A DNA stretch of 64,000 bases from Desulfurococcaceae archaeon (GTDB lineage Archaea > Thermoproteota > Thermoprotei_A > Sulfolobales > Desulfurococcaceae), in the NCBI GenBank assembly GCA_038888155.1, contig JAWAJB010000001.1, positions 192,001 through 256,000 on the forward strand, given 5' to 3'. Shown here in pieces: positions 1-64,000 of this stretch. The notes under the pieces were generated by a model. The model saw only the letters and a list, made by a program, of their open reading frames with translations, did no database searches and was not told the DNA's origin. Position numbers and translations under genes: made by a program. Positions within the stretch are counted from its first letter, which is position 1, and each line of letters starts with the position of its first letter.

Positions 1-2
1 TA

Positions 3-173
3 ACGCTAACGCTAGGCGTTATTGCAGTTTTCAGCATTTTAGGCTGGATAGGCTACACGCTAGTAACTACCCCGCCGCCGAAGCCTATAGAGGAAATAGA
101 GAAGGAAATAGAAGAAGAGCTAAAGAAGCTAGAACAAGAGACAAAGCAACAAGAGGGCACAAAAAGCTCCTAA
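3..173 (+). CDS. Partial (5'-truncated) small conserved archaeal membrane protein
   Basis: Hand translation ...LGVIAVFSILGWIGYTLVTTPPPKPIEEIEKEIEEELKKLEQ...* gives a TM helix, a WIGYT..TTPPPKP motif and a charged tail; stop TAA at 171-173. Confidence 0.75.
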   Translation, partial: TLTLGVIAVFSILGWIGYTLVTTPPPKPIEEIEKEIEEELKKLEQETKQQEGTKSS

Positions 174-310
174 AGATTTGTGCTCGAACACTGGGCGCTT
201 TTCGTAAACAGTTAACGCGACAGAGTGTTGAAGGGTAGTTAGACTAATCAAGCCCTTAATTTAAAAAAGCTTACCCCATAGCTTAGCTCACTCTTCTCAA
301 AGTTCTTATC

Positions 311-366
311 GCTCTCAGCTCTATTGCTCTTCACAGTTCAGCGTTCGGATACCTTCATCATTGAGC
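311..366 (-). ncRNA. C/D box guide sRNA
   Basis: Minus strand GCTC-A-ATGATGA(C)-AGGTATCCGAACG-CTGA(D')-ACT-GTGAAGA(C')-GCAATAGAG-CTGA(D)-GAGC: four boxes, 4-bp terminal stem, TATA-like AATTATAG ~24 nt upstream. Confidence 0.85.
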
Positions 367-409
367 CTTTTTAAGTGTATTAATGCTCTCTATAATTGTG
401 GGGATAGTT

Positions 410-1246
410 ATGTGTAGAATTATTGCACTAGCCTCTCATAAATTAAATCCTGACACCCTGAAAACAATAGTTAACTCCTTCATCACGAGTAGCGAGGTAG
501 ATCCATACCTGGCAAGATTGTACGAAGGGACGGTGTGGTCGCACGACGATGGGTGGGGATTTGCCGCCTTAGGCTTAGTAGATGATCGTCCCACGCTGGC
601 TTACCATAGATCTCTCGCGCCAATATTTCACGGATCCTCGAGGAGAGTGCTCTCTCTTCATTTGAGAAAGATCTCCGAGTATCCATTGCTCTACTTGATT
701 ATGCATACGCGCAAAGCCTCTTGGGGCGAGCCCTATGGAATAGATTATGTTCACCCCTTTGTTAGGACCTACAAGAACGGCGTTGCTTGGTTTGTGCACA
801 ATGGCGGAGCTGACAAAAAAGCTCTAGCTGAGAAGCTTAACACCTACCCTTGGACCCGCGTAGACTCAGAGTTGCTTGGCCAATATATTGCCGACAACAT
901 TCACGCCTGCGTTGAAGGTGGCGGGCATATTGACAATTGCGCTGTATCAGCTTACAGTGAAGCTAGAGAGTATATTATAAAGGGGGCAGGATTTAACACT
1001 GCTCTCATGTGGCTAGACGGCAACAAGATCCACCTATACCTATCTCACTGGGTTCGCGAACCATATAGGGGCGAAGTAAAGGAATTTTACTCCGTAGTCG
1101 CATACAATGATCAAAACACTGCTCTTGCCAGCACTATCACGCTGAGGAATTACTTACCAAGCTCTATGGCCAACAAAACATACGTGTTGGAGCCAGGGCT
1201 GTATAAAATAGGGCCGGGGAGCGTATTAAAGCTATCAAGTCTTTAA
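410..1246 (+). CDS. Class II glutamine amidotransferase (Ntn hydrolase) family protein
   Basis: Start revised to ATG410, giving N-terminal M-C-R (Cys1 nucleophile); motifs HDDGWG, HTRKAS, HPF, HNG, DSE. Confidence 0.85.
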   Translation: MCRIIALASHKLNPDTLKTIVNSFITSSEVDPYLARLYEGTVWSHDDGWGFAALGLVDDRPTLAYHRSLAPIFHGSSRRVLSLHLRKISEYPLLYLIMHTRKASWGEPYGIDYVHPFVRTYKNGVAWFVHNGGADKKALAEKLNTYPWTRVDSELLGQYIADNIHACVEGGGHIDNCAVSAYSEAREYIIKGAGFNTALMWLDGNKIHLYLSHWVREPYRGEVKEFYSVVAYNDQNTALASTITLRNYLPSSMANKTYVLEPGLYKIGPGSVLKLSSL

Positions 1247-1270
1247 GGACAATAGGTAATAGGCAAGCTG

Positions 1271-2395
1271 GTGGTAATGCCAAATAAGCGTGTGGGGTTT
1301 ATAGTAAACCCCATAGCGGGAATGGGCGGTAGCGTTGGGTTGAAGGGAACGGACGGAGAAGCTTATCTAAAGGCGCTTGAGAGAGGCGCAAAGCCTGTTT
1401 CCCCTCAACGGGCGCTTGATTTTTTAAACAACTTAAAATCTAACTTTTTTGATCTAGTGTCCGCCCGAGATATCATGGGCGAAGAAGTTGTAAGAATGAG
1501 TAGACATTGCAACAAATTAGTACAAGTAGTGGGAAACGCTAGGTATCCTACGAGTAAAGAAGATACAATAGAGGCTGCACGAGCCATGAAGGACTTAGTG
1601 GACATTATAGTCTTTGTTGGCGGCGATGGCACGGCACGCGATATTCACGAGGCTGTAGGTACGTCTATACCAGTTGTGGGAGTGCCGAGCGGAGTGAAAA
1701 TGTACAGTTCTGTGTTCGCTGTAAGCCCCATTGCAGCTGCTTCGCTAGTTGGCTACTACTTAGAGGGGAAAACCGCTCTCGTTGAAAGAGAGGTACTAGA
1801 TATAGACGAAGATGCCTTTAGAAAAGATTGCCTCTTGGTAAGGCTGTGGGGGTACCTACTGGTACCAATTCACGAAAACCTCGTTCAGTCATCTAAGGCA
1901 GTATATTCAGGAGAAGACGAGGATTTAGCTAGAGAGGCTATCGCGGAGTTCATTGTTGAGAACATGGAGCCCGGAGTCCCATACATTTTGGGGCCGGGAA
2001 CTACAGTAAAGGCAATTTGCAAGAAGTTGGGGTTGAGCTGCACCACACTAGGCGTCGACGTTGTGTTGAACAGAGAGCTAATAATAAGAGATGCCTGTGA
2101 GCGCGATCTAAGCGAACTAATTGAGAAGTATCCTCGCGCTAAGATAGTTGTTACCCCTATAGGCGGGCAGGGCTTCCTATTCGGTAGGGGCAACCAGCAA
2201 ATATCTTGGCGGGTTGTCTCAGCAGTAAACGCGAATGACATAATTGTTGTTTCAACTGAGAGAAAAATTCGAGAGCTACCGTACTTAATGGTAGATACAG
2301 GCAGCTTTCACGTTGATAGTAAACTTTGCGGTTACATTAGGGTTCTTGTTGACTACAACAAGTACAGAGTGATGAGAGTAATTAGCGGGACTTGA
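1271..2395 (+). CDS. ATP-NAD kinase/AcoX-like family protein
   Basis: VNPIAGMGG, GGDGTARD, GVKMYS, GQGFLFGRGNQQ motifs. Confidence 0.8.
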   Translation: MVMPNKRVGFIVNPIAGMGGSVGLKGTDGEAYLKALERGAKPVSPQRALDFLNNLKSNFFDLVSARDIMGEEVVRMSRHCNKLVQVVGNARYPTSKEDTIEAARAMKDLVDIIVFVGGDGTARDIHEAVGTSIPVVGVPSGVKMYSSVFAVSPIAAASLVGYYLEGKTALVEREVLDIDEDAFRKDCLLVRLWGYLLVPIHENLVQSSKAVYSGEDEDLAREAIAEFIVENMEPGVPYILGPGTTVKAICKKLGLSCTTLGVDVVLNRELIIRDACERDLSELIEKYPRAKIVVTPIGGQGFLFGRGNQQISWRVVSAVNANDIIVVSTERKIRELPYLMVDTGSFHVDSKLCGYIRVLVDYNKYRVMRVISGT

Positions 2396-2451
2396 GGAAA
2401 AGCCTTATTTTTAAGTAATTTAAAACTTTATCTTTAGTAAGGTGATTTAGC

Positions 2452-2850
2452 TTGAGCAAAAACTACGAAACGGTAGGAAACCTCAAGGTAGGTAGCTTCA
2501 TTATGATAGATAACGAGCCATGCAGGATTGTTGAGCTGTCGAGAGCCAAGACGGGAAAACACGGAAGCGCAAAGGCGAATATTACTGCAGTAGGCCTCTT
2601 TACGAAGTCAAAGAAAGTGCTCGTAGCGCCTGTTGACTCGCAAGTCGAGATCCCTATAATAGAGAAGAAGATAGGTAGAGTAATAGCGGATTTGGGGGAC
2701 AGGCTTCAAGTAATGGACGCAGATTCCTTTGAAGTGTTTGAAGTCGTTAAAGAGACAATAGATGAGTCCATTAGGGACAAAATATCTACTGACAAAGAAG
2801 TAGAGTACTGGCAGGTATTGAACGCTAGGATTATTATTAGGCCCAGGTAG
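2452..2850 (+). CDS. eif5a: Translation factor aIF5A
   Basis: KTGKHGSAK hypusination motif; TTG start after GGTGA SD. Confidence 0.95.
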
Positions 2851-2876
2851 CTACACTGCAGGTTTAGCGCACACTG

Positions 2877-3233
2877 CTATATGTCATCCGGTATAAACTC
2901 AGGTTTTTCAGCGAGGGTAACAATTGGTATCGAGATCCCCGGTTTCGGTCCTTTCGTTAGCTCGTACTTCTCCTCGCCTGTATACACAACAATGTAGTTT
3001 GCCCCCGATATCTGGGGATCGTCATCCTTAAATGAGTAGTAATAGAATATCGGGAGGCCGTAGTGTTTGTAGTAGTCCCTGAACACGCCTAGCAAGCCTA
3101 GGATGATCTTATCCTGGTGTTTAAACCTAATTAAGTACGTAGATAACTGGTGAGGAACTACAGTTGATAGGGCTAACCTGACTAGATCATTAAAAGTGGC
3201 CGTCTTTAGTAAAATAACTTTCTCCTCTACCAT
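2877..3233 (-). CDS. Hypothetical protein (crenarchaeal-type)
   Basis: 118-aa ORF, last gene of the reverse gyrase run; no motif recognised. Confidence 0.6.
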   Translation of the reverse strand: MVEEKVILLKTATFNDLVRLALSTVVPHQLSTYLIRFKHQDKIILGLLGVFRDYYKHYGLPIFYYYSFKDDDPQISGANYIVVYTGEEKYELTKGPKPGISIPIVTLAEKPEFIPDDI

Positions 3234-3236
3234 TGT

Positions 3237-4136
3237 TTACACCTGACTGGGCTTCCTAGTAGTATCTAATGTATGTAGGTGCCTTAAGAACTTACTGAGA
3301 TTAGCGATGATTGACCTCAACTCAATGCACCTTGTGTTTCTCTTCTCAGCTGCCTTGAGCACCTTTAGAGGTATGAGAATAATGGATTTCTTTACATCGC
3401 TGTATTCTAAGACAGACTCGTCGGGCGTAGCAATAATCGTGGGGTTCTTGGCTATTACATTTGATTTGTCCAACAAAATAGAGCCAATGTGTATAACAGT
3501 TCCACCGGTGAATATCTGCAGGGAGCTCACTATGTCAGTTAATTTATTTTCAGAGATATTAGTTCCTGAAGACAGTAGCACTACTTCAGCGCCCATTAAC
3601 GTAGTAAGCCTGGCTAATTCAGGCGCCAATATCTCTTCTCCAAGTAGCGCAGTATAGTTTAAGTAGTAGTCAGTAACGAGGTCTAGTTTGTTGCCCGGCT
3701 TCGCACCAACAGCAAGCTCTGCAGGAGAGAGAAGCATCTTCCTTGAAAAGAACCTACACGTGCCCAGTTCTCCATCTACTATTATGTTGGATATGTACAA
3801 GCTCAAGCGGGATTTCTCAATTACGTTCATAGATATTAAAACCAGGGAGCTTGAGTTTGCGATGTGTTTAAGTAGTTTAACGTAGGGGCTCTTTTTATTG
3901 AGGCCAGCAGCTTTAGCAGTTTCAATGTCAACGAAGCTTGGCGCCAAGCCGTTTGGGAGGTAGGGCGGTAGTATAAGCGTTCTTATACTTATTTTACCAG
4001 CATATCGAGTTAAATGCCTAACGTTATCGGTGTTCACTGAAAAAGCCCACATAGAAATCGGCATGTGCACTACACCTAAACGCGGCCCTCCTACATCTTT
4101 AAATAATTCAACTACCTCGAACTTCCCAGCGCTCAC
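3237..4136 (-). CDS. Degenerate carbon-nitrogen hydrolase (nitrilase-fold) protein
   Basis: LILPPY, SRKMLLS and LLGEEILAPELAR align with nitrilase PE / YRKxHL / ICYDxxFPE motifs, but catalytic Glu and Cys are absent; GTGA overlap with rgy. Confidence 0.55.
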   Translation of the reverse strand: MSAGKFEVVELFKDVGGPRLGVVHMPISMWAFSVNTDNVRHLTRYAGKISIRTLILPPYLPNGLAPSFVDIETAKAAGLNKKSPYVKLLKHIANSSSLVLISMNVIEKSRLSLYISNIIVDGELGTCRFFSRKMLLSPAELAVGAKPGNKLDLVTDYYLNYTALLGEEILAPELARLTTLMGAEVVLLSSGTNISENKLTDIVSSLQIFTGGTVIHIGSILLDKSNVIAKNPTIIATPDESVLEYSDVKKSIILIPLKVLKAAEKRNTRCIELRSIIANLSKFLRHLHTLDTTRKPSQV

Positions 4137-7100
4137 TTAGAGAGCCCCTCAATGCACTTTGCTATATCCAAGCTGGGGCTAGGCTCTCCTAGGTTAGATA
4201 GGGTAGCTCTTAGCTCCCCTTCTACAGTTTTCCTTATCTCCTCTTCTCTGTTGATAACGCTTTCCGTCACCTCCGAGTACAACTCCCTTAAAATGCTTTG
4301 GTAGTCCCTTCTACCCTGCTCCACTTGATCCATTAATTCCTCTAGCTTCCCAGTGGTTTCAACGGATAATCTGTCTCCGAAGAACCTAGTTAAAAAGCTG
4401 TGTACAAATATGCCCTTTTCTAAAACTACAAGTGCTTTATACCTCTTCGACACAATAGCGTATCTTCTATCTATTACAGTCTGGATAACTTTTGCGTAAG
4501 TACTAGGCCTCCCAATGCCCTTTTCCTTCATCCACTTTACTACATCGTGGATTTTAGGTAGCGGATATTTGATTTTCTTGATGCCCACCACGTAGCCCGT
4601 CTTTATGCTACCGACTTCTCCAAGCCTGATTATTTGAGGTTGAAAAGTTTCGTACATGTCCAAGAAACCTCTCTCGATCGTCTCGCACAGTATTTCTCTT
4701 TCTACAGCGTGCTTGGCGTTATCTACAATGATCTCCAGCCTAAACTTCTGTTTGCGAACTCTAGCTGGTTTCATTTGGCTCGCAATGAAGCGCCTGAAGA
4801 TCAGATCATACAATTTCAAGTGGTCTCTTGTAAGCCTACCAGAAACAACTAGTGCTCCCTCCTTGACGAGCTCTGCGAGATGATCGGAATCAATGGGCCT
4901 TGTTGGCCTTATAGCTTCGTGTGCCCCCCTATCGCTCCAAGTCCTAGACTTAAAGAAGTCTGCGAGGCGGTGGTGGCCGTACTTTTCCTCGAGGTACTGT
5001 TTAGCCACTTCGACTCCAATGTCGCTGATCCTTAGGCTGTCCGTCCTATGATAAGTTATGAATCCCATCTCAAATAGGTTCTGAGCAAGCTCCATGGTTT
5101 TTGTAGCGTAGAAGCCCAATCGCCTTGAAGCTTCTTCGAGCAGAGAGTCTGTAGTGAATGGCGGCGGGGGCTGAACTTCTTCCTCCCATTGATCTAAAGC
5201 AGTTATCGCTACCTTGGGGTATTCTTTAATTTTACCTCTTTTTTCGTTAGTAGCGTTTAATTTTTCAACTACGCTGTAGTCAACAGCTACGGATAGTTTA
5301 GCACCGTCTTCTAGCTCAACTGTGAGAATGTAGCTAGCCTTTCCTGGATCTTTTGATTTGTTGTATTCATCAATAATGTACCCCAAGACGGGCGTCTGAA
5401 CTCTTCCCGCGCTTAAGTTTCTGTTTGGTTCGCAGCATGACCTGACGTCATCTATTTTACCTTTACTGTAAAGGTAATCCACGCAGTATTTAGGCCAAGC
5501 GAACTTTTGTAGAACGTTTGATAGAGAGAAACCAAGCCACCTGTCCTCAATTCGCCTAACTATTTGAGCCTCGACAAGGCCGACATAGAAGTCTCTCGGG
5601 TTGAGTATGGCGTTTAAGACGGCTCTCCTAGTGACTTCGTGAAACTCCACTCTTTGGACTTTCTCTGCGTAGGGTTCTATTAACACGCGTATATCCCACG
5701 CAATTTTCTCGCCCTCTGAGTCAGGGTCTGTCCCAATTAGCACTACATCTACTTCTCTGGCGAGCCTCCTGAGGGCGTAAATAGCGCTTATCTTTCTGTT
5801 TAAAGATGTTAGCTCGGACTGACACTTAGGACACTTGCTTAAGCCATCATCTGTAAACTGGTGTCCATTGGGACACTTCTTTATATCCGTGTAAATGGGT
5901 ATAAACTCACCACTGTCACCAGCCCCTGACACCAGAATTCCGTGCAAATAGGCGCTGTTCTCAGCCTCAGGCGGCTTGGAGGGATCTACTATTAACTCGT
6001 ACACGTGGCCGCCGCTAGCAACAATGGAGATTATATAGTTGCCTATAGCGATCTCATATGTTTTGAGGCCGTCGATGATTCTGACGCTTGGCTTCCCAAA
6101 GAAATTTGCAATAGTCCTGGCCTTATTTGGCGATTCAACCACTAGTAATGCTGTTTTGATGAGCTCTAATTGAGCGCGGAGCTTCAACTCGCCCCTTAAG
6201 ATCTTCTTTACTGCATCGCGTTGATCTTCGATTTCTTCAATAATTTCCTCTAAGTTCAAATCCTCGAGCTTTGAGAACTTAAACCCCTCGAAGATCCACC
6301 TAAGTCTCCTCGCGAGACCGGATAGCAATCTTTCATCGTCGACAATCACTATTGAAAGGCCCTTAGTTATTCCGCCGGGATAAAGCCTAGAGCATCTGCC
6401 GCTAGCTTGAATGTAAGTTGAGATATCGGGTATGAGAACGTATAATTCGCCGTTCTCTTCGACTATGGCGATGCTGTCTAGCTTTCTGAGCCTTTCAATG
6501 ACATCGCGCATGGACAGCGCGCGCTCTAATATTTTATATGCCCTATACAAGTCTACTATGAGCTGGGTTTCCCCTTCGGCTGAGCCCTTTCCTATAGCTT
6601 CGACTAGCCTCTCCCTAACAGCGAGGAGGGCTCCCTGGCTCATCATTCTAAGCCTCGTTGATATCCTCCCAATGAGTAAATCGACTTCGTTTTTCTCTTC
6701 ATGTACGAGGACGTCTCTCACGGTTATTAGCATTCTGAGCAAATCGAGGGGCGAAACGTTCTCTAACCTAGAGCTAAATTTGTGCCGAGGTACTCCAGCG
6801 AATACGACATATTTAACTGCCTCGGGGAGATCTAAACCCCTTACCATTATTCCATAATAAGTAGCTACTCCAACGAGCGCGTCAAGCTCAGCCCTTGCGA
6901 ACTTCTCTATTAAATCCACTTGCTTCTTGGCGTGAAATGCCTCAACCCTTAAGCCCTGCTTCTTGAGGGTTTCAGCAATGTGCTCGGCGTGTTCTATTCC
7001 CCTGTCCACAGGCACGAATATTAAAATACCATCTCGAAGTTTCTTGACAACTTCACTCAATGTATCCTCGAGGTTTCCACTTCTTGGAATAATGTAAGAG

Positions 7101-8200
7101 TCAATGATGTTTCTTATAGCTTCAGGCTTAGAGCCGGCCTCAAATCCCAAAAAGACGCCGAACAGCTTGTGATAAATTCCCCTTGGCCTACCCGTAGCGC
7201 TATTTACTATTAGAGAGACGCTATAGAGGCTTTCCTTGGCTTTTCTGATGCTCTCCTCTAGCTCAGCTAGCCTTCCTTTGAGCTTTTCAGCGTCTTCTCT
7301 AAGTAGAGATCTCATCCTAGCCTTAAGCCTAATTAGTTCTAGGCCCTTATCTATGAGCTCGTCTGTTAAACCAATGAGGTTTAACAGCCTTCTAACAGCT
7401 TTACCGCTCCTAAGCACAGCGTCCACGTCATCCATAACTAAAAGGCTGTACACCCCCTTAGGAAGAGTGTTTCCGTGCTTGTGCAGGAACGCGCTTGTTG
7501 TCATCAATACATCGAAATCCCCGTCCCTCAACTTACTTAAATACATTTCTCTCTGCTTTCTACTGAGCTTGCCGTGGACGCATACAGCCCTTAAACACTT
7601 ATCCCCCCAATTTTGATCAACGCATATATCAACACCAGCGCTTGAGGCAAAAGCGAGCAGTTTTTTCCAAGCCTGTAATAAAAGTGGCGCAGTAGGAAAA
7701 ACTAAGTAGACTTTCCTCCCCTTGGACTTCTCCTCGGCTGCCTTAAATAGAGTTGCCACGAGAGAGAAAACTGTTTTCCCCATACCAGTAGGAGCAATAA
7801 TGCTGAAAGACTCCCCCCTAATAAGCCTCCGAGCCCACGTTCTCTGAGCGCTCCACATCTTGTAGCCTCCACTGGCTTTTTCGAAGAATTCTTCAAAGTG
7901 CTTGAGCGCCAGCTCTTCCTCTAGAAGTTTCCTCAGGCTTCCCTCTCTTGTTGAGGACTCCAAGTACTTTTTGAGTAATTCGAGCTTGTCTCCCTTCCCG
8001 CTTGCGCTTGACAATATTTCCTCGAGCCTGTCTGTTGGCAGACACTTCTCGCAGGGGGCTTTAAGCAAAAGTCTGAGATCGGAAATTGAGCCGCCGCAGT
8101 TCGGACAAGCGTGTCTATAAATAGCGTGGACTCTGTTAACCCTAGAGATTTCGCTGGTTAGTCCCCCTATAGGTATATTAATCACCAATTTCGTTCTCAC
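4133..8200 (-). CDS. rgy: Reverse gyrase
   Basis: N-terminal CPNCGG..CxxC Zn finger, APTGMGKT, DDVD, QASGRCSR, VESPNKA, DPDSEGE, SAGRVQTP, ITYHRTDS catalytic Tyr, GIGRPSTY; exact start uncertain. Confidence 0.97.
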   Translation of the reverse strand: MRTKLVINIPIGGLTSEISRVNRVHAIYRHACPNCGGSISDLRLLLKAPCEKCLPTDRLEEILSSASGKGDKLELLKKYLESSTREGSLRKLLEEELALKHFEEFFEKASGGYKMWSAQRTWARRLIRGESFSIIAPTGMGKTVFSLVATLFKAAEEKSKGRKVYLVFPTAPLLLQAWKKLLAFASSAGVDICVDQNWGDKCLRAVCVHGKLSRKQREMYLSKLRDGDFDVLMTTSAFLHKHGNTLPKGVYSLLVMDDVDAVLRSGKAVRRLLNLIGLTDELIDKGLELIRLKARMRSLLREDAEKLKGRLAELEESIRKAKESLYSVSLIVNSATGRPRGIYHKLFGVFLGFEAGSKPEAIRNIIDSYIIPRSGNLEDTLSEVVKKLRDGILIFVPVDRGIEHAEHIAETLKKQGLRVEAFHAKKQVDLIEKFARAELDALVGVATYYGIMVRGLDLPEAVKYVVFAGVPRHKFSSRLENVSPLDLLRMLITVRDVLVHEEKNEVDLLIGRISTRLRMMSQGALLAVRERLVEAIGKGSAEGETQLIVDLYRAYKILERALSMRDVIERLRKLDSIAIVEENGELYVLIPDISTYIQASGRCSRLYPGGITKGLSIVIVDDERLLSGLARRLRWIFEGFKFSKLEDLNLEEIIEEIEDQRDAVKKILRGELKLRAQLELIKTALLVVESPNKARTIANFFGKPSVRIIDGLKTYEIAIGNYIISIVASGGHVYELIVDPSKPPEAENSAYLHGILVSGAGDSGEFIPIYTDIKKCPNGHQFTDDGLSKCPKCQSELTSLNRKISAIYALRRLAREVDVVLIGTDPDSEGEKIAWDIRVLIEPYAEKVQRVEFHEVTRRAVLNAILNPRDFYVGLVEAQIVRRIEDRWLGFSLSNVLQKFAWPKYCVDYLYSKGKIDDVRSCCEPNRNLSAGRVQTPVLGYIIDEYNKSKDPGKASYILTVELEDGAKLSVAVDYSVVEKLNATNEKRGKIKEYPKVAITALDQWEEEVQPPPPFTTDSLLEEASRRLGFYATKTMELAQNLFEMGFITYHRTDSLRISDIGVEVAKQYLEEKYGHHRLADFFKSRTWSDRGAHEAIRPTRPIDSDHLAELVKEGALVVSGRLTRDHLKLYDLIFRRFIASQMKPARVRKQKFRLEIIVDNAKHAVEREILCETIERGFLDMYETFQPQIIRLGEVGSIKTGYVVGIKKIKYPLPKIHDVVKWMKEKGIGRPSTYAKVIQTVIDRRYAIVSKRYKALVVLEKGIFVHSFLTRFFGDRLSVETTGKLEELMDQVEQGRRDYQSILRELYSEVTESVINREEEIRKTVEGELRATLSNLGEPSPSLDIAKCIEGLSK

Positions 8201-8253
8201 AGTCTTTTCAGTCTGACTTTTAAGCTTTAGCTATAATTTTGGTTATAGAGCTT

Positions 8254-9690
8254 TTATTTCATAAACCTATCAAGCGCGTACCCAGATATTAGCATGAGGG
8301 ATGATATCCCTAGCACGTAGATTGATATTGGTGCTCCCAATACTGGTTGAGTGAAAGCGCTCCTAGGACCATAAGTGAGCGAGTACAGCACTCCAACAGA
8401 AGCTCCTGCAATAATTGAGAGCGGGCAGGATAGGCGGGTGTACTTTCCTATAAGCTTTTCCCTGTAGATCCCCAAAATGGTTGCAGGGGCCAGCGGCAAC
8501 AGTATAACAGAAGTCAGTACAGATAGCTCGACTATGAATCCTATATTCTGCATCGCTATGATTGAGGCTATCACAACTAACAGAGTGTCCACTAGTCTAG
8601 CAACCATTAATTTCTCCTTTAATAGCACATCCTTGACCACGCTACTAGATACCGCTAACACTATGCTATTGGCTGTCGAGACTCCAGCTGCTATTATTGA
8701 AACAGCAACGATGGAAGCAACCAAGGGATTAAAAAGTGAAAGTAAATATGGCGTTACGTCGTCCCACTTTAAGCCCAAAGGAACTACGCCGCTCAAAGCT
8801 AAGCCGGCCGCGATTAAGCCAACAATTACTGCTATACACGTGTAGATGTAGCCGTAAACAGAGAATAGCACGCCCATCTTCCTGTACGAGCTTTCATCCT
8901 TAGGTAAATATAGCCTTATAACTACCTGTGGGTTTGTCAGCGCAAAGAATACCCAGGGAGTGGTATAAGCTAAAAACACGTGCGGCTTCCAGAACTCCCC
9001 TAAGCCCAAGTACCCATTATCTCCGAGTATTTCAAGCAAAATTCCATAATTAGCCCCAGAAGTAGTGCCTAAGTAGGCTAACACTGAGGTTAAGTACAGG
9101 AAGCCCCCAGCAAGGGATAATATACCTTGGTATAGGTCTGTTAGTGCAACGCTCCACATTCCAGCGACAATGATCCACAAATAAGTGAGGCAGGTAGATA
9201 TGAAAATAGATGAAGCTCTATCTAGCCCACCGTACCTGAAAAGCGCGCTCAATCCCTGTAGCTGTGCCGCTAGATAGGGTATCATGGCAAACAGGTAAAT
9301 TAATGCCACTATTTTGGAAATCGCGCGCGAATTATATAGCTCCCCTATCATCTGAGAGGATGAAATCCACTTTCTCTGCTTGGACATACTCCAGATCTTG
9401 AGGCCTACAGTAGATAGAAAAAATACCGTTGCAACGAGGTACAGAAGCTCAAATCCTAGGGCGCCAACTCCAGTTGCGTAGGACAAACCTACGAGACCAA
9501 CCATCATGAACGTGCTATAAGTTGTAGCGGCGTAAGTACCTGCCGATATTATCCCACCGAGCCTACCGCTTGCAGTGTAGTAGTCTCGGATGTCCTTAGT
9601 GAAGTACCTCCTAGAAGTAAATGCAATTACGGACCCTATGAAAAAATAGACTGCTAAAATCGCGAAGAACTCAACTCTGAGTGAGCTCAT
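8254..9690 (-). CDS. Sodium:solute symporter (SSS) family transporter
   Basis: Many TM helices; DYYTASGRLG, ATTYSTFMMVG, SVALTDLYQG, AAGVSTANS. Confidence 0.88.
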   Translation of the reverse strand: MSSLRVEFFAILAVYFFIGSVIAFTSRRYFTKDIRDYYTASGRLGGIISAGTYAATTYSTFMMVGLVGLSYATGVGALGFELLYLVATVFFLSTVGLKIWSMSKQRKWISSSQMIGELYNSRAISKIVALIYLFAMIPYLAAQLQGLSALFRYGGLDRASSIFISTCLTYLWIIVAGMWSVALTDLYQGILSLAGGFLYLTSVLAYLGTTSGANYGILLEILGDNGYLGLGEFWKPHVFLAYTTPWVFFALTNPQVVIRLYLPKDESSYRKMGVLFSVYGYIYTCIAVIVGLIAAGLALSGVVPLGLKWDDVTPYLLSLFNPLVASIVAVSIIAAGVSTANSIVLAVSSSVVKDVLLKEKLMVARLVDTLLVVIASIIAMQNIGFIVELSVLTSVILLPLAPATILGIYREKLIGKYTRLSCPLSIIAGASVGVLYSLTYGPRSAFTQPVLGAPISIYVLGISSLMLISGYALDRFMK

Positions 9691-9871
9691 TGGACACGCT
9701 ACCTCTATAGAGCTTCAAAATAGACAGGACAATCGAAACAATTGAGGATATACCCCAAAACATGGCCAAGGATATATCCCGTGCTTTAGCCAACATAGCA
9801 TATGGGACTACATAGCAAGCAGTTATGATAGCTAGTTGCGCAAAAAGGTGTAGTTTGACCATAGAGATCAC
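9671..9871 (-). CDS. Small two-TM accessory protein of the SSS transporter
   Basis: 66-aa hydrophobic ORF overlapping the symporter start, a typical SSS partner arrangement. Confidence 0.6.
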   Translation of the reverse strand: MISMVKLHLFAQLAIITACYVVPYAMLAKARDISLAMFWGISSIVSIVLSILKLYRGSVSNELTQS

Positions 9872-10092
9872 AAAACTGCCCGGGTCTCAATTCTTTTTGT
9901 TACAAAGGATATATTTTCCAGGGGTTAAAAAGATTGCCGACATTATTGCCTTGAACAAAGGGGTATCCTTTTTCTAGGTAGCTGAGCTGCTGGAAGATCA
10001 ATTGGGAGGGTAAGTATTAAATCGGGGACCGGGGTGTGGGCTACCGCTTTGCAGTTTAAAGTCTTATACGACTTAATTGTTTATAGGGCTTA

Positions 10093-10758
10093 GTGTTCAA
10101 GCTCCAATTAATAAACAGAAAATATGCGCAGAGCGTATTGACAGCTATTAGAGACAAAAACACAAGCCAAATAGACTTTAGAAAAGGGCTCGTAAGACTC
10201 GGTAGGATTCTCGGACTTGAAATTGTTGAGGACTATGAAGTGGAAGAGTACGCTGTTGAATCGCCGCTTAATGTAACTATAAAGGGCACTAGAATAAAGG
10301 ATCTCGAGAACACTGTAATTGTCACAGTTTTGAGGGCAGCCTGGCCACTTACTGAAGGGCTCATAAAGATCTTTCATAACGCTAAGCAGGGTGTAGTAGC
10401 TGCCCGAAGAGTTGAGGAGAAGGGGATGCGCAACTCAGAGTTCGACGTTGAAATATCCTATGTAAAAATACCCAAGATAAGTAAAGAGAACGTCATAATA
10501 ATAAGCGACGTAATGGTCGCGACGGGCTCTACATTAATGCACGTAATAAGGAACCTACTTAAGTACGAGAGGGCGAAAAGGTATTACATAGCCTCGGTTA
10601 TAACAACGCCCCTAGCTGTTGAGAAATTGAAGAGGTGCTCTGATGAGTTAGGCGTGGACTTAGCTATGTTCGCTGTCTCTATTGACCCAGAGGTTAATGA
10701 TAAAGGGTACATAGTGCCGGGGCTTGGCGACGCTGGAGATAGAGCTTTTGGTTCATAG
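10093..10758 (+). CDS. upp: Uracil phosphoribosyltransferase
   Basis: IRDKNT..DFRKGL, VLRAA, DVMVATGST PRPP loop, GYIVPGLGDAGDRAFG. Confidence 0.95.
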   Translation: MFKLQLINRKYAQSVLTAIRDKNTSQIDFRKGLVRLGRILGLEIVEDYEVEEYAVESPLNVTIKGTRIKDLENTVIVTVLRAAWPLTEGLIKIFHNAKQGVVAARRVEEKGMRNSEFDVEISYVKIPKISKENVIIISDVMVATGSTLMHVIRNLLKYERAKRYYIASVITTPLAVEKLKRCSDELGVDLAMFAVSIDPEVNDKGYIVPGLGDAGDRAFGS

Positions 10759-10772
10759 GGCGGTTAAATCCG

Positions 10773-11513
10773 TTAAGGTTCTTCAAAATTAGTGATGCTG
10801 TTAATGTCTAACTTTTTGTACCTCTCTAAGCTACCTACATCAAACCACTCCCCTGTGTATATGTATGCGTATACGCGGTAATTCCTGTGCACCAGCCAGG
10901 GCACTAGATCGCCCATAAAGTCAAAAGACCTGCCGAGTTCCCTTTCTATATCCTGCTTAAAAACGTGGTGCTCCACTAAGCAAATCCCAACAGTTGCAGA
11001 GATCTCTAGGTCTGGCTTTTCAACCATCCTAGTAACTCTATTCTCATCGTTAAAGTCTACAATACCTACTGGAACTTTATATCTTCTGGTAACTACAAGG
11101 GTTAAGTCTGCGGCTTTGTCCTCGTGGTAATCGAGCAGATCCCTTATATTTATTGGCGCTAGAATGTCGCCGTACCACACGAGTCCAGTGCTGTCTATAA
11201 GTTTGTTCCTGTACGCCTTTAGGATGGCCCCACCAGTGTTCCTATAGCCCTCCCTCTCATCTATTGAATACGATATTCTAACGCCAATTCTCGCGCCATC
11301 CTCGAAGTAGTTGTATATGTACTTCCACTTGTAGTCGACTAAGAACACGTAGTCTTCTATACCGTACCTTTTTAGCCACCTCACGATGAGCTCTAAAAGG
11401 GGCCTCTCTGTTTTGCCTATCGGTATCATTGGCTTGGGTATGATTTCCGTATAGGGATGGAACCTCGAACCCATGCCTCCAGCTAAAACGAGGGCTTTAA
11501 CGGCCTTATCCAA
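10773..11513 (-). CDS. Sugar-phosphate nucleotidyltransferase
   Basis: LAGGMGSRFHPYTEIIPKPM, NTGGA, WYGD, EKP, WFDVGS; start revised to TTG11513 after GGGTGG SD. Confidence 0.88.
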   Translation of the reverse strand: MDKAVKALVLAGGMGSRFHPYTEIIPKPMIPIGKTERPLLELIVRWLKRYGIEDYVFLVDYKWKYIYNYFEDGARIGVRISYSIDEREGYRNTGGAILKAYRNKLIDSTGLVWYGDILAPINIRDLLDYHEDKAADLTLVVTRRYKVPVGIVDFNDENRVTRMVEKPDLEISATVGICLVEHHVFKQDIERELGRSFDFMGDLVPWLVHRNYRVYAYIYTGEWFDVGSLERYKKLDINSITNFEEP

Positions 11514-11583
11514 GTCGAATAGCCACCCTTTACATAATAATAAAGAGTCGAGAGATTTTTTAAAAATAACAGCAGGTGTAGGC

Positions 11584-12555
11584 TTAAAGCTGTAGATCAA
11601 ATTTGAGCTCGTTTAGCAAAGAGACAACAGTTGCTCGCACCGCATCTCTAGATCCCATTGATGGTCTCCAGCCCATGTTTAGCATTTTCGATATATCCAT
11701 TACTATGCGCTTTACATCTCCCGGCCAGCCAACTCCGTGCAGTACGGGCTTGTAAATGAGCTTCACGTCCCCAATGCCCATGGTTTTTATTACAGTGTCA
11801 ACTACTTCGTTGACTGTAATGTAATCTAAGTTCCCAACGTTGTACAACTCAAAGCCTCTACGTGATTTAAGCCAGGCTACTACAGTAGCATCTACAGCGT
11901 CGTTAACGTAAAGGTAGCTCCTAATTTGCGTTCCATCCCCTAAAACCTCGAGCTTGTCCTTAACTTTAGATAGCTTAACTAGCAAATCGTAAATTACTCC
12001 ATGCCTAAGCCTAGGTCCCACTATATTTGCGTACCTAAACAGCAGAGCGTTAAATCCGTAGAGTTTGCTATAGGCGTGTATCAAGTTTTCACATGCTGCT
12101 TTACTGGCTGCGTACACAGAAACAGGCCTGCTTGCTACGTCTTCTTTGACAGGCTCTCCCCCCGTCTCGCCGTAGACACTACTAGATGATGCGAAAACTA
12201 AGTTTGTTATGTCTTTTTGCCTCATAACCTCAAGTAAGTTAAAGGATGCTACAACGTTCTCGCTAAAGTGTATTTCGGGGCTGAGGGTGCTGACTCTTAC
12301 TTCAGGATTAGCGGCGAAGTGAAATACTGCATCAACTCCCTCTAAGGCTTCCTTTAGAGTGCTTACATTTTTTAAGTCTGCATCGATGAACTCAATGCGC
12401 TTGTTCTCGAGGTGTTGCTTTATGTTCTCGAGACTGCCTGAACTTAAATTGTCCACTACTCTGACTTGAAGCCCCAACGCAACTAATTTGTCCACTAAGT
12501 GGCTTCCAATGAAGCCGGCTCCACCTGTTACTAGCACGCGGGTAGCGCCAATCAT
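11584..12555 (-). CDS. NAD-dependent epimerase/dehydratase (GalE-like extended SDR)
   Basis: VTGGAGFIGSHL, SSSSVYG, YAASK, RYANIVGP. Confidence 0.9.
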   Translation of the reverse strand: MIGATRVLVTGGAGFIGSHLVDKLVALGLQVRVVDNLSSGSLENIKQHLENKRIEFIDADLKNVSTLKEALEGVDAVFHFAANPEVRVSTLSPEIHFSENVVASFNLLEVMRQKDITNLVFASSSSVYGETGGEPVKEDVASRPVSVYAASKAACENLIHAYSKLYGFNALLFRYANIVGPRLRHGVIYDLLVKLSKVKDKLEVLGDGTQIRSYLYVNDAVDATVVAWLKSRRGFELYNVGNLDYITVNEVVDTVIKTMGIGDVKLIYKPVLHGVGWPGDVKRIVMDISKMLNMGWRPSMGSRDAVRATVVSLLNELKFDLQL

Positions 12556-12642
12556 GAGAGAGCACCGCGTTAAACCCTAAAGGCATTTCTGGCTCTTATT
12601 CTTAATTTTTACGTCGTTTGACCTTCGGGGAGTGTGAGCTCA

Positions 12643-14931
12643 TCAAGCTATAGGCTTTCCATATCTATTTTCTAGTGGGTAGAGCTCAATTGGTTGTCTC
12701 CTCGAGATCAGCCTGTCCAAGACTTGCGTAGCCTTTTTCTTAGACAGCACCTTGTTGTTATTTCCGCAGTAGGGACTGTATATGCAATGGGGGCAACCAT
12801 TGCTGCATTTACACCTGCGCATGATCTCTCGCGCAGTAATTACGGCGCTATCTAGCTTATCGTAAAGCAGCTTGGAGACGCCCGAGCCCCCAATAAGCGA
12901 ATCATATATAACCATATCGCCGCTCGGGTAGCTTATGCCTCCTAAATCAGTTAAACTAGCTCCGCACAATATTCTAGCAGCTGATATCAACGAGTGCTCA
13001 ACTGCGTGAAAGGCTTCTGCCGAGTCCCTGTACGTAAAAGTCAGGGGAGAGGGGAACTTAATTAGAGTTGCCCGCGTTGTGTACCTGTACTTAATAGGTT
13101 TCTCTAAGGCTACTGTGGAGACTACCTCGCCGCTGTAAGTACTCTTAACGATGTATCCGTCTACTAGCAACTCGAGGAGCACTTTTGCGTATCGTGCTCT
13201 TAGACCAATATCGGTAGTTCTTTCGCTGTGGACAGCGCAGCCCACTACATTTACAGTGTACAGGGGCCTTGTGTAAAGCCCTTGATCTTTCTCTAGTCTC
13301 TTCACGACAGCTTTCTTGTTGACTGCATCGAATTGAATAACCCTAAATGGGGTCTTTGAACAAATATATATTGAGCCGGGGTACAGCTCAAGTAACGCTA
13401 AGGGTAATTCTCGCGTTGCAATAACATCTCCTCTCTCTGAGTCAACGACCTCAACTACTTCGCCTAGAGATCTAATGCTCCCCCTCTCAGCGAGGTACTT
13501 GTGCCCTATCCTGTATACAACTGCTACGTACTGGTCAATCTTTTTTATTACATTCTCGGCAAGAAGGTCATTAACAACGGCCCTCCAATGGTGCGGTAAA
13601 TTTGATATATTTTCTTTGCCCACTTGGAGGAGCATTGCAACGAGGTGCGCCTTTATTACTTCTTCATTAAAAGGCTCAATTGCGCTGGGCGTGAGCTCCT
13701 GATCGAAGAACTTTGCTGGCTGCCTTAAAAAGTAAGAGTCTATAGGGTCGTCTCCAAGTACTGTAATTATATACCCCTTTCTCCTCCTTCCTGCTCTGCC
13801 AGCCCTCTGAAGGTACTTAGCAAAAGATGGAGGTAAGGTTGCAAGCAGAACTACGTCAAGGGAGCCTATGTCTACTCCTAATTCCAAAGTGGGCGTCGCA
13901 ACCACGCCTTGAAGGGCTCCTGATCTGAGCTTGTGCTCGACATCTCTTCTAACCTCAGCGGGCAGTCCAGCTCTGTGAACTGCCGTTCTTACATTGAACT
14001 TTGTTTCAATAACACTTGCTAACAACTCCGCTAGTTGCTGGCTATCTGCGAATATGATGAACTTCAAACCTCTCTCTGCAAGAAATCGCGATATAGCTGA
14101 TACAATAACCCACCTACTCGTAAGACCCGACGATACAAACGCGTGTACGGCTACGCCCTTTCTCTTGATCTCCCCTCGAATTTCCACGAAATCTTCGTCA
14201 AAAATACTCCCGGCAAATTCTTTGGGATTGCCTATTGTGGCAGAGGAAACTATAAACTGCGTCTCCTTGCTCCGCGTGAGCTTGATTCTGCGAACTAAGT
14301 GATGTAGGTGAGATCCTAAGACCCCTTCGTAATTATGAAGCTCGTCGAACACTAGAACGTCAGAGCTGTCTATGAACCTCCTTATATGCTGGCTGTAAAT
14401 TAAGCCAAGGTGAATCATATCGGGGTTTGACACTAAAATTGGCGGCGGGCTACTCGCTGTCCTACTCCTTAAGCGCTTAGGAGTATCGCCGTCGTATATA
14501 CCAATGCCAAGCTTGCCGTACACATTGTACTCTCTAAATCTATTCACTTGATCTCTTGCGAGGGCTTTAGTTGGGTAAAGGAGCATTGCCCTTGGGTTTG
14601 GCTTCTCCTCCTCAATCACTCTCTTGGCCAAAGGTATGTAGAACGCCTCAGTTTTGCCTGTGCCAGTTCCTGAGACAATAACGACGTTTCTCCCGCTAAT
14701 TATGTTTCTATAGGCTTCGTATTGAAACTTATAAAGCCTCCTAATTCCTCTCTTCTCGAGTGCCTCCAAGAGAGTGTTCGGGAGATCTAAATCCCCCACG
14801 TATGGACCTAGCTCGGGTTCGCTGTACTCGTCTATTCTTTCGTAAACTACTCTAGTGTCGTGAGCGGAATACGTCCTTAAGAGGTACTCGTTCAGCTCAA
14901 CTGTTAGCGGGTCTGCATATGCGTTTGCCAA
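12643..14931 (-). CDS. SF2 DEAD/DEAH helicase with C-terminal DUF1998 (Hrq1/MrfA/SftH-like)
   Basis: SGTGTGKT, YPTKALARDQ, DELH, SAT, TPTLELGVD, QRAGRAGR, HAVEH and C-terminal CKCSNGCPHC. Confidence 0.9.
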   Translation of the reverse strand: MANAYADPLTVELNEYLLRTYSAHDTRVVYERIDEYSEPELGPYVGDLDLPNTLLEALEKRGIRRLYKFQYEAYRNIISGRNVVIVSGTGTGKTEAFYIPLAKRVIEEEKPNPRAMLLYPTKALARDQVNRFREYNVYGKLGIGIYDGDTPKRLRSRTASSPPPILVSNPDMIHLGLIYSQHIRRFIDSSDVLVFDELHNYEGVLGSHLHHLVRRIKLTRSKETQFIVSSATIGNPKEFAGSIFDEDFVEIRGEIKRKGVAVHAFVSSGLTSRWVIVSAISRFLAERGLKFIIFADSQQLAELLASVIETKFNVRTAVHRAGLPAEVRRDVEHKLRSGALQGVVATPTLELGVDIGSLDVVLLATLPPSFAKYLQRAGRAGRRRKGYIITVLGDDPIDSYFLRQPAKFFDQELTPSAIEPFNEEVIKAHLVAMLLQVGKENISNLPHHWRAVVNDLLAENVIKKIDQYVAVVYRIGHKYLAERGSIRSLGEVVEVVDSERGDVIATRELPLALLELYPGSIYICSKTPFRVIQFDAVNKKAVVKRLEKDQGLYTRPLYTVNVVGCAVHSERTTDIGLRARYAKVLLELLVDGYIVKSTYSGEVVSTVALEKPIKYRYTTRATLIKFPSPLTFTYRDSAEAFHAVEHSLISAARILCGASLTDLGGISYPSGDMVIYDSLIGGSGVSKLLYDKLDSAVITAREIMRRCKCSNGCPHCIYSPYCGNNNKVLSKKKATQVLDRLISRRQPIELYPLENRYGKPIA

Positions 14932-15019
14932 TACAGCTCACTCAAAAGCGCGCTCGCATACTAGTAATTCTTATTTACCTAAGGTCTCTTTTTAACAAAA
15001 TAAGCGCGGTGATTACAAG

Positions 15020-16420
15020 TTGCCGAGTTGTTATGATGTTGACATAGAACAGCTGACAAAAAGGGGAGTGGAGCTGGGGGCAGATTTCGTAGATGTAAGA
15101 TGCCAAGAGCACTTCTACGAATTAATTGAATACGACAACGGAATAGTGAGGAACATTGGATCAACCGCTAGCACTGGCCTAAACTTACGCGTGCTAGTTA
15201 AAGGAAGCGCTGCATACCTGGCCACTGAAGAGCTGTCCAACGACAAAATAAAGAGCGCTATAGAGAAAGCTATTAAGCTCGCTAGATCTTCAGCTAATTA
15301 TTCCATTAAGTGGGATTTAGCGGAGAGGCCTGTTACTGTGGGACTTGCTGAGAGCAAGTACACGATTAAGCCTGAAGATATTGACCTAGAATCAAAGGTA
15401 GATCTGCTGCGATATCTCAACGGCATTTTAAGGAGTGATCAACTGACAAGTATAGCGCTTCGATACGGCTACGAAAGAGATCGCAGGTTTTATGCATCCA
15501 GTAGAGGAGATCGCGTGGAGTGCTCAACGAGGATGGTGGGCGTAGGAATGCACCTAGTTGCCCATGTAGAGGGAGAGTACGAATCTTTATCTGACAGCGC
15601 TTCTTCTACAGCGGGGTGGGAGTTCGTTAAGCAGGTCGACTGGGAAAACTACGCCCTTGAAAGAAGGAAGATTGTTTTAGAGTCAACAACCGCTGGGCGC
15701 GCTAAACCGGGTAAGTACGACGTTATACTGGACAACGAAATGGTTGGCGTGCTTCTGCACGAGGCTTTTGGGCACGCATCCGAAGGAGATTCCATTATAT
15801 CACATGAAAGTATCCTAGAAGGTAGAATGGGGGAAGTCGTTGCAAGCGATTTAGTAACAATAGTTGATGAGGGGGTTGTCGATGGAGGGGCTTTCGTACC
15901 GTATGACGATGAGGGAACTCCGAAGAAAAAAACAACTATTGTTAAGAGCGGGGTCTTAACTTCATTTCTTCATAGCCTAGATACGGCTGGGAAGCTCGAG
16001 GCCGAACCAACGGGGAACGCTAGGGCAATGTCGCATAGAGACCCTATCCTTGTGAGGCAGACGAACATTTACATGGAGCCAAGGGATTGGGAGCTAAACG
16101 AGCTCATTAGGGATACTAAAAGAGGAATTTACATTAGAGCTATAGGTGGAGGGGGCGGCGAAGTTCAGCCGATCTCCGGCGCGTTTACATTTGTAAGCGG
16201 GCCGGGGTACTTCATTGAGAACGGAGAGCTTTCAAGGCCAATCAAGAGCGCAATACTTAGCGGGCTGATATTAGAGACCCTTAGAAATATTGACGCTGTT
16301 ACGCGAGACTTTAGCATTAAAACTAGCGTCTTTGGGGGGTGCGGGAAATTTGGGCAAGTTGTTAGGACGGGAGTTGGAGGATCTCACGTTAGAGTTAGAA
16401 ACATGACTCTGGGGGGTTAA
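15020..16420 (+). CDS. tldD: TldD family metalloprotease subunit
   Basis: HEAFGHASEGD metal motif, YDDEG, RQTN, C-terminal GCGK. Confidence 0.9.
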   Translation: MPSCYDVDIEQLTKRGVELGADFVDVRCQEHFYELIEYDNGIVRNIGSTASTGLNLRVLVKGSAAYLATEELSNDKIKSAIEKAIKLARSSANYSIKWDLAERPVTVGLAESKYTIKPEDIDLESKVDLLRYLNGILRSDQLTSIALRYGYERDRRFYASSRGDRVECSTRMVGVGMHLVAHVEGEYESLSDSASSTAGWEFVKQVDWENYALERRKIVLESTTAGRAKPGKYDVILDNEMVGVLLHEAFGHASEGDSIISHESILEGRMGEVVASDLVTIVDEGVVDGGAFVPYDDEGTPKKKTTIVKSGVLTSFLHSLDTAGKLEAEPTGNARAMSHRDPILVRQTNIYMEPRDWELNELIRDTKRGIYIRAIGGGGGEVQPISGAFTFVSGPGYFIENGELSRPIKSAILSGLILETLRNIDAVTRDFSIKTSVFGGCGKFGQVVRTGVGGSHVRVRNMTLGG

Positions 16421-16422
16421 TT

Positions 16423-17778
16423 GTGGATTTCATCGAGGAAGCACTTAAAAAGCATAGAATCTACGGGCTCGACGAGATCGAGGTATACAGCGTAGCTAGT
16501 AGAAGAATAAGCATCAACGCTAGTGCCGATAAAGTAAAAGAGCCTGCCCTAGTGAATACTGTAGTACACAGCGTGCGGGGAGCCACAGGCCATAAAGCCG
16601 GCAACGTTGCCATACGCGGAGATGTTGGAAAAGTCGAGGAAGTTATGAGTAGATTGAAAAGCGTAGTAAATGCTTCATCTGAGGATCGGGACTGGCCAGG
16701 CTTTCCGCCTGATTGCGGTGTTAACAAAGAGGTTATTTGCTACGACGATAAAACGGCTGAGCTCATGCAGGACGAGAAAGCATTGCTTGAGCTGTTCGCC
16801 GACATCATGGAGGAAACGAGGAGAAAGGTTGTAGAAGAGGGGGCCGTGAAAGCAAGTATAGTAAGCGCGTGGTGGTCTCTAGGAACTACAGATTACAGCA
16901 TAGCCAACAGCAATGGAGTTTACTACAGATCTCCCTGCACTTTTAACAATCTAGCAATTCAAGTGAAAGTGAGCACCGAGCGGGGCACATCTGATTGGAC
17001 ATTTTACTCAAATAACAGGAGAGTTGACTTAAAGGAGCTCTATGAGGCTATAGATCGGGAATCCGCAATCGCAGTTTTATTTGGAGGATCTAAGCCAGTT
17101 AAGAGCGGAAAGTACAACATCATACTTTACAACAACGTGTTAAGCAACCTACTGAGTGATGTATTGGTGCCTGCGCTTTCAGCGCTTAACGTGCTCCATA
17201 GGCGCAGTCCGCTGAGAGATAAATTGCAGCAGGCTATCTTCTCGGAGAAAATTTCACTGAGCGACGATCCAACGCTGAGGCTGGAGAGAGGGAGCAGGCC
17301 CTTCGATGATGAGGGGGTCTCTACTAATAGCAAAGCGCTAGTTGATAGGGGCACGCTTAAAAACTTCCTCCACAACTACTACACAAGCCGGAAGTTCAAC
17401 GCCCAGGGAAGCGGTAACGGATTCAGGCGCTCTCCTGAAGTGTCCCCCACTCCTATGCCGACAAACCTCGTCTTAAAGGGCGACAGCGGTAGCATAGAGG
17501 AGTTCATCAAGGAGACCTCAAGGGGGTTAGTTATTTACGATGTCATAGGGCAGTGGATGAGCAACCCCGTAACAGGCTACATAAAGGCGAACATTACCCA
17601 CGGGCTACTAGTAGAGAGCGGGGAAATCTCTCAAGCTGTGAAAGGATCAATAGTAGTTGGGAATATATACGAGTGGCTCGGCAACTCACTAGACAACCTC
17701 GGCTCGGATACAAAGGTGTACAGTGGAGTGGCTGCACCTTCAGCCGTAATAAGGTCTGTAGATGTGGGCGGTGAATAG
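16423..17778 (+). CDS. pmbA: TldE/PmbA family protein
   Basis: FDDEG, SGNG, no HExxH; follows tldD by 2 nt. Confidence 0.85.
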   Translation: MDFIEEALKKHRIYGLDEIEVYSVASRRISINASADKVKEPALVNTVVHSVRGATGHKAGNVAIRGDVGKVEEVMSRLKSVVNASSEDRDWPGFPPDCGVNKEVICYDDKTAELMQDEKALLELFADIMEETRRKVVEEGAVKASIVSAWWSLGTTDYSIANSNGVYYRSPCTFNNLAIQVKVSTERGTSDWTFYSNNRRVDLKELYEAIDRESAIAVLFGGSKPVKSGKYNIILYNNVLSNLLSDVLVPALSALNVLHRRSPLRDKLQQAIFSEKISLSDDPTLRLERGSRPFDDEGVSTNSKALVDRGTLKNFLHNYYTSRKFNAQGSGNGFRRSPEVSPTPMPTNLVLKGDSGSIEEFIKETSRGLVIYDVIGQWMSNPVTGYIKANITHGLLVESGEISQAVKGSIVVGNIYEWLGNSLDNLGSDTKVYSGVAAPSAVIRSVDVGGE

Positions 17779-17787
17779 CCCTTTGTT

Positions 17788-18714
17788 CTAGTTCAGGTGC
17801 CGCAACTCAATAACGTCTCCGCTACTCAATCTATAAGTTCCTGTTTCTGTTTCAACAAGTAGGTCGCCAGCGTCTGTAACGTTCCTTGCTGTCCCAACGT
17901 GAATGCCATTCTTCGCAATTACTCTAACCTTTTTGCCGAGGGTCTCGAGGTACTCCAAGTAAGCTGACTGAACTTTCCTTATATCGTCAAAGAATTTCTC
18001 AGACTTCGTTAGAATACCGGCTATGTAGGCTATAATGCTGTTTCTTGGGATCAACCTATTAAGTAAGGACTTCAAACTAGTAGCCGTATCTAAGGGAGGG
18101 TCGTTATTTACGTTTATACCTACTCCTAGGTAGATCGCAATCTTACCTAAAATAACTTCGCCTTCAATCAGAAAGCCGGCTAATTTCCGCTCGCTGAATA
18201 TAATATCGTTTGGCCACTTAATTGCAGCTTTCACTCCTAACTTCTCATTTAGAAACTGGCAGATTGCCAGGGGAATGGCCATGGGTAAAAGTTGAGCGAC
18301 TTGCGGCCTAGTCTCAAATTTAGCTGTCATCCATATTCCTCCAAGATTGCTAAGCCATTTCTTGTTGTGGCGGCCGTAGCTCCTTATCTGGTGTTCTGCT
18401 AAAATTATGCTCCAAGGGGGATAGTGCTTCGCAACTATCATCGTAGAGCCCACTACGGGCCTGTAAATATAGTTCCATCCCCAAGGCTTTATGCTCAGGG
18501 GATTATCGCCAGCAAGCCACGAGATGCGCGATTTATCTTTATCAATAGTAATCATGAAGTTCTCGCTGAGTTCGTCAACTATTTCAACTATTTCGCTCTC
18601 GGGCAGGCCAAGTTCGCTTTCGAGCTCAGCTAATTGGGTGCGGCCTTTTTCGCCAAGAATTTTTAAGATCTCTAGTTTGAGTAGAAAGCGAGGGTCTAGT
18701 AAGTCTTGAGGCAT
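17788..18714 (-). CDS. birA: Biotin-protein ligase with N-terminal wHTH (BirA-like)
   Basis: AEHQ..SYGR...W, IKWPNDI, KLAGFLIE, GVGINV, C-terminal SH3-like tail; N-terminal HTH. Confidence 0.8.
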   Translation of the reverse strand: MPQDLLDPRFLLKLEILKILGEKGRTQLAELESELGLPESEIVEIVDELSENFMITIDKDKSRISWLAGDNPLSIKPWGWNYIYRPVVGSTMIVAKHYPPWSIILAEHQIRSYGRHNKKWLSNLGGIWMTAKFETRPQVAQLLPMAIPLAICQFLNEKLGVKAAIKWPNDIIFSERKLAGFLIEGEVILGKIAIYLGVGINVNNDPPLDTATSLKSLLNRLIPRNSIIAYIAGILTKSEKFFDDIRKVQSAYLEYLETLGKKVRVIAKNGIHVGTARNVTDAGDLLVETETGTYRLSSGDVIELRHLN

Positions 18715-19376
18715 TTTCTCATCCTGTACACTACTTTATCCATTCCAAGTAGGTTGGGCAAATCGGGGAAAAACTGCCTAAGAAAATCGTAAAGGTTAAC
18801 CACAGGTGCATTAGGCTTGCCGCTTCTTATTTCCACTAGTCCGTCTCTCCAAAGCTTTGAGAGACTTGTCAATAAGAGGCCCCTTATGTTCTCTGTTTCT
18901 ATTGAAGTGAGGTACTCTTGTTTGATGTAGTGCACTATAATTCCTGGGTTATCTCGATATTTCTCAAGCACTTCGCGATCTCTTTTAACAATGTGACAGG
19001 CAAGGCTTAATCCATAATCCGTTGAAGCTACTATGTACTTGTTTATGTCGTCGATGCTGTACCTTACCTGCCTTGGTATGTAGGGGAAGCCCCTACACAC
19101 AGAGGGCTTATACACGTAGTGCAGACGACACTTGTTTTCCTCTAGGAAGGGACAGCGGTTGTTCAGCAACTGCATGACGTAGCTCAGCGCTAGGTTTACG
19201 CCGCTTACAGCCTCGTAAATAGTGTAGCCATGTGTAAAGGTGACGCTTATATCCATTTCCTCAGCGAGCCTCTTGAGAACTGCCTCCTCGTGCGGCAGTA
19301 TGGAAATAGGAGACATCCTGCAACACAAACCGCATAGGTCGCATGAAAAAACTGGTAAGTGCTGTTTTTCTCCCAT
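18696..19376 (-). CDS. YkgJ/CxxCxxCC cysteine-cluster protein
   Basis: FSCDLCGLCC, CPFL...C..H...KP..CRGFP. Confidence 0.85.
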   Translation of the reverse strand: MGEKQHLPVFSCDLCGLCCRMSPISILPHEEAVLKRLAEEMDISVTFTHGYTIYEAVSGVNLALSYVMQLLNNRCPFLEENKCRLHYVYKPSVCRGFPYIPRQVRYSIDDINKYIVASTDYGLSLACHIVKRDREVLEKYRDNPGIIVHYIKQEYLTSIETENIRGLLLTSLSKLWRDGLVEIRSGKPNAPVVNLYDFLRQFFPDLPNLLGMDKVVYRMRKCLKTY

Positions 19377-19391
19377 AAGCGCGGAGTCCCC

Positions 19392-19949
19392 TTACACAGT
19401 AGCGTAGTAGCCTGGAATTCTTTCACGATACAGCATTTTAACTCTTTCAACCCCTCCTATCCCTTCTATGTATTCGGATACTGGAGGTGGAACTAGCTCT
19501 TTCCACTTGCTGTCGCCGACGCTCATTAGCTTCCGTATTTTGGATCCGCTGTACACCTCGCGGTTGTACTTCGGTGGCTCAATGACGACGTATCCCTCCT
19601 CCTTGAAAAGCGTCTTAATAATGGGGTTTAACGTTAGAACTGCGTTAAAGTCTGGGCTGTACAACTTAACGTAGTGCACTGCTACTCTGCTAACCTCTAG
19701 AGTGGGTAAAGTTACATTTATAACCCTTGATAAATCGTGCGATCTCCACTTAAGAGTTCTTCTGATCATCTCGAGCCTCTCCCCAGCTGTGAAGGGGTTT
19801 TCTGGTGTATGGCTCTGGCTCGCCATTCCCACAACTATAATAACTTCATCGTATGAAAATAAGCAGCTCTCCACGGCGTAGAGGTGCCCATAGTGAAAGG
19901 GCTGAAACCTAGCTATTATTAAGCACCTATTTGCCATCGATTTCACCAA
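19392..19949 (-). CDS. nadM: Nicotinamide-nucleotide adenylyltransferase
   Basis: RFQPFHYGH, SHTPENPFTAGER, SGSKIR, WKELVP. Confidence 0.92.
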   Translation of the reverse strand: MVKSMANRCLIIARFQPFHYGHLYAVESCLFSYDEVIIVVGMASQSHTPENPFTAGERLEMIRRTLKWRSHDLSRVINVTLPTLEVSRVAVHYVKLYSPDFNAVLTLNPIIKTLFKEEGYVVIEPPKYNREVYSGSKIRKLMSVGDSKWKELVPPPVSEYIEGIGGVERVKMLYRERIPGYYATV

Positions 19950-19965
19950 TTATCAGATTATCGCA

Positions 19966-20068
19966 TATGTGGGTATATTAAGTTGCGATTTTATCCGCTG
20001 GAGACTCCAGGTTGCGATCTCAGAGCTCTTTAGGCTTGCAACTTTCGCGCTAATATACCGCCCACATA
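19966..20068. repeat. Imperfect inverted repeat in the nadM upstream region
   Basis: Left arm TATGTGGG-TATATTA-AGTTGCGA (19966-19988) versus right arm TTGCAACT...TAATATA...CCCACATA (20036-20068). Confidence 0.55.
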
Positions 20069-20120
20069 GACAAATAAAAGTTTGCTTAGTATGGGTTAAA
20101 TTGGCGTAAACAGCGGCATT

Positions 20121-20501
20121 CTATACTGCCCTGCTTATCATAGAGGAGTGCTTCTCGAGCGCGGCAATTACCTCTTTAACCCGCTCCTTCTCTAAGCTGA
20201 CTATACATTGTTCGAGCAACTCCCTCTTGTACCTCTTGTACTCACTCTGCGAGAGCTCACCCCTAGATAGCATAGACTCAACTCTAGCAATGCATTCCCT
20301 CTCAATGCCCCTCCTCGCAACAATCATTGCGAATATATGTGGATATCTCTCGTCTACAGGTTTGATCTCAACGAACTTGTTAATCTCGGCCTTTATTGCG
20401 AGGTCTCTTACTTTCTCTAATTCCCTGGACTCGAAAATGTAGCAACCAAATTTTCTAAGCGCCTTTATCACTTTTTCGGATAAAGATAGAAGCTCGTTCA
20501 A
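20121..20501 (-). CDS. Hypothetical protein
   Basis: 126-aa ORF overlapping the upstream gene by 4 nt. Confidence 0.7.
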   Translation of the reverse strand: MNELLSLSEKVIKALRKFGCYIFESRELEKVRDLAIKAEINKFVEIKPVDERYPHIFAMIVARRGIERECIARVESMLSRGELSQSEYKRYKRELLEQCIVSLEKERVKEVIAALEKHSSMISRAV

Positions 20502-20920
20502 GCTTCGTCGCCCAATTTCAATGTCTTGAATGGAATCCTAGTTGTCTGTAGCAAAATCCTAACTAGCCATGCGTACACGGGGTTTCCCTTGCTCTTGGTG
20601 ACGTACCCATCAATGTACTTTGCTCTATAGAGTAGTTCTCCGCGATAGCTATGTACTCCTATGTACCCTTTCACTTTACCCCTGAAGTTCTTAACAAATC
20701 TAGTGTATATGAGGAAGTCCCCTGGGTCTACGCTAACACTAACAACCCCTGCCTCCCCCCTCGAGTATATTGGCTTAATCTTCTCCCAAGAAAAGGGGCA
20801 CTTCTTGTAGAGGACAAGCCCTGTTCTCTTTTTGTAAACGTACAAGGTGCTGTACACTGTGTGCTTTTTACTCCTACTGTGAGATTGCTCTACCCTAAAT
20901 ACTGCTGCTACTTGGCTCAA
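20498..20920 (-). CDS. Hypothetical basic protein
   Basis: 140-aa ORF in a co-oriented three-gene run. Confidence 0.65.
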   Translation of the reverse strand: MSQVAAVFRVEQSHSRSKKHTVYSTLYVYKKRTGLVLYKKCPFSWEKIKPIYSRGEAGVVSVSVDPGDFLIYTRFVKNFRGKVKGYIGVHSYRGELLYRAKYIDGYVTKSKGNPVYAWLVRILLQTTRIPFKTLKLGDEA

Positions 20921-20944
20921 AACAGTGCACCTACAGCTCTGCAG

Positions 20945-21190
20945 TTATCCGTGTATGTAGAGAAGCCCATTTTCCTTGACCTCTACTGTCAACGACTTTG
21001 CGTCAACTATTAGCGATATATACTCGTGAAACAACTGCTTGCTTAGCCTGACCTCGCCAGCTTTAATAACTACCTGTTTTACGCTAGAGTAGGTTTTTTC
21101 CTCTACGAGTTTCCCATGATCGTCATATATGTACAGCCCTATATCGTACTCCTCGAATTTAGGTTTAAGGTATAAAATCAACTTAGGCAA
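20945..21190 (-). CDS. Hypothetical protein
   Basis: 81-aa ORF, first of the three-gene run. Confidence 0.6.
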   Translation of the reverse strand: MPKLILYLKPKFEEYDIGLYIYDDHGKLVEEKTYSSVKQVVIKAGEVRLSKQLFHEYISLIVDAKSLTVEVKENGLLYIHG

Positions 21191-21384
21191 ATCGGTACCC
21201 CTACTTCTACACCCACAATATAAGTAATATTTTTTACGCTGTTATAGCTCTCGTTCGCGCGCTTAGGGACTGAGAGAAGCCATGCCGACAAGCGCTTGAA
21301 TGCAGCACTAGACAAAGAGGGGCGCCTCAAGGTTTAAGTAAAAAAGAGTTGTTTATCCTATGGCAACAAACGAGCAGAGAGTGC

Positions 21385-21573
21385 TTACTTCTTGGATATC
21401 CAGCCTTCTTCAACTCTCTCGACGCGGCCTTCTTTCCTCAGGTCGTGAAGCCTTGCCCTGATAGTGTTGTAGTTTATGCCTGTAAGCTTTGCTATTTCCT
21501 TTGGCATTAATGGCTTGCTCTGCTGCTTAAGAAACTCGAGCAGTTTCTCCTTTACTGTTTTAGCCTCGCTCAT
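21385..21573 (-). CDS. Small basic winged-helix DNA-binding protein (62 aa)
   Basis: Start revised to ATG21573 (MSEAKTVKEK...PKEIAKLTGINYNTIRARLHDLRKEGRVERVEEGW); the longer ORF would overlap the divergent DHH gene. Confidence 0.8.
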   Translation of the reverse strand: MSEAKTVKEKLLEFLKQQSKPLMPKEIAKLTGINYNTIRARLHDLRKEGRVERVEEGWISKK

Positions 21574-21759
21574 TGAGATCCCCAAAAGGAAGATCGTGTT
21601 ATGAGGGTTTATAAAGGTGACTTGCGCGCGTTCAGCAATTATTTCAATTTTGATAGCTCTAAACGCCCATTCTGATAGGTCAATCCCATATTTCCTTAAT
21701 AAACCTAGATAACTTAATGTAAGAAAAAGCCCGTTGCGCTTTAGTAAAGGTGAACGTAG

Positions 21760-22701
21760 TTGCACGCCATTATCGCCCACACAGATATAGATGGAGTAGC
21801 GGCTGCTGCGCTGTATTTGTACTTGACAGGGGCTCAAGAGTATAGGCTGTTCTTCACAGAGCCTTTCTTGCTTCATCGAGCATTGGACAGAGTATCATCT
21901 GCATATTACGATCAAGTTGTAATAGTAGATCTAGGCATTAATCCCCTAGTGTACGAAAAAGTCCTCAACTATATTTCCTTACTGAGAAAACACGACATTG
22001 AAGTTTCGTGGTATGATCATCACGTGTGGGAAGATGCTTGGATCAATGACCTTACAGGCCTAGGAGTGAAGCTGCTACTGGATAGGTCAACTTGTGCTAC
22101 AGGTGTTGTAGCAAATTACGCAATGCCAACTCGCTTGAGTACAGAAAATGACTTCGTGAGAGAGCTAGTGAGGGGGGTCTGCGCTGGCGACTTGTGGACA
22201 TTCGACCACTGGCTTGGACCATACTACATAAGGCTTGTGAGGAGGGGCGACAAAGATCCGTGGAGAAAGCACGTAGTAAGCGTGTTTACCAGCGGCAAAT
22301 ACTGGAGTAGCGAGTTCGAGAGCAAGGTAGAAGAGCACATAAGTAAAGAGCTCTCAGTGCTCTCATCTAAATCCTCGCAAAACTTAGTCGTGAGAAGCGT
22401 AAGCGGTCTAAAGATCGTAGTTGCCGAGAGCAGCAGTGAGGTGGAGAACAGCTTCCTTGCATCATACATGTTGGGCAGACTCAACGCAGACATTGTAGTA
22501 CTCGTAGCCGATGACGGAAAGCTTAGCTTTAGAAGCAGGGGCATAAATATAAGAGATCTTGCCCTTAAGCTAGGCGGAGGGGGGCACTTATATGCCTCTG
22601 GGGCGAAAGTTGAAATACCTAGGCTAATAAAGCTGTTCACAAAAATAAGCAGGAAAATCCTTTTAAACTACATCGCCGAGCTTGTAGTGCGATGCATTTA
22701 G
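21760..22701 (+). CDS. DHH family phosphoesterase
   Basis: HTDIDG, VDLG, WYDHH, DHHA1 LGGGGH motif. Confidence 0.9.
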   Translation: MHAIIAHTDIDGVAAAALYLYLTGAQEYRLFFTEPFLLHRALDRVSSAYYDQVVIVDLGINPLVYEKVLNYISLLRKHDIEVSWYDHHVWEDAWINDLTGLGVKLLLDRSTCATGVVANYAMPTRLSTENDFVRELVRGVCAGDLWTFDHWLGPYYIRLVRRGDKDPWRKHVVSVFTSGKYWSSEFESKVEEHISKELSVLSSKSSQNLVVRSVSGLKIVVAESSSEVENSFLASYMLGRLNADIVVLVADDGKLSFRSRGINIRDLALKLGGGGHLYASGAKVEIPRLIKLFTKISRKILLNYIAELVVRCI

Positions 22702-22706
22702 CGGGC

Positions 22707-23264
22707 TCACTGGCAAATTTTCGGCAATAAGATGACTGCTCCATCGCTTGCCCTGACTACTAACCCCCTATTGAAGCTGTAAAAAACGCACGCTATTGAG
22801 GCTATGATAGAATCTCTCTCGTGCTTAGTGGCTCTACTTGGTATACTAATTCCTAATGAGCCGAGCAGTTCCTCTAAGGACTCGCAGCCGCTTGACTTTA
22901 GACAACTGCTGGGGTGAGTCTCTACAGCTTCTGCCCCCAAACCTCGAATAGCTTCAACTAGCCTAGAGGCTCTAGCCGTAAGAGCTCTCATAGCGCTCCA
23001 GCTAGGAGGTAGGACGTTGAATCCCATTCTTTTCAACTTTAAGTCTACTTCACGGTAATTGCCCCTCAGCGGAAGGGAGAGAGGGGAATCTACGGCAACT
23101 AGGGATGCCTTATACCTAATCGCGGTTTCTAGTATTTCTCTATCTTTGTACAGCTTAGCAGTTTTAATTATTTTTATATCTAGAGGATCATCTGAAAATG
23201 CTAGCGTAACGCCGCTGATTCTAGTCTCACTTGCTGCTAAATCAATCCCCGCGCAAATTACCAT
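22707..23264 (-). CDS. DUF429 family predicted RNase H-like nuclease
   Basis: GIDLA, VAVDSPLS, R.VD..L, ETHP, HERD. Confidence 0.8.
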   Translation of the reverse strand: MVICAGIDLAASETRISGVTLAFSDDPLDIKIIKTAKLYKDREILETAIRYKASLVAVDSPLSLPLRGNYREVDLKLKRMGFNVLPPSWSAMRALTARASRLVEAIRGLGAEAVETHPSSCLKSSGCESLEELLGSLGISIPSRATKHERDSIIASIACVFYSFNRGLVVRASDGAVILLPKICQ

Positions 23265-24646
23265 TTTACCTTGCTACCCCTAGTATACCCTATTGAGTCA
23301 ACGTACTCCTCGATTAGCTTGTTTGCTCTAATAAGCCAGCTATTAAACTCGCCAGGGTGCTTCGGGTACAGTGTAGAGTACAGCTCTCGTGCCCTATCCA
23401 TGTAGTTCTTGACTGATCTCAGCCTGTTTAGTAAGCTCGGCTTTCCAATTAGTTTTACAAGTATTAACACTGAGTGCACTATTTTATCGGCGAGATCGCC
23501 CTTAGTGCCAATATCGTAGACTAAACTCCCATCTACAACCCTATTCTCAATAATCCACTCGTAGTCGCTGTTACTTAGCTTTTGCATGAACATCCTAAGT
23601 ACATCGAGCGCCGCTTGTTTGGCACCGTAAGAGAACATGTAATCTACATTTGCTCTCCACATTAGCTCTTCACTCACTTTTCCAGCTTCAAGGGCCTCGC
23701 TGAGATATTTGGAAACAACGTGAGAAGATAGCATTGATGATCCTATTCCGCCGCCGTGAACTGGGTTCACAGTGTAGGCAGCGTCTCCTACTGTACAAAC
23801 GTTTCTCCACACGAGCGTTGGCAAAGGCCTCCTCGTAGGAACTACGCCGCCGCCTGCGTGTAGGGGCTTTCCCCTAAACTTGGGCTTTAAGTATTTCACG
23901 AACATGTGCTGCGGGTTATAGCTCCCGTTCATTACTACGCCAAGCCCTACGTTAACGACCAAGCCATTGCTGCTCTTAGGGAAAAGCCACCAGTAGCCTC
24001 CAGGGGCGATTTCAGTGTTTATGTATATATCCGCGTAGTTAGCGTCGGCGATGTTCAGCGATTGTTCTAGCTCTATAATCTCTCTATAGGCTATATTGTA
24101 ATCCGTTACATAGGGTCTCTCGGAGATAGGCCATTCGACGGGGAGCTTGCTCCTAATAGCTGGCTTATACCCAGAGGCGTCAATGAACGCGCTAGCTTCA
24201 AGCTCTGCGCTGCTGCCGCTAATGCTCCTCGCCTTAACGCTCTTGAGGGCGTCCTCCTTTAAGGTTATGTCCACAACTACATGTCTATCAAACAGCTCAA
24301 CGCCCTTATCGAGCGCCTGCTTTAAGAGCCACTGGCCGAACTTCTGCCTGTTAACGCTTACGCCCTCTCCTGGCACAACTATGCTGTGCTTCCCAGTTGG
24401 GCTGAATATCCGTACCCCGCGATACCTGTGGTCCAGAAGGCTGTCTGGCACCTGAAGGCCTAGCTCGGTGAAGTGGTGGACCCCTATTGCATCCCCGCAA
24501 ACTCTATCGCCAATTCTTTCCCTTTGCTTGCTCTCAACTAATGCTACTCTCCACCCAAGAGAGGCAAGATGCAGCGAAGCGTAGAGTCCCGCAACGCCTG
24601 CGCCAACAACAACTACATCATATTTTGCACTCACAGAGCCCACCAC
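23258..24646 (-). CDS. Digeranylgeranylglycerophospholipid (geranylgeranyl) reductase
   Basis: GAGVAG FAD motif, VCGDA, PGGYWWLFP, GDAA..VNPVHGGG. Confidence 0.92.
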   Translation of the reverse strand: MVGSVSAKYDVVVVGAGVAGLYASLHLASLGWRVALVESKQRERIGDRVCGDAIGVHHFTELGLQVPDSLLDHRYRGVRIFSPTGKHSIVVPGEGVSVNRQKFGQWLLKQALDKGVELFDRHVVVDITLKEDALKSVKARSISGSSAELEASAFIDASGYKPAIRSKLPVEWPISERPYVTDYNIAYREIIELEQSLNIADANYADIYINTEIAPGGYWWLFPKSSNGLVVNVGLGVVMNGSYNPQHMFVKYLKPKFRGKPLHAGGGVVPTRRPLPTLVWRNVCTVGDAAYTVNPVHGGGIGSSMLSSHVVSKYLSEALEAGKVSEELMWRANVDYMFSYGAKQAALDVLRMFMQKLSNSDYEWIIENRVVDGSLVYDIGTKGDLADKIVHSVLILVKLIGKPSLLNRLRSVKNYMDRARELYSTLYPKHPGEFNSWLIRANKLIEEYVDSIGYTRGSKVKW

Positions 24647-24705
24647 TGTTAGAGGACAAGTACTAAGCTAATAAACTATCTGAGGCAGCGTTTATTCAAG
24701 TAACA

Positions 24706-26232
24706 CTAGGGAAAAATCTTGATTAACATTCCCTCAACTAATACTGGCTGAATTTCCCTTAGGAGAGAAATGGCTTCCTCTAGGCGCGATTCGCTGTTAC
24801 TGTACAGGGTCAACAGGGGATCTCCCTTGTTGACCCTGTAGCCGACCTTAGCGTGTAGCTCTATCCCAGCTCCTTTGTCGTGGGGGGCACCGCACACTCT
24901 AGCAATTAGCGTGACATGCGAGTTGTCGATGTGAGTTACAGCCCCTTCAATGGGTGAGGTAATAGTGTAAGTGTACTTTCCCACGGGGATGTCTTCGGGC
25001 TTTACGCTTGGATTCCCTCCCTGTGCCTCAATTATTTCTTTAAACTTCTCGTATGCTTTACCGCTCATGAAGATCTCCTTGGCTACGTCAAAGCCCTGCC
25101 CAACCGCTGTTTTTCCGCCGAGCTCTAAAACCAAGCCCGCTAGGAGCAGCGCCTTTTCTATGAAGCTCTTGCTGCCTCGCCTCTCAATATGGGCCTTAAG
25201 CGCCTCTCTCGCCTCTAAAGCAGGGCCTACGCACATCCCAATTGGCTGTCCCCCGTATGTTAGGGCGGCCTTTATTGCAATATTAAGTAGTCCAGCTTGC
25301 TTGATGAACATCGATGAGAGTTGCTCTGCTCCCTTAATATCCTCTACCTTTGTTCCGCGCCCTATTGGGATATCAACTACCAGCCTCTCAATTCCCATTG
25401 CAAGCTTCTTTGAGAGTATGCTCGCAATCATCTGTTGATCTGGATCTATCGCTAGCTTTTTCTCTATGTTCACAAATATGTCGTCGGCAGGCGCTAATCC
25501 CAACTTTCCGCCCCAAACAAGGGAGCCCTTTACCTTCCTCACTACTTCAACGATTTCCTCAACAGTTAAATCTACTCGTGCAAGAACCTCCATGGTATCA
25601 GCTGTTCCCGATGGACTTACAATGGCGCGACTGCTAGTTTTAGGTATTAAAAGCCCAGTAGAAGCAACTATAGGCACCGATAAAAGAGCTACCTTGCTGT
25701 TTCCAGGTACGCCTCCTATGCTGTGTATGTCATAAGCAGTTTCTTCAAACCTAACTTTTGTGCCTGCTTCAACCATAGCTTTAATTAAGTATGAGACCTC
25801 CTCGTCGCTTAGCGGGCTGTAGAGCTGGCTCACTAGAAAAGAGGCTATTTCGGCCTCGCCGTACAACCCGCTGACAATGTCCCTAATTAGCAAGAGAAAC
25901 TCTACCTCGCTGAGCCTTTCCCCTCGAAGCTTTTTCTTGAGCGCGGCAAAGCTTTGAGGTATTCCAACAGCTCTTATGCCAATAGTGTTGCCCTCGCTGA
26001 CGCCCAAGCGATGGGAAAGCTCCCTTGAAACTGCGCATTCCCCCCTCGATACAATAGACCCACTTATCATTACTATAGCTGATTGATGTAGAGTTCCTGA
26101 TGTAAGTAAAACTAAATTACCAGGCGTAATTCCCTGATCAACAGCGTCGTGTTCATTCATAACAACAATGGGCTGTACGTGATTTACGTCGAGCACTTTT
26201 ACTCTATATGTTTTCTGCGCTTTCTTTCCCAC
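24706..26232 (-). CDS. deoA: AMP phosphorylase (archaeal thymidine phosphorylase family)
   Basis: HSIGGVPGN, PKTSSRAIVSPSGTAD, SILSKK, N-terminal double-psi extension. Confidence 0.92.
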   Translation of the reverse strand: MGKKAQKTYRVKVLDVNHVQPIVVMNEHDAVDQGITPGNLVLLTSGTLHQSAIVMISGSIVSRGECAVSRELSHRLGVSEGNTIGIRAVGIPQSFAALKKKLRGERLSEVEFLLLIRDIVSGLYGEAEIASFLVSQLYSPLSDEEVSYLIKAMVEAGTKVRFEETAYDIHSIGGVPGNSKVALLSVPIVASTGLLIPKTSSRAIVSPSGTADTMEVLARVDLTVEEIVEVVRKVKGSLVWGGKLGLAPADDIFVNIEKKLAIDPDQQMIASILSKKLAMGIERLVVDIPIGRGTKVEDIKGAEQLSSMFIKQAGLLNIAIKAALTYGGQPIGMCVGPALEAREALKAHIERRGSKSFIEKALLLAGLVLELGGKTAVGQGFDVAKEIFMSGKAYEKFKEIIEAQGGNPSVKPEDIPVGKYTYTITSPIEGAVTHIDNSHVTLIARVCGAPHDKGAGIELHAKVGYRVNKGDPLLTLYSNSESRLEEAISLLREIQPVLVEGMLIKIFP

Positions 26233-26296
26233 AAAACTCCCCCAACACGCTGGAGTCTATTCCCTAAATGCCCTTAAAAATACCTTACTGAGCTCC

Positions 26297-26500
26297 TCAG
26301 TTGCTCGAGCGCGCTGCTTCTTTCTTTAATTTCTCAATGCGCTTAAGTAAATCCTCCTTATCGATCTCGCCCTTATCCCCCTCGATCATATCCCTGAGGA
26401 CTGATCTTGCAAGCTCCCTAGTGGCTGGGTCTAAATCCTTTAGCGCTTCCTCGATTGCTTTTCTCTTGCCCCTGTTAGGCTTGTAGAGAGACATCTTCAT
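26297..26500 (-). CDS. Small hypothetical protein
   Basis: 67-aa charged helical ORF with GAGG SD. Confidence 0.6.
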   Translation of the reverse strand: MKMSLYKPNRGKRKAIEEALKDLDPATRELARSVLRDMIEGDKGEIDKEDLLKRIEKLKKEAARSSN

Positions 26501-26614
26501 TCCTCAACAGTAGATAATAAATAGCTCCCTCAAATATTAGTTGTATTGGACGGCAATTATTTCGCTTTGCTTAAATAGTGTTGCAGGTCAACCTGTTAGG
26601 CGCGGTGGATTTAA

Positions 26615-27319
26615 GTGGAAACTGAGATCTACGTTGGAACTTCTGGTTGGCTGTACGACTGGAATGAAGGGGCTTCGCTTGATTGGTACGTAGAGGAAAG
26701 CGGCCTGAACGCAGTTGAGCTCAACGCTAGCTTCTATAGGTTTCCTTTTAGGAGTCAAGTGAAAAGCTGGTCAATTAAGGGTAGCAAGCTCAAGTGGAGC
26801 GTTAAAGTCCACAGATCTATAACACATATGAGAAGGATGGGAGAGAGATCCACTGAAATTTGGCAGAAATTCTACGAGGTCTTTAAGGAAATGGACAACT
26901 TAATTGACTTCTACTTATTTCAGCTCCCCCCTAACTACGCGTGCAGGGAAGAGAGCCTAGAGAGGATAAGCCAGTTCAATCAAAAAACTGAGCTAGGCCT
27001 CAAGATGGCTGTTGAATTCAGACACGCTTCGTGTTTTAACGAAGGAGTAGCGAAGTGGGCCGAAAAAAGTAACATTGCTGTAGTTTCAATTGATGCGCCA
27101 ATAGCTACGTGGATTTCGCCCGCGGGAGGAGTAATCTACTTGAGAATGCACGGAAGAGAGGCTTGGTACGGCTATGAATACAGCGAAGAGGAGCTCAAAG
27201 AGGTAGCCAGGAAAATAGTGGAGCGCGCTCCCAAAAAGGCGTATGTGTTTTTCAATAACAATCACTGGATGTTAAGTAATGCAAGGTACATGAGGGCGGC
27301 GCTAGAGGCCTTAGTATAG
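26615..27319 (+). CDS. DUF72 family protein
   Basis: YVGTSGWLY, VELNASFYR, LFQLPP, EFRH, YLRMHGR, YVFFNN. Confidence 0.92.
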   Translation: METEIYVGTSGWLYDWNEGASLDWYVEESGLNAVELNASFYRFPFRSQVKSWSIKGSKLKWSVKVHRSITHMRRMGERSTEIWQKFYEVFKEMDNLIDFYLFQLPPNYACREESLERISQFNQKTELGLKMAVEFRHASCFNEGVAKWAEKSNIAVVSIDAPIATWISPAGGVIYLRMHGREAWYGYEYSEEELKEVARKIVERAPKKAYVFFNNNHWMLSNARYMRAALEALV

Positions 27320-27320
27320 T

Positions 27321-28349
27321 TTGGTGTTCGCCTTGAAGGACCTCGGCGAGATATACAGGGATATATATGTAGAGCCGTCGAGAGAGGCCTATGATTTGGC
27401 TTTACGTTATGGTTATATGCCTTACATGGTTCAACGGTACATAGATATACTGGGCCCCAGAGATGCAATTAAGTTGCTCGATTTTTTCGAGAGGCCTGTC
27501 AAACACGTTGTGAGGACAAACACTTCACTAGTAGAGCCAAGTAAATTGAAGAGGAGACTTGAGGAGCTGGGGTTCGAGCTCGAGCAAATACCGTGGAGCC
27601 GCGAGTCTTTCTGGGTTTCAAGGACCCCTTTATCTCCGACGTTGGGATCAACGCATGAGTACCTAAAGGGGTACTACTATGTTCACAGGGACGCAACAAG
27701 CCTTATACCAGTTCTAATGCTAACACATGACTACAGTGGGGATGTCCTAGACGCTTGTGCTGCCCCTGGGGGCAAGGCTACCTATCTAGCGCAAACTTTG
27801 AAAAGGCGAGGCGGTTTAGTCTACGCTAATGACCTTGTCCTAAGCAGGTTGAAAACGATGATAGGGCACTTTATGAGGATGAAACTTGACAACGCTGTTG
27901 TCACTTGGAGCGACGCGCGCAAGCTAAGGGCTAGGTTAATGAAGAAGTTCAAAAGAGTGCTGCTCGATGCTCCTTGTAGCGGTGAGGGGAGGATATCCAT
28001 TGACCCGGGACGGAAGAGCAGGACAAGTCTACTGGATTTGGCTATTATGGTAAAGCGCGAGGTAGAGCTTCTAAATACCCTACTGGACTTAGTTGAACCT
28101 AAGGGGTTGCTGGCGTATATTACTTGTAGCATAGCCCCCGAGGAAAATGAATATGTAGTAAACACTGTTCTCGCTCACAGGGGCGATTTTGAAGTCGTGG
28201 AGCCTCCTCGCAAAGCCCTTGATTATTCTAAGGGCCTAACCGAATACAGACACCTAAAGTTTTTGCCAGAGCTAGAGAACTGCATTAGAATATGGCCCCA
28301 CATACACAGGTTATTTGGGTACAGTATATGTCTCCTGCAAAGAAAGTAG
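27321..28349 (+). CDS. RsmB/NOP2/NSUN family RNA m5C methyltransferase
   Basis: LDACAAPGGK, LLDAPCSGEG, YITCSIAPEENE. Confidence 0.92.
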   Translation: MVFALKDLGEIYRDIYVEPSREAYDLALRYGYMPYMVQRYIDILGPRDAIKLLDFFERPVKHVVRTNTSLVEPSKLKRRLEELGFELEQIPWSRESFWVSRTPLSPTLGSTHEYLKGYYYVHRDATSLIPVLMLTHDYSGDVLDACAAPGGKATYLAQTLKRRGGLVYANDLVLSRLKTMIGHFMRMKLDNAVVTWSDARKLRARLMKKFKRVLLDAPCSGEGRISIDPGRKSRTSLLDLAIMVKREVELLNTLLDLVEPKGLLAYITCSIAPEENEYVVNTVLAHRGDFEVVEPPRKALDYSKGLTEYRHLKFLPELENCIRIWPHIHRLFGYSICLLQRK

Positions 28350-28840
28350 CTAAGTTTAAAGCTGGCAGAGCTCCAGAGAACATAGTCGTTGAGCTCAGAG
28401 AGATATTGTCAAGTACATACAGCGCAAATCCTTCAGAGTTCATAGGCGAGAGCGTTAGGTATACTTGCATAAATAATATATGTATACTGTACTGCGGAAA
28501 AGCGCGCACCAATGCATTGAAAATCTTGTACGAGGGCAACTGGGTTGGGCTCTATAACAAGAAGGTCATCGCGCCTTCGATAAGCGTAATTAAAAGCATT
28601 TACAGCAAGTATGGAGTCAAAGCAGCTATTGTAGTTGGAGAGAAGGCCTTGAGGGCATTCCTGTACGGGAATGACATTTTCCCCGAGAGCGTGCATGAAG
28701 TAATACCCCCGAGAAAGTGGCTCTACAGCGTTATAGATCCAGATGATGGAGAAGTTGTAGGCTTTGTGAAATGGAGCCGAGAAAGACGGATTTACGAGAA
28801 TATATACGATGTGGGCATATTCATTAGGGCTCTCAACTAG
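28328..28840 (+). CDS. PUA-domain (NIP7-like) protein
   Basis: FLYGNDI...DVGIFIR motif; start revised to ATG28328; directly follows the NSUN gene. Confidence 0.65.
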   Translation: MSPAKKVAKFKAGRAPENIVVELREILSSTYSANPSEFIGESVRYTCINNICILYCGKARTNALKILYEGNWVGLYNKKVIAPSISVIKSIYSKYGVKAAIVVGEKALRAFLYGNDIFPESVHEVIPPRKWLYSVIDPDDGEVVGFVKWSRERRIYENIYDVGIFIRALN

Positions 28841-29661
28841 ATTGACACCAAGCAGTGTTTTTCGGAGATTCTAGACAGAGCTACGCGCATGTAGTCGGGA
28901 ACTAGTAGATATACTTGTAGGGCTCGCGCCTCGAGGGATGACAACAGCTCACTTGTTGCCTCAATAAGGTTGTTCCTACACGACCCTAAAGTCCCCGTCA
29001 TAGAGGCGAGCTTTAGCCTGTACTTACTCATTAATAGGCCGACAAGGTAGTTTAGTGCGCTTGAGTAGCCCTCGCCGGCATTTCCTCCAACTAAAGCAAT
29101 AGCCTCTTGCGCTCTCTCTGGGTCGCCGAGCAGGGATATCAGCTCGTTTAGAAAATGCGCTGTTTTCTCCAACGAGAGCTGATATCTCAGGTACTGTTCT
29201 TCGGTTATTTCGCCCTTTAAAGCTTCCCTAACTGAGCTCGAGTACTTTAACAACAAAGTAAGGTAGTGGGCAAGCTCGAGGGCCTTCTCTATGCTTATTG
29301 TTTCGCTGTAGTTGCTCAACACTTTGTGTAGCGTATTAATGTAATTAACTGTGTCGCTGTCGCAGTCATTTACGTAAACCCAAAGGGGTCCGCCGCCTAA
29401 AAATAGAAGCTTGTTTGACGTACTGATGTACTTTTTGAGAAGGTCAACGGAGCTCTCCTCTAGAAATGTAAATACTGACACCAAAACAATGCCTGAAAAA
29501 TTGGGGACTGGGATCTCTTCGCCGTAAAGGGACTTCAACTCCTCGCTGATAATTTTTAAGTAGAGCGAACCTCGATGCTCATAGAGTGCGTAGTCCTCGC
29601 CCAATTCTCCCCGCAGAATTAACTCAAGCAGTTTCCTATGACAACACTTATCTAAGCACAC
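28837..29661 (-). CDS. Hypothetical protein
   Basis: 274-aa ORF, no motif recognised. Confidence 0.6.
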   Translation of the reverse strand: MCLDKCCHRKLLELILRGELGEDYALYEHRGSLYLKIISEELKSLYGEEIPVPNFSGIVLVSVFTFLEESSVDLLKKYISTSNKLLFLGGGPLWVYVNDCDSDTVNYINTLHKVLSNYSETISIEKALELAHYLTLLLKYSSSVREALKGEITEEQYLRYQLSLEKTAHFLNELISLLGDPERAQEAIALVGGNAGEGYSSALNYLVGLLMSKYRLKLASMTGTLGSCRNNLIEATSELLSSLEARALQVYLLVPDYMRVALSRISEKHCLVSI

Positions 29662-29695
29662 AGCGCAGGTGACACCCTGTAGTCATGGGCTTCAG

Positions 29696-30631
29696 CTAAG
29701 GGCATTTATCCACGCCCTGCTCGACGATAGCCTTCTCGAGCTGAGCTTCAAATAGCCGGGGGTCCCAGCACAGAAAGCTTCCCCGGCAACCTATTTTTAG
29801 GGCGCCGGCTGCTACTGCGTACATTAGTGCGACTCCAGGGTCTTTTGATTCAAGGTACTTTGAATTGAAAAAGGCGTCAAACGCGTCACCTGCACCAGTT
29901 GAATCAACTGGCTTCCTGATGGGGTGGGCGCTACCGTGGTAGCAAATTCCGCTCGGCAACCTCACAAATGCTCCTCGAGATCCCATTTTAACTACGAGAA
30001 TGGATAAGCCAAATTTAAAGAAGTTTTCTGCTCTAATCTCCCTTGTGAGCAGCTTAAACTCGCTTTCATTAGTGAACAGTATGTCGACGTCCCTGAGGAT
30101 ATCTCCAGCTTTTCCCCCAAGCGACTCTGCGTAAACGCCTGGATCATAAGTTATAACAACGCCCTTGCGCCTAGCGATCCTAGCGATCCCGCTGACTAAA
30201 TCGGGCTTAACGGACGCCATGTGAATTACGTGCGCTCTAGCCATCAAGTGCTCAGGTACATCGCTGCTTTGAATAAATTCATTCGAGCCAGGGTACTTCA
30301 ACATCGTTCTCTCGCCTTCAGGTAAAATGAGTATAACCACAGAGCCGGGGGGTTGGTTGACCTCTTTAACGTACGTAGTATCTACGCCAAGCTCCTTTAG
30401 GGATTGAAGCGCGCTTTTTACAATGGGGTAGTTGGATGTAGATGCCACTAAGTATGCGCTGTGTCCATACCTTGCAACTGCGACAGCGTAGTTAGTAGCA
30501 GCCCCGCCCGGCCTTATATCAAAATCTTTCACGAGCGTAGAGCTGCCAGGAGGGGGAATGCTATTGATGTAGAGGGCTATATCTAAATTGAAGTTGCCTA
30601 TAGATATATGCGTGTAATTTCTGCTGCTCAT
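29696..30631 (-). CDS. PfkB/ribokinase family kinase
   Basis: PGGAATN, GERTM, DPG, NESE, DSTGAGDAF. Confidence 0.9.
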   Translation of the reverse strand: MSSRNYTHISIGNFNLDIALYINSIPPPGSSTLVKDFDIRPGGAATNYAVAVARYGHSAYLVASTSNYPIVKSALQSLKELGVDTTYVKEVNQPPGSVVILILPEGERTMLKYPGSNEFIQSSDVPEHLMARAHVIHMASVKPDLVSGIARIARRKGVVITYDPGVYAESLGGKAGDILRDVDILFTNESEFKLLTREIRAENFFKFGLSILVVKMGSRGAFVRLPSGICYHGSAHPIRKPVDSTGAGDAFDAFFNSKYLESKDPGVALMYAVAAGALKIGCRGSFLCWDPRLFEAQLEKAIVEQGVDKCP

Positions 30632-30635
30632 GCTG

Positions 30636-31460
30636 CTAGACCCTAGTGAGCCCCTTAATTAAGCTTGGGAACAGAAATCTCTTTCCCTGCCTGCGGATCT
30701 CTTGGTCCCACTCGCTGAGGATTTTCACAGCCTCATTGGCTGCTTTAATTGCGTTATCAACTCCAATGCCGGGAGCGAAATTCCCCGTTTCCCTGTTGGC
30801 GATTGTTGCGCACACAGCCCCAGAGCGTAGCCCGTATATATTGGCTAGTGTGAATATCGCTGATGACTCCATTTCAAAGCTCAGGACGTTAATAGCTCTG
30901 AGGTGCTCTACTAGGCCTTTTTGGAATGGGGGCAGGTAATTCTTAAATCCAGGCCTCTCCTGCCCAACGTAAAAGCTGTCGCTACTTGCAGTTAATCCCA
31001 CATGGTAGGGCAAGCCCAGAGACTCTGCTGCCTCTATTAGCGCTAGGACTACATCGTAGCTTGCTACAGCGGGATACTCGGGCATAACGTAGTGTCTACT
31101 TGTGCCGTCCAGCCTAACTGCCGCAGTGGATATCACTAAATCTCCCAGCGCTATATCCCCCCTCAAAGCCCCCGACGTTCCGACTCTGATGAACACCCTA
31201 GATCCGACCCTTGCGAGCTCCTCTACCGCTATGGCCGCGGAAGGAGCGCCTATCCCTGTACTCGTGGCAGATATAAATACGCCTTTATAGTATCCACTGT
31301 AAGTATTGTACTCTCTATTGGCACTGACGCGCCAGAATTTATCCCAGTGCATTGCTATTAGCGGCACGCGGTTAGGGTCTCCAGGCAAGAGCACGTAATG
31401 GCTTACGTCGCCTGGCTTCAACATTAAATGGTATTGATAGTTATCCCCTGCTGTAGACAC
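30636..31460 (-). CDS. udp: Uridine phosphorylase
   Basis: QYHL, LPGDPNR, STGIGAPS, IRVGTSG, FYVGQER, FEMES. Confidence 0.92.
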   Translation of the reverse strand: MSTAGDNYQYHLMLKPGDVSHYVLLPGDPNRVPLIAMHWDKFWRVSANREYNTYSGYYKGVFISATSTGIGAPSAAIAVEELARVGSRVFIRVGTSGALRGDIALGDLVISTAAVRLDGTSRHYVMPEYPAVASYDVVLALIEAAESLGLPYHVGLTASSDSFYVGQERPGFKNYLPPFQKGLVEHLRAINVLSFEMESSAIFTLANIYGLRSGAVCATIANRETGNFAPGIGVDNAIKAANEAVKILSEWDQEIRRQGKRFLFPSLIKGLTRV

Positions 31461-31476
31461 GCTATTATCCCTCGAG

Positions 31477-32022
31477 TCAAGCAGTGAATTCAGCCTCGCC
31501 TATAAAGTACAGCTCAGCCAACATTTTTTCAAGGTTGAGCACAGCGTAAGAGATGTTGCCCGTAAGTAGTCCACAAGTTTCGCCCGGGTTAATGACGAGC
31601 TTTTGCTCAACTTGCCCTATATATGGTTGGTGGGTGTGGCCATATAGCAATACATCTACTTCGGGAGACCTAGCCAATGCCTCAACTAGCTTCTTTGTAT
31701 TTTCTGCGTCTCCGTAGCCGTGGACTAGCAGTACTCTCCTATTGCTCAGATTTATTAATGCTGGCCCCGGCTTTAGCGTCCATCCATACTGGTTAAAAAG
31801 CGAGAAGAGCGAATAGGTATCTCCATCGTTGTTGCCGAGAACGGCTATTACTTGCGTGTTCCCCAGCAAATTCTTCATTAGCTTAACTGTGAACGGGCTG
31901 ATAATATCCCCTAGGTGTATTACCAACTCCACGTTGTGCTTAATTAACTCTAAAAGCACAGACCTTAGCGCGCGTGTGTTGTCGTGGCTATCGCTGATGA
32001 GGCCTACTTTCATAAATACCAT
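31477..32022 (-). CDS. Metallophosphoesterase (YfcE/MJ0936 family)
   Basis: SDSHDN, HLGD, GNND, HG, GHTH, NPG. Confidence 0.9.
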   Translation of the reverse strand: MVFMKVGLISDSHDNTRALRSVLLELIKHNVELVIHLGDIISPFTVKLMKNLLGNTQVIAVLGNNDGDTYSLFSLFNQYGWTLKPGPALINLSNRRVLLVHGYGDAENTKKLVEALARSPEVDVLLYGHTHQPYIGQVEQKLVINPGETCGLLTGNISYAVLNLEKMLAELYFIGEAEFTA

Positions 32023-32077
32023 CGAAATTTACATTAGGTAGAAACCAGCGAAAAGTTGAGCAAGCAAGATTGAAAAT

Positions 32078-32653
32078 CTATTCAACTTTTACTTTAACGC
32101 CTTTACCGTTTCCCTTCAGCTTTTTTAGCTTAACCTCTAAAACGCCGTTCTTGTAAGTGGCTACAGCTGACGAGGGATCTGCCTTAGCTGGCAAGTCTAC
32201 TTCTTTATAGTACTTTCTCTTTTCGTTGCTGGCGCTTATAATTAGTGTTTTGCCGTCCTCTGACACTTTCACGTCGATTTTGTCTTTATCTACGCCGGGA
32301 ATTTCAGCCACAACGGTCATCCCTTCCTCGGACTCAAATACATCTACAAGCGGCTCTCTCTCCTCGACTACAGAGGGCTTTCCGCGAACTCTTTTAACAT
32401 TGCCGAACTCCCTAATGATGGGTTTACCGTCAGGGCCGATCGTTATGCTGAACCCGTACACGTAGGGCTTAATGCCGTACTTTTCAAGCTCCTTCATTTT
32501 CTCCGGGGTAGTTTCCCAGGAAAACCTCATGCCGAACTCCTTGAGAAGCCTCTCCATGTCCTCCATGATCCGATTGAAGTACTCATCGATGTCGTCCCAA
32601 TACCTCCTCCTCCTTCGCCACCACCAATTGTCTTCTTCCAATTGCATCACCAT
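32078..32653 (-). CDS. hsp20: Small heat shock protein (archaeal Hsp20)
   Basis: PYVYGFSITIGPDGKP, REPLVDV, AEIPGV, A.YKNGVLEV, C-terminal VKVE. Confidence 0.93.
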   Translation of the reverse strand: MVMQLEEDNWWWRRRRRYWDDIDEYFNRIMEDMERLLKEFGMRFSWETTPEKMKELEKYGIKPYVYGFSITIGPDGKPIIREFGNVKRVRGKPSVVEEREPLVDVFESEEGMTVVAEIPGVDKDKIDVKVSEDGKTLIISASNEKRKYYKEVDLPAKADPSSAVATYKNGVLEVKLKKLKGNGKGVKVKVE

Positions 32654-32729
32654 TTAGTTAATAAGATTTCTAGCTCTTTATATTTTTAGTAAATAAACGA
32701 GGCTGAAGCATATAGTTTACAGTGAACGC

Positions 32730-33173
32730 GTGAGTCCGGGACTGGTGTCTGACTTGCCTGAAGCTCATGTAGAGATCTTGAGGCTGAGATCTACTGAGAG
32801 ATTTCAGCTAATCGACATTACCGGCATGGTAGAAGACGCCGTTGTTAAGTCGGGCGTGTCGCGCGGGCTTGTCCTCGTTTTTGCGCCCCACACTACAGCC
32901 TCTATAATAATCAACGAGGGAGAGGGGGGTTTAATGAGCGACATCATGGAGAAAGCAAAAGACTTCACTCAACCTGGAAGCACTAAGTGGAGGCATAATT
33001 TGATCGACAGGAACGCTCACGCGCACATAGGATCAGCTATTTTCGGCTCCGAGAGGTGCCTTCCAGTAGTTGGGGGACGAGTAGCTAGAGGTCCCTGGCA
33101 AAATATAATGTTTTTTGAAATGGATGGACCTAGGGAGGAAAGAATGGTATACGTAGTCGTTGTGGGTGAGTAA
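32730..33173 (+). CDS. YjbQ/UPF0047 family protein
   Basis: HTTAS..INE, HN..D.NAHAH, WQ.I.F.E.DGPR. Confidence 0.9.
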
Positions 33174-33175
33174 AC

Positions 33176-34354
33176 ATGAAGCTGTACATTGCATCAGAAG
33201 AAGAGATCTTAAGTGGCGCTGTCACGGATATCTACTTCACTCGAACAGTTAATGTCCTCAGAGCTAAGAATATAAGGAAAAAGGTCAGAATGGAGTTTCA
33301 CGTAGTGAAGCTCCCAAGGGGATTCGAGTGGGCTGTCTTCGCCGGGCTAGAGGAGTGCCTATACTTACTCAAAGATAAGCCTGTAGACGTTTACGCAATG
33401 CCCGAGGGAACGCTCTTCAAGGCTGGCGAGCCATTAATGATTGTAGAGGGGTACCTCGACGACTTCATTATCTATGAAACGGCGCTACTGGGTATACTTA
33501 GACACTACAGCAGCATTGCCACAAAGGCGGCCAGAGTGAAGAGGCTTGCGCTGGATAAAACGCTGCTCTTTTTCGGGCTCAGGGCATTGCACCCAGCAAT
33601 TGCGCCCATGGTTGACAGAGCTGCGTACATTGGAGGCATAGACGCCGTATCAGGAGTGGCTAGCAACAAGCACTTAGGCCTACAGCCTCAAGGAACAATG
33701 CCCCATGCTTTGATTATAGCTTTCGGCAACCAAGTCGAGGCGTGGAAGGCATTTGACGAAGTAATAGAGCCAGAGACTCCTAGGGTAATGCTCGTTGACA
33801 CATTCTACGATGAAAGAGTAGAGGCGCTAATGGCTGCCAATGCCCTAGGGAAAAAGCTCTACGGCGTTAGGCTGGACACACCTAGCAGTAGACGCGGGGA
33901 TATGAGGCTAATTGTAGAAGAAGTTCGCTGGACTTTAAAGTTACATGGATACGATAACGTTAAAATAGTTGTTAGCGGCGGGGTTGACGAAAAAGAAATA
34001 ATTAAACTGAGAGACTTGGTGGACGTATTCGGCGTGGGAACAAGCATAGCTATGCCCCCGAGCATTGACATTAGCGCAGATATTGTTGAGGTGTTTGAAG
34101 ACAATGAGTGGAAGCCCATTACAAAGCGGGGTAAATTGCCTGGAGCTAAGCAAGTTTACAGGAAGAGACCTGGCTTAAATGACATAGTAACGTTGCTCGA
34201 GAGGGGGGGTAAAATGCCAGCTGATTATCAACCGCTTATGAGAAAATACATTGAGGCGGGAAGGGTTGCTTCCGCTCTACCTAGCCTCAGAGAAATTAGG
34301 GACTACGTTATTGAGCAGCTAAAGGAGGTCCCAGAGCCCGTAGTTACCGAGTAG
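33176..34354 (+). CDS. pncB: Nicotinate phosphoribosyltransferase
   Basis: TDIYF, FGLR, GTMPH, LVDTF, VRLDT, SGG, GVGT. Confidence 0.92.
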
Positions 34355-34363
34355 GGTGGCGCA

Positions 34364-35359
34364 GTGTACCTGGATACTGCAATACTAGACCACTACTACT
34401 TAGAGCTCGACAATGGATGTATTGCCGTAGTAACTGGCAACTGGCATACTGAGTACTGCGCGGTAGGGTACATTAAGTACTGCCCCACTAGCAAGCCAAC
34501 GCCGTGGAGCAGAAATGGTACATTCTACGAGAGGCTTGTGAAGACTTACAGCGCTAAAAGCGTAAGAGAGCACACCGGTTGGAGTATCTACATCCCCTTT
34601 TTCGACAGCTTTGTGCCGTGCATACCAGTTCACAGAGTTGTTAAGGCGTGGAACCCCATTGCGCGAACGCTTGATCTAACTAATAAAGTTAGAGATGAAC
34701 TGGAGAGAAGAGCCCTAGAGGCTGTAATGGAAATTAGCGAATACACTGGAGTTTTAACGGGAATAACTGGCTCGCTGCTCCCGGGAATACACAACTTGCA
34801 AATGAGCGACATAGATTTTGTAATATATGGTTCCTACAATTCACTTAAAGTTGTTGAGTACATTAGCGATCATAAGGATACTTTTAAGCCTTTAAACGGG
34901 CTTTCGCTCGCGAAGTGGGCTGAAGGCGCCTCTCAGAGTACTGGGCTGACAGTCAAAGAAGTCCTCAAGTTCTACCGCAATTGGCGAAGGGGGGCCCGTA
35001 ACGGAAGGGAGTACTCAATAATATACAACGACGGTGTACGCAGAGATGCGCTCACGCTGCCTACCTTCAGGAATGGCAAACCCATTAAAGCCATTGTAGA
35101 GCTTGAAGGCGGTTTAGATGCATTAAGCTATCCGTCTTACTCAAGGGTTCTCTCGTGGAGGGCGCCGAAAACAGCCTCGCGGGATGCCCCGCACGACATT
35201 GAGGGCATCTTAAGCTATGAAACTGTTTACATGCCTGCCCTATACGAGGGTGGCCTATTTGAGATAGATGGCTTGCTTCAGTGTTGTGACTTAACTGAGA
35301 CGTGCAGGGTGTTATTAGGGGGAGCTGAGTATAGGGGGACAATGAAGTACTGTAAGTGA
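34364..35359 (+). CDS. Predicted nucleotidyltransferase (Pol-beta superfamily, COG1665-like)
   Basis: GITGSLL...SDIDFVIYG signature. Confidence 0.75.
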   Translation: MYLDTAILDHYYLELDNGCIAVVTGNWHTEYCAVGYIKYCPTSKPTPWSRNGTFYERLVKTYSAKSVREHTGWSIYIPFFDSFVPCIPVHRVVKAWNPIARTLDLTNKVRDELERRALEAVMEISEYTGVLTGITGSLLPGIHNLQMSDIDFVIYGSYNSLKVVEYISDHKDTFKPLNGLSLAKWAEGASQSTGLTVKEVLKFYRNWRRGARNGREYSIIYNDGVRRDALTLPTFRNGKPIKAIVELEGGLDALSYPSYSRVLSWRAPKTASRDAPHDIEGILSYETVYMPALYEGGLFEIDGLLQCCDLTETCRVLLGGAEYRGTMKYCK

Positions 35360-35363
35360 TTGC

Positions 35364-35954
35364 ATGGCTGTTTTCCTTGTAGCTTACGACATAGGCGGCT
35401 CAAAACCAATCTCGCGAGTGCTGTGTTATGCGTCCAAGCGCTACGGAGTTGACGCCATACTGCTCTTGGGCGAGACGATATCGCCTAACGTAGTTAAGTG
35501 GCTTTACGAGGGGTGTAGAGCAAAGGTTCTCGGAGTCCTCGGGAGATGCGATGGGGCCGCAGTTGCGCAAGCGTTAAAAGAAGTTGGCGGGCTTGTTGAG
35601 TGTAAGCAAATTAGTGTAAGCGGAGTAGATATTTACGGGTTTGGATTGAGCGGTTGCCAGCCGACTACCTCTTTAAAGGCACATTTATTTATCTCAAATA
35701 TGCCCGGCCTAAATTACACATGTCAAATGCCAGGATCAGATGTTGTAGATGCGATCGTAGAGCAAATTAGCCCAATTGCAGTAATTGCGGGCAGATCTAA
35801 TACACCGTGCAGAAGGGGCATCGTTTTCTCGCCGGGTAGTGCAAGAAGAGGCTACTTTGGGTTGCTGAAAGTAGAGGACTCAAAAGCATTAACTAGTGTT
35901 GTGCACACCGATTTGCTGATAGTAAACAGCATTGAGAGCAATATGTCAACTTAG
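35364..35954 (+). CDS. Degenerate calcineurin-like phosphoesterase-fold protein
   Basis: YDIGG, LLGE, GRCD, AGR and SPGS align with DxH/GD/GNHD/GH/NPGS, with most metal ligands lost. Confidence 0.55.
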   Translation: MAVFLVAYDIGGSKPISRVLCYASKRYGVDAILLLGETISPNVVKWLYEGCRAKVLGVLGRCDGAAVAQALKEVGGLVECKQISVSGVDIYGFGLSGCQPTTSLKAHLFISNMPGLNYTCQMPGSDVVDAIVEQISPIAVIAGRSNTPCRRGIVFSPGSARRGYFGLLKVEDSKALTSVVHTDLLIVNSIESNMST

Positions 35955-36194
35955 CTATCTAATAGAGGGTCCAATAACGTAAAAGAATTGACTCGCTTAT
36001 AGAGATGCTCAAAGAGCTCTGCAGCAGATTTAAAAAAACAAGCATTGGGGCAGAGAGAGGCATAAGGCATATTACGCATTACGCTTTGCTCGAGCGGCTA
36101 AAGCAGCCTAGTTGGTATTTCAGCTGAAAAAGCAGGGAATTTCGTTGGCGAGTTGCTGTAATGTTGTGGAAACTAAAGCAGCAAAGCTTTAAAG

Positions 36195-36527
36195 CTAAAT
36201 AAGTTTTGATCCAGGCTTGACCTTTTCTGCCGCTATTACTACTACTGGGGGGTCAGAATCAGTAGCTAATAGCATGCCCTGGCTCTCTAAGCCCATTATT
36301 TTCTTTGGCTTTAGGTTTACAACTACTACGATGTGCTTACCAATGAAGTACTCGGGAGGGTACCATCTAGCGAGCCCTGCAATTATTTGCCTTTCCCCCA
36401 GCTCCCCAAGATCAACGGTTAGCCTTATGAGCCTTTCTGCGCCAGGAACTTTTTCAGCTGTCTTAACGAGCCCTACCCTCAAATCTACCCTCTTAAATTC
36501 CTCTATACCTATTGTCTCCCCGCTCAT
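36195..36527 (-). CDS. Stand-alone tRNA-binding OB-fold protein (Trbp111/CsaA/MetRS C-domain)
   Basis: EFKRVDLRVG, RQIIAGL, NLKPKKIMGLESQGMLLA. Confidence 0.9.
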   Translation of the reverse strand: MSGETIGIEEFKRVDLRVGLVKTAEKVPGAERLIRLTVDLGELGERQIIAGLARWYPPEYFIGKHIVVVVNLKPKKIMGLESQGMLLATDSDPPVVVIAAEKVKPGSKLI

Positions 36528-36583
36528 AAGAACCTACCATAATCCCATAGTTAATTAAGGTTGGTAGTATTAAATAAATCGAG

Positions 36584-37294
36584 CTAGCAGCTGAGCCCTT
36601 TTTCCCTGCACATTTCCCTGAAAATATCAGCTGGTGTTCTTCTGTAAGAGAGGAATCCCCGCTGAGCTATATCCTCCTCTATAAATTGATCTACCCCTTC
36701 CGGCAGGGCTTTTGAAAGCTCTAGATATAGGCTTTCCAACCTAAGCTTGCCCTCTAGGAGGCTTTGGTTCAAGATGTCAACGAGGGGGAAAAGGCTTTCT
36801 CTATTAACAATTATGCCGCTTCTGCCTAGGATTAACTGGGATATGTAGATGCCAGTTATAAGCTCCAAGAAGTAGCCTCTTCTCTTGCTTGCGCTCAATA
36901 CACCGCTGTGCTTAAACCCAAGTCTCCTAGCAGTTTTTAAGAGCGCTACTGCTTTCTTAGAGCTAAGCGCGTATACATGCAGTATTGGTCCAGTCACGTT
37001 AATCCACAGATTCTTATAAGGCTTTAAGCTGTACAGGAAGTCTAGTTCTTCAACTTTTACGGGCGTGTGCGATTTAAACACAACGCCTGTTTCCTCTCTA
37101 CTCCAAGGGTAGAGCGAGTCAATAACTACTATTCTACCGCTACAGCTGCTGGTAGTGTAGAGATCGCTGTCTCTATTTATAGTGAGGAGAAGCGGGAGTA
37201 AATCCCTATCGAGGTAGCCTATCTCGAGGTCGCTCCATATCTTGCCCCAAAATAGCCTTTTCCGAGATTTCCACTCATTAGAGCTTAGATGCAT
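36584..37294 (-). CDS. taw3: tRNA wyosine-derivative methyltransferase Taw3/TYW3
   Basis: YTTSSCSGRI, PILHV, GFKHSG. Confidence 0.88.
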   Translation of the reverse strand: MHLSSNEWKSRKRLFWGKIWSDLEIGYLDRDLLPLLLTINRDSDLYTTSSCSGRIVVIDSLYPWSREETGVVFKSHTPVKVEELDFLYSLKPYKNLWINVTGPILHVYALSSKKAVALLKTARRLGFKHSGVLSASKRRGYFLELITGIYISQLILGRSGIIVNRESLFPLVDILNQSLLEGKLRLESLYLELSKALPEGVDQFIEEDIAQRGFLSYRRTPADIFREMCREKGLSC

Positions 37295-37359
37295 AAATTC
37301 AGCACCGCTGTTATAATTAAAAGGTTTTACTTGTTTAAGTTTTAATTCAGGTTAAAGCA

Positions 37360-38190
37360 ATGATTGGGCTTGTTTACAGCGTCATAGATAGAGCTGGAAG
37401 GGGGATAGCGGGCTATTTGGTTAACGAGCTCAGGCCAACAGAAGTTGGGCATTGCAGGGAAGCTGTTGTCTGCCTCTCTGGAGAGAACTTCATGCTAGCT
37501 GGCTTTAATGAAGACGTTATCTACTTTGACTTTCTCGACAAGAGGTTGCCGCCAGCAGTTGAGCTCTATATCATACTTTCAAGGCACTCGAGCGAGGCGG
37601 GAATAAAAAGTTACACAGTGCACGCAACTGGCAACTTCTCCGATGATGCTACAGTGGGCGGGCGCCCCCGCGAGCTGGGAATTGCCCATCCCCCCGCCTC
37701 ATGGGCTCTACTTAAGGCCCTCGATAAAATATCAAGGGATGCTGACAGGAGGGAGGAATACGAGGTGAGCTATGAGGCGACTCACCACGGCCCTACTAAT
37801 TTGCTTAAGCCAACGGTGTTCATCGAGATTGGTAGCAGCTTAAGCGAGTGGAGCGACTCGATAAATCACATCATTGTTGGCGAGGCCATAAAGCAAGTCA
37901 TTGAAGCGTACCCCAAGCTACCGCCTTGTAAACCGGTTATCGGAGTAGGAGGCGGCCACTACCCCAAGAAACACACAGAGCTCGCCCTTAGTGAAAACGT
38001 GTGTTTTGGCCACATAGCGTCAAAGTACGCGTTGAGTTTCCTAGACTTGAATATGTTGAACAACATGTTAACTAAGAGCGCTGTTGCCCCAGAAGGCGTA
38101 GTTGTCGAGAGGAAGAGCACAACCCGCGAGCACAGAGCTCTCGTTGAGGAATTCTCTCGGGGAAGAAGCTTGCAACTCAGATATATTTAA
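37360..38190 (+). CDS. dtdA: D-aminoacyl-tRNA deacylase (archaeal DTD2)
   Basis: LSRHSS, TVHATGN, EATHHGP, FIEIGS, GGGHY. Confidence 0.92.
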   Translation: MIGLVYSVIDRAGRGIAGYLVNELRPTEVGHCREAVVCLSGENFMLAGFNEDVIYFDFLDKRLPPAVELYIILSRHSSEAGIKSYTVHATGNFSDDATVGGRPRELGIAHPPASWALLKALDKISRDADRREEYEVSYEATHHGPTNLLKPTVFIEIGSSLSEWSDSINHIIVGEAIKQVIEAYPKLPPCKPVIGVGGGHYPKKHTELALSENVCFGHIASKYALSFLDLNMLNNMLTKSAVAPEGVVVERKSTTREHRALVEEFSRGRSLQLRYI

Positions 38191-39245
38191 GTGAAGTTGA
38201 TAACTTTGTCGTGAATCCACCTTCTAGTAAGCTTCATCCATATCAATCTAATACAGAGGTCTCCCGACAAGCCCCTATCGGCTGGTAGCTCGATCTCAGT
38301 TTCGAAGGTATCGCCTGGGGCCATTTTGGCCTTAGTTTCCTTCGAAGTGTATAGGAGGTCTCCGTGCTTGAGCAGGGATATAACGAGCTTATCTGGCTGG
38401 GCTTCCCCCCTGTTGTGAATGGAGAGCTTGAGTTTAATCTTCTTGTCCTCAACAACGTAATTTACGCTGCTTAATTCCAGCAGGGGTTGCTTTACAGTGC
38501 TATTGTACAGGGTTAGTCCAGACAGCACTAAGTGTGAGTCCCCGCCCTCTAATCCTATTGGGGACACCTCAATAAATTCCTCGTTTTCCCCCAGCGTAAC
38601 AGCTAGCTCCTCGAACCTCCTCTGAGGAACATGATACCTCGTGCTGTACGTGTTAGTTGCTACTTTGATTTCAGTTGGTTTAGGAGCGTACGTAATTATT
38701 CTAGCTGATAGTGCTTTCCCCGATGGATCGAGCTTGAACCTTACGCTTTCGCCTTGCTTTAGCATGAGTAAGCCGGTTAAGTGCTTGTAGTCTGTTAATG
38801 CATCTTGGTCTTCGTATATGACATCTAGTAAAATTGCCTTGATTGTGAAGGGGTCTCCCCCTTCGTACTTAATTCCCAAGTTAATCCACTCCCTGTTGAG
38901 GGATTCGGGGATGTTTAAAATGCTCGTTATGTCGTATACAAACTTGTACAGCCCGCGATCCTTCTCTACATCTGTTAACGTGTACGTTGGTTTGAACAGG
39001 CGAGTAATGCCGATTCCGTTTAACTTTAACTTCCACTCTGAGTAGGGCTTCCTAGACTCCACTAAGACCTCCAGAAGCGCATAGCTAGCTTTTCTACTCG
39101 CTCTATTCAGGAGGTTTAAGGGAATGTTTATCTTGGAGTTGTAGTTGCTAAGCGTCTCGTCTAGCGGCTTAAATAGCGCTAATAGGTCTCCCCTAACTTG
39201 GTGTACTTCCACTGTGTCAACTACTCCTTTGGGCACTTCTATCAC
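38187..39245 (-). CDS. Hypothetical beta-rich protein with Ig/CARDB-like C-terminus
   Basis: 352-aa ORF; C-terminal I.N.G...PGDT pattern. Confidence 0.6.
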   Translation of the reverse strand: MIEVPKGVVDTVEVHQVRGDLLALFKPLDETLSNYNSKINIPLNLLNRASRKASYALLEVLVESRKPYSEWKLKLNGIGITRLFKPTYTLTDVEKDRGLYKFVYDITSILNIPESLNREWINLGIKYEGGDPFTIKAILLDVIYEDQDALTDYKHLTGLLMLKQGESVRFKLDPSGKALSARIITYAPKPTEIKVATNTYSTRYHVPQRRFEELAVTLGENEEFIEVSPIGLEGGDSHLVLSGLTLYNSTVKQPLLELSSVNYVVEDKKIKLKLSIHNRGEAQPDKLVISLLKHGDLLYTSKETKAKMAPGDTFETEIELPADRGLSGDLCIRLIWMKLTRRWIHDKVINFT

Positions 39246-39517
39246 CTTTAAAAATTATACTACCACTAAATTTATGTGTAGTGAGTAATTATAATGCCTG
39301 TTTTAAGCAAGGCATTAAGGGAAGCTAAAGCAGAGGACTTAATTGCGAGGTTCTCAGGTAGCTGGGGCTATGCGCAACCTAGTAGTGGACAGGGTAATTA
39401 GGTCGAGGGATTTTTGCTCGAGTTAATGCCAACTCATTTAGATTGCGCGTTACATTTAATTTGTTGCGTTAATAACGCACTGAGCCTATAGTATATCATT
39501 AGCTATGGTGTTGAGGC

Positions 39518-39892
39518 ATGTCTTGGGAGCTTGGGCGCGAAGTTAAGCACACAAGCCAAGTAATATACGTAGTTCTCGAAGATAAGAGCAAGGCGTATTT
39601 AAAGTACCAAGTCGAGGGCAAAGTCATGAAGCTCGTTGAAACTTATACTCCGCCGCAGCACAGGGGCAAGGGAATTGGCAACGTACTAGTGAACTACGCA
39701 ATTGACTTAGCGAAGAGCAACCAGTGGCTTATAGAGCCCATTTGTAGCTATACAATATACTACTTTATGAGGAATAAGGACAAGAGGCTTGCCCTAGTGG
39801 AAGAGTACAGAGATCTAAGTGAGGAAAAGTGGGTGAGCCTCTTCGAGAGCGCTAAGAGGAGAGAGGCAGAACAAAGGCGTGAGCAGAGTTGA
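39518..39892 (+). CDS. GNAT N-acetyltransferase (YjdJ-like)
   Basis: TYTPPQHRGKGIG acetyl-CoA motif, PICSY. Confidence 0.85.
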   Translation: MSWELGREVKHTSQVIYVVLEDKSKAYLKYQVEGKVMKLVETYTPPQHRGKGIGNVLVNYAIDLAKSNQWLIEPICSYTIYYFMRNKDKRLALVEEYRDLSEEKWVSLFESAKRREAEQRREQS

Positions 39893-40161
39893 GGATCTAC
39901 ATAAAATACTTGTTGTGGCTATCTGAGGTATTCGGGACTAAAGAGGAAATAGTAGAAGTCCCTGGAGAAACAACAGTAGCTGGCGTATTGAGAGCATTGA
40001 TCGCACGAAGACCGCGGGCTGAGAGTTATATAAGGAATATCCTCTCTGGGAATTCAGAGATAATTGTCCTTCACAACTCTATGACTCCAGTTAATGGCTT
40101 GGATACTGTTCTCCGCGATCAAGACACTATTACTTTAATTCCACCTGTTTCGGGCGGTTGA
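39889..40161 (+). CDS. MoaD/ThiS/Urm1-like ubiquitin-fold sulfur carrier
   Basis: C-terminal LIPPVSGG; 4-nt overlap with the GNAT gene. Confidence 0.88.
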   Translation: MRIYIKYLLWLSEVFGTKEEIVEVPGETTVAGVLRALIARRPRAESYIRNILSGNSEIIVLHNSMTPVNGLDTVLRDQDTITLIPPVSGG

Positions 40162-40200
40162 ATTTAAAATCTGCATTTATTTAAGATATATCATAAAGAG

Positions 40201-40306
40201 GCCGCCGTGGCTCAGCCTGGTAGAGCGCCGGCCTTGTAAGCCAGGTTAGATTGCTAGGCCTGTCCGGGTGAGCCGGTGGTCGCGGGTTCAAATCCCGCCG
40301 GCGGCT
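40201..40306 (+). tRNA. tRNA-Thr(TGT) with 32-nt canonical 37/38 intron (40239-40270)
   Basis: GCCGCCG acceptor stem, GCTC/GAGC D stem, CCGGC/GCCGG anticodon stem, TGT at 40235-40237, TTCAAAT T loop; BHB central helix CTTG/CGGG; TATA-like TTTAAG upstream. Confidence 0.95.
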
Positions 40307-41462
40307 TGTTTCCGTCCTCTCCTTTGAGCCCTCCTCTCTGATGTGAAGATCTCAACTTCTTGGCGTTAAAGCGGTACACTGCAAGGGGGTTCCCTCCGCC
40401 AGGGCAGCGCTCAATTATGGGGCACAGACCTCCTGCCTTCAGGTTTTCGCAAGTGTAGGGCTTATACTTCACCTTACTGCCTCTAAGCCCGAGAATATGC
40501 TCTATCTGGTACCTAGCCACTCTTTCATTGAAATCAGCTGCCCTCTTAAAGTACTCCATGAGTTCATCTACATCTAGCCCAATGTTGCCCAAGAAGGCTA
40601 CTAGGTTGAATCTCTCTGCGTGGCTTGGGTTTCCACCAGAGTTCAAATTATCTAGTATTTTCTTTATGCAGGGCGGGAAGAGGCTCTCGGCTATTCTGCC
40701 CCTATACAGCGAGCCGACGAGCTCGCCCTCGTTGCTTGGGGTTATTGAAGGTTGCTCTGCCAGCTCCTTCCCGTATAGAGCTGCGACTAAAGCCTCTACT
40801 TCCTTAAGCATGTTGCTGTACTCCTCATTTGTGGGTGGAGTAGCGGACTCGCATGCCGACACTATGACTTGAAATATGTACTCCTCGAGGACTCGTCTAT
40901 ATGACTGGTGGTCTAGGTATATGTAGCCCCCGTGAACGATGTTGTTAACTAGCGCGTAAGATTGATCATGAAGAAGCCTGTGCAGGGCTATTTTCATGTA
41001 CTCGACAACGGGTAGCGCGAAAACGCATGCCTTAAAGCCCACGCCCTCCCTTTTCCCGTGAACAGCTAATACTGGTAAACGAGGGGGGTTATCTACTTCT
41101 AGTATTACGTTAAGACCTAGCTTCCTCCCAATGAGGTACAAAACATCATCTCTTTCGTTGCCTAGAAAAGTAGATGCAGTCTTTGAGTAAGCTAGTGCTA
41201 TCCTATTAACTAATCGCCTGTCATTTAATGACTTGGCTAGGTCTAGTAGAGAGCAGTACATTAACACGCCTTCATCCTCGCCCCCGAGGTTCTCTAAGGG
41301 GACTTTGCCCTTCTCTAAGATTTCCCTAAGTGTGGCCACAAGCTTATCCTTTAGGTCCTGGCTCTTTGAAACGAGAACGCTTGGCTTCACTATAAATAAT
41401 TGAGGAAACTCTTTGGGGGATGCCACAAAGGGGTACTTCAAGTAATCTATTTTAGCCGGCAA
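40254..41462 (-). CDS. priL: DNA primase large subunit
   Basis: KYPF, FPPCIK, H.ERF, DFNE...RYQIEH..G, Y...C......G.C Fe-S domain; start revised to TTG41462 after GGTG SD because the longer ORF overlaps a C/D sRNA. Confidence 0.9.
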   Translation of the reverse strand: MPAKIDYLKYPFVASPKEFPQLFIVKPSVLVSKSQDLKDKLVATLREILEKGKVPLENLGGEDEGVLMYCSLLDLAKSLNDRRLVNRIALAYSKTASTFLGNERDDVLYLIGRKLGLNVILEVDNPPRLPVLAVHGKREGVGFKACVFALPVVEYMKIALHRLLHDQSYALVNNIVHGGYIYLDHQSYRRVLEEYIFQVIVSACESATPPTNEEYSNMLKEVEALVAALYGKELAEQPSITPSNEGELVGSLYRGRIAESLFPPCIKKILDNLNSGGNPSHAERFNLVAFLGNIGLDVDELMEYFKRAADFNERVARYQIEHILGLRGSKVKYKPYTCENLKAGGLCPIIERCPGGGNPLAVYRFNAKKLRSSHQRGGLKGEDGNKPPAGFEPATTGSPGQA

Positions 41463-41523
41463 GGCGCTGCACCAACTACTAATCTTGAGATTGGCTACTC
41501 CAAGGTCATCTCTTAATTTAAGA

Positions 41524-41593
41524 AAGTCAGCGCTTTGGCCCCACATCACTCTTCAGGGCGGTACCTCTATCGAGGTCCCCCTAACATCATCCG
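41524..41593 (-). ncRNA. C/D box guide sRNA, predicted to guide Um34 of tRNA-Gln(UUG)
   Basis: GG-ATGATGT(C)-27 nt with hairpin-CTGA(D')-AGA-GTGATGT(C')-GGGGCCAAAGCG-CTGA(D); TATA CTTATAAG at 41616-41623, about 24 nt upstream. Confidence 0.8.
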
Positions 41594-41653
41594 CAAATTC
41601 ATATTTACACACTCCCTTATAAGTTCTAGTAGTACTACAGGGTGTAGGGCTGG

Positions 41654-42181
41654 CTAGCTAAATAGCTCGAACTCTATTCTCTCATAGCCACTAGTGATCT
41701 GCCCCTTGCTCACTGCAAATGATAGAACTCTACTATCGTAGAGCAAATTAAAAGGAACGCCTAAATCCGCTTTTAAGACTTTAGCCCTTGAGGGGAAGAC
41801 CCAGTAGACCCTGTAGTCGTACTCAGCTGTCTCAGGCTCATAGATGTCTTCATATGTGTTTACCCCCCTTCTAAACTCGCCTAGAAAAACTATGAAGAAA
41901 ACTACGTAAGGGTGCCTGTAGCTACCCCGGAACCCTACATCTACTCCCAATACCCCTGGGTAAACGGGCTTAGAGTTGATTTTCACTTCTTCGGCATCTA
42001 GAAAACTCTGCATGTTTCTAGCTAAGAGCTTTTTCTCATCTTCGAGCTTATCTCTGCTCTGAGCTATTGACTTGTAGTACTCGCTTGGGTCATGGTAATC
42101 GAAAACTACTACTTGTTCCACTAACCCCGTTTCGCGGACGAAAAACAGCCCCATGCCGTAAACAGGGGTAACGCTACTCAC
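41654..42181 (-). CDS. Conserved hypothetical protein
   Basis: 175-aa ORF 9 nt downstream of the membrane HTH gene. Confidence 0.7.
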   Translation of the reverse strand: MSSVTPVYGMGLFFVRETGLVEQVVVFDYHDPSEYYKSIAQSRDKLEDEKKLLARNMQSFLDAEEVKINSKPVYPGVLGVDVGFRGSYRHPYVVFFIVFLGEFRRGVNTYEDIYEPETAEYDYRVYWVFPSRAKVLKADLGVPFNLLYDSRVLSFAVSKGQITSGYERIEFELFS

Positions 42182-42190
42182 TCTCTCTCC

Positions 42191-43141
42191 TCATTGATGA
42201 GCTATTCTCCTGTATAGATCATATCCTTTATCTGTAAGGCTTATGTAGTTGTACTTGCCTACGCGCTTAACTGCTACAATGCCGTCGTCCTCGAGCCTCT
42301 TAATCCTCCTACTCACGCTAGACTTCGGCAAACCTGTCTCTTTAACTATTTCTGCTTGCGTAAGCCCTTTAGCTCCTGCTTCTCCTAGCGCTTTCAATAT
42401 AGTTCTCGAAGCGCTATCGTACAAGTAGTCAACCCTCTCTACAAGTATTTTGCTACGCCTTCTAAAGTAGTAAACAGCAAAGGAAATTATTCCCACCGCT
42501 ACTATTGCCCCTGCGATAATGAGCGGGGCTTGGGAGGAGGGGGGAGTGCTTGCAGGAGGCTCCGTCATAGGAATAAACGCAATAATGAGGAGCTCGCTGA
42601 AGCCATTTAGGCACACCCTAGTGTAGTTCTTCTCTTTGATCACCGATATCGTTGCATTTCTCCTCGTAAGGGATGGCTCTATGTTGAACTCGCCGGGCAG
42701 TAGAAGTTCAACTTCGGCGTTGTTCGCCGTGCTGGCCAAGTCGGTAGTGTCGATTAGAGTAACATATGCCCCAATGCCTGTCTCCTCAAATAAGGCACTA
42801 ACGCCAAAATACATTGTTAGAGTGCCGTTGCCTGCAATAAAGGCGTATATTTCAGCGGTGTCGTTTTGGAAATTTAAGCCCCCTACCAAGAGGTTGCTCC
42901 AAGTGTAATTCAATAAATTGATCCTAGTTTGATCTCCAAAAATACCTATGGGGATTACAACCCAGCTTGGTTCCTCTAGGGTTAGCTGAGCGCTTACTTC
43001 TAGTATCCCCCTGCCTTCGAGGGGGTTATACGCTATAAAGTAGCGTATACTAGGCAGGCTTGGAGTAGCGGCTTGAGATAAGCCAATGCTGCAGAGTCCC
43101 CCAAGCATTAAAATCAATGCCAAATGAGCTGCTAGCTTCAA
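42191..43141 (-). CDS. Membrane-anchored wHTH transcriptional regulator (signal peptide, extracellular domain, TM, wHTH)
   Basis: N-terminal signal, TM followed by RRR, GLTQAEIVKETGLPKSSVSRRIKRLEDDG..VKRVGK.N. Confidence 0.8.
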   Translation of the reverse strand: MKLAAHLALILMLGGLCSIGLSQAATPSLPSIRYFIAYNPLEGRGILEVSAQLTLEEPSWVVIPIGIFGDQTRINLLNYTWSNLLVGGLNFQNDTAEIYAFIAGNGTLTMYFGVSALFEETGIGAYVTLIDTTDLASTANNAEVELLLPGEFNIEPSLTRRNATISVIKEKNYTRVCLNGFSELLIIAFIPMTEPPASTPPSSQAPLIIAGAIVAVGIISFAVYYFRRRSKILVERVDYLYDSASRTILKALGEAGAKGLTQAEIVKETGLPKSSVSRRIKRLEDDGIVAVKRVGKYNYISLTDKGYDLYRRIAHQ

Positions 43142-43198
43142 AGCGCTAATTCACCTAAGGTTTTATTAATAGTGTGATGCGTTTATATAAAGTAGCTG

Positions 43199-43840
43199 GT
43201 GTGGGGGGATTTGTGGCACTATAAAGAGCTTATCAGCTGTCCATTAGTTCTAGTGCTGGGCAAGTTTACCTATGGGGATCTCACGGGGTTTGTGTCGCTG
43301 CCTGTGCTAAACCTCAGGGTCTCAATTCTGGTTACAAACAGCGGGGAACACAGAGTTGTTTCTAATGTTTCCAACGAGGAGTGGCTAGACAAGCTATACC
43401 GAGTGTGTAGCGCAGTATTAAGCGGGAACATAAGTAGCCTCAACGATATGGAAAAAATCGAAGCGACTTCAATGATCTACGGAGGTTTAGGATTATACAG
43501 TACAATTGACGGAAATGCTGAGTGCGTTTCGCTTGATTACGTTAACACGAAAAGCTTCTACTTTTACTTAACCCCATCGAAACTCAACGGTAGCTATGCA
43601 GAAGCAAGGCTCGAAGACTGGGTCGCGCTCCAATTTGCGCTTAGGGCGGGCCTCAAAAAAACTCTCCACTATGCTTGTAGCAACATTTCGAGGGATGGCG
43701 GAGAGGTGTGCGCTATTAAATCTAGCCACGGGCTACTGCGCATAACTAGTTCAAGAACCCCGCCCTGGGGAGGTTGCACGAGAGTAATACCCGACAACAG
43801 CCCGCTGAGGCACGTAATAGCTTTAACTGATGACAACTGA
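43199..43840 (+). CDS. Hypothetical protein
   Basis: 213-aa ORF filling the gap between neighbours. Confidence 0.6.
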   Translation: MWGDLWHYKELISCPLVLVLGKFTYGDLTGFVSLPVLNLRVSILVTNSGEHRVVSNVSNEEWLDKLYRVCSAVLSGNISSLNDMEKIEATSMIYGGLGLYSTIDGNAECVSLDYVNTKSFYFYLTPSKLNGSYAEARLEDWVALQFALRAGLKKTLHYACSNISRDGGEVCAIKSSHGLLRITSSRTPPWGGCTRVIPDNSPLRHVIALTDDN

Positions 43841-43841
43841 G

Positions 43842-44366
43842 CTATACTTCACTGCACGCCCTATCTAGGGCGATCTCTAGGGCTTTAACGGGCTCGTAAC
43901 TAGATCTAAATATGAGCTGAAATAGTTCCTCGTAGTGCTTCTTGACTTCCTCAAGGTATGACTTTAGGTCCTCCCAAGGAGGCGCGATGAAGCCGCCCTG
44001 TCCAACCCCTGGGCACTTCGCTGAAACCTCTAGCTTGCTGCTTTCGCCTGGAGATATGGGTATAAAGGGGTAGAGGCGACATCTCAGCGGTCTAGCTGGG
44101 TAAATCGTGCACACTGCCTTAGCCCCCTCTGTTCTAAGGAATGCACACCTGTCTCTAATACCCCGCAGAACAGCTACAGGTATGTAGTCAGCTACTACAA
44201 CATAGAAGTATTTTCCTGCCAGCTCCCTCCAGGCACTGTTAGTGTACTTAGCTAATCTACATATGTCGAACACTGTTAGAGCGACATTTGGTCCACTGCT
44301 ACAGCACCGCCCGCACCTAATACAAGAGTACTGGACAGAGCTACCGGGCTCTATTAAAGTATTCAT
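43842..44366 (-). CDS. YkgJ/CxxCxxCC cysteine-cluster protein
   Basis: CIRCGRCC, CAFL, CTIYPARPLRCRLYPF, CPG. Confidence 0.88.
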   Translation of the reverse strand: MNTLIEPGSSVQYSCIRCGRCCSSGPNVALTVFDICRLAKYTNSAWRELAGKYFYVVVADYIPVAVLRGIRDRCAFLRTEGAKAVCTIYPARPLRCRLYPFIPISPGESSKLEVSAKCPGVGQGGFIAPPWEDLKSYLEEVKKHYEELFQLIFRSSYEPVKALEIALDRACSEV

Positions 44367-44370
44367 TTTT

Positions 44371-44565
44371 TCACAGCCCGCAGTAGCCGCGCATCCTGCA
44401 CTTTTTACACGAGCTTCTGCCGTAGCTAGGCAATTGAGCTCTTTTGCCCCTACACTCGTAGATAACGCCAGAGCTAGTTACGATGAGCAAATTGCCTTGA
44501 TTCTCTTGCTCCCCGTTGGCGCTCACTGCGAAATACACCGTTTGGTGGTTAAATCTAGGCAACAC
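44371..44565 (-). CDS. Small Cys-rich hypothetical protein
   Basis: 64 aa ending C..C.....CGL; 4 nt upstream of the YkgJ gene. Confidence 0.45.
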   Translation of the reverse strand: MLPRFNHQTVYFAVSANGEQENQGNLLIVTSSGVIYECRGKRAQLPSYGRSSCKKCRMRGYCGL

Positions 44566-44660
44566 CTATGAACTTAGACCCGTATATAGCTATTGGGAGG
44601 GCAAGAGCCTAAAGGTATTTAGCTGTTTCTTTGGAATAAGTAAAAAAGAGGTAGGTTAGT

Positions 44661-45476
44661 TTGCTGGATATCTACAGCCCCAGCGATTACAAGTACATAG
44701 GCTCAGATAAAGTGTCCGCAATTGGAATGGGCACATATGGAATAAGGTCATACGATAGGGCATTCGAGGCATTTGTGTACGCTATAACGCGGGGCGTTAA
44801 CCTGTTAGACACTGCCGAGATGTACGACAGCGGTAGGGCAGAGGAGTTTGTCGGCAGAGTCGTGAAGGAAGTTGGCAGGGACTCCGTGTTCATTACGACC
44901 AAGATGCTACCTAGCAGGCTAGAGGACAAGGACGCTGTAGTGAAGGCAGCTCGCGAATCCCTCAGGCGAATTGGCGTTGCCTATGTCGACCTCTACTTGA
45001 TTCACTGGCCTAATGAGAGAATAAGTATCCAACAGCAAATTCAAAACTTCGAGGTGCTCGCTGATTTAGGTTTGACGAGGTACATTGGAGTTAGCAACTT
45101 TGATGCTGCTCAGTTGAGGATAGCTATGCAGTCTACAAAAAAGAGCGAGATTGCTGTAAACCAAGTACACTACAGCGTACCTAGCAGGTATTACATTGAA
45201 AAAGAGCTGCTTCCCTACTGCATTGAGAGAGGAGTGGTAATACAGGCCTACACTCCTCTCGAGAGGGGGTCTATTGCGGTAAATCCTGCTCTAATTTCAG
45301 TTGCCTCTAAATATAACAAGAGCCCTATACAAGTAGCCCTGAACTACCTGATAAGCCACAAAAACGTAGTAGCGATACCGAAGTCAGAGACAATAGAGCA
45401 TGTCCAGGAAATAGTCGGCTCAATGGGCTGGAGGCTAGACCTCAAGGACTTAGAGTACATTAAGAAACGCGCGTAG
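44661..45476 (+). CDS. Aldo/keto reductase
   Basis: GMGT, DTAEMY, ITTK, DLYLIHWP, IGVSNF, IPKS. Confidence 0.93.
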   Translation: MLDIYSPSDYKYIGSDKVSAIGMGTYGIRSYDRAFEAFVYAITRGVNLLDTAEMYDSGRAEEFVGRVVKEVGRDSVFITTKMLPSRLEDKDAVVKAARESLRRIGVAYVDLYLIHWPNERISIQQQIQNFEVLADLGLTRYIGVSNFDAAQLRIAMQSTKKSEIAVNQVHYSVPSRYYIEKELLPYCIERGVVIQAYTPLERGSIAVNPALISVASKYNKSPIQVALNYLISHKNVVAIPKSETIEHVQEIVGSMGWRLDLKDLEYIKKRA

Positions 45477-45636
45477 CTTAGCTTATAGCCTCCAGCTGTA
45501 AGCAATACTGGATAAGACCTAACTACATGGCTTTAATTCCGCTAGAAAATCGCAGCGATGATGCACTGCGAGTTAGTACACTTGGGGCCCTAGCATAGGA
45601 GTCGCCTTTTTAGGAGGTTAGTTCGCCCGCAGGCTA

Positions 45637-46755
45637 TTAATACGAGTGCCCCAACAGGAATGTGTTCCCAACGTATACGTTTGTCAGGCCATTTTTCTTG
45701 GCTATTCTCACTGCCCTCTCGGCGTGGCTCCAGCTTGTAGTGGGCAGGTCGAGGAGCATGTAGTCTGGGCGATACCCTAGAAAAACGTAAGGTATTTCTG
45801 TATCTATTTTAGCCACGTAATCTGTCATATGTTCTATCTCGTAGTCATCTAAGTAGCCGGGTACGAGCAAAGTGGACACGGTTAGCAGGGGCGGGAGCCT
45901 CCTTTTGTGCACGTATTTACCTATTAGGCTGATGTTTCTCTTTATTAGATCGACGTGTTCTCTCTCAACATCGCATAGGGCTTTGTAGACCTCGGGGCTC
46001 CACGCCTTAAAATCTACTTTAACAATGCCCCCTGTATCTAGGCTCAGCTTTACTGCTTCCTCGAGTAGCAATGGATTCCAGAGGCCGTTAGTTTCCCAGC
46101 AAACTCTAAGGGTTCTTAAACCAGTCGATCGAGCCCTCTCAACCATCTTCTTCGAGGCTAAAATGGCGTGAGGAGCGAAGGGGCCAGGATCGCCGCCGAA
46201 GAAGCATACGCAGGACGTCCTGCTGTTCACAGCTTTAACGAGCGAATCTATGCTTAGCCTCGGGCTTGCTGAGTGGGCCATTCTGCGGTAATCCCAGTTC
46301 TGACAGTATAAACAGTCCATGCTACAGCCACCGTAGAAGACCGCAATGTTGTAGAAGCCCTGCTCCCCACTTGGAGAGAGGGCGTACTCTGGGTAGCCTA
46401 AACCAGTTGTTGCCGGGCAGACGTGTGCAGCAACGCAGTTTGTTGGGTGAGGGTCGTAGTAGTACAGGCCGACTGCTTCGTGAGGGGATCCAGTGGATGT
46501 TTTAAGGCTATTTCCCAGTGCACTTAAGTACCCGCAGTAGCCTCTCCCCCCAGCGGGTATACTGCATCTTCTTCCACAAGTAAAACATCTAACTCCGCTC
46601 CTTAAGTCTTTGAAGCTAGGTAACTTGAAGGATATACGGGATTTTTCGTGGAGGTCTGCGCTAAGTTTTACGCCCTTCCTCAAACAATCTACGCAGAGAT
46701 TAATAGCGTTGCTTATAGTTACTGATGAGGCGCTACAGCTTGCACAAGTCCCCAT
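45637..46755 (-). CDS. Radical SAM protein (PflA-like/AmmeMemoRadiSam type)
   Basis: GCSMDCLYCQN CxxxCxxC motif, FFGGDP, ETNG, extra N-terminal Cys clusters. Confidence 0.85.
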   Translation of the reverse strand: MGTCASCSASSVTISNAINLCVDCLRKGVKLSADLHEKSRISFKLPSFKDLRSGVRCFTCGRRCSIPAGGRGYCGYLSALGNSLKTSTGSPHEAVGLYYYDPHPTNCVAAHVCPATTGLGYPEYALSPSGEQGFYNIAVFYGGCSMDCLYCQNWDYRRMAHSASPRLSIDSLVKAVNSRTSCVCFFGGDPGPFAPHAILASKKMVERARSTGLRTLRVCWETNGLWNPLLLEEAVKLSLDTGGIVKVDFKAWSPEVYKALCDVEREHVDLIKRNISLIGKYVHKRRLPPLLTVSTLLVPGYLDDYEIEHMTDYVAKIDTEIPYVFLGYRPDYMLLDLPTTSWSHAERAVRIAKKNGLTNVYVGNTFLLGHSY

Positions 46756-46857
46756 CTATATCCCAGCTACCTATTTGGAGTTGCCCCTATTATGCACTGT
46801 AAGTTGCAGTTGATGGTTATTAAGGGATATAACAAATGCCCCCATGGTGCAAGCTGA

Positions 46858-47367
46858 TTGGGCAACGTCGGGAGGGAAAAAATAGCTAAGCTGCTTGAAG
46901 TACTGATAGATGAGCCAAGAATAAGCATTAGAAAAATATCCGGGAAAACGGGCCTAAGCTATGCATCTATAAGGCGAAGGCTTAAGTCTATGAACTCGAG
47001 AAATATTCTTTCATTTAGCGTTCTTCTATCTGCAGACTTAATGGGCAGAGATGTTGCCATTGTGCGGTTCAAGACGAGTAAGCTGGATCACTTGCTGAAC
47101 TTGGCGCTTCACTGCAATAAAGTACTAGTTGGGGCTAGAATAAACAGCGAGGAGGCCCTTATGGTAATTAACGGCGAGAGCAAGCAGGAAATAGCTAGCA
47201 CTGTCGATAAAATTAGATCAAGCGTTGATGATCTAAGGGAGATCTCGGTAGAGTACGGCAAGCTACCAGCGAGATTTATGGTGAGGATTAAAAACAAGAA
47301 CTTGAACTGCAACCCGCATCTGAGCTGCAACAACTGCGCACAAATCAACAGCAGCCACTACTCCTAG
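46858..47367 (+). CDS. Lrp/AsnC family transcriptional regulator with Cys-rich tail
   Basis: N-terminal HTH PRISIRKISGKTGLSYASIRRRLK; C-terminal C....C..C. Confidence 0.7.
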   Translation: MGNVGREKIAKLLEVLIDEPRISIRKISGKTGLSYASIRRRLKSMNSRNILSFSVLLSADLMGRDVAIVRFKTSKLDHLLNLALHCNKVLVGARINSEEALMVINGESKQEIASTVDKIRSSVDDLREISVEYGKLPARFMVRIKNKNLNCNPHLSCNNCAQINSSHYS

Positions 47368-47394
47368 AGAGCTCGCTAAGTGCTGTTCGTCCCA

Positions 47395-48069
47395 CTAAGT
47401 GCTTATATCCTTGCAGGGCTTCAGCTTCAATACCTTGTTCTCCAGCAAAAGCCTCTCGAGGAGCGGCACGACTTCCTTGATTGGCTTATCTGCGTTAACT
47501 TCTATAAGCCTGCGAGTAGTTAAATAGTAGTTAATTATTGGGCTGAATGACTGATAGAACACTCTATACCTCTTTATAATGATCTCCGGTTCGTCGTCCT
47601 TTCTCCTAAGCAGTTTAGCTCCATCGTAATCGCACTTCTCATCTTCTCTGGGCTTAGGTTCATAGTAAATGTTGTAAACCCTGCCGCAGGAAGGGCAGAC
47701 AACTCTACCGCTAAGTCTTTTAACGGCAACATCCTCTGAGACTACCAAGTGTATTGCAGCGTCAATTGCGACGAACTCGTCAAGCGACTTCGCTTGGCTC
47801 AGCGTCCTAGGGTAGCCATCCAGTATGAAGCCTCTTGCTGCGCTTGGCTCGCTCAATTTCCTCTTAACTACATCAGTTACTATGTCGTCGGGGACTAAGA
47901 GGCCCTGCTCTACGTACGGTTTTACCATGATGCCGAGTGGAGTGCCCCTGGAGATCTCCTGCCTGAAGATCTCGCCCGTGCTTATTTGAGGTATGCAGTA
48001 TTTTTCGCTGAAGTACTGCGCGTATACCCCTTTACCTGCACCGGGTGCTCCAATTAATACTACCTTCAT
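47395..48069 (-). CDS. adk: Adenylate kinase (bacterial-type, Zn-LID)
   Basis: GAPGAGKG, ISTGEIFR, GFILDGYPRT, RLSGRVVCPSC...CDYD, RKDD. Confidence 0.92.
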   Translation of the reverse strand: MKVVLIGAPGAGKGVYAQYFSEKYCIPQISTGEIFRQEISRGTPLGIMVKPYVEQGLLVPDDIVTDVVKRKLSEPSAARGFILDGYPRTLSQAKSLDEFVAIDAAIHLVVSEDVAVKRLSGRVVCPSCGRVYNIYYEPKPREDEKCDYDGAKLLRRKDDEPEIIIKRYRVFYQSFSPIINYYLTTRRLIEVNADKPIKEVVPLLERLLLENKVLKLKPCKDIST

Positions 48070-48109
48070 GTATGATCACTTGCATTTACCGATAATGTAA
48101 GTGGGGCAA

Positions 48110-49264
48110 CTAAGATTTTAAGCGCTGATCTTCTAGGCCGAGCCACTTCATGAGTATATCGTACGCTTTGAACTTAGATATGGATCTGCTCCCCGGTGGA
48201 CCTGGCATCTTCATGTAAAATGAGTTCACCTCGTATATAGTGCCGTAGCTAGCCCTATCTAGTGCCATTTTCCCTAGCCTAACGAGGTCTACGAGCAATC
48301 CAGCAATTGCAGGTTTGTCGTTTACTCTCATTATCACGTAGATCTCGTCTTTAAACTCTCCGAAGCTCAAGTACTCTACAATCATTGCGACGAACTTTTT
48401 ATCTCCAAGCGGCTCTAGGTATCCTGTTGGGCGTATGTAGTTAGGCACGCTGTATCCAAGTATGTCCTCTATAACGCTGCTCTTAGTCTTCTTTTTCATT
48501 ACGTTTCTCTCGGGCTGGGCTAGCGCGTAGAAATCTGGGTTTCCCCCAATATTGAATTGCGCTACATCTAATACGCGCCTTCGCCTCTCGTAGAGGTGCT
48601 CGAGCAGGTCAGCAGTCAACGGAGTTGCCCCTGTTGCTGCATCGTCCCCGAACATAACCCCTCTGCTTTCTCTGTACAAGTTAATGAAGCCCCAGTCGTT
48701 GGCGAGAGGCGAAGGTATTCCATTTATGAAGGCAGCGCCTTTATACTTAGCTGAGTAAAGGGCTGTAGCGTAGGCGTAGGCTTGAGACGCGGTTAGATCG
48801 CCGCTAGTAAACCTGCTGTGGAGTTCTCCTAGGCTTCCTGCAGGCTCAACGGGCTCGGTAGTAATTATATTTATGATTACGTCTGCGCCTAGCTCTTTCC
48901 AGTCATCAATGAGCATGAAAACAGCGTCCTTTAGGTCTCGATCTTCCTCGATGCCCCGCGCCTTTAGCGGCAACCCCTTTACGCTCCCGAGGTGTATACC
49001 GCGCCTAACGAGGATATCCTTTAGGCTTCCCGGAATTGGCGCCGAGCCGCTGTAATCCTTTTTGGCGAGTTCGTACACTGTTTTGCCCACTTTGGACTCG
49101 TCGACGTCGTATGAAGCCACTATTTCTATGTCGCTGTACTTGTACGGGAGCCTAGTACTCAGCGGAACCCCGTAGTCTGGTATTTCATTTGCCTTCAGCT
49201 TCTCTAGCCCAACTTCGAAGTGCAAAGCTGCAAGACCTTGCCCTAAAATCACTGTGCGAATCAT
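48110..49264 (-). CDS. ino1: Myo-inositol-1-phosphate synthase
   Basis: YDVD..KVGK, GDDAATGAT, QFNIGGN.DF, LGDKK, ND.P, FYMK.P. Confidence 0.9.
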   Translation of the reverse strand: MIRTVILGQGLAALHFEVGLEKLKANEIPDYGVPLSTRLPYKYSDIEIVASYDVDESKVGKTVYELAKKDYSGSAPIPGSLKDILVRRGIHLGSVKGLPLKARGIEEDRDLKDAVFMLIDDWKELGADVIINIITTEPVEPAGSLGELHSRFTSGDLTASQAYAYATALYSAKYKGAAFINGIPSPLANDWGFINLYRESRGVMFGDDAATGATPLTADLLEHLYERRRRVLDVAQFNIGGNPDFYALAQPERNVMKKKTKSSVIEDILGYSVPNYIRPTGYLEPLGDKKFVAMIVEYLSFGEFKDEIYVIMRVNDKPAIAGLLVDLVRLGKMALDRASYGTIYEVNSFYMKMPGPPGSRSISKFKAYDILMKWLGLEDQRLKS

Positions 49265-49270
49265 TCATTA

Positions 49271-49597
49271 TCACCCGTGGAGCTTAAGCTTCGCGAGAAC
49301 CTCCTCTATGAAGACTAGGCCTTCTCTGTACGCGTTAATGCCTCTCTCGGTGAGAGAGTAGAAGACTTCTTCTCCCCTGTGCTCTCTAGTCAGTAGCCCG
49401 TCTCTAACCATTCTGTAGAGTACAGTGTAAACAGTTACTGCTGGAGGATCTATTTTGAATAAATCCCTGAGAGCGACCTTTATGTCGTAAGCTTTCAGGG
49501 GAGCGCCTCTACTTTTCAAGACGCAAACAACGTATAGCCACAAGTTCTCCACCGTGAGTTTCTTTTTGAGCCGTACAAGTGCTCTTGGGCTGTCCAA
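49271..49597 (-). CDS. PadR family transcriptional regulator
   Basis: LT.ENLWLY, YDI, TVYTVLYRMVRDGL, YSLTERG. Confidence 0.85.
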   Translation of the reverse strand: MDSPRALVRLKKKLTVENLWLYVVCVLKSRGAPLKAYDIKVALRDLFKIDPPAVTVYTVLYRMVRDGLLTREHRGEEVFYSLTERGINAYREGLVFIEEVLAKLKLHG

Positions 49598-49685
49598 TGC
49601 CTTACCCTAATTAAAAACTTATTCACGATCACAAATATAAATGTTTCAAGACAGGATTAGTCTGCAGGTGATCCTAGGTTTAAAA

Positions 49686-50942
49686 TTAAGGGACTAGCCT
49701 AGTCCTATCTCGAACGAACATTATAGCCTCTCGTATATTCTCTAGGCCGAGGAGCTTCATTAATAACCTCTCAACGCCGAGCCCAAAGCCGCCGTGAGGA
49801 GGCATGCCGTACTTGAAAGCCTCGAGGTAGAAGTCGAAGTCTGAGGGATTTAATCCCTTTTCTCGGAGGGCATCAATGAGTTTCTCGTACCTGTGCTCTC
49901 TCTGCCCTCCACTAGCGATTTCTAGGCCACGGAAATCTAAGTCAAACTTCCTAGTGTGCACCCCATCGTCTTCCCTCATGTAGTAAAAGCCTGTTGCCTG
50001 CCGCGGAAAGCCAACAATGAAGTACAAGTAGTGCTTTTTCTCGCTCAGTATTTCGCCCAGTTTTCTCTCGGCGTAGTCGCTTAAGTCTTCCCCTTCGCTA
50101 ACCTCAACTCCCTCTGCCTTCAAGATGTCAACTGCCTCTGTGAACTTAAGCCTCTTAAATGGGGGTACAATCTTCGGAAGTTCTACGCCGAGGATTTCAA
50201 GTTCTTCCTTGCGGCGGGCCTCAATGTAGCTCGCAATGTACGATATGAGGTTTTCGAGCGTGTTCATTACATCCTCTACGCCAGCAATAAATCCCTGCTC
50301 GGCATCAATTCCCCACAATTCATTGAGGTGCCTTACTGTATTGAACTTCTCTGCCCTAAAGTAAGGAGTGATCTCGTAAATTCGCTCAAAGCTGCTAATT
50401 AGTATTTGCTTGTAAAGCTGGGGGCTCTGGCTCAAGTAGGCCTCCCTCTCGAAGTATTGGACCTTAAATAGAGTAGCCCCTCCCTCAGCGCCTGCAGCCA
50501 CTAGCTTTGGAGTTTGAACCTCTATAAAGTTGTTTTTGTCAAAAAATTCGCGAGCGGCCTTTAGTAGATCTGCTTTGACTTTGAAAATAGCTTTTTCAAC
50601 TGGATTCCTCGCTAGGAGCCACCTGTACTTAATTCTCGTGTCCATTAGCGAGGGGACTTTCCCCGATACATCTACAGGCAGAGGCTCCACGGGCTGCCCG
50701 TAAATCTCTATTTTACTAACTCTATACTCTAGCCCGCGCTTGCTCTTCTGCTCTTGAGCCGGAGAGCCCTCAAAGCATATAGCGGTGCCTACTACTAGTT
50801 TGCTAGCCACTTGGAATAGCTCTACATCCCTGTCTTCTTTTAGTACGAGCACTAAAGGCTTTGCGTTGTTTCCGCAGACTTCAACAATTAAGATTTTCCC
50901 AACTCTCGCCGTTCGAATAACCCAGCCGCACTCCCTTGCCAA
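49686..50942 (-). CDS. aspS: Aspartyl-tRNA synthetase
   Basis: EGGATLF, YLSQSPQLYKQ, FRAE, EIASGGQR, GMPPHGGFGLGVERL, RDRTRLVP; start revised to TTG50942 after AGGTGG SD. Confidence 0.93.
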   Translation of the reverse strand: MARECGWVIRTARVGKILIVEVCGNNAKPLVLVLKEDRDVELFQVASKLVVGTAICFEGSPAQEQKSKRGLEYRVSKIEIYGQPVEPLPVDVSGKVPSLMDTRIKYRWLLARNPVEKAIFKVKADLLKAAREFFDKNNFIEVQTPKLVAAGAEGGATLFKVQYFEREAYLSQSPQLYKQILISSFERIYEITPYFRAEKFNTVRHLNELWGIDAEQGFIAGVEDVMNTLENLISYIASYIEARRKEELEILGVELPKIVPPFKRLKFTEAVDILKAEGVEVSEGEDLSDYAERKLGEILSEKKHYLYFIVGFPRQATGFYYMREDDGVHTRKFDLDFRGLEIASGGQREHRYEKLIDALREKGLNPSDFDFYLEAFKYGMPPHGGFGLGVERLLMKLLGLENIREAIMFVRDRTRLVP

Positions 50943-51055
50943 GAATTTCCACCTGAATACTCTACGTAAGGCACTTAATTTAAAAATAAATGAGTACGGG
51001 GGTTTAATACTCAAACGAGATCTTAGGAGTGGCGGGGCCCGCTATGAAGCGAGAG

Positions 51056-51098
51056 TAGCGGGGGGTGGATTTGAACCACCGACCTCGGGGTTATGAGC
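51056..51098 (-). tRNA. 3' half (positions 31-73) of interrupted/split initiator tRNA-Met(CAT)
   Basis: GCTCATAACCCCG-AGGTC-GGTGG-TTCAAAT-CCACC-CCCCGCT-A; anticodon CAT at 51093-51095; preceded by 22-nt leader AGCGGCAGCCCGGCCCCGCGAA. Confidence 0.95.
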
Positions 51099-51144
51099 TT
51101 CGCGGGGCCGGGCTGCCGCTCTATTATACTAGAGTGGTTTTCCG

Positions 51145-51160
51145 CTTATAAATTTTATCG
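51145..51160 (-). promoter_or_regulatory. BRE/TATA promoter for the tRNA-iMet 3' half
   Basis: CGATAAAA-TTTATAAG ending 24 nt upstream of the leader start (51120). Confidence 0.75.
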
Positions 51161-51272
51161 CTGGGGCAAGGAAATATGCCTGTTGCGTTAGTTGATGTAA
51201 ATGCTCCTGTGTGATTGCTGCAGCTGACAACATTAAATAATTGGAGAAAAGTGAAGCGCCTGTAGAAATGTG

Positions 51273-51278
51273 AAAAAA
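51273..51278 (-). terminator. Oligo-T terminator after the tRNA-iMet 5'-half trailer
   Basis: TTTTTT on the minus strand at the end of the complementary trailer, followed by pyrimidine-rich sequence. Confidence 0.6.
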
Positions 51279-51296
51279 GCGGCAGCCACGGCGCCT

Positions 51297-51327
51297 CCCG
51301 CGGGCTACCAGGCTGCCCTACCCCGCT
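51297..51327 (-). tRNA. 5' half (positions 1-30) of interrupted/split initiator tRNA-Met(CAT)
   Basis: AGCGGGG-TA-GGGC-AGCCTGGTA-GCCC-G-CGGG; A1:U72 and G29-G30-G31/C39-C40-C41 initiator hallmarks once joined; trailer AGGCGCCGTGGCTGCCGCT. Confidence 0.95.
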
Positions 51328-51363
51328 GTTAAACCCCGCCAATTCTACCTTTCTGTTTTATCC

Positions 51364-51371
51364 CTTAAAAA
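51364..51371 (-). promoter_or_regulatory. TATA box for the tRNA-iMet 5' half
   Basis: TTTTTAAG on the minus strand; implies a TSS near 51340 and a ~13-nt 5' leader. Confidence 0.6.
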
Positions 51372-51417
51372 CTTGAAGAGCTGGGCGAGCGAAGCCGATA
51401 TAGCTGCCAATTTACTC

Positions 51418-52353
51418 CTAGCTTAAGTAGCCGCGTGCCCTAAAGAACTCTACAAGCCGCTTGGCTACATCCTCGCTAGCTCGCACCTGAGCTTCGTGAG
51501 TGCTTGCCCCAACGTGGGATGTTAGAACTACGTTATCTAGCTTGGCGAGTGCGTGGCCTGCAGGCAGCGGTTCTTCTTCGTAGACATCTAAGCCGGCTCC
51601 AGCAATCCAGCCCTCCTTTAGGGCCTTTACGAGGGCGCTTTCATCGATTACAGCGCCTCTTGCCGTATTTATTAGGATTGCTGTGCGCTTCATTAGCTTC
51701 AGCCTCTCTTCGTTAATCATGTGCTTTGTCTCTGGAGTTAGAGGTACATGTACGCTTACTATATCTGCGCTTCTCAATATATCCTCTACTGACATGTACT
51801 TCGCCCCTACTTCTTCCTCTAATCTCTTGTTCCTTGAAATATCGTAGTATATGATCTGCATGTTGAAACCGTGCTTAGCTATTTTAGCTACTAAAGAGCC
51901 GATCCTACCCGCGCCCAGTATTCCAAGTACCTTTCCGCTAAGCTCGCTGCCTACGGCTTGCTTCTTAGGCCACTCCCCCCTCCTAATTTCCCTATCGCAG
52001 TAAGCTATTTTCCTAGCTACAGCTATCATCAAGCCCACTGCTAGCTCAGCTACGCTTGTTGTTGTTGCCTCGGGCACAGTTATTACCTCTATGTTGCGAG
52101 ACTTCGCAGCATCTACATCAATGTTGTCCACGCCAACGCCAGCTCTAGCTATAACCTTGAGGCTATCTGCGGCCTCAATTACAGACCTTGTTACTAGGGG
52201 CCTGCTCCTTACTATTATGCCGTCGAAGCCCTTAATCAGCTTAGCTAGCTCCTCTACGGAGGGCTCCTCAACAAAGGCGGTTTCCACCCCGCTGGCCCTG
52301 AGGATCTCGACTCCCCCCTCGTGTATCTTGCTTGCAACTAGCACTCTAACCAA
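51418..52353 (-). CDS. serA: D-3-phosphoglycerate/D-2-hydroxyacid dehydrogenase
   Basis: RAGVGVDNID, GAGRIG, INTARG, DVYEEEP, HVGAST. Confidence 0.85.
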   Translation of the reverse strand: MVRVLVASKIHEGGVEILRASGVETAFVEEPSVEELAKLIKGFDGIIVRSRPLVTRSVIEAADSLKVIARAGVGVDNIDVDAAKSRNIEVITVPEATTTSVAELAVGLMIAVARKIAYCDREIRRGEWPKKQAVGSELSGKVLGILGAGRIGSLVAKIAKHGFNMQIIYYDISRNKRLEEEVGAKYMSVEDILRSADIVSVHVPLTPETKHMINEERLKLMKRTAILINTARGAVIDESALVKALKEGWIAGAGLDVYEEEPLPAGHALAKLDNVVLTSHVGASTHEAQVRASEDVAKRLVEFFRARGYLS

Positions 52354-52383
52354 CTGCTTACCACCTCTACTTCGCTTAATACT

Positions 52384-53535
52384 CTAACTGTGGGGCTTAT
52401 AACCAATAGATGCTAATACTTCTCTAAGCGTGCTGAAAAGCGAGGCTATATCCTCATCTGTGATATAGCCCATGTGGCCTATTCTAAATGTAACATCTCT
52501 AACTTTACCGTATCCGCGGGCTATCTCAATGCCCCTCTTCCTCATTTCATCGTAAATCACTGGGCCCTTTATTCCGGGCGGATTATACACAACAGTTATA
52601 GTTGGACTATAGTACCCTGGCTCAGCGAACAGCTGAAGGCCAAGGTCTGTAGCGCCGCTCCTTATCTTCTCAGCTCTCTCTGAGTACATTTTAAGCCAAT
52701 TGTCCCGGCCCCCCATTTTCTCAACAATCCTTAGGGCAACGTTTAGGCCGACAACTTGAGGAACTGGCGGCGTTGTAGGAGTAGACCACTGAGTTTTAAG
52801 GTATTGCTGGATCTCCAGTAGGTCAAAGTATAGCCCTCTCTCGGGGAGGGCCTTAGCTCTGTTAAATACAGCTTCGCTAACAGCCGCCATAGACAGCCCT
52901 GGGGGGACGCCAAAGGCCTTCTGGCTACTGGCAAACACTAGGTCTATTCCCCATTCATCTACTCTAATATCAGCTGCGCCCATTGAGGATACAGCGTCTA
53001 CAAAAAGGAGCTTTTCCCTCTCTTTAACAACTTTAGCTAGCTCCTTAAGCGGGTTTATTACTCCTGTGCTTGTCTCGTTGTGAGTAATAGCGACTGCCTC
53101 TACATCGGGGCTCTTCTTTAGAGCTTCGTCCAGCTCGTTTGGTAGAACTGGCTTACCGAGCGGCTTTTCTAGGACTACTGGTGTTCTCCCATTTCTCTCA
53201 ACAGCTTCCCTGTACCTCTGCCCGAACTCGCCAATAATAGTTACTAGGACTTTCCCCCCTGGGGAAACCGCGTTTCTTATGCTGGCTTCCATAAATCCAG
53301 TGCCGCTAGAGGGAAATAGCAGAACAGTTGAGTGCCTTGCGCCGAGAAAATCTGCTAGCCTTTGAACGGTGTCTCGGTGGATGGCTCTATACTCATCTGA
53401 TCTATGGCTGAGCATCTGGAACTTCATGGCCTCTAGCACTTCGGGGAAGCATGCTACAGGTCCAGCAGTGAACAATTTTAGCGGCCTGGGCCACAAAATT
53501 CTCTCTACATCTTTAAGGACGTCGGGATAGAGCAT
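52384..53535 (-). CDS. Class V PLP aminotransferase (serine-pyruvate/phosphoserine aminotransferase-like)
   Basis: FTAGP, SGTG, HNETSTG, DAVSS, SQKAFGVPPG, FRIGHMG; adjacent to serA. Confidence 0.88.
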   Translation of the reverse strand: MLYPDVLKDVERILWPRPLKLFTAGPVACFPEVLEAMKFQMLSHRSDEYRAIHRDTVQRLADFLGARHSTVLLFPSSGTGFMEASIRNAVSPGGKVLVTIIGEFGQRYREAVERNGRTPVVLEKPLGKPVLPNELDEALKKSPDVEAVAITHNETSTGVINPLKELAKVVKEREKLLFVDAVSSMGAADIRVDEWGIDLVFASSQKAFGVPPGLSMAAVSEAVFNRAKALPERGLYFDLLEIQQYLKTQWSTPTTPPVPQVVGLNVALRIVEKMGGRDNWLKMYSERAEKIRSGATDLGLQLFAEPGYYSPTITVVYNPPGIKGPVIYDEMRKRGIEIARGYGKVRDVTFRIGHMGYITDEDIASLFSTLREVLASIGYKPHS

Positions 53536-53604
53536 GATATCTCATCCCGTGTATATACTATTGTGGGAGAAGTAAATAAGCGTGACAGCTTAGGTCCCCG
53601 TCGC

Positions 53605-53650
53605 TCCACCTTACATCACATTATCAGCACGTTCCTGCTAGGTCATCCCA
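53605..53650 (-). ncRNA. Possible degenerate C/D box sRNA (3' boundary uncertain)
   Basis: TATATTAAG...GGGATGA-CCTAGCAGGAACGTG-CTGA-TAAT-GTGATGT-AAGGTGGA-GCGA; terminal D box not canonical. Confidence 0.35.
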
Positions 53651-53704
53651 GTTGGTAATTCTCTTTATGGCTTAATATAGCTCCCTTCGCGTTAAATCTT
53701 AAGT

Positions 53705-54076
53705 ATGGTGGAGCAATTGAAAGTGTACTTGAAGATGCGCAACAAGTCTTGGATGCTCATAGTAAAGAAGATCGAGCAGGTCTCTCTGTCGAGGAAGAAA
53801 CACGCTAGCAGATACATATTAGCGGGAGAGAGAGCAGATCCCCCAAAAATTAGCAAGGACTTTACGGCTATTGAGGTCCCAGCTAATATTGTGAACAAGT
53901 TTATATCCAAGCTGCTAGACTTGGGGGGCAATGATGAGATCGCGTTGATAGAGCCTTCAAGCGCAGACCGCTACGTTGTTAAAACAAGCAAAAAGGTCAA
54001 AAGAGCGCTTGATGAAATCTTAGCGAGCATTGCTTCGGGGAGCTCTAGGGACCATAAGGAAATAGAAACTTCTTGA
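53705..54076 (+). CDS. Hypothetical protein
   Basis: 123-aa basic ORF. Confidence 0.65.
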   Translation: MVEQLKVYLKMRNKSWMLIVKKIEQVSLSRKKHASRYILAGERADPPKISKDFTAIEVPANIVNKFISKLLDLGGNDEIALIEPSSADRYVVKTSKKVKRALDEILASIASGSSRDHKEIETS

Positions 54077-54260
54077 TTACAGTTCCCTGGTCCCCTCTCT
54101 TAACTTCTAACCTCTCGAGATCCTTTCGGTACCCGCAGGCAGAGCACTTGTAGTAGATAGATACTTTCACTAAGTCTCCTATCTTCTCGGATTCGTATAT
54201 TACTGTCAATGAGTTGCCATCCCTAGGGCACTTAACTTCTCTACCGCCTTCTTCGCTGCT
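54045..54260 (-). CDS. Small Zn-ribbon protein
   Basis: CPRD...YKCSACGY; start probably at MSSEE (about 54263), so the boundary given is approximate. Confidence 0.6.
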   Translation of the reverse strand, partial: SSEEGGREVKCPRDGNSLTVIYESEKIGDLVKVSIYYKCSACGYRKDLERLEVKRGDQGTVIKKFLFPYGP

Positions 54261-54316
54261 CATACTTTGGTCCCTGCACGTTACTTTTATTTGCACACAC
54301 ATATTTTTAAATACCG

Positions 54317-55432
54317 GTGAATAACTTGATTGAAACGCTTCGCCGCGTTGCTGAAAGCAGGGGACTGGACGCTCTAATGATATCTGCTCCCGACAACGTA
54401 GAGTACCTCACAGGCGTCTCCACAGTAGCTGACTCTACTCTCTTAATGGTTTACTGCAGAGGAGAGGAGACAGCTTACCTGTACGTACCGCTCCTTGAGT
54501 ACTATAGGTATAGGGATCTTTCGCCTCCCAATGTAGTAGTGCGCGCCGTAGCTAAACCTACTGATGTTTTGCCGAGCAATGTGTTAGCCGTTAACAAGGA
54601 ATGGGGCGATATTATCTCGGAGTACAGGGGCTCAAAGAAAATCGGGGCAGATCTCTCGCATAAAAACCCACTTGGGAGAACAATTGAAGGCGTATTACCT
54701 GAAAAGGTCGTTGACGTATCAGATGAACTTTGGAGAGCTAGAGCAATAAAGTCTAGCCGCGAGATCGAGTCAATAGTAGAGGCCACGAAAATAACCCTGA
54801 GAGGAATACTAAGCGTGTATGCTGAAATTCACGACAACGTAACTGAGGCAATGCTAGCTGGCATATTCGAGAAGACCATTAGAGATCACGGCGCAGAAGG
54901 ATCTGCCTTTGAACCAATTGTGGCCTTCAAGCCGAACAACGCCTACCCGCACACAATGCCCGGTCAAAGAGCACTGAAGAGGGGAGACCTCGTATTGATA
55001 GATGTAGGCGCGAAGTTTAAAGGCAGATGCAGCGACGTTACAAGGATGATCACATATAGAAGACCTGAGCCTGAGGAGAGGAAGAGCATTGAAGTAGCCA
55101 TTGAGGCAGCCTACTCAGCAATAGATGCAATTGTGCCGGGGATAAAGGCCAGCGAAGTACACCAAGCGGCTACTAAGGTCTTAGAGAAGCACGGGCTAAA
55201 GGAGAGGTTCATACACGGGCTCGGACACGGCGTAGGCGTCGTTGTTCACGAGCCTCCATACATAAGGGCTAACAGTAGCGCAGTGCTGGAGCCTGGAATG
55301 GTGTTCACTGTTGAGCCGGGCATCTACTTCCCTGGTAAGTACGGAGTGCGAGTTGAGGAACTCGTGCTACTGACAAAGAAGGGCCCGAGAATACTGTCCA
55401 AGAGGCTCGAGTGCGCTTTATCGGCCCTATAG
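54317..55432 (+). CDS. pepQ: Xaa-Pro aminopeptidase/prolidase (M24)
   Basis: RAIKS..EI, PH, DVG, SDVTR, HGLGHGVG..VHE.P, TVEPGIY, GVRVE. Confidence 0.92.
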   Translation: MNNLIETLRRVAESRGLDALMISAPDNVEYLTGVSTVADSTLLMVYCRGEETAYLYVPLLEYYRYRDLSPPNVVVRAVAKPTDVLPSNVLAVNKEWGDIISEYRGSKKIGADLSHKNPLGRTIEGVLPEKVVDVSDELWRARAIKSSREIESIVEATKITLRGILSVYAEIHDNVTEAMLAGIFEKTIRDHGAEGSAFEPIVAFKPNNAYPHTMPGQRALKRGDLVLIDVGAKFKGRCSDVTRMITYRRPEPEERKSIEVAIEAAYSAIDAIVPGIKASEVHQAATKVLEKHGLKERFIHGLGHGVGVVVHEPPYIRANSSAVLEPGMVFTVEPGIYFPGKYGVRVEELVLLTKKGPRILSKRLECALSAL

Positions 55433-56230
55433 CCTGTCCAAAACTCCGAACAGGGGGCTATTTTTATATGAGATCAACACTTTCTTTATGTTTTGAACTG
55501 CGTCTAATCTAATGCTGGGCAGAGGAGGGTCTATATAAACGCCGGCGTCTAGCTTGCTGGCAATTGCGAGGGCGACTGGTATATCAGTGTTCCTCAGCTT
55601 GCCCGTTAAGTGCGCGAAGTACCCTATCAAGCCTAGTGCTGCGTATGCAGCCTCTATTGAGGCTGAGCCCATTGTCCTAACCTTGGCGTTCACGCCGCTC
55701 GCCTCGATGGCCTTCTTGACTCTCTCTATGTGCAGCGGGCTCTCAGCGTAAATAGAGGCTAGCTCTATTCCCCTGTTGAGGTACTTGTTCACAGCATTTC
55801 CATTAATGAAGACGCTGTTTCCGCACAGCTCTACAACATCTCCTGTGAACACGTTGTACACTATTCCGTACTTGGGCTCGACAACGCTTGTAAGCCCCCT
55901 GTAGACAGCTATAGAGATTGAAGCAAATGGAATTCTGTGGGCGTAGTTCAAGCTGCCATCGAGCGGATCTGCGAGGACAATGTAGTCGGGCTTGTCGCCC
56001 ACTCTCCACAGGCCTCTCTCCTCGCCTAAAACCCACGCCTGAAGCCCTGCTTCCTCAACTCTGCTCACAATGTGCTTCTCGGCGATAAGGTCTATGCGCC
56101 TAGTGACGTCGCCGCTTACGCCTATATTTACTACCTCAACGTAGTTCTCCTCGCCGAAGTGCTTGCGTATAATAGACGCTGTTGACTCCGCTATTTTCTT
56201 GAAGATAAAGCATATCTCCTCTTCGCGCAC
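55427..56230 (-). CDS. suhB: Inositol monophosphatase/FBPase family protein
   Basis: GDVTRRID, GEE, DPLDGSLN, RTMGS. Confidence 0.85.
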   Translation of the reverse strand: MREEEICFIFKKIAESTASIIRKHFGEENYVEVVNIGVSGDVTRRIDLIAEKHIVSRVEEAGLQAWVLGEERGLWRVGDKPDYIVLADPLDGSLNYAHRIPFASISIAVYRGLTSVVEPKYGIVYNVFTGDVVELCGNSVFINGNAVNKYLNRGIELASIYAESPLHIERVKKAIEASGVNAKVRTMGSASIEAAYAALGLIGYFAHLTGKLRNTDIPVALAIASKLDAGVYIDPPLPSIRLDAVQNIKKVLISYKNSPLFGVLDRL

Positions 56231-56299
56231 TACTCCACCACCACTTTAATCTAAACACACTATAGAGTGATTAAACATGCCCAGTAAAAATATAACAAA

Positions 56300-56806
56300 G
56301 TGGGGTATTGCTTGAGGGAGTCGCCTGACCTCATAGTTACGTGCAGGACTAGCTCTGTGGAGTTGTGCAAACAGGAAGTGGGCAACGTAATATTTCGCAG
56401 AGACCAACGGGTTAAAATAGAGGAAACTCCCTTTAGGGGAGTTCTATTTATCTACACCTCGCTTGGTCCAGATAGAGCATACGCTGTATCTTCCCGCAGA
56501 GAGTACGGTTTTGTGGAGAGCATTATACCTGTACACTGCGCTCTCAAGAGCCCCCCGCCTGTGAATGAACTAGCGGAGTGCCTCGAGAAAGTAGTCAAGC
56601 TCTCAGAGATTAAGTTGAGAGTTAAGTCTAGGGGGCTGCGCGGAGTGAGTACGGATATCTTTAAATCTGTGAGCGAGGTAATTAGTAGGCTAGGAGTTAG
56701 GCATAGCCCGCAGGCCCAGAAGTGTCTCTACGTAGAGGTTTTCAGGGACAGCGTCTACGTGGGCCTCGGCGACTGCCTGTCCGTTTTTAAGTCCAGGATT
56801 GAGTAA
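56300..56806 (+). CDS. THUMP-domain protein
   Basis: DLIVTC...EVGN, FRGVL, VKSRG, YVEV; directly upstream of cdc6. Confidence 0.65.
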   Translation: MGYCLRESPDLIVTCRTSSVELCKQEVGNVIFRRDQRVKIEETPFRGVLFIYTSLGPDRAYAVSSRREYGFVESIIPVHCALKSPPPVNELAECLEKVVKLSEIKLRVKSRGLRGVSTDIFKSVSEVISRLGVRHSPQAQKCLYVEVFRDSVYVGLGDCLSVFKSRIE

Positions 56807-56809
56807 TGG

Positions 56810-58072
56810 TTGAGTGAAAGTTTTGGTGTAAACGTAACTATGAAGGATTCGTGGAGAATTATAGAGGAGGAGCTGAGCAAGCAGTCGATATTTAGGAGCA
56901 GAGAGAGCCTCATGCCTGAACACCTGCCGGATAATCTCCCCCACAGAGAGGACGGGCTGAGGGCCCTCGTCTCGTACTTTAAGCACCTCGTTACAAGCCC
57001 GGGAAGCATATCACAGCGAGTGCTAATAATGGGGGGAATAGGCACGGGCAAAACAGCTTTATCAAAGCTATTTGGCAAGACATTTACTCGCATGGCAAAG
57101 GACAAGGGGTATAACGTATCGTACGTGCACGTGAACTGCCACAGAAACAGAACGCTTTTCAACATAATTTACGACATAGCGAGGCAGCTTAACATCCCTA
57201 TACCGCCGCGAGGTCTATCTGCAAAGGAGATGTTCGACACTATACTGTCATACCTAGAAGAGCTAGATCTGCACGTTATAGTGGCACTCGATGAATTTCA
57301 CTACTTTGCTAGCATATCTAGGAACGACTCTCTCTACTTTATAGCTAGGGTATATGATGTATACGAGGGCGCAAAGCACATCAACTTCATATTTATCGCC
57401 TCAGATACTTCAAAGCTAGCGTTTCTTGATCCCACCACTGAGGGCTACTTACTGAGGCATGTGCTGAAGCTCGAACCCTATAGCTCACAGCAGCTCTTCG
57501 ATATTTTGAAGTACAGGGCCTCTCTATCCCTATACGAGGGGTCTTACGACGACGAAGTTCTGAAATTCATCTCAAGCTACGAGGGAGTGGATAAAGGGGG
57601 GGCTGGCAATGCAAGGCACGTACTGGAAACGCTTTTAATTGCTGGGGATATAGCCGAGAGGGAAGGCTCGAAGAAGATTACCCTAGAGCACAGTAGGAGA
57701 GCTCTAATGAGCCTGTCGAGAGATATAGTAAGCATAAGCGAAACTATTAGATACAGCACTCTCCACGAGCTCCTTGTGCTCCTCAGCATAGTTAAAGTGC
57801 TCAGGAGAACTGGCAGGGGGGAGGTTAAAATGGGCGACGTAGAGGAGGAGTACAATTTAATTTGCGAGTCATATCGCGAGATACCTCGAAAGCACACGCA
57901 GCTGTATGAGTACGTGCAGAACCTAGCAAAAGCTGGAGTAATATACGCTTATCCCAGCGGGAAGGGGTACAGGGGGAGAACGACTCTAGTCACTATACAC
58001 TACGGCCCCCTAGATGTGCTTGAAAATCACATAGTTGAGTTAATCAAGGAGAGGCGGGAGCTTGGATTCTAA
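56810..58072 (+). CDS. cdc6: Orc1/Cdc6 replication initiator
   Basis: LPHRE, GGIGTGKT Walker A, YVHVNC, ALDE Walker B, PY, GNAR, C-terminal wHTH with G.RGRTT. Confidence 0.95.
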   Translation: MSESFGVNVTMKDSWRIIEEELSKQSIFRSRESLMPEHLPDNLPHREDGLRALVSYFKHLVTSPGSISQRVLIMGGIGTGKTALSKLFGKTFTRMAKDKGYNVSYVHVNCHRNRTLFNIIYDIARQLNIPIPPRGLSAKEMFDTILSYLEELDLHVIVALDEFHYFASISRNDSLYFIARVYDVYEGAKHINFIFIASDTSKLAFLDPTTEGYLLRHVLKLEPYSSQQLFDILKYRASLSLYEGSYDDEVLKFISSYEGVDKGGAGNARHVLETLLIAGDIAEREGSKKITLEHSRRALMSLSRDIVSISETIRYSTLHELLVLLSIVKVLRRTGRGEVKMGDVEEEYNLICESYREIPRKHTQLYEYVQNLAKAGVIYAYPSGKGYRGRTTLVTIHYGPLDVLENHIVELIKERRELGF

Positions 58073-58271
58073 GAGATACGACGACGTCGTAATAAGAGCA
58101 TTGAAGAGGCTAGGTGAGTGCAACTTAAACGCCCTCAGGAAGGAAACAGGGCTCTCCTACTACACTTTAGCGAAGAGCATAAGCAGGTTAATTTCGCAGG
58201 GCATTATCGCAGAGAAGAGAATAGGTAGGCTGAGGTTGTTTAAGCTAATTGAAGGTCGAGGCTCTGCTTGA
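58062..58271 (+). CDS. Small winged-helix protein
   Basis: 69 aa, LRKETGLSYYTLAKSISRLISQGII.EKRIGRLRLF; overlaps the cdc6 stop. Confidence 0.7.
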   Translation: MDSKRYDDVVIRALKRLGECNLNALRKETGLSYYTLAKSISRLISQGIIAEKRIGRLRLFKLIEGRGSA

Positions 58272-58476
58272 AGGGACACGCTGCCCAGTATGTAGTGCAC
58301 TTAGACACTGAAGACCTAGTTAGGTACCTATTCGTTGCCTTGCAGTAAGATACGCAAGTAATCTCTGGCTCCCTTCCGAGCTGAACTACAGCGTAGTGGG
58401 GGCAGTTGCTCCGCTCAGTGCAAGAAGGCAGCGCGTGAACAGCTAAGTACACCTCTCTCGGCTTACTAGTGCTCAA
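58240..58476 (-). CDS. Small Cys-rich putative metal-binding protein
   Basis: CPHY...YCKA...YLTRS.V.KC..YW..CPF. Confidence 0.65.
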   Translation of the reverse strand: MSTSKPREVYLAVHALPSCTERSNCPHYAVVQLGREPEITCVSYCKATNRYLTRSSVSKCTTYWAACPFKQSLDLQLA

Positions 58477-58593
58477 GGTTCCACCGCTTATTATATTAAC
58501 TAAAGTTAAAGAATTAAATACCCTCTAGTGAAATACCATTTTGGGCCCGAACGGAATTGATGAAGAGCCCAGGCCATGCGCTGTGTAGAAAAT

Positions 58594-58692
58594 GGCCCGG
58601 GTAGCTCAGCCTGGTAGAGCGCCGGGCTGTGGACTCCCGAGATGATGGGGACAGATACCCGGAGATCCCGGGTTCAAATCCCGGCCCGGGCC
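58594..58692 (+). tRNA. tRNA-His(GTG) with genome-encoded G-1 and 24-nt canonical 37/38 intron (58633-58656)
   Basis: G-GCCCGGG acceptor, GTG at 58629-58631, strict BHB (CTGT/ACAG helix, GGA and ATA bulges), C73 discriminator. Confidence 0.96.
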
Positions 58693-58802
58693 CTTGCGCT
58701 CATGCGGCTCTACGCCATTGAGCTTACCCCGCTGCTCAATAAAGAGCTTAGGAATGAGTAGCGCCTAAAATTAATCTGCTGTGCGCTTATATTATATTTT
58801 AG

Positions 58803-59117
58803 GTGAGGGGCTTGAGGATACTTGCATCAATTAAAGTTACACCTATAGGCACGAGCAGTTCCAGCCTAAGCAAGTACGTCGCTGAAGTAGTAGAAGTTTT
58901 AAGGCGCAGAAATTTGAAGTACGCTATTTCGCCTTTCAACACATCTGTAGAGCTAGACAGCTTGACGCAGCTCGTAGAGCTAGTAGAAGAAGTTAAGGAG
59001 AGGTTAAAGGAGATGGGAGTTCCTAGAGTGGGTATAGATATTAGCTTGGACCTGAGATTTGATAAAGAAACAACATTAGAGCATAAAGTGAACAGCGTTG
59101 TGCAGAAGCTTAAGTAG
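58803..59117 (+). CDS. Thiamine-binding protein family (MTH1187/DUF77)
   Basis: V.PIGT.SSSLSKYVA...T.VE...RFDK..LE.KV. Confidence 0.85.
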   Translation: MRGLRILASIKVTPIGTSSSSLSKYVAEVVEVLRRRNLKYAISPFNTSVELDSLTQLVELVEEVKERLKEMGVPRVGIDISLDLRFDKETTLEHKVNSVVQKLK

Positions 59118-59164
59118 AGATATTAATCCTTACGTTCAAACTGCGCCTTTTTAGCAGCTAAAGA

Positions 59165-59238
59165 AGCCGCCGCCGGGATTTGAACCCGGGACCTCTGCCT
59201 TACCAGGGCAACGCTCCACCAGGCTGAGCTACGGCGGC
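59165..59238 (-). tRNA. tRNA-Thr(GGT), intronless
   Basis: GCCGCCG-TA-GCTC-AGCCTGGTG-GAGC-G-TTGCC-CTGGTAA-GGCAG-AGGTC-CCGGG-TTCAAAT-CCCGG-CGGCGGC-T. Confidence 0.96.
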
Positions 59239-59337
59239 CTTCTCTAGGTCTAATTTGATGTATAGTGAGCTTATATTTTAATTTTCTTCGCCTCTTTTGA
59301 GGTAGGGAACTTCAACTCTAGCCCTTAGAGAGCATAG

Positions 59338-61470
59338 CTAATCCGCTGTGCTGTACCCTAGCTCCCTTAGCTGTGTTCGCACTTCATCGGCAATTTTGGG
59401 GCCAAAAAGGGGGAGCGAGGCTATTCTCTTCTTAGGCACTTTAGCTAAGTCTTCAAGCGTTTTTATCCCATACTCTATTAATATCCTAGCCCTAACTCTA
59501 CCAATGTACCTAAGCGAAGCCAGCTCAAGGGCATCTGGCTTAACTCCTTTTTCAAGCCTCTGGGACAGCTTGCCTAGCTCCTTGTAGTAAGGTATGTCGC
59601 CTAAAACTCCAGCGATTTTGCTCAAAGCGCCTGTAATCCAGCTAGCTGTGTCCTTTAAGTTGTATACATCCCCAGGCCCTAAGTAGTATTTTTCCATAAT
59701 TCGATCCTCGTCTAACTCGTTAATCCAGTCGTAGAGGGCCATTGAGTGTACAAAGCCTCGCAACCAGTCATCGTAGTCCCCCAGCTCAGTAGTGGGGGGT
59801 ATTATTAAGCCGCTGCTTGAATATGCTTCAGCGAGCTCTTCGTAGTTTGCCAGGACTCTCCCGGGGATGTATGCGCTACTCCTCATGAAGTCAGGCGTGA
59901 GGGCCACTAAGTGCAATATGTAGATGTCGCGATATCTCTCAGGCCTATACTTGAAGAACGCGCTAACCGTTATTGGGTCGAGGTAGCTGAACGTCGTTAT
60001 TCTGCCTAGCTTCGTGGGCCTAGCAGAAGGCCCGCTCCTAGCGACCATGCCTAGTTCTCTCAAGAATTCAACTAGTTCATCTATACGCTTGTTTAGCTCG
60101 AAGCCAGCGTTGAGTTGGGCGGATAGGGTCCTGCCGAGAAGGTCTACGAGGCTGTCTATATCTCCTGCTTCAAGCGAAGTTAACGCTGAGAGTATGTGAA
60201 TTCTGAGGCTTCTCTCATTAAACAGCTTTCCCTGAACGGGCTCTGGCCTAGAGTCAATGTAGGTAAATCCCTCGCTCACACTTGAGGCATCAACGATAAT
60301 TGACTCCCCTATTTCATCATATTTAGGCCTACCAGCCCTTCCGACCATTTGCTTGTACTCAGATACGCTTATGTTCACTTTCCTGCCCCTCGTCGGGTCG
60401 TACCTCTTAATTGACACGATCACTCTCCTCGCGGGGAGGTTTACGCCAGCGGCGAGAGTTGGCGTAGCGTATATTACTCGTAAAAGCCTTTTCCTAAAGG
60501 CCTCTTCAACAGTCCTCCTAGAAACATGTGAAAGCCCTGCGTGGTGGAACCCAACTCCGCACAACATGAGGTTTCTCAAGTGCACTTTTTCAAGCCTTGT
60601 TGGCGCTTCTTCGAGCTCATCAATTAAGCTCGAGAGCTCGCGCGAGGAAGTATATCCCAATATGTTCGCTGTCTCGCTAGCTAGCTCCTCTACTCTCTTC
60701 CTGTTGTGTACAAAGACGAGGGTCTGGTAGCTATTCTCTAAGTTGTGCAGCACTAAGTTAATGATAGAGTCGCTGCTTTCCTCAGGCACTTCTTCTCTAC
60801 TACCGCTAGAAAAAACTACCTCGGACTTCCTCTTGTTGTAAACGCCTTCAACGAGCTTAACGGGCCTCCAATCGGATACGACAGCCTGGCCATTAATCCA
60901 CTTAGCTAAATCTGCTGGGTTACCTATAGTAGCTGACAGCCCTAGAACCCTTATGCCCTGCTTAAGCGACCTGGCGATAATCATCTCTATAATTGGACCT
61001 CTCTCTGGGTCGCTTACGTTGTGCATCTCGTCGACTACTACTAGCTTTACCCTATTCAGCCACGTCGGCTTGAGCCTCATTAAGCTGTCGAATCTCTCGT
61101 ACGTTGCAACAATGATGTCGTGCTCACCGAGGTGCTCAGCCGGCTGATCATAATCCCCCGTTGTAATTCCTATGCTTAAACCTAGTTTCCACAGTGCGCC
61201 GAACTCGCCGTACTTTTCGCTCGCAAGAGCTCGCAGGGGGGTTAAGTAGACGCCAATGCCCCTGTTTACAGCAGTCTTTACGAGGGCCATTTCAGCTACT
61301 AGCGTCTTGCCGCTAGCTGTAGGGGAGGATACAACCATGTTTGCGTCTCCCAGCAGTCCAAGCTCAACAGCGCGCACCTGGATGGGGTTCAGCTCTTCAA
61401 CTCCCCTCTCCTGGAGTATCTCTACGTAGGCCTTTGGGAGGCCGCGCTCAACGAGCTCGCTAACATTCAT
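59338..61470 (-). CDS. hel308: Ski2-like DNA helicase Hel308/Hjm
   Basis: PTASGKT, PLRALASEK, DEMH, SAT, FHHAGL, TPTLAAGVNLPA, QMVGRAGRP, C-terminal IGRVRAR HhH. Confidence 0.93.
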   Translation of the reverse strand: MNVSELVERGLPKAYVEILQERGVEELNPIQVRAVELGLLGDANMVVSSPTASGKTLVAEMALVKTAVNRGIGVYLTPLRALASEKYGEFGALWKLGLSIGITTGDYDQPAEHLGEHDIIVATYERFDSLMRLKPTWLNRVKLVVVDEMHNVSDPERGPIIEMIIARSLKQGIRVLGLSATIGNPADLAKWINGQAVVSDWRPVKLVEGVYNKRKSEVVFSSGSREEVPEESSDSIINLVLHNLENSYQTLVFVHNRKRVEELASETANILGYTSSRELSSLIDELEEAPTRLEKVHLRNLMLCGVGFHHAGLSHVSRRTVEEAFRKRLLRVIYATPTLAAGVNLPARRVIVSIKRYDPTRGRKVNISVSEYKQMVGRAGRPKYDEIGESIIVDASSVSEGFTYIDSRPEPVQGKLFNERSLRIHILSALTSLEAGDIDSLVDLLGRTLSAQLNAGFELNKRIDELVEFLRELGMVARSGPSARPTKLGRITTFSYLDPITVSAFFKYRPERYRDIYILHLVALTPDFMRSSAYIPGRVLANYEELAEAYSSSGLIIPPTTELGDYDDWLRGFVHSMALYDWINELDEDRIMEKYYLGPGDVYNLKDTASWITGALSKIAGVLGDIPYYKELGKLSQRLEKGVKPDALELASLRYIGRVRARILIEYGIKTLEDLAKVPKKRIASLPLFGPKIADEVRTQLRELGYSTAD

Positions 61471-61517
61471 AGTAGCACGCTCACTCGCGCTTCATTTTTA
61501 TCCTAAATAGTTATTAA

Positions 61518-63509
61518 ATGATTGAAATAGCAGGGGTTTTATCCGTGCCTGCGGAAGTTTTTCACAAACTCACAGGGTTAGATGAAACGCTGAAGCTAAT
61601 TGTAGAGAAAGTTCGGCCCGCTCCAAAGGGAGTAGAGGAAGTGAGTATAGAGGACGCTCTACTGAGAGTGCTTGCATCTAACATATACGCTCCAATGGAT
61701 TACCCTCCATTCGATAGATCAGAAGTAGACGGCTACGCAGTTAAAAGCCCGAGCACAGCGTATGCAACAGAGCTGAGCCCCGTTGCTTTGCCTTTAGCGG
61801 GCTCGCTGAAAGCAGGGGATCCAGGCACAGGCTACAGGTGTGTTGACAGCGCTGTTCAGGTGTCAACTGGAGCTGTTGTGCCGCTAGACTGCGACGCAGT
61901 AATTATGGATGAACACACGGAGAGAGCCGGCAATTACGTGAAGGTGTACCGCTCAGTAGCTCCGGGCGAAAATATCTCAACAGCTGGCAGCGACATATCG
62001 GCGGGAGACTTCTTGCTCCCCGAGGGGCTGGTGCTTAGGCACCGCCACATTGCGCTACTTGCTGGGCTTGGTGTCTTGAGAGTGCCTGTCTACATTAAGC
62101 CTAAGATTGCTGTGTACTCAACTGGAGCTGAGCTAGCTGCTCCTGGGAGCCCTCTAAGTCAGGGCAAGGTTTACGATGTTAATGGATATCTGATATCCTC
62201 TTTTCTAAGGGAGCTCGGCGCAGATGCTTCATTTAAAGGAGTGTTGCCGGATGACTACAGGCTAGTCAGGGAAGCTATTGAGAGAGATCTCAGCACTTAC
62301 GATGCTATCTTCACCAGTGGGGGAACTAGTGCAGGCGAGAGCGATGTAGTTTACCGCGTGTTTGGGGACTTAGGCGAAATCGTTGTCCACGGGTTAAAGT
62401 CCAAGCCCGGCAAGCCTACAGTTGTAGCCTCTAGTGGGGGGAAAATCCTATTTGGGTTGCCCGGCTTTCCGCTGTCGTGCTACATGATATTAGTTCGCGT
62501 AGTAGAGCCCCTTATAGCTATGTTAACTGGCGCTAAGTTCACGGAGGAAACGCTCAACGTGAGGCTCCCAATTAAGTTGAGAAAGGACGTCGGCAAAACT
62601 TGGCTTGTCCCCTCTATAGTAGTGGAGTCAGAGAGAGGCTACGTAGCGTACCCCGTATCTCTGAGTAGCGGCAGTATATACTCTATTACCTACAGCGACG
62701 GCTTCGTTGAGCTAGGTGAGGACGTTGAAGTGCTTAATCCTGATTCCGCGGTTCCCCTCCGCTTATTTGTGTGGAGAGGGGGATTGCATAAACTAGTGAT
62801 TATCGGGAGCAATGACCCCCTGCTGGAGTTTACGCTAGTTAAGACGGGCTTAATCTACGTGAGCAAGGTCCTGAACACGGGGAGCGTAGGGGGGTGGATT
62901 GCTGTTTCAAGGGGGGAGGCAGATATTGCACCTACGCACCTGCTAGACCCAGAGTCAGGCAAATACAACACTCCGTTCTTAGATAAGTACGGCTTGAGCG
63001 AGAGGGCAGTCCTGATAAGGGGGTATGATAGGCTAATAGGTTTTGTTACTGCAAAGGGCAACCCCAAGAGAATTGGCGGATTTGACGACTTTTTCAGGGA
63101 GGATATAAAGGTAGTCAACAGGCCTAGGGGGGCTGGGATAAGGGCGCTCATTGACAGCAATTTGAAGAAAATAGCAGCTGAAAGGGGGATTAAGTGGAGC
63201 GATGTCCCTAGTTTGATAAGGGGATACACGTACGAAGTGAAGACGCATACAGCTGTAGCTCTAGCTGTTAAGCAGGGCAGGGCAGATGTAGGCGTAGCAG
63301 TAGGGTACGTAGCGGAGATCTACGGCCTAGATTTCACGCCCATTGGATGGGAAGAGTACGACCTGTTGGTGCTGAGGAACAGGGTCGATAAACCTGGAGT
63401 AGCTAAGCTCTTAGATGCTCTGAAAAGCGGCGAGTTCATCGAAAAGGAGTTCAGGTTCAAGAAGTACTACAGGTTTCCGAGCAATACGGGCTACCCAAGA
63501 GGTCAATAG
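61518..63509 (+). CDS. moeA: Molybdopterin molybdotransferase MoeA fused to a periplasmic-binding-protein-like domain
   Basis: PPFDRSEVDGYAV, STGAEL, SGGTSAG, KPGKP, GLPGFP, then GSND...NRPRGAG.R...THTAVA; start may be a few codons later. Confidence 0.92.
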   Translation: MIEIAGVLSVPAEVFHKLTGLDETLKLIVEKVRPAPKGVEEVSIEDALLRVLASNIYAPMDYPPFDRSEVDGYAVKSPSTAYATELSPVALPLAGSLKAGDPGTGYRCVDSAVQVSTGAVVPLDCDAVIMDEHTERAGNYVKVYRSVAPGENISTAGSDISAGDFLLPEGLVLRHRHIALLAGLGVLRVPVYIKPKIAVYSTGAELAAPGSPLSQGKVYDVNGYLISSFLRELGADASFKGVLPDDYRLVREAIERDLSTYDAIFTSGGTSAGESDVVYRVFGDLGEIVVHGLKSKPGKPTVVASSGGKILFGLPGFPLSCYMILVRVVEPLIAMLTGAKFTEETLNVRLPIKLRKDVGKTWLVPSIVVESERGYVAYPVSLSSGSIYSITYSDGFVELGEDVEVLNPDSAVPLRLFVWRGGLHKLVIIGSNDPLLEFTLVKTGLIYVSKVLNTGSVGGWIAVSRGEADIAPTHLLDPESGKYNTPFLDKYGLSERAVLIRGYDRLIGFVTAKGNPKRIGGFDDFFREDIKVVNRPRGAGIRALIDSNLKKIAAERGIKWSDVPSLIRGYTYEVKTHTAVALAVKQGRADVGVAVGYVAEIYGLDFTPIGWEEYDLLVLRNRVDKPGVAKLLDALKSGEFIEKEFRFKKYYRFPSNTGYPRGQ

Positions 63510-63567
63510 CTCTTGCGTGCCTCGGTTTTAAACTGTATTAAATTGTATTGTAAACTAGGTGTTCAGC

Positions 63568-64000
63568 GTGTCTAAGCTGACTGTAGGATTAGTTCAAGCG
63601 TCTTTTACAGCGTCTCCATCTGAGAACTCCGAGAAAGCGTACTCAGTTATCAAGAGGAACTACAGGGAAGCAGACATAATAGTGTTGCCCGAGTACAGCA
63701 TGTCAAACCCATTTATACTGAAAGAGCCAGCGAGAGTCTACGAGATATCTGAGTTCTTAGCTAATAGCAGGTACTTGGCATTTTTCGCGAAACTAGCAGA
63801 CAACTTAGGCACTAATATTGTTGTGCACTTAATTGAGAGGACTGAGAGACCCCCGCTGGCGAAGAACACTACTGTGCTAGTTACAGGCCGCGGGGAGGTA
63901 CTGCCTTTGTACAGCAAGCTGCACCTAGTTGAGTCAGCGAACTACAGAGAAGTCGATTTCTTTGAGCCAGGCAAAAGCATAAGCAAAATTATATCCCTAA
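63568..64000 (+). CDS. Partial (3'-truncated) carbon-nitrogen hydrolase
   Basis: Hand translation from GTG63568: MSKLTVGLVQ...ADIIVLPEYS...KNTTVLV...YSKLHL...FFEPG; open to the window end. Confidence 0.88.
   Translation, partial: MSKLTVGLVQASFTASPSENSEKAYSVIKRNYREADIIVLPEYSMSNPFILKEPARVYEISEFLANSRYLAFFAKLADNLGTNIVVHLIERTERPPLAKNTTVLVTGRGEVLPLYSKLHLVESANYREVDFFEPGKSISKIISL

Follow-up and report, generated by a model that had tools for sequence, protein, structure and literature searches.

How does this Desulfurococcaceae archaeon from a hot spring encode its initiator tRNA-Met, and from how many RNAs is that tRNA assembled? The question arises from two tRNA-like pieces on the minus strand of the window (the whole 64,000-nt stretch of DNA analysed, positions 192,001 to 256,000 of contig JAWAJB010000001.1, assembly GCA_038888155.1). 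The first-pass annotation had described these pieces as a split, probably trans-spliced initiator tRNA gene, and all parts of that description that are open to sequence analysis agree with it.

The initiator tRNA gene and its neighbourhood

Reading the minus strand bore out the positions proposed for the two pieces, which are separated by exactly 198 nt:

51297–51327, minus strand: 5' half of the initiator tRNA-Met (31 nt; acceptor 5' strand, D arm, anticodon-stem 5' strand to position 30)
51056–51098, minus strand: 3' half of the initiator tRNA-Met (43 nt; position 31, anticodon CAT, T arm, acceptor 3' strand, A73)

After the pieces had been joined by script according to their coordinates, ARAGORN identified the resulting 74 nt as tRNA-Met(CAT), and RNAfold gave the clean cloverleaf that had been expected (-36.1 kcal/mol). 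The features on which initiator identity had been proposed, A1:U72 and three G:C pairs at the base of the anticodon stem, are present in the joined sequence; CCA is not encoded in the 3' half. In ten congeners the intact initiator tRNA gene matches both halves with 100% identity, which excludes a chance origin of the pieces. A circularly permuted gene of the type described for Thermofilum pendens iMet was ruled out because the 5' half lies upstream of the 3' half on the minus strand.

The 2.42-Mb assembly (97.4% complete) holds no second initiator tRNA. Its three other CAT tRNAs have G1:C72 and lack the GGG/CCC stem, and neither a second copy of either half nor a contiguous initiator anticodon arm was found anywhere in the assembly. 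The suspicion that standard scans are blind to the site was also justified. ARAGORN and Rfam at gathering score report nothing there, the site is still missed by ARAGORN when introns of up to 120 nt are allowed, and a permissive Rfam scan reaches 21.7 bits on the 3' piece alone, with the cut-off at 29.

The locus is orthologous across species. Both flanking proteins recur by the iMet gene with 65–77% identity; of 19 loci in relatives, 12 have one of them and 14 have the other. Among the congeners, ten have the intact gene and three have an intron of 27, 31 or 42 nt at position 30/31; one orthologous locus shows three states across species, namely intact, interrupted by a short intron, and split. 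The exons are 100% conserved, whereas the spacer is unique. Its ends are nevertheless shared with the 27-nt intron of one congener (G004), the first 8 and last 11 nt of which are identical to them. Since the intact genes of congeners make an identical mature tRNA, RT-PCR across the mature junction would not be diagnostic in a community sample.

Predicted transcripts, junction and splicing

The halves are surrounded by the following features, listed in the direction of transcription:

51361–51374, minus strand: promoter-like box (BRE/TATA type) of the 5' half, AAGTTTTTAAGGGA, score 10.7
51334–51341, minus strand: 5' leader strand TGGCGGGG, which pairs with CCCCGCCA at 51037–51030
51278–51296, minus strand: trailer of the 5' half, comprising the third bulge nucleotide and the GC-rich 5' arm GG(C)GCCG(T)GGCTGCCGCT; head-tail duplex -39.6 kcal/mol
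51273–51278, minus strand: T6 run directly after the 5' arm, probable terminator of the 5'-half transcript
51156–51272, minus strand: unique, AT-rich spacer in which no gene or RNA family was recognised
51142–51155, minus strand: internal promoter-like box AAATTTATAAGCGG for the 3' half, score 8.6
51099–51122, minus strand: predicted leader of the 3' half (AG, arm AGCGGCAGCC-CGGC-CC, central-helix strand CGCG, bulge AA)
51030–51055, minus strand: 3' trailer, a small hairpin CGCT-TCAT-AGCG followed by CCCCGCCA, which pairs with the 5' leader
50982–50986, minus strand: T5 run, a possible terminator of the 3'-half transcript, as read from the sequence

The arm pairing originally drawn between GG(C)GCCG(T)GGCTGCCGCT and AGCGGCAGCC-CGGC-CC was reproduced in full, with 16 Watson-Crick pairs and two 1-nt bulges. 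So was the adjoining relaxed bulge-helix-bulge (BHB) motif (bulge GGA cut after GG, a 4-bp CGCG/CGCG helix, and bulge AAG cut after AA), the predicted cut sites of which fall at 30/31. In the register proposed by the annotation, arms and BHB contain only canonical pairs (-63.2 kcal/mol as a constrained structure); an unconstrained co-fold (-72.6 kcal/mol) keeps the long helix and shifts the register near the junction. All 30/31 introns of relatives conserve the proposed register. Among the introns listed, the starts are AG with one exception, TG, and the ends are all CCGCGAA with one exception, CGCGAA, in a family-f3 relative. Of 56 distinct loci, 50 have a leader-trailer helix of at least 6 bp at the same place, and its sequences covary.

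Promoter-like boxes were scored against a matrix derived from 42 regions upstream of tRNAs on four contigs (C1–C4). The box of the 5' half lies 47 nt before the mature 5' end and scores at least as high as 57% of tRNA promoters (background 1.3e-4 per position). The internal box is middling, scoring at least as high as 38% of tRNA promoters (background 5.5e-4 per position). It precedes the leader arm by 35 nt and the 3' exon by 57 nt. The start predicted from it coincides with the arm's first base, some 24 nt ahead of the 3' exon. Runs of six or more T occur at 0.29 per kb per strand on contig C1. Only 14 of the 42 tRNA genes on C1–C4 have four or more T within 30 nt downstream, so oligo-T does not mark termination universally in this genome. 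The middle 157 nt of the spacer are 62% A+T. With T6 directly after the 5' arm and a promoter-like box 35 nt before the 3' arm, the 198-nt spacer looks more like a gene boundary than an intron.

We think it likely that the sole initiator tRNA gene is split at 30/31 and that the adjacent same-strand halves are expressed as separate RNAs and trans-spliced. Transcription from the box at 51374–51361 would start near 51341 and stop at the T6 run (51278–51273), giving a first transcript, the 5' half, of about 69 nt with its GC-rich trailer. The internal box (51155–51142) would direct a start near 51122, giving a 3' half whose leader measures about 24 nt. The two RNAs would anneal through the 16-bp arms, the 7-bp acceptor stem and the 8-bp leader-trailer helix, and the junction would form the relaxed BHB. 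A two-subunit (alpha/beta type) splicing endonuclease would then cut both bulges, and RtcB would ligate position 30 to 31. Genes for these enzymes are present in the genome: two endonuclease subunits (frames of 200 and 192 aa, with PF01974 matches of 94 and 31 bits) and RtcB (587 bits). The endonuclease pair is located at C4:102321–102572 and C3:116569–116805, and RtcB at C3:118380–119684. Following crenarchaeal precedent, we take the two subunits to form an alpha2-beta2 enzyme. One raw metatranscriptome run, of which about 3% was read, gave 0 reads on this stretch, so trans-splicing in this genome is something that we infer.

Much of what characterizes the adjacent-halves type of split tRNA can be recognised at this locus by sequence: two pieces, complementary arms, a BHB, a promoter-like box for the 3' half, and an encoded endonuclease and RtcB. 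The type probably gains one more member here. A close counterpart is Aeropyrum pernix tRNA-Asp(GUC), whose half-genes lie right next to each other and whose RNA is made by trans-splicing (Chan, Cozen & Lowe 2011, PMC3218864). According to that account, the '121-nt intron' of this gene contains an internal promoter as well as a GC stem of 14 bp, northern blots detect the halves separately, and read-through takes place at a low level. The arrangement of T6 and internal box studied here matches this northern-supported layout. The two genes have in common ordered halves on the same strand, a spacer of more than 100 nt that was first read as an intron, a BRE/TATA box in the spacer with a start 20–25 nt before the 3' exon, a junction BHB followed by a long GC-rich stem, and relatives in which the gene is uninterrupted. 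They differ in that ours is an initiator tRNA, is joined at 30/31 rather than 37/38, and has a spacer of 198 rather than 121 nt. Furthermore, its BHB is relaxed, with the outer exon helix weak or absent, and it is known from sequence alone, unlike the A. pernix gene with its northern analysis.

The tRNA-Lys(CUU) of Staphylothermus marinus, S. hellenicus and Nanoarchaeum equitans has the same 30/31 site and the same 31- and 43-nt pieces (PMC3218864); unlike the gene studied here, it is an elongator tRNA and its halves lie about 4.5 kb apart or farther. The annotation had named no split initiator tRNA from Desulfurococcales. It needs correcting on split initiators as such, one of which is described, with a 37/38 junction, for N. 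equitans (PMC3218864). Like our gene, N. equitans tRNA-Met yields an initiator from two separately encoded halves, but these are about 32 kb apart and belong to a different phylum. Reviews up to 2014, as given in PMC4033280, count 29 trans-spliced tRNA genes in seven genomes.

Long spacers, short introns and alternative readings

The alternative that survives best, although we judge it rather unlikely, is that the 198 nt form one very long cis intron within a single transcript, the T6 run and the TATA-like box being functionless or leaky. The halves are neighbours on one strand and correctly ordered, and a polymerase reading past T6 would produce a precursor that could be spliced in cis; a rare read-through product is described for A. 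pernix in PMC3218864. The whole stretch can also be folded as a single RNA with the arms paired, the ends of the spacer are those of a congener's short cis intron, and the promoter score is moderate, from a matrix that is not strand-specific. Against this, 198 nt exceeds the range of 11–129 nt that PMC3218864 gives for archaeal tRNA introns. An ordinary archaeal cis-spliced BHB intron would be expected to stay inside the known range of lengths and to lack terminator signals, so that one transcript spans it, whereas this spacer has 198 nt and a T6 run.

The relatives bear on this choice. Introns at 30/31 were present on 48 named contigs, 32 of which were reliably aligned and counted. The 16 remaining loci aligned below score 96; several reach a contig end and others are opposite-strand cases. 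On the 32 contigs the interruptions are bimodal, with 64 introns of 18–62 nt, 17 spacers of 179–1575 nt and none between, and the 198 nt studied here fall in the upper mode. The short introns have an A+T content of 40%, compared to 61% for the long spacers. Runs of five or more T occur in none of the 64 short introns and in 12 of the 17 long spacers, yet our spacer has T6 right behind the arm, which speaks against an ordinary cis intron. So does its promoter-like box, which is in the position seen in 14 of the 17 long spacers (starting 55–71 nt before the next exon). Box matches at 52–68 nt number 21, compared to 1.5 expected from match density, and windows there score 8 or more in 76% of cases, compared to 4.3% of 210 control windows. 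At that position, the studied spacer and six relatives' long spacers have a box in seven of seven cases. The matrix is nearly palindromic (antisense scores in 10 of 17 spacers, sense in 14 of 17), so the orientation of the box rests on its position and not on its score.

At least five relatives (G026, G203, G222, L088 and L059) encode the two halves on opposite strands, with complementary arms. The halves are convergent in the first four and divergent, 2.6 kb apart, in L059. With halves on opposite strands cis-splicing is impossible, and trans-splicing is obligatory in those relatives. A compensatory arm change separates G026 from G203, and the 29-nt segment from anticodon to T arm is single-copy in G026, G203 and G222. 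In a further relative, L069, a segment of positions 39–74 lies on the strand opposite the 5' half; a partner arm was looked for there and not found. The four convergent genes resemble the tRNA-Asp(GUC) of Thermosphaera aggregans, which has opposite-strand halves, unlike the gene studied here, with both halves on one strand. Upstream of the 3' arm in opposite-strand relatives, TATA-like sequences (TTTAAA- or TTAATA-type) were seen by eye in the listed flanks and were not scored by the matrix. That relatives which cannot be cis-spliced carry TATA-like sequences too, as judged by eye, is a further point against a functionless box in a long cis intron.

Two long spacers interrupt one iMet gene in L048, L050, L056 and G026, which makes these candidate three-piece genes. 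They recall the tri-split tRNA-Gly of Caldivirga maquilingensis, mentioned in PMC4033280 and PMC10714607. Unlike in Caldivirga, the pieces of these relatives are adjacent and not dispersed, and the studied gene has two pieces.

It is very improbable, in our estimation, that the locus is a broken or misassembled pseudogene, the true initiator tRNA having remained unassembled or the spacer having been joined at shared tRNA sequence. The state of the assembly lends this idea some substance: 134 contigs, 6.4% contamination, and a size of 2.42 Mb that is far above the 0.9–1.5 Mb of 16 congeners. tRNA sequences common to several species also break metagenome assemblies. Positions 51114–51281 are absent from the Logan contigs of the two DNA runs X1 and X3 and from those of X5, all of which cover the tRNA pieces, and are uncovered in four runs although flanks are present at 100% identity (both flanks in X1, the upstream flank in X3, part of the downstream flank in X5). 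Joined forms in Logan contigs are other organisms' intact or short-intron genes, and two metagenome contig scans found no copy of the spacer elsewhere. Since no Logan or metagenome contig covers the spacer, its assembly is without independent confirmation; Logan contigs drop rare paths, however, so that a gap there proves nothing. Neither exon carries a mutation, the arms are perfect complements of each other, and the motif at the junction equals the conserved intron ends. A chimeric join is an unlikely source because it would not create complementary arms and a matching junction motif. In addition, the flanking genes are those beside iMet in congeners, and the 97%-complete assembly has no other initiator tRNA.

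We find it scarcely credible that the spacer is kept for a product of its own, whether a small RNA (C/D box type) or a 72-codon ORF at 51124–51342: C/D box RNAs embedded in tRNA-Trp introns are known (PMC3218864) and the minus-strand ORF does overlap the region, but the ORF overlaps the tRNA 5' half and T6 as well, the permissive Rfam scan detected no RNA family in the spacer, and the spacer has no homologue in 40 relatives. A repeat or MITE was also rejected, as no second spacer copy exists in this assembly or in the 40 relatives.

Homing endonucleases and the origin of the spacer

Many of the relatives' long spacers contain a LAGLIDADG homing-endonuclease gene. Foldseek matched the spacer ORFs to I-Tsp061I and I-DmoI with a probability of 0.97–1.00. 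A PDB profile search was weak (I-DmoI/I-CreI chimera, E 0.1) and Pfam matches of the 30/31 ORFs were below cut-off; it was the fold search that decided the family assignment. The same PDB profile search also gave an unexplained match to an ISC1926 TnpA domain (E 0.01). In the relatives' 30/31 elements the ORF is on the strand opposite the host gene, and in G026, G203 and G222 the halves are separated by a homing-endonuclease gene or a relic of one. A relic is also present in the 252-nt spacer of G027, and L072 offers an example of an intact endonuclease ORF (4455–5576).

No such relic was found in the studied spacer. A tblastn search of 51000–51400 with five relatives' ORFs gave only E values above 0.5, a profile search for the endonuclease family in this assembly (G000) was empty, and the family was found in none of 16 congeners. 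A mobile LAGLIDADG BHB intron would be expected to contain an endonuclease ORF or a recognisable relic, and in our spacer neither was found. The long spacers of relatives share the LAGLIDADG fold and BHB-type bounds with the rRNA BHB introns that encode I-DmoI and I-Tsp061I. They differ from these in that their host is a tRNA, the 30/31 ORF is antisense to the host, and a promoter-like box precedes the downstream exon; the studied spacer differs in being without an ORF or detectable relic.

In a MAFFT alignment, the studied arms and other 30/31 elements look alike. A test based on a core motif matched T-loop spacers as well and is therefore not discriminating. We regard common descent of the studied spacer with the endonuclease-bearing elements as probable. 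We infer that the spacer descends from the BHB intron that is still present in congeners at 30/31, and that it is probably what decay has left, minus the endonuclease, of a mobile element; in other Desulfurococcales this element has a LAGLIDADG homing-endonuclease gene between the same two halves.

A broader reading of the Desulfurococcales iMet gene has five parts, and we regard it, taken as a whole, as evenly poised between right and wrong. First, iMet would be a homing site for LAGLIDADG elements at 30/31, at 37/38 and in the T loop. Second, these elements would be bounded by BHB junctions and GC-rich arms and would carry a promoter for the downstream exon. Third, invasion would directly make a trans-spliced split gene out of an essential tRNA gene, in some cases with three pieces and in others with opposite-strand halves. 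Fourth, later loss of the endonuclease gene would leave spacers of about 200 nt, like the one studied here. Fifth, more deletion would produce short cis introns. Our searches of the open-access literature found no report linking homing endonucleases to archaeal split tRNAs, and the endonuclease link in relatives looks new to the searchable literature.

An essential single-copy tRNA that needs assembly from two RNAs is rare. Because standard tRNA finders miss the gene, they would make this genome, like many related MAGs, look as though it had no initiator tRNA. To the three states seen at the orthologous locus, relatives add endonuclease-bearing spacers, decayed endonuclease genes and opposite-strand halves. 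If true, the mobile-element reading would give a first direct view of the birth and decay of a split tRNA gene. The old question of whether split tRNAs are ancestral or arose late from introns or mobile elements is now testable, and the sequence data favour an origin that was late, repeated and driven by mobile elements.

The initiator tRNA of the window

The first-pass annotation had read the initiator tRNA-Met (iMet) of the window as two half-genes of 31 and 43 nt, 198 nt apart, that together give a cloverleaf with initiator marks. Coordinates, ARAGORN and folding all bear this out.

Features of the iMet locus in the window
51374-51361, minus strand: promoter-like box before the 5' half (score 10.7)
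51341-51334 with 51037-51030, minus strand: leader-trailer helix
51327-51297, minus strand: 5' half of iMet, 31 nt
51278-51273, minus strand: T6 run, beginning at the final base of the 5' arm
51155-51142, minus strand: internal promoter-like box (score 8.6; background 5.5e-4 per position)
51098-51056, minus strand: 3' half of iMet, 43 nt
Between the halves, minus strand: spacer of exactly 198 nt

Joined by coordinates, the halves are called as tRNA-Met(CAT) by ARAGORN and form a clean cloverleaf (-36.1 kcal/mol) with A1:U72 and an anticodon stem closed by three G:C pairs, both of which are archaeal initiator marks. As had been anticipated, standard scans miss the gene: neither ARAGORN nor Rfam at its gathering threshold reports anything at the site. 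ARAGORN also missed it with introns of up to 120 nt allowed, and a permissive Rfam scan gave the 3' half just 21.7 bits against a cut-off of 29. Elsewhere in the window, intron-containing tRNA genes at 40201-40306 and 58595-58692 (both plus strand) are detected by Rfam and not by default ARAGORN; once introns are permitted, ARAGORN identifies them as tRNA-Thr(TGT) and tRNA-His(GTG), respectively.

We searched for another iMet gene in G000, the assembly whose contig C1 contains the window (134 contigs, 97.4% complete, 6.4% contamination), and found none. Its three further tRNAs with a CAT anticodon carry G1:C72 and no GGG/CCC stem: two are intron-containing genes of elongator type, and the remaining one probably encodes tRNA-Ile2 or an elongator. 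Searched against G000 with BLAST, the 301-nt locus matched nothing beyond itself, and the assembly has no copy of the contiguous initiator anticodon-arm motif. It should also be noted that G000 measures 2.42 Mb, compared to 0.9-1.5 Mb in its 16 congeners, that the G+C content of its contigs spans 35 to 53%, and that some tRNAs are duplicated (two near-identical elongator tRNA-Met genes on contigs C1 and C29; five tRNA-Ser(GCT)). The bin probably includes contigs of a second organism. Genes for tRNA-Asp and several other anticodons are absent from the intron-tolerant ARAGORN list, and G000 may hide more non-canonical or split tRNA genes.

Arms, junction and spacer signals

The proposed arms, with 16 Watson-Crick pairs and two single bulges, adjoin a 4-bp CGCG/CGCG helix bordered by GG|A and AA|G, a relaxed bulge-helix-bulge (BHB) with predicted cut sites at 30/31. 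Written as an explicit structure, every pair is canonical (-63.2 kcal/mol). An unconstrained co-fold (-72.6 kcal/mol) keeps the long helix and lets the register slide at the junction. Among the relatives' 30/31 introns inspected, all start with AG except one (TG), and all end in CCGCGAA except that of one family-f3 relative (CGCGAA). These conserved ends fix the BHB register as first proposed.

Transcription signals were sought with a promoter matrix built from 42 tRNA upstream regions of contigs C1-C4 (consensus AAGTTTTAAAACCC; usually starting 36-43 nt upstream of the mature 5' end). At a score of at least 6, the minus strand of 51420-51020 has three matches and the plus strand none; the third (score 7.1) falls on the anticodon loop itself and was taken as spurious. 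The distance from the internal box to the 3' arm is 35 nt and to the 3' exon 57 nt, predicting a start near 51122 and a leader of ~24 nt on the 3' half. For the T6 run, the background of runs of at least six Ts in C1 is 0.29 per kb per strand. The middle 157 nt of the spacer are 62% A+T, with no known RNA family in an Rfam scan and no homologue in 40 relatives. These signals give the spacer the look of a gene boundary. Two proteins with splicing-endonuclease domains, as well as RtcB, are encoded in G000. The same layout of internal promoter, implied start and leader is described for tRNA-Asp of A. pernix, where northern analysis of a "121-nt intron" revealed the two halves as separate RNAs and detected no full precursor (PMC3218864).

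A further helix of 7-9 bp pairs the leader, 5-6 nt before position 1, with the 3' trailer. It is present in 50 of 56 distinct loci (the window's own and 55 others), compared to 22% with shuffled trailers, and covaries across lineages (GGCGGGG/CCCCGCC, GGTGGGG/CCCCACC, TGGGAGGC/GCCTCCCA, GGGGGGC/GCCCCCC). The helix is retained even when the halves lie on opposite strands, and may signal end processing or act as a clamp.

Interrupted and split iMet genes in relatives

The mature iMet sequence is identical throughout the genus, and the gene is uninterrupted in 10 of the 16 congeners. Three have a single intron (27, 31 or 42 nt) at 30/31, the same site as in the window, one has three short introns, and in another, two short introns accompany a 187-nt T-loop spacer; these states cover 15 of the 16. 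The first 8 and last 11 nt of the 27-nt intron are those of the window's spacer. The window's gene has two flanking proteins that recur next to iMet at 65-77% identity; of 19 relatives' loci, 12 have one of them and 14 the other. Intact, intron-containing and split forms are states of one orthologous locus. In X5, a sediment metatranscriptome, a 107-nt contig carries the window's two exons (matching 51056-51106 and 51297-51327) around a different short 30/31 intron, and may be a relative's unspliced precursor or DNA carry-over.

A search of species genomes for the iMet 5' half running into an intron start yielded 48 contigs, all from MAGs, titled Desulfurococcales, Desulfurococcaceae, Sulfolobales, Acidilobaceae, Fervidicoccaceae, Thermodiscus, Thermoprotei or Thermoproteota. 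Some are identical to contigs in our other set of relatives, and counts from the two sets should not be summed. Of the 48, 32 were resolved by spliced alignment (score at least 96 out of 148); interruptions are located at 30/31, near 37/38 and within the T loop. Interruption lengths fall into two modes: 64 short introns (18-62 nt, 40% A+T) include none with a run of at least five Ts, 17 long spacers (179-1575 nt, 61% A+T) include 12, and no interruption of 63 to 178 nt was found among these 32 contigs. A promoter-like match starts 55-71 nt before the next exon in 14 of the 17 long spacers. At 52-68 nt before the exon there are 21 matches, compared to 1.5 expected from within-spacer match density, and scores of at least 8 occur there in 13/17 spacers versus 4.3% of 210 control windows. 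With a near-palindromic matrix (antisense score at least 6 in 10/17), promoter orientation is read from position only. The window's spacer and six long spacers from the other set of relatives all have the box (7/7) and head-tail duplexes of -38 to -47 kcal/mol; at least four Ts follow the arm in five of the seven.

Six relatives' loci encode the halves on opposite strands: L091, L097 and L100 (genomes G026, G203 and G222), L088, L059 and L069. All except L069 have complementary arms. In G026, G203 and G222 the halves are convergent, the trailer is complementary to the leader (-39.2 kcal/mol in G222), the G026 and G203 arms differ by one compensatory change (G:C to A:T), and the 29-nt anticodon-to-T-arm segment has exactly one copy per genome (98, 95 and 77% complete). 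The L088 halves are likewise convergent; those of L059 are divergent, 2.6 kb apart, with T6 directly after the arm. In L069 the segment of positions 39-74 is on the opposite strand, and no partner arm for it was found. Because opposite strands make a cis intron impossible in those genomes, the five genes with complementary arms can be expressed only by trans-splicing, and wiring by arms and internal promoter would clearly sustain it in this group. G026, L048, L050, L056 and L069 look like three-piece iMet genes.

The main rival for the window's own gene is that the 198-nt spacer is a long cis intron, or that both routes are mixed, which we consider unlikely. The reading of a split iMet stands as a real finding and the best account of the locus, and trans-splicing in G000, as judged from sequence, is probable.

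Endonuclease genes and the family picture

Several relatives' 30/31 spacers contain ORFs of 359-383 aa (one 289 aa) that run antisense to the tRNA; ORFs of ~355 aa occur in ~37/38 spacers and of ~211-225 aa in T-loop spacers.

LAGLIDADG-fold ORFs inside iMet long spacers (relatives' contigs)
L072, 4455-5576, minus strand
L046, 728-1867, plus strand
L056, 1565-2644, plus strand
L083, 3535-4686, plus strand
L050, 1061-2128 and 320-997, both minus strand
L070, 1383-2018, minus strand
L032, 791-1867, minus strand

All spacer ORFs, which occupy three different iMet intron sites, have a LAGLIDADG-type motif. Only the T-loop ORFs exceed the Pfam LAGLIDADG_3 cut-off (E 1e-7 and 2e-12). One 30/31 ORF was modelled with AlphaFold (pLDDT 89.9), and the model matched LAGLIDADG enzymes, among them I-Tsp061I and I-DmoI from archaeal introns, with Foldseek probability 0.97-1.00. 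Separately, positions 247-352 of the ORF alignment profile A1 (C-terminal part of the 30/31 and 37/38 ORFs) gave a weak PDB profile match (E 0.01) to the ISC1926 TnpA catalytic domain, which was not echoed by the fold search.

The 30/31 ORF family is rare: a large protein collection gave 5 cluster matches, and members occur in 17 of 325 genomes from the order; a profile search found it in 0/16 congeners and not in G000. iMet pieces adjoin the ORF in all 10 loci examined. Several copies are frameshifted or stop-riddled, and the 252-nt spacer of G027, another relative, retains a relic of the ORF C-terminus (E 4.6e-6). This is the pattern of a putative homing element that would invade, decay and shrink. 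The window's spacer shows no endonuclease relic, so the idea that it derives from such an element is a matter of inference, for and against which we are evenly divided.

As a kind, the window's gene joins the adjacent-halves split tRNA genes already known. Table 1 of PMC3218864 lists a split iMet from N. equitans, joined at 37/38 rather than at the window's 30/31, and split tRNA-Lys genes with the same 30/31 junction as the window's iMet. The wider picture appears not to be described in the open-access literature searched, which included two reviews (PMC4033280, PMC4090602). This family picture has four parts: repeated splitting of iMet, halves separated by endonuclease genes, opposite-strand halves, and candidate three-piece genes.

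Follow-up and report, generated by a model that had tools for sequence, protein, structure and literature searches.

We found that the initiator tRNA gene, tRNA-iMet(CAU), of a hot-spring Desulfurococcaceae archaeon is interrupted at position 30/31 by 198 nt (51296-51099 on the minus strand of the window, the 64,000-nt stretch of contig analysed here), and that this insert holds both a pair of complementary arms and a BRE/TATA element of its own. Judging from the sequence, the locus is probably a co-linear split gene with adjacent halves, encoding the only initiator tRNA of the cell, in which the internal promoter would contribute materially to the product. The source genome is labelled G000 in comparisons with relatives, and all features given below by coordinates lie on the minus strand.

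The 5′ exon (51297 to 51327) comprises tRNA-iMet nucleotides 1-30 in 31 bases, with 17a, and was delimited from the sequence, from ARAGORN run with introns allowed and from identity to orthologues; the 3′ exon (51056 to 51098) comprises nucleotides 31-73 with the anticodon CAT and no encoded CCA, and was placed by sequence, ARAGORN and orthologues together with an Rfam tRNA match to this half alone that stays below threshold (21.7 bits). Joined, the exons (31 + 43 nt) give a complete cloverleaf that is identical to the uninterrupted 74-nt iMet gene of 10 congeners. Its A1:U72 pair and the three G-C pairs that close its anticodon stem are hallmarks of archaeal initiators. ARAGORN called no tRNA at this locus under default settings and a single tRNA-Met(cat) with a 198-nt intron when introns were allowed; the end that it gives implies 51055, and we place discriminator A73 at 51056. 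An assembly-wide search returned this as the sole iMet gene of G000, with one iMet 5′ exon. The halves share a strand, follow each other in 5′-to-3′ order and are separated by 198 nt; they do not occupy the separate loci by which split tRNA genes are recognized, and their co-linear spacing assigns them to the subclass with adjacent halves known from A. pernix. Outside the exons, a predicted 5′ leader GGCGGGGTTTAAC (51328 to 51340), supported by TATA spacing, covariation and cofolding, pairs through its first 7 nt with the 3′ trailer CCCCGCC (51031 to 51037; sequence, covariation and cofold). Covariation in relatives supports this outer leader-trailer helix, which also appears when the predicted halves are folded together; no clean bulge-helix-bulge could be drawn in it by hand.

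The insert (51099 to 51296), whose limits follow from the sequence, ARAGORN and the congeners, reads 5′ to 3′ as an A bulge base, GGCGCCGTGGCTGCCGC, T6, a 112-nt spacer, CGATAAAA-TTTATAAG, 22 nt, and AGA-GCGGCAGCC-CGGC-CC-CGCG-AA. The trailer arm GGCGCCGTGGCTGCCGC (51279 to 51295) is defined by its duplex with the leader and by its alignment to the trailer of the L066 element of a relative, and the complementary leader arm GCGGCAGCC-CGGC-CC (51105 to 51119) by sequence and helix prediction; the latter is part of a predicted 24-nt leader of the 3′ half (51099 to 51122; AGA, the arm, CGCG and an AA bulge), bounded by the predicted start and the helix. Between the arms, 15 GC-rich bp can form, interrupted by two bulges of one base each, which is more than the 12 bp or so that marks split genes; with an A-U/G-U extension the helix reaches 23 bp at −36.4 kcal/mol. 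The same helix is found in the fold of the whole precursor (−90.2 kcal/mol), and the two predicted halves cofold at −95.2 kcal/mol as compared to −62.6 kcal/mol for the two apart. At the junction, a relaxed bulge-helix-bulge of the HBh′ type was drawn by hand, in which the leader's CGCG forms central helix H with exon C25-G28, the bulges are G29-G30-A and A-A-G31, and C-7 and C-8 of the intron are the partners of its G+2 and G+3. The minimum-energy fold prefers a neighbouring register with one bulge shifted; however, 40 of 41 relatives have an insert ending in CCGCGAA, and intron positions +3 and −8 covary (G-C in 34, A-T in 6 and G-T in 1 of 41 inserts), which supports the register drawn by hand. 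Two EndA paralogues are encoded in the genome (PF01974, 94.3 and 31.2 bits), to which subunit roles can be assigned by inference, and EndA of the two-subunit type handles relaxed splice motifs. The spacer (51161 to 51272) had no recognisable content by Rfam, tblastn or genome search: no Rfam family was found at the gathering threshold or at E values up to 10, one spurious match aside, no C/D boxes were seen by eye, and TGATGA and CTGA are absent. A reading of the insert as a repeat or MITE was rejected, as it has no second copy in the genome (best other matches 16 nt, E 0.64).

Promoters were scored with a 16-mer BRE/TATA matrix derived by expectation-maximisation from 44 tRNA genes of contigs C1-C4, using 70 nt of upstream sequence for each; having been trained on the G000 genome, the matrix was then applied to the inserts of other families. 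The 5′ half is preceded by CTTCAAGTTTTTAAGG (51363 to 51378; 11.91 bits), with a predicted start at about 51340. The internal element, CGATAAAATTTATAAG (51145 to 51160), begins 62 nt ahead of the 3′ splice site and scores 11.50 bits, above 30 of the genome's 44 tRNA promoters (the other 14 are higher), and sites of at least this score number 194 in 2.28 million positions. When the 150-nt interior was shuffled 20,000 times, an equal site arose anywhere in 0.8% of cases, and in 0.04% one lay no more than 4 nt from the right distance. From TATA spacing, transcription from the internal element is predicted to start at about 51122, which is the first leader base able to pair with the trailer (P about 0.0004). 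By these measures the internal BRE/TATA is more than a chance match, and we infer that it fires. The preliminary description of this DNA was accurate on the layout: T6 does close the paired trailer at 51278-51273, directly after GGCGCCGTGGCTGCCGC; the spacer of about 110 nt before the BRE/TATA at 51160-51145 measures 112 nt; the element is spaced as other promoters are, with its predicted transcription start on the first leader base; and the order of the halves is such that a read-through transcript could be spliced in cis.

The T6 (51273 to 51278), lying directly after the trailer arm, is a candidate transcription stop for the 5′ half, which we judged against counts of T-runs in the genome. 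Runs of T6 or longer occur at 0.32 per kb per strand. Among the genome's 43 tRNA genes, an internal run of T4 or longer is present in two, in the iMet insert and in the anticodon region of a tRNA-Lys gene, and the iMet insert is the only intron to contain one. At the same position after the trailer, relatives carry T6 (L066) and T5 (L079). A run of T5 or longer follows within 40 nt of 5 of 43 tRNA genes, as compared to 4.8% of random windows, and lies 13-60 nt from the 5′ splice site in 8 of 31 long or trans elements, as compared to 11.7% of control windows, which gives the terminator weak backing from relatives. On these counts a T-run acting as the stop signal at this locus is plausible, and it does not appear to be a general rule for the tRNA genes of this organism. 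T6 is a modest terminator for archaeal RNA polymerase; the stop may be partial, in which case cis splicing may be the main route.

One could thus envision two transcripts from this locus. Transcription from the upstream promoter would start near 51340 and end mostly in the T6, so that the 5′ half, made up of leader, nucleotides 1-30 and trailer, would measure about 66 nt, and the internal promoter would start a second RNA near 51122, with a 24-nt leader, nucleotides 31-73 and the 3′ trailer. The two RNAs would anneal through the 15-bp GC-rich helix (23 bp extended), the acceptor stem and the outer leader-trailer helix, the junction folding into the HBh′ motif; a splicing endonuclease of the heterotetramer type would then cut at G30|A and A|G31, and a ligase would join the exons. 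Polymerases reading past the T6 would produce a precursor that the same enzymes could splice in cis. Of 12 sequencing runs found, 3 were of RNA, all available as contig-level data. In the one RNA run with part of the region, metatranscriptome contigs cover the exons only and none lies over 51108-51277, a hole in coverage that proves nothing; the exon cover derives from many community members, and the joints seen are those of relatives with no intron or a short one.

The state of the iMet gene in relatives was established by a scan of 41 related genomes, from which the iMet loci were fetched. In genus g1 (17 genomes including G000), 10 have an uninterrupted iMet gene, G004, G015 and G016 have an intron at 30/31 alone (27, 42 and 31 nt, respectively), and G002 and G012 have three inserts each; G008 was left unassigned in this tally. 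The locus is syntenic across the genus, with flanking genes at 65-73% nucleotide identity. A wider scan, taking one genome per species and searching for the iMet 5′ exon and then an insert, yielded 50 loci, all in MAGs of the Desulfurococcales/Sulfolobales type. Inserts at 30/31 were 26-45 nt long in 32 of these loci, 183 and 252 nt in two, and 1270-1575 nt in seven, the last with an antisense ORF of 245-389 aa; the remaining nine had no co-linear 3′ exon in reach, four being cut by a contig end, four having the 3′ half on the opposite strand and one being unassigned.

Long inserts (≥150 nt) occur at three sites, 30/31, 37-39 and the T-loop, and most share the placement of the internal promoter with G000. 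In 19 of the 22 long inserts other than that of G000 (20 of 23 with it), a motif of at least 10 bits begins 61-75 nt ahead of the 3′ splice site, a count that overstates independence as three near-identical element pairs are among them; control windows in the same inserts reached 10 bits in 18 of 2348 cases, and three of the 23 long inserts have no good promoter at the usual place. This placement does not change with the direction of the ORF, antisense at 30/31 and sense at 37-39 and the T-loop, from which it follows that the promoter serves the downstream tRNA piece rather than the ORF; the comparison with relatives thus speaks for a functional promoter. Pairing strength also separates the classes: short introns of 26-45 nt form helices of 5-15 bp (−7 to −23 kcal/mol; 5 bp and −8.2 kcal/mol for the 27-nt intron of G004), and long and trans elements form helices of 17-30 bp (−34 to −49 kcal/mol), the class to which G000 belongs. 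The family core GGGCTACCG(T/C)CCC is recognizable in the G000 arms, where changes from it are compensated. Between TATA and leader, G000 is similar to L080, an insert with a 373-aa ORF (P 0.01), a likeness that is not robust given that the other six of seven comparisons gave P 0.07-0.75, and the interior of the G000 spacer had no match in other inserts. A metagenome search with a 21-nt word spanning exon and trailer was uninformative, its 10 matches all being unrelated DNA (55-72% G+C) and none lying in iMet.

In four MAGs, a single contig carries the iMet 5′ exon on one strand and the 3′ junction on the other, convergent in G041, G044 and G043 (0.3-1.1 kb apart) and divergent in G042 (2.5 kb). 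Each of these assemblies has a single iMet 5′ exon, and leaders are complementary to trailers. Because halves on opposite strands with a single 5′ exon cannot be spliced in cis, these genes must trans-splice. Two of them have promoters of 14.2 and 14.3 bits 64 nt before the splice site, and the other two have motifs of 8.8 and 8.2 bits. The arms of the G000 insert have a homologue in this group: the trailer arm and T-run align to L066 of G042 (shuffle P 0.00015), and the leader arm aligns to L100, the partner of L066 (shuffle P 0.00015). The trailer arm and T-run also align to L079 (P 0.0008), which like L066 comes from a Fervidicoccaceae-type relative. L101, considered as the 3′ half of L079, was a spurious match, and the 3′ half of L079 was not found.

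The ORFs of the full-length 30/31 inserts form a small family (five related proteins, one pre-annotated as PF14528). Among six such ORFs, five matched LAGLIDADG_3 or Hom_end in Pfam, all below the curated cut-off, and a sequence-profile search of the PDB with their alignment gave only noise. An AlphaFold model built from 11 sequences had a pLDDT of 90.1, and its top Foldseek matches were PI-PfuI, bI3 maturase, I-Tsp061I, I-DmoI, I-AniI and I-SceI, with probabilities of 0.98-1.0 and TM-scores that are modest because the query has extra domains. Going by the fold of this model, the 30/31 ORFs of the full-length relatives are LAGLIDADG homing endonucleases. Of the ORFs at the other sites, two of three tested from the T-loop passed the LAGLIDADG_3 cut-off, and neither of two from 37-39 had a Pfam match. 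The G000 insert has no ORF and no significant endonuclease remnant (the best tblastn match, E 0.015, was to a sense-strand frame of L055 that does not encode the endonuclease), and tblastn found no remnant in the L049 insert. In contrast, the 252-nt insert L096 of G027 retains a remnant of the endonuclease C-terminus (tblastn 7e-9), which shows that mid-size forms lacking an ORF arise by deletion. Elsewhere, the L063 and L073 genes with their inserts are 97.5% identical, as compared to 90.9% in the upstream flank, a difference that is only suggestive of element mobility.

The G000 insert could instead be an unusually long cis intron, transcribed within a single precursor of about 300 nt, its TATA and T-run being chance or the inert leftovers of a decayed mobile insert. 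The halves are co-linear, the whole precursor folds with the same helix, ARAGORN models the 198 nt as an intron, T6 is modest as an archaeal terminator, and T-runs after the trailer are not conserved in the family (8 of 31), all of which such an intron would accommodate. However, it would not explain why, at three sites and with any ORF orientation, 19 of the 22 other long inserts have a promoter at the same set distance, or why the same module drives halves on opposite strands. The one earlier "intron" of more than 100 nt lacking a C/D-box RNA proved to be two transcripts, and 198 nt exceeds the 11-129 nt given for archaeal tRNA introns in PMC3218864. We therefore regard a simple cis intron as unlikely.

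A different concern is that the insert is real and was mis-threaded by the metagenome assembler, the 198 nt coming from the iMet gene of a neighbour. The exons and leader are common to co-occurring relatives; in the best DNA run, summed depth is ∼1400-2700 over the exons and ∼8 over the flanks, unitigs break inside the exons and no contig lies over 51108-51277; and the bin measures 2.42 Mb with 6.4% contamination, as compared to 0.9-1.5 Mb in congeners. On the other hand, only one iMet 5′ exon is present in the assembly, the insert is one coherent unit in that its two arms are complementary to each other, and the hole in contig cover is no proof. We consider such an error very improbable, and the element itself would be unchanged by it. 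The split gene with its own internal promoter is thus the reading that we retain.

How the insert arose is a separate question. The preliminary description proposed that a terminator-promoter segment was inserted into the loop of a 30/31 intron, and a relative with such a short intron does exist: the 27-nt intron of G004 (L002/L091), AGGCGCCGT-TGAAACA-GGCCCCGCGAA, has the same 9 and 11 terminal bases as the G000 insert, in which arms and spacer take the place of the loop, and the locus is syntenic in the genus. However, these shared ends are the sole observation that speaks for insertion and would be equally expected if the G004 intron is a further deletion product, and the flanking genes of G004 are no closer to those of G000 (65-69% nucleotide identity) than are those of intron-less congeners (68-73%). 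The arms and the T-run have homologues in other families, full-length members of the family carry endonuclease genes and L096 retains a piece of one, and it is difficult to imagine how a simple insertion would deliver a segment with matching arms at both ends. Insertion into a short intron like that of the congener is accordingly one possible history among others, and a rather doubtful one, as the arms, the T-run and the promoter position recur in a family of iMet inserts that bear endonuclease genes when full-length. Alternatively, a mobile insert with an endonuclease gene may have decayed, first losing the ORF and ending as a short intron. Four observations favor such decay, to wit the remnant in L096, the arms and T-run held in common, the common placement of the promoter and the patchy distribution within the genus (10 of 17 uninterrupted); to decay we would give somewhat less than an even chance, and it is at least as likely as insertion. 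The G000 insert may thus be the ORF-less relic of a LAGLIDADG-bearing mobile element.

The design itself is already known. According to Chan, Cozen and Lowe (2011, PMC3218864), tRNA-Asp(GUC) of A. pernix has an "intron" of 121 nt that contains a 14-bp GC stem and, on the strand of the gene, a strong BRE/TATA, gave half-transcripts by northern blot and faint read-through by RT-PCR, and was termed a "true evolutionary intermediate". The preliminary reading of our locus as a snapshot of the transition from intron to split gene is supported in its anatomy, and the locus is not the first such case. The A. pernix gene comes from the same archaeal order and shares with ours co-linear halves on one strand with possible weak read-through, a BRE/TATA within the former "intron" with a start 20-25 nt before the 3′ splice site, and a GC-rich leader-trailer stem (14 bp there, 15 bp here) with a splice motif at the junction. 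It differs in that the tRNA is tRNA-Asp rather than a single-copy initiator, the junction is at 37/38 rather than 30/31, the spacer is 121 nt rather than 198 nt, no T6 like that at our trailer end is explicit, the motif is a canonical hBHBh′ rather than a relaxed HBh′, and the evidence there includes RNA, whereas ours is read from DNA. What is new here is the tRNA (iMet), the junction for a gene of the adjacent type and the explicit T-run.

Other disrupted genes resemble parts of this one. PMC3218864 also reports 30/31 splits of tRNA-Lys and convergent halves in T. aggregans. For Staphylothermus marinus/hellenicus and Nanoarchaeum equitans, a split tRNA-Lys(CUU) is there described with the 30/31 junction and a promoter for each half, in a different tRNA and with halves at least 4.5 kb apart or on different strands; the split tRNA-Asp of Thermosphaera aggregans, as given there, has adjacent halves that match the opposite-strand iMet of the four MAGs, unlike G000, where the halves share a strand. 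Archaeal rRNA bulge-helix-bulge introns that encode LAGLIDADG homing endonucleases (I-DmoI, I-Tsp061I) have the ORF fold predicted for the full-length iMet relatives, and splice motifs of one kind delimit both; however, their host is rRNA rather than tRNA, the 30/31 ORF is antisense to its host gene, the iMet insert has a promoter for the downstream host piece, and the G000 copy has no ORF. In Caldiarchaeum subterraneum, tRNA-Thr(GGU) is likewise presented by Sugahara et al. (2012, PMC3293823) as a late disruption by a mobile element with variation between close relatives, the unit being a recombinase-bearing transposable one rather than an endonuclease-bearing intron. A literature search covering sources other than subscription journals returned neither LAGLIDADG genes in archaeal tRNA introns nor a co-linear split iMet, and the passages available of PMC4090602 (a 2014 review of tRNA introns), PMC6125680 and PMC4496867 mention neither.

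It has long been debated whether split tRNA genes survive from a time of ancient half-tRNAs or arose late, through disruption of genes. A previous case of adjacent halves argued for late origin; the iMet locus is a second, in an essential, single-copy initiator tRNA. At this one orthologous site, relatives form a graded series, from no intron through introns of 27-45 nt, ORF-less spacers of 183-252 nt with a promoter, and inserts of 1.3-1.6 kb with an endonuclease gene and a promoter, to halves on opposite strands. This series makes both the route and its direction testable and points to homing-endonuclease inserts as a possible agent. We tentatively propose, as a scheme that may well be right but that we hold just short of evenly balanced, that iMet in Desulfurococcales-type archaea is a target of mobile LAGLIDADG inserts at 30/31, 37-39 and the T-loop; that these inserts bring with them a promoter for the downstream piece and long pairing arms, by which the invaded gene, essential and single-copy as it is, goes on functioning as a split one; and that loss of the ORF would leave two-promoter genes, inversion would leave obligate trans genes, and deletion would leave introns of 26-45 nt. 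If true, this would explain in concrete steps how split tRNA genes came about, and came about late, with every stage alive at one orthologous locus.

The initiator tRNA (iMet) gene, in the window as in relatives (loci L002-L097), is bracketed by a helix of 7-8 bp in which the 5' leader pairs with the 3' trailer. On the minus strand of the window the 5' leader arm, GGCGGGG (51340-51334), begins where transcription is predicted to start; its complement in the 3' trailer is CCCCGCC (51037-51031). The pairing covaries among the relatives (GGTGGGG/CCCCACC, GGGAGGC/GCCTCCC, GGGGGGCC/GGCCCCCC and GGGGCCG/CGGCCCC), is present also at uninterrupted iMet genes, and is missing from a few genomes. Outside the genus of the source genome (G000), the trailer arm is followed by ACCA or GCCA, an arrangement that resembles a second, outer acceptor end.

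Record 15 of the metatranscriptome run X6 is a 107-nt contig, placed on 51056-51106 and 51297-51327 of the window, that links both iMet exons, the link consisting of 23 other nucleotides and the conserved CCCGCGAA end. We take this contig to be the unspliced short-intron gene, or precursor, of a relative; its source may alternatively be DNA carried over into the RNA library.

When ARAGORN was run with introns allowed on G000 contigs outside the window, it called tRNA-Arg(gcg) with an "intron" of 1581 nt (C54:2942-4597), tRNA-Leu(tag) with one of 2223 nt (C114:947-3260) and tRNA-Ala(agc) with one of 723 nt (C4:66266-67083), calls that may be false or may be additional interrupted tRNA genes. 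The G000 bin comprises 134 contigs and 2.42 Mb (congeners, 0.9-1.5 Mb), with 6.4% contamination and with repeated tRNA-Ser(gct), Arg and Phe genes on small contigs, and some of its sequence may belong to other organisms or elements.

In related MAGs, the iMet gene is interrupted by as many as three inserts, at 30/31, 37-39 and the T-loop (L036, L041, L034, L040, L057, L068, L075, L048, L063, L077, L081 and L083). Many inserts in relatives' iMet genes are 0.7-1.6 kb long and contain LAGLIDADG-type ORFs, antisense at 30/31 and sense at 37-39 and in the T-loop, and each has a predicted promoter ~65 nt upstream of the next tRNA piece. At L053, L055 and L080 the antisense endonuclease ORF terminates within the trailer arm, in the opening 10-25 nt of their 30/31 inserts. 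The ORF boundaries fall on insert positions 10-22, so the coding sequence extends into the arm that pairs in the RNA.

In four MAGs the iMet halves lie on opposite strands of a single contig, three convergently and one divergently (L102 in G041, L099 in G044, L103 in G043, and L066 with L100 in G042). The initiator tRNA genes of all four MAGs are of the obligate trans-spliced type. Past the 30/31 junction, the 3' half of L099 reads GCTCATAA and then enters a further long insert that has a GC-rich trailer of its own, so the iMet gene of G044 may be in three pieces.
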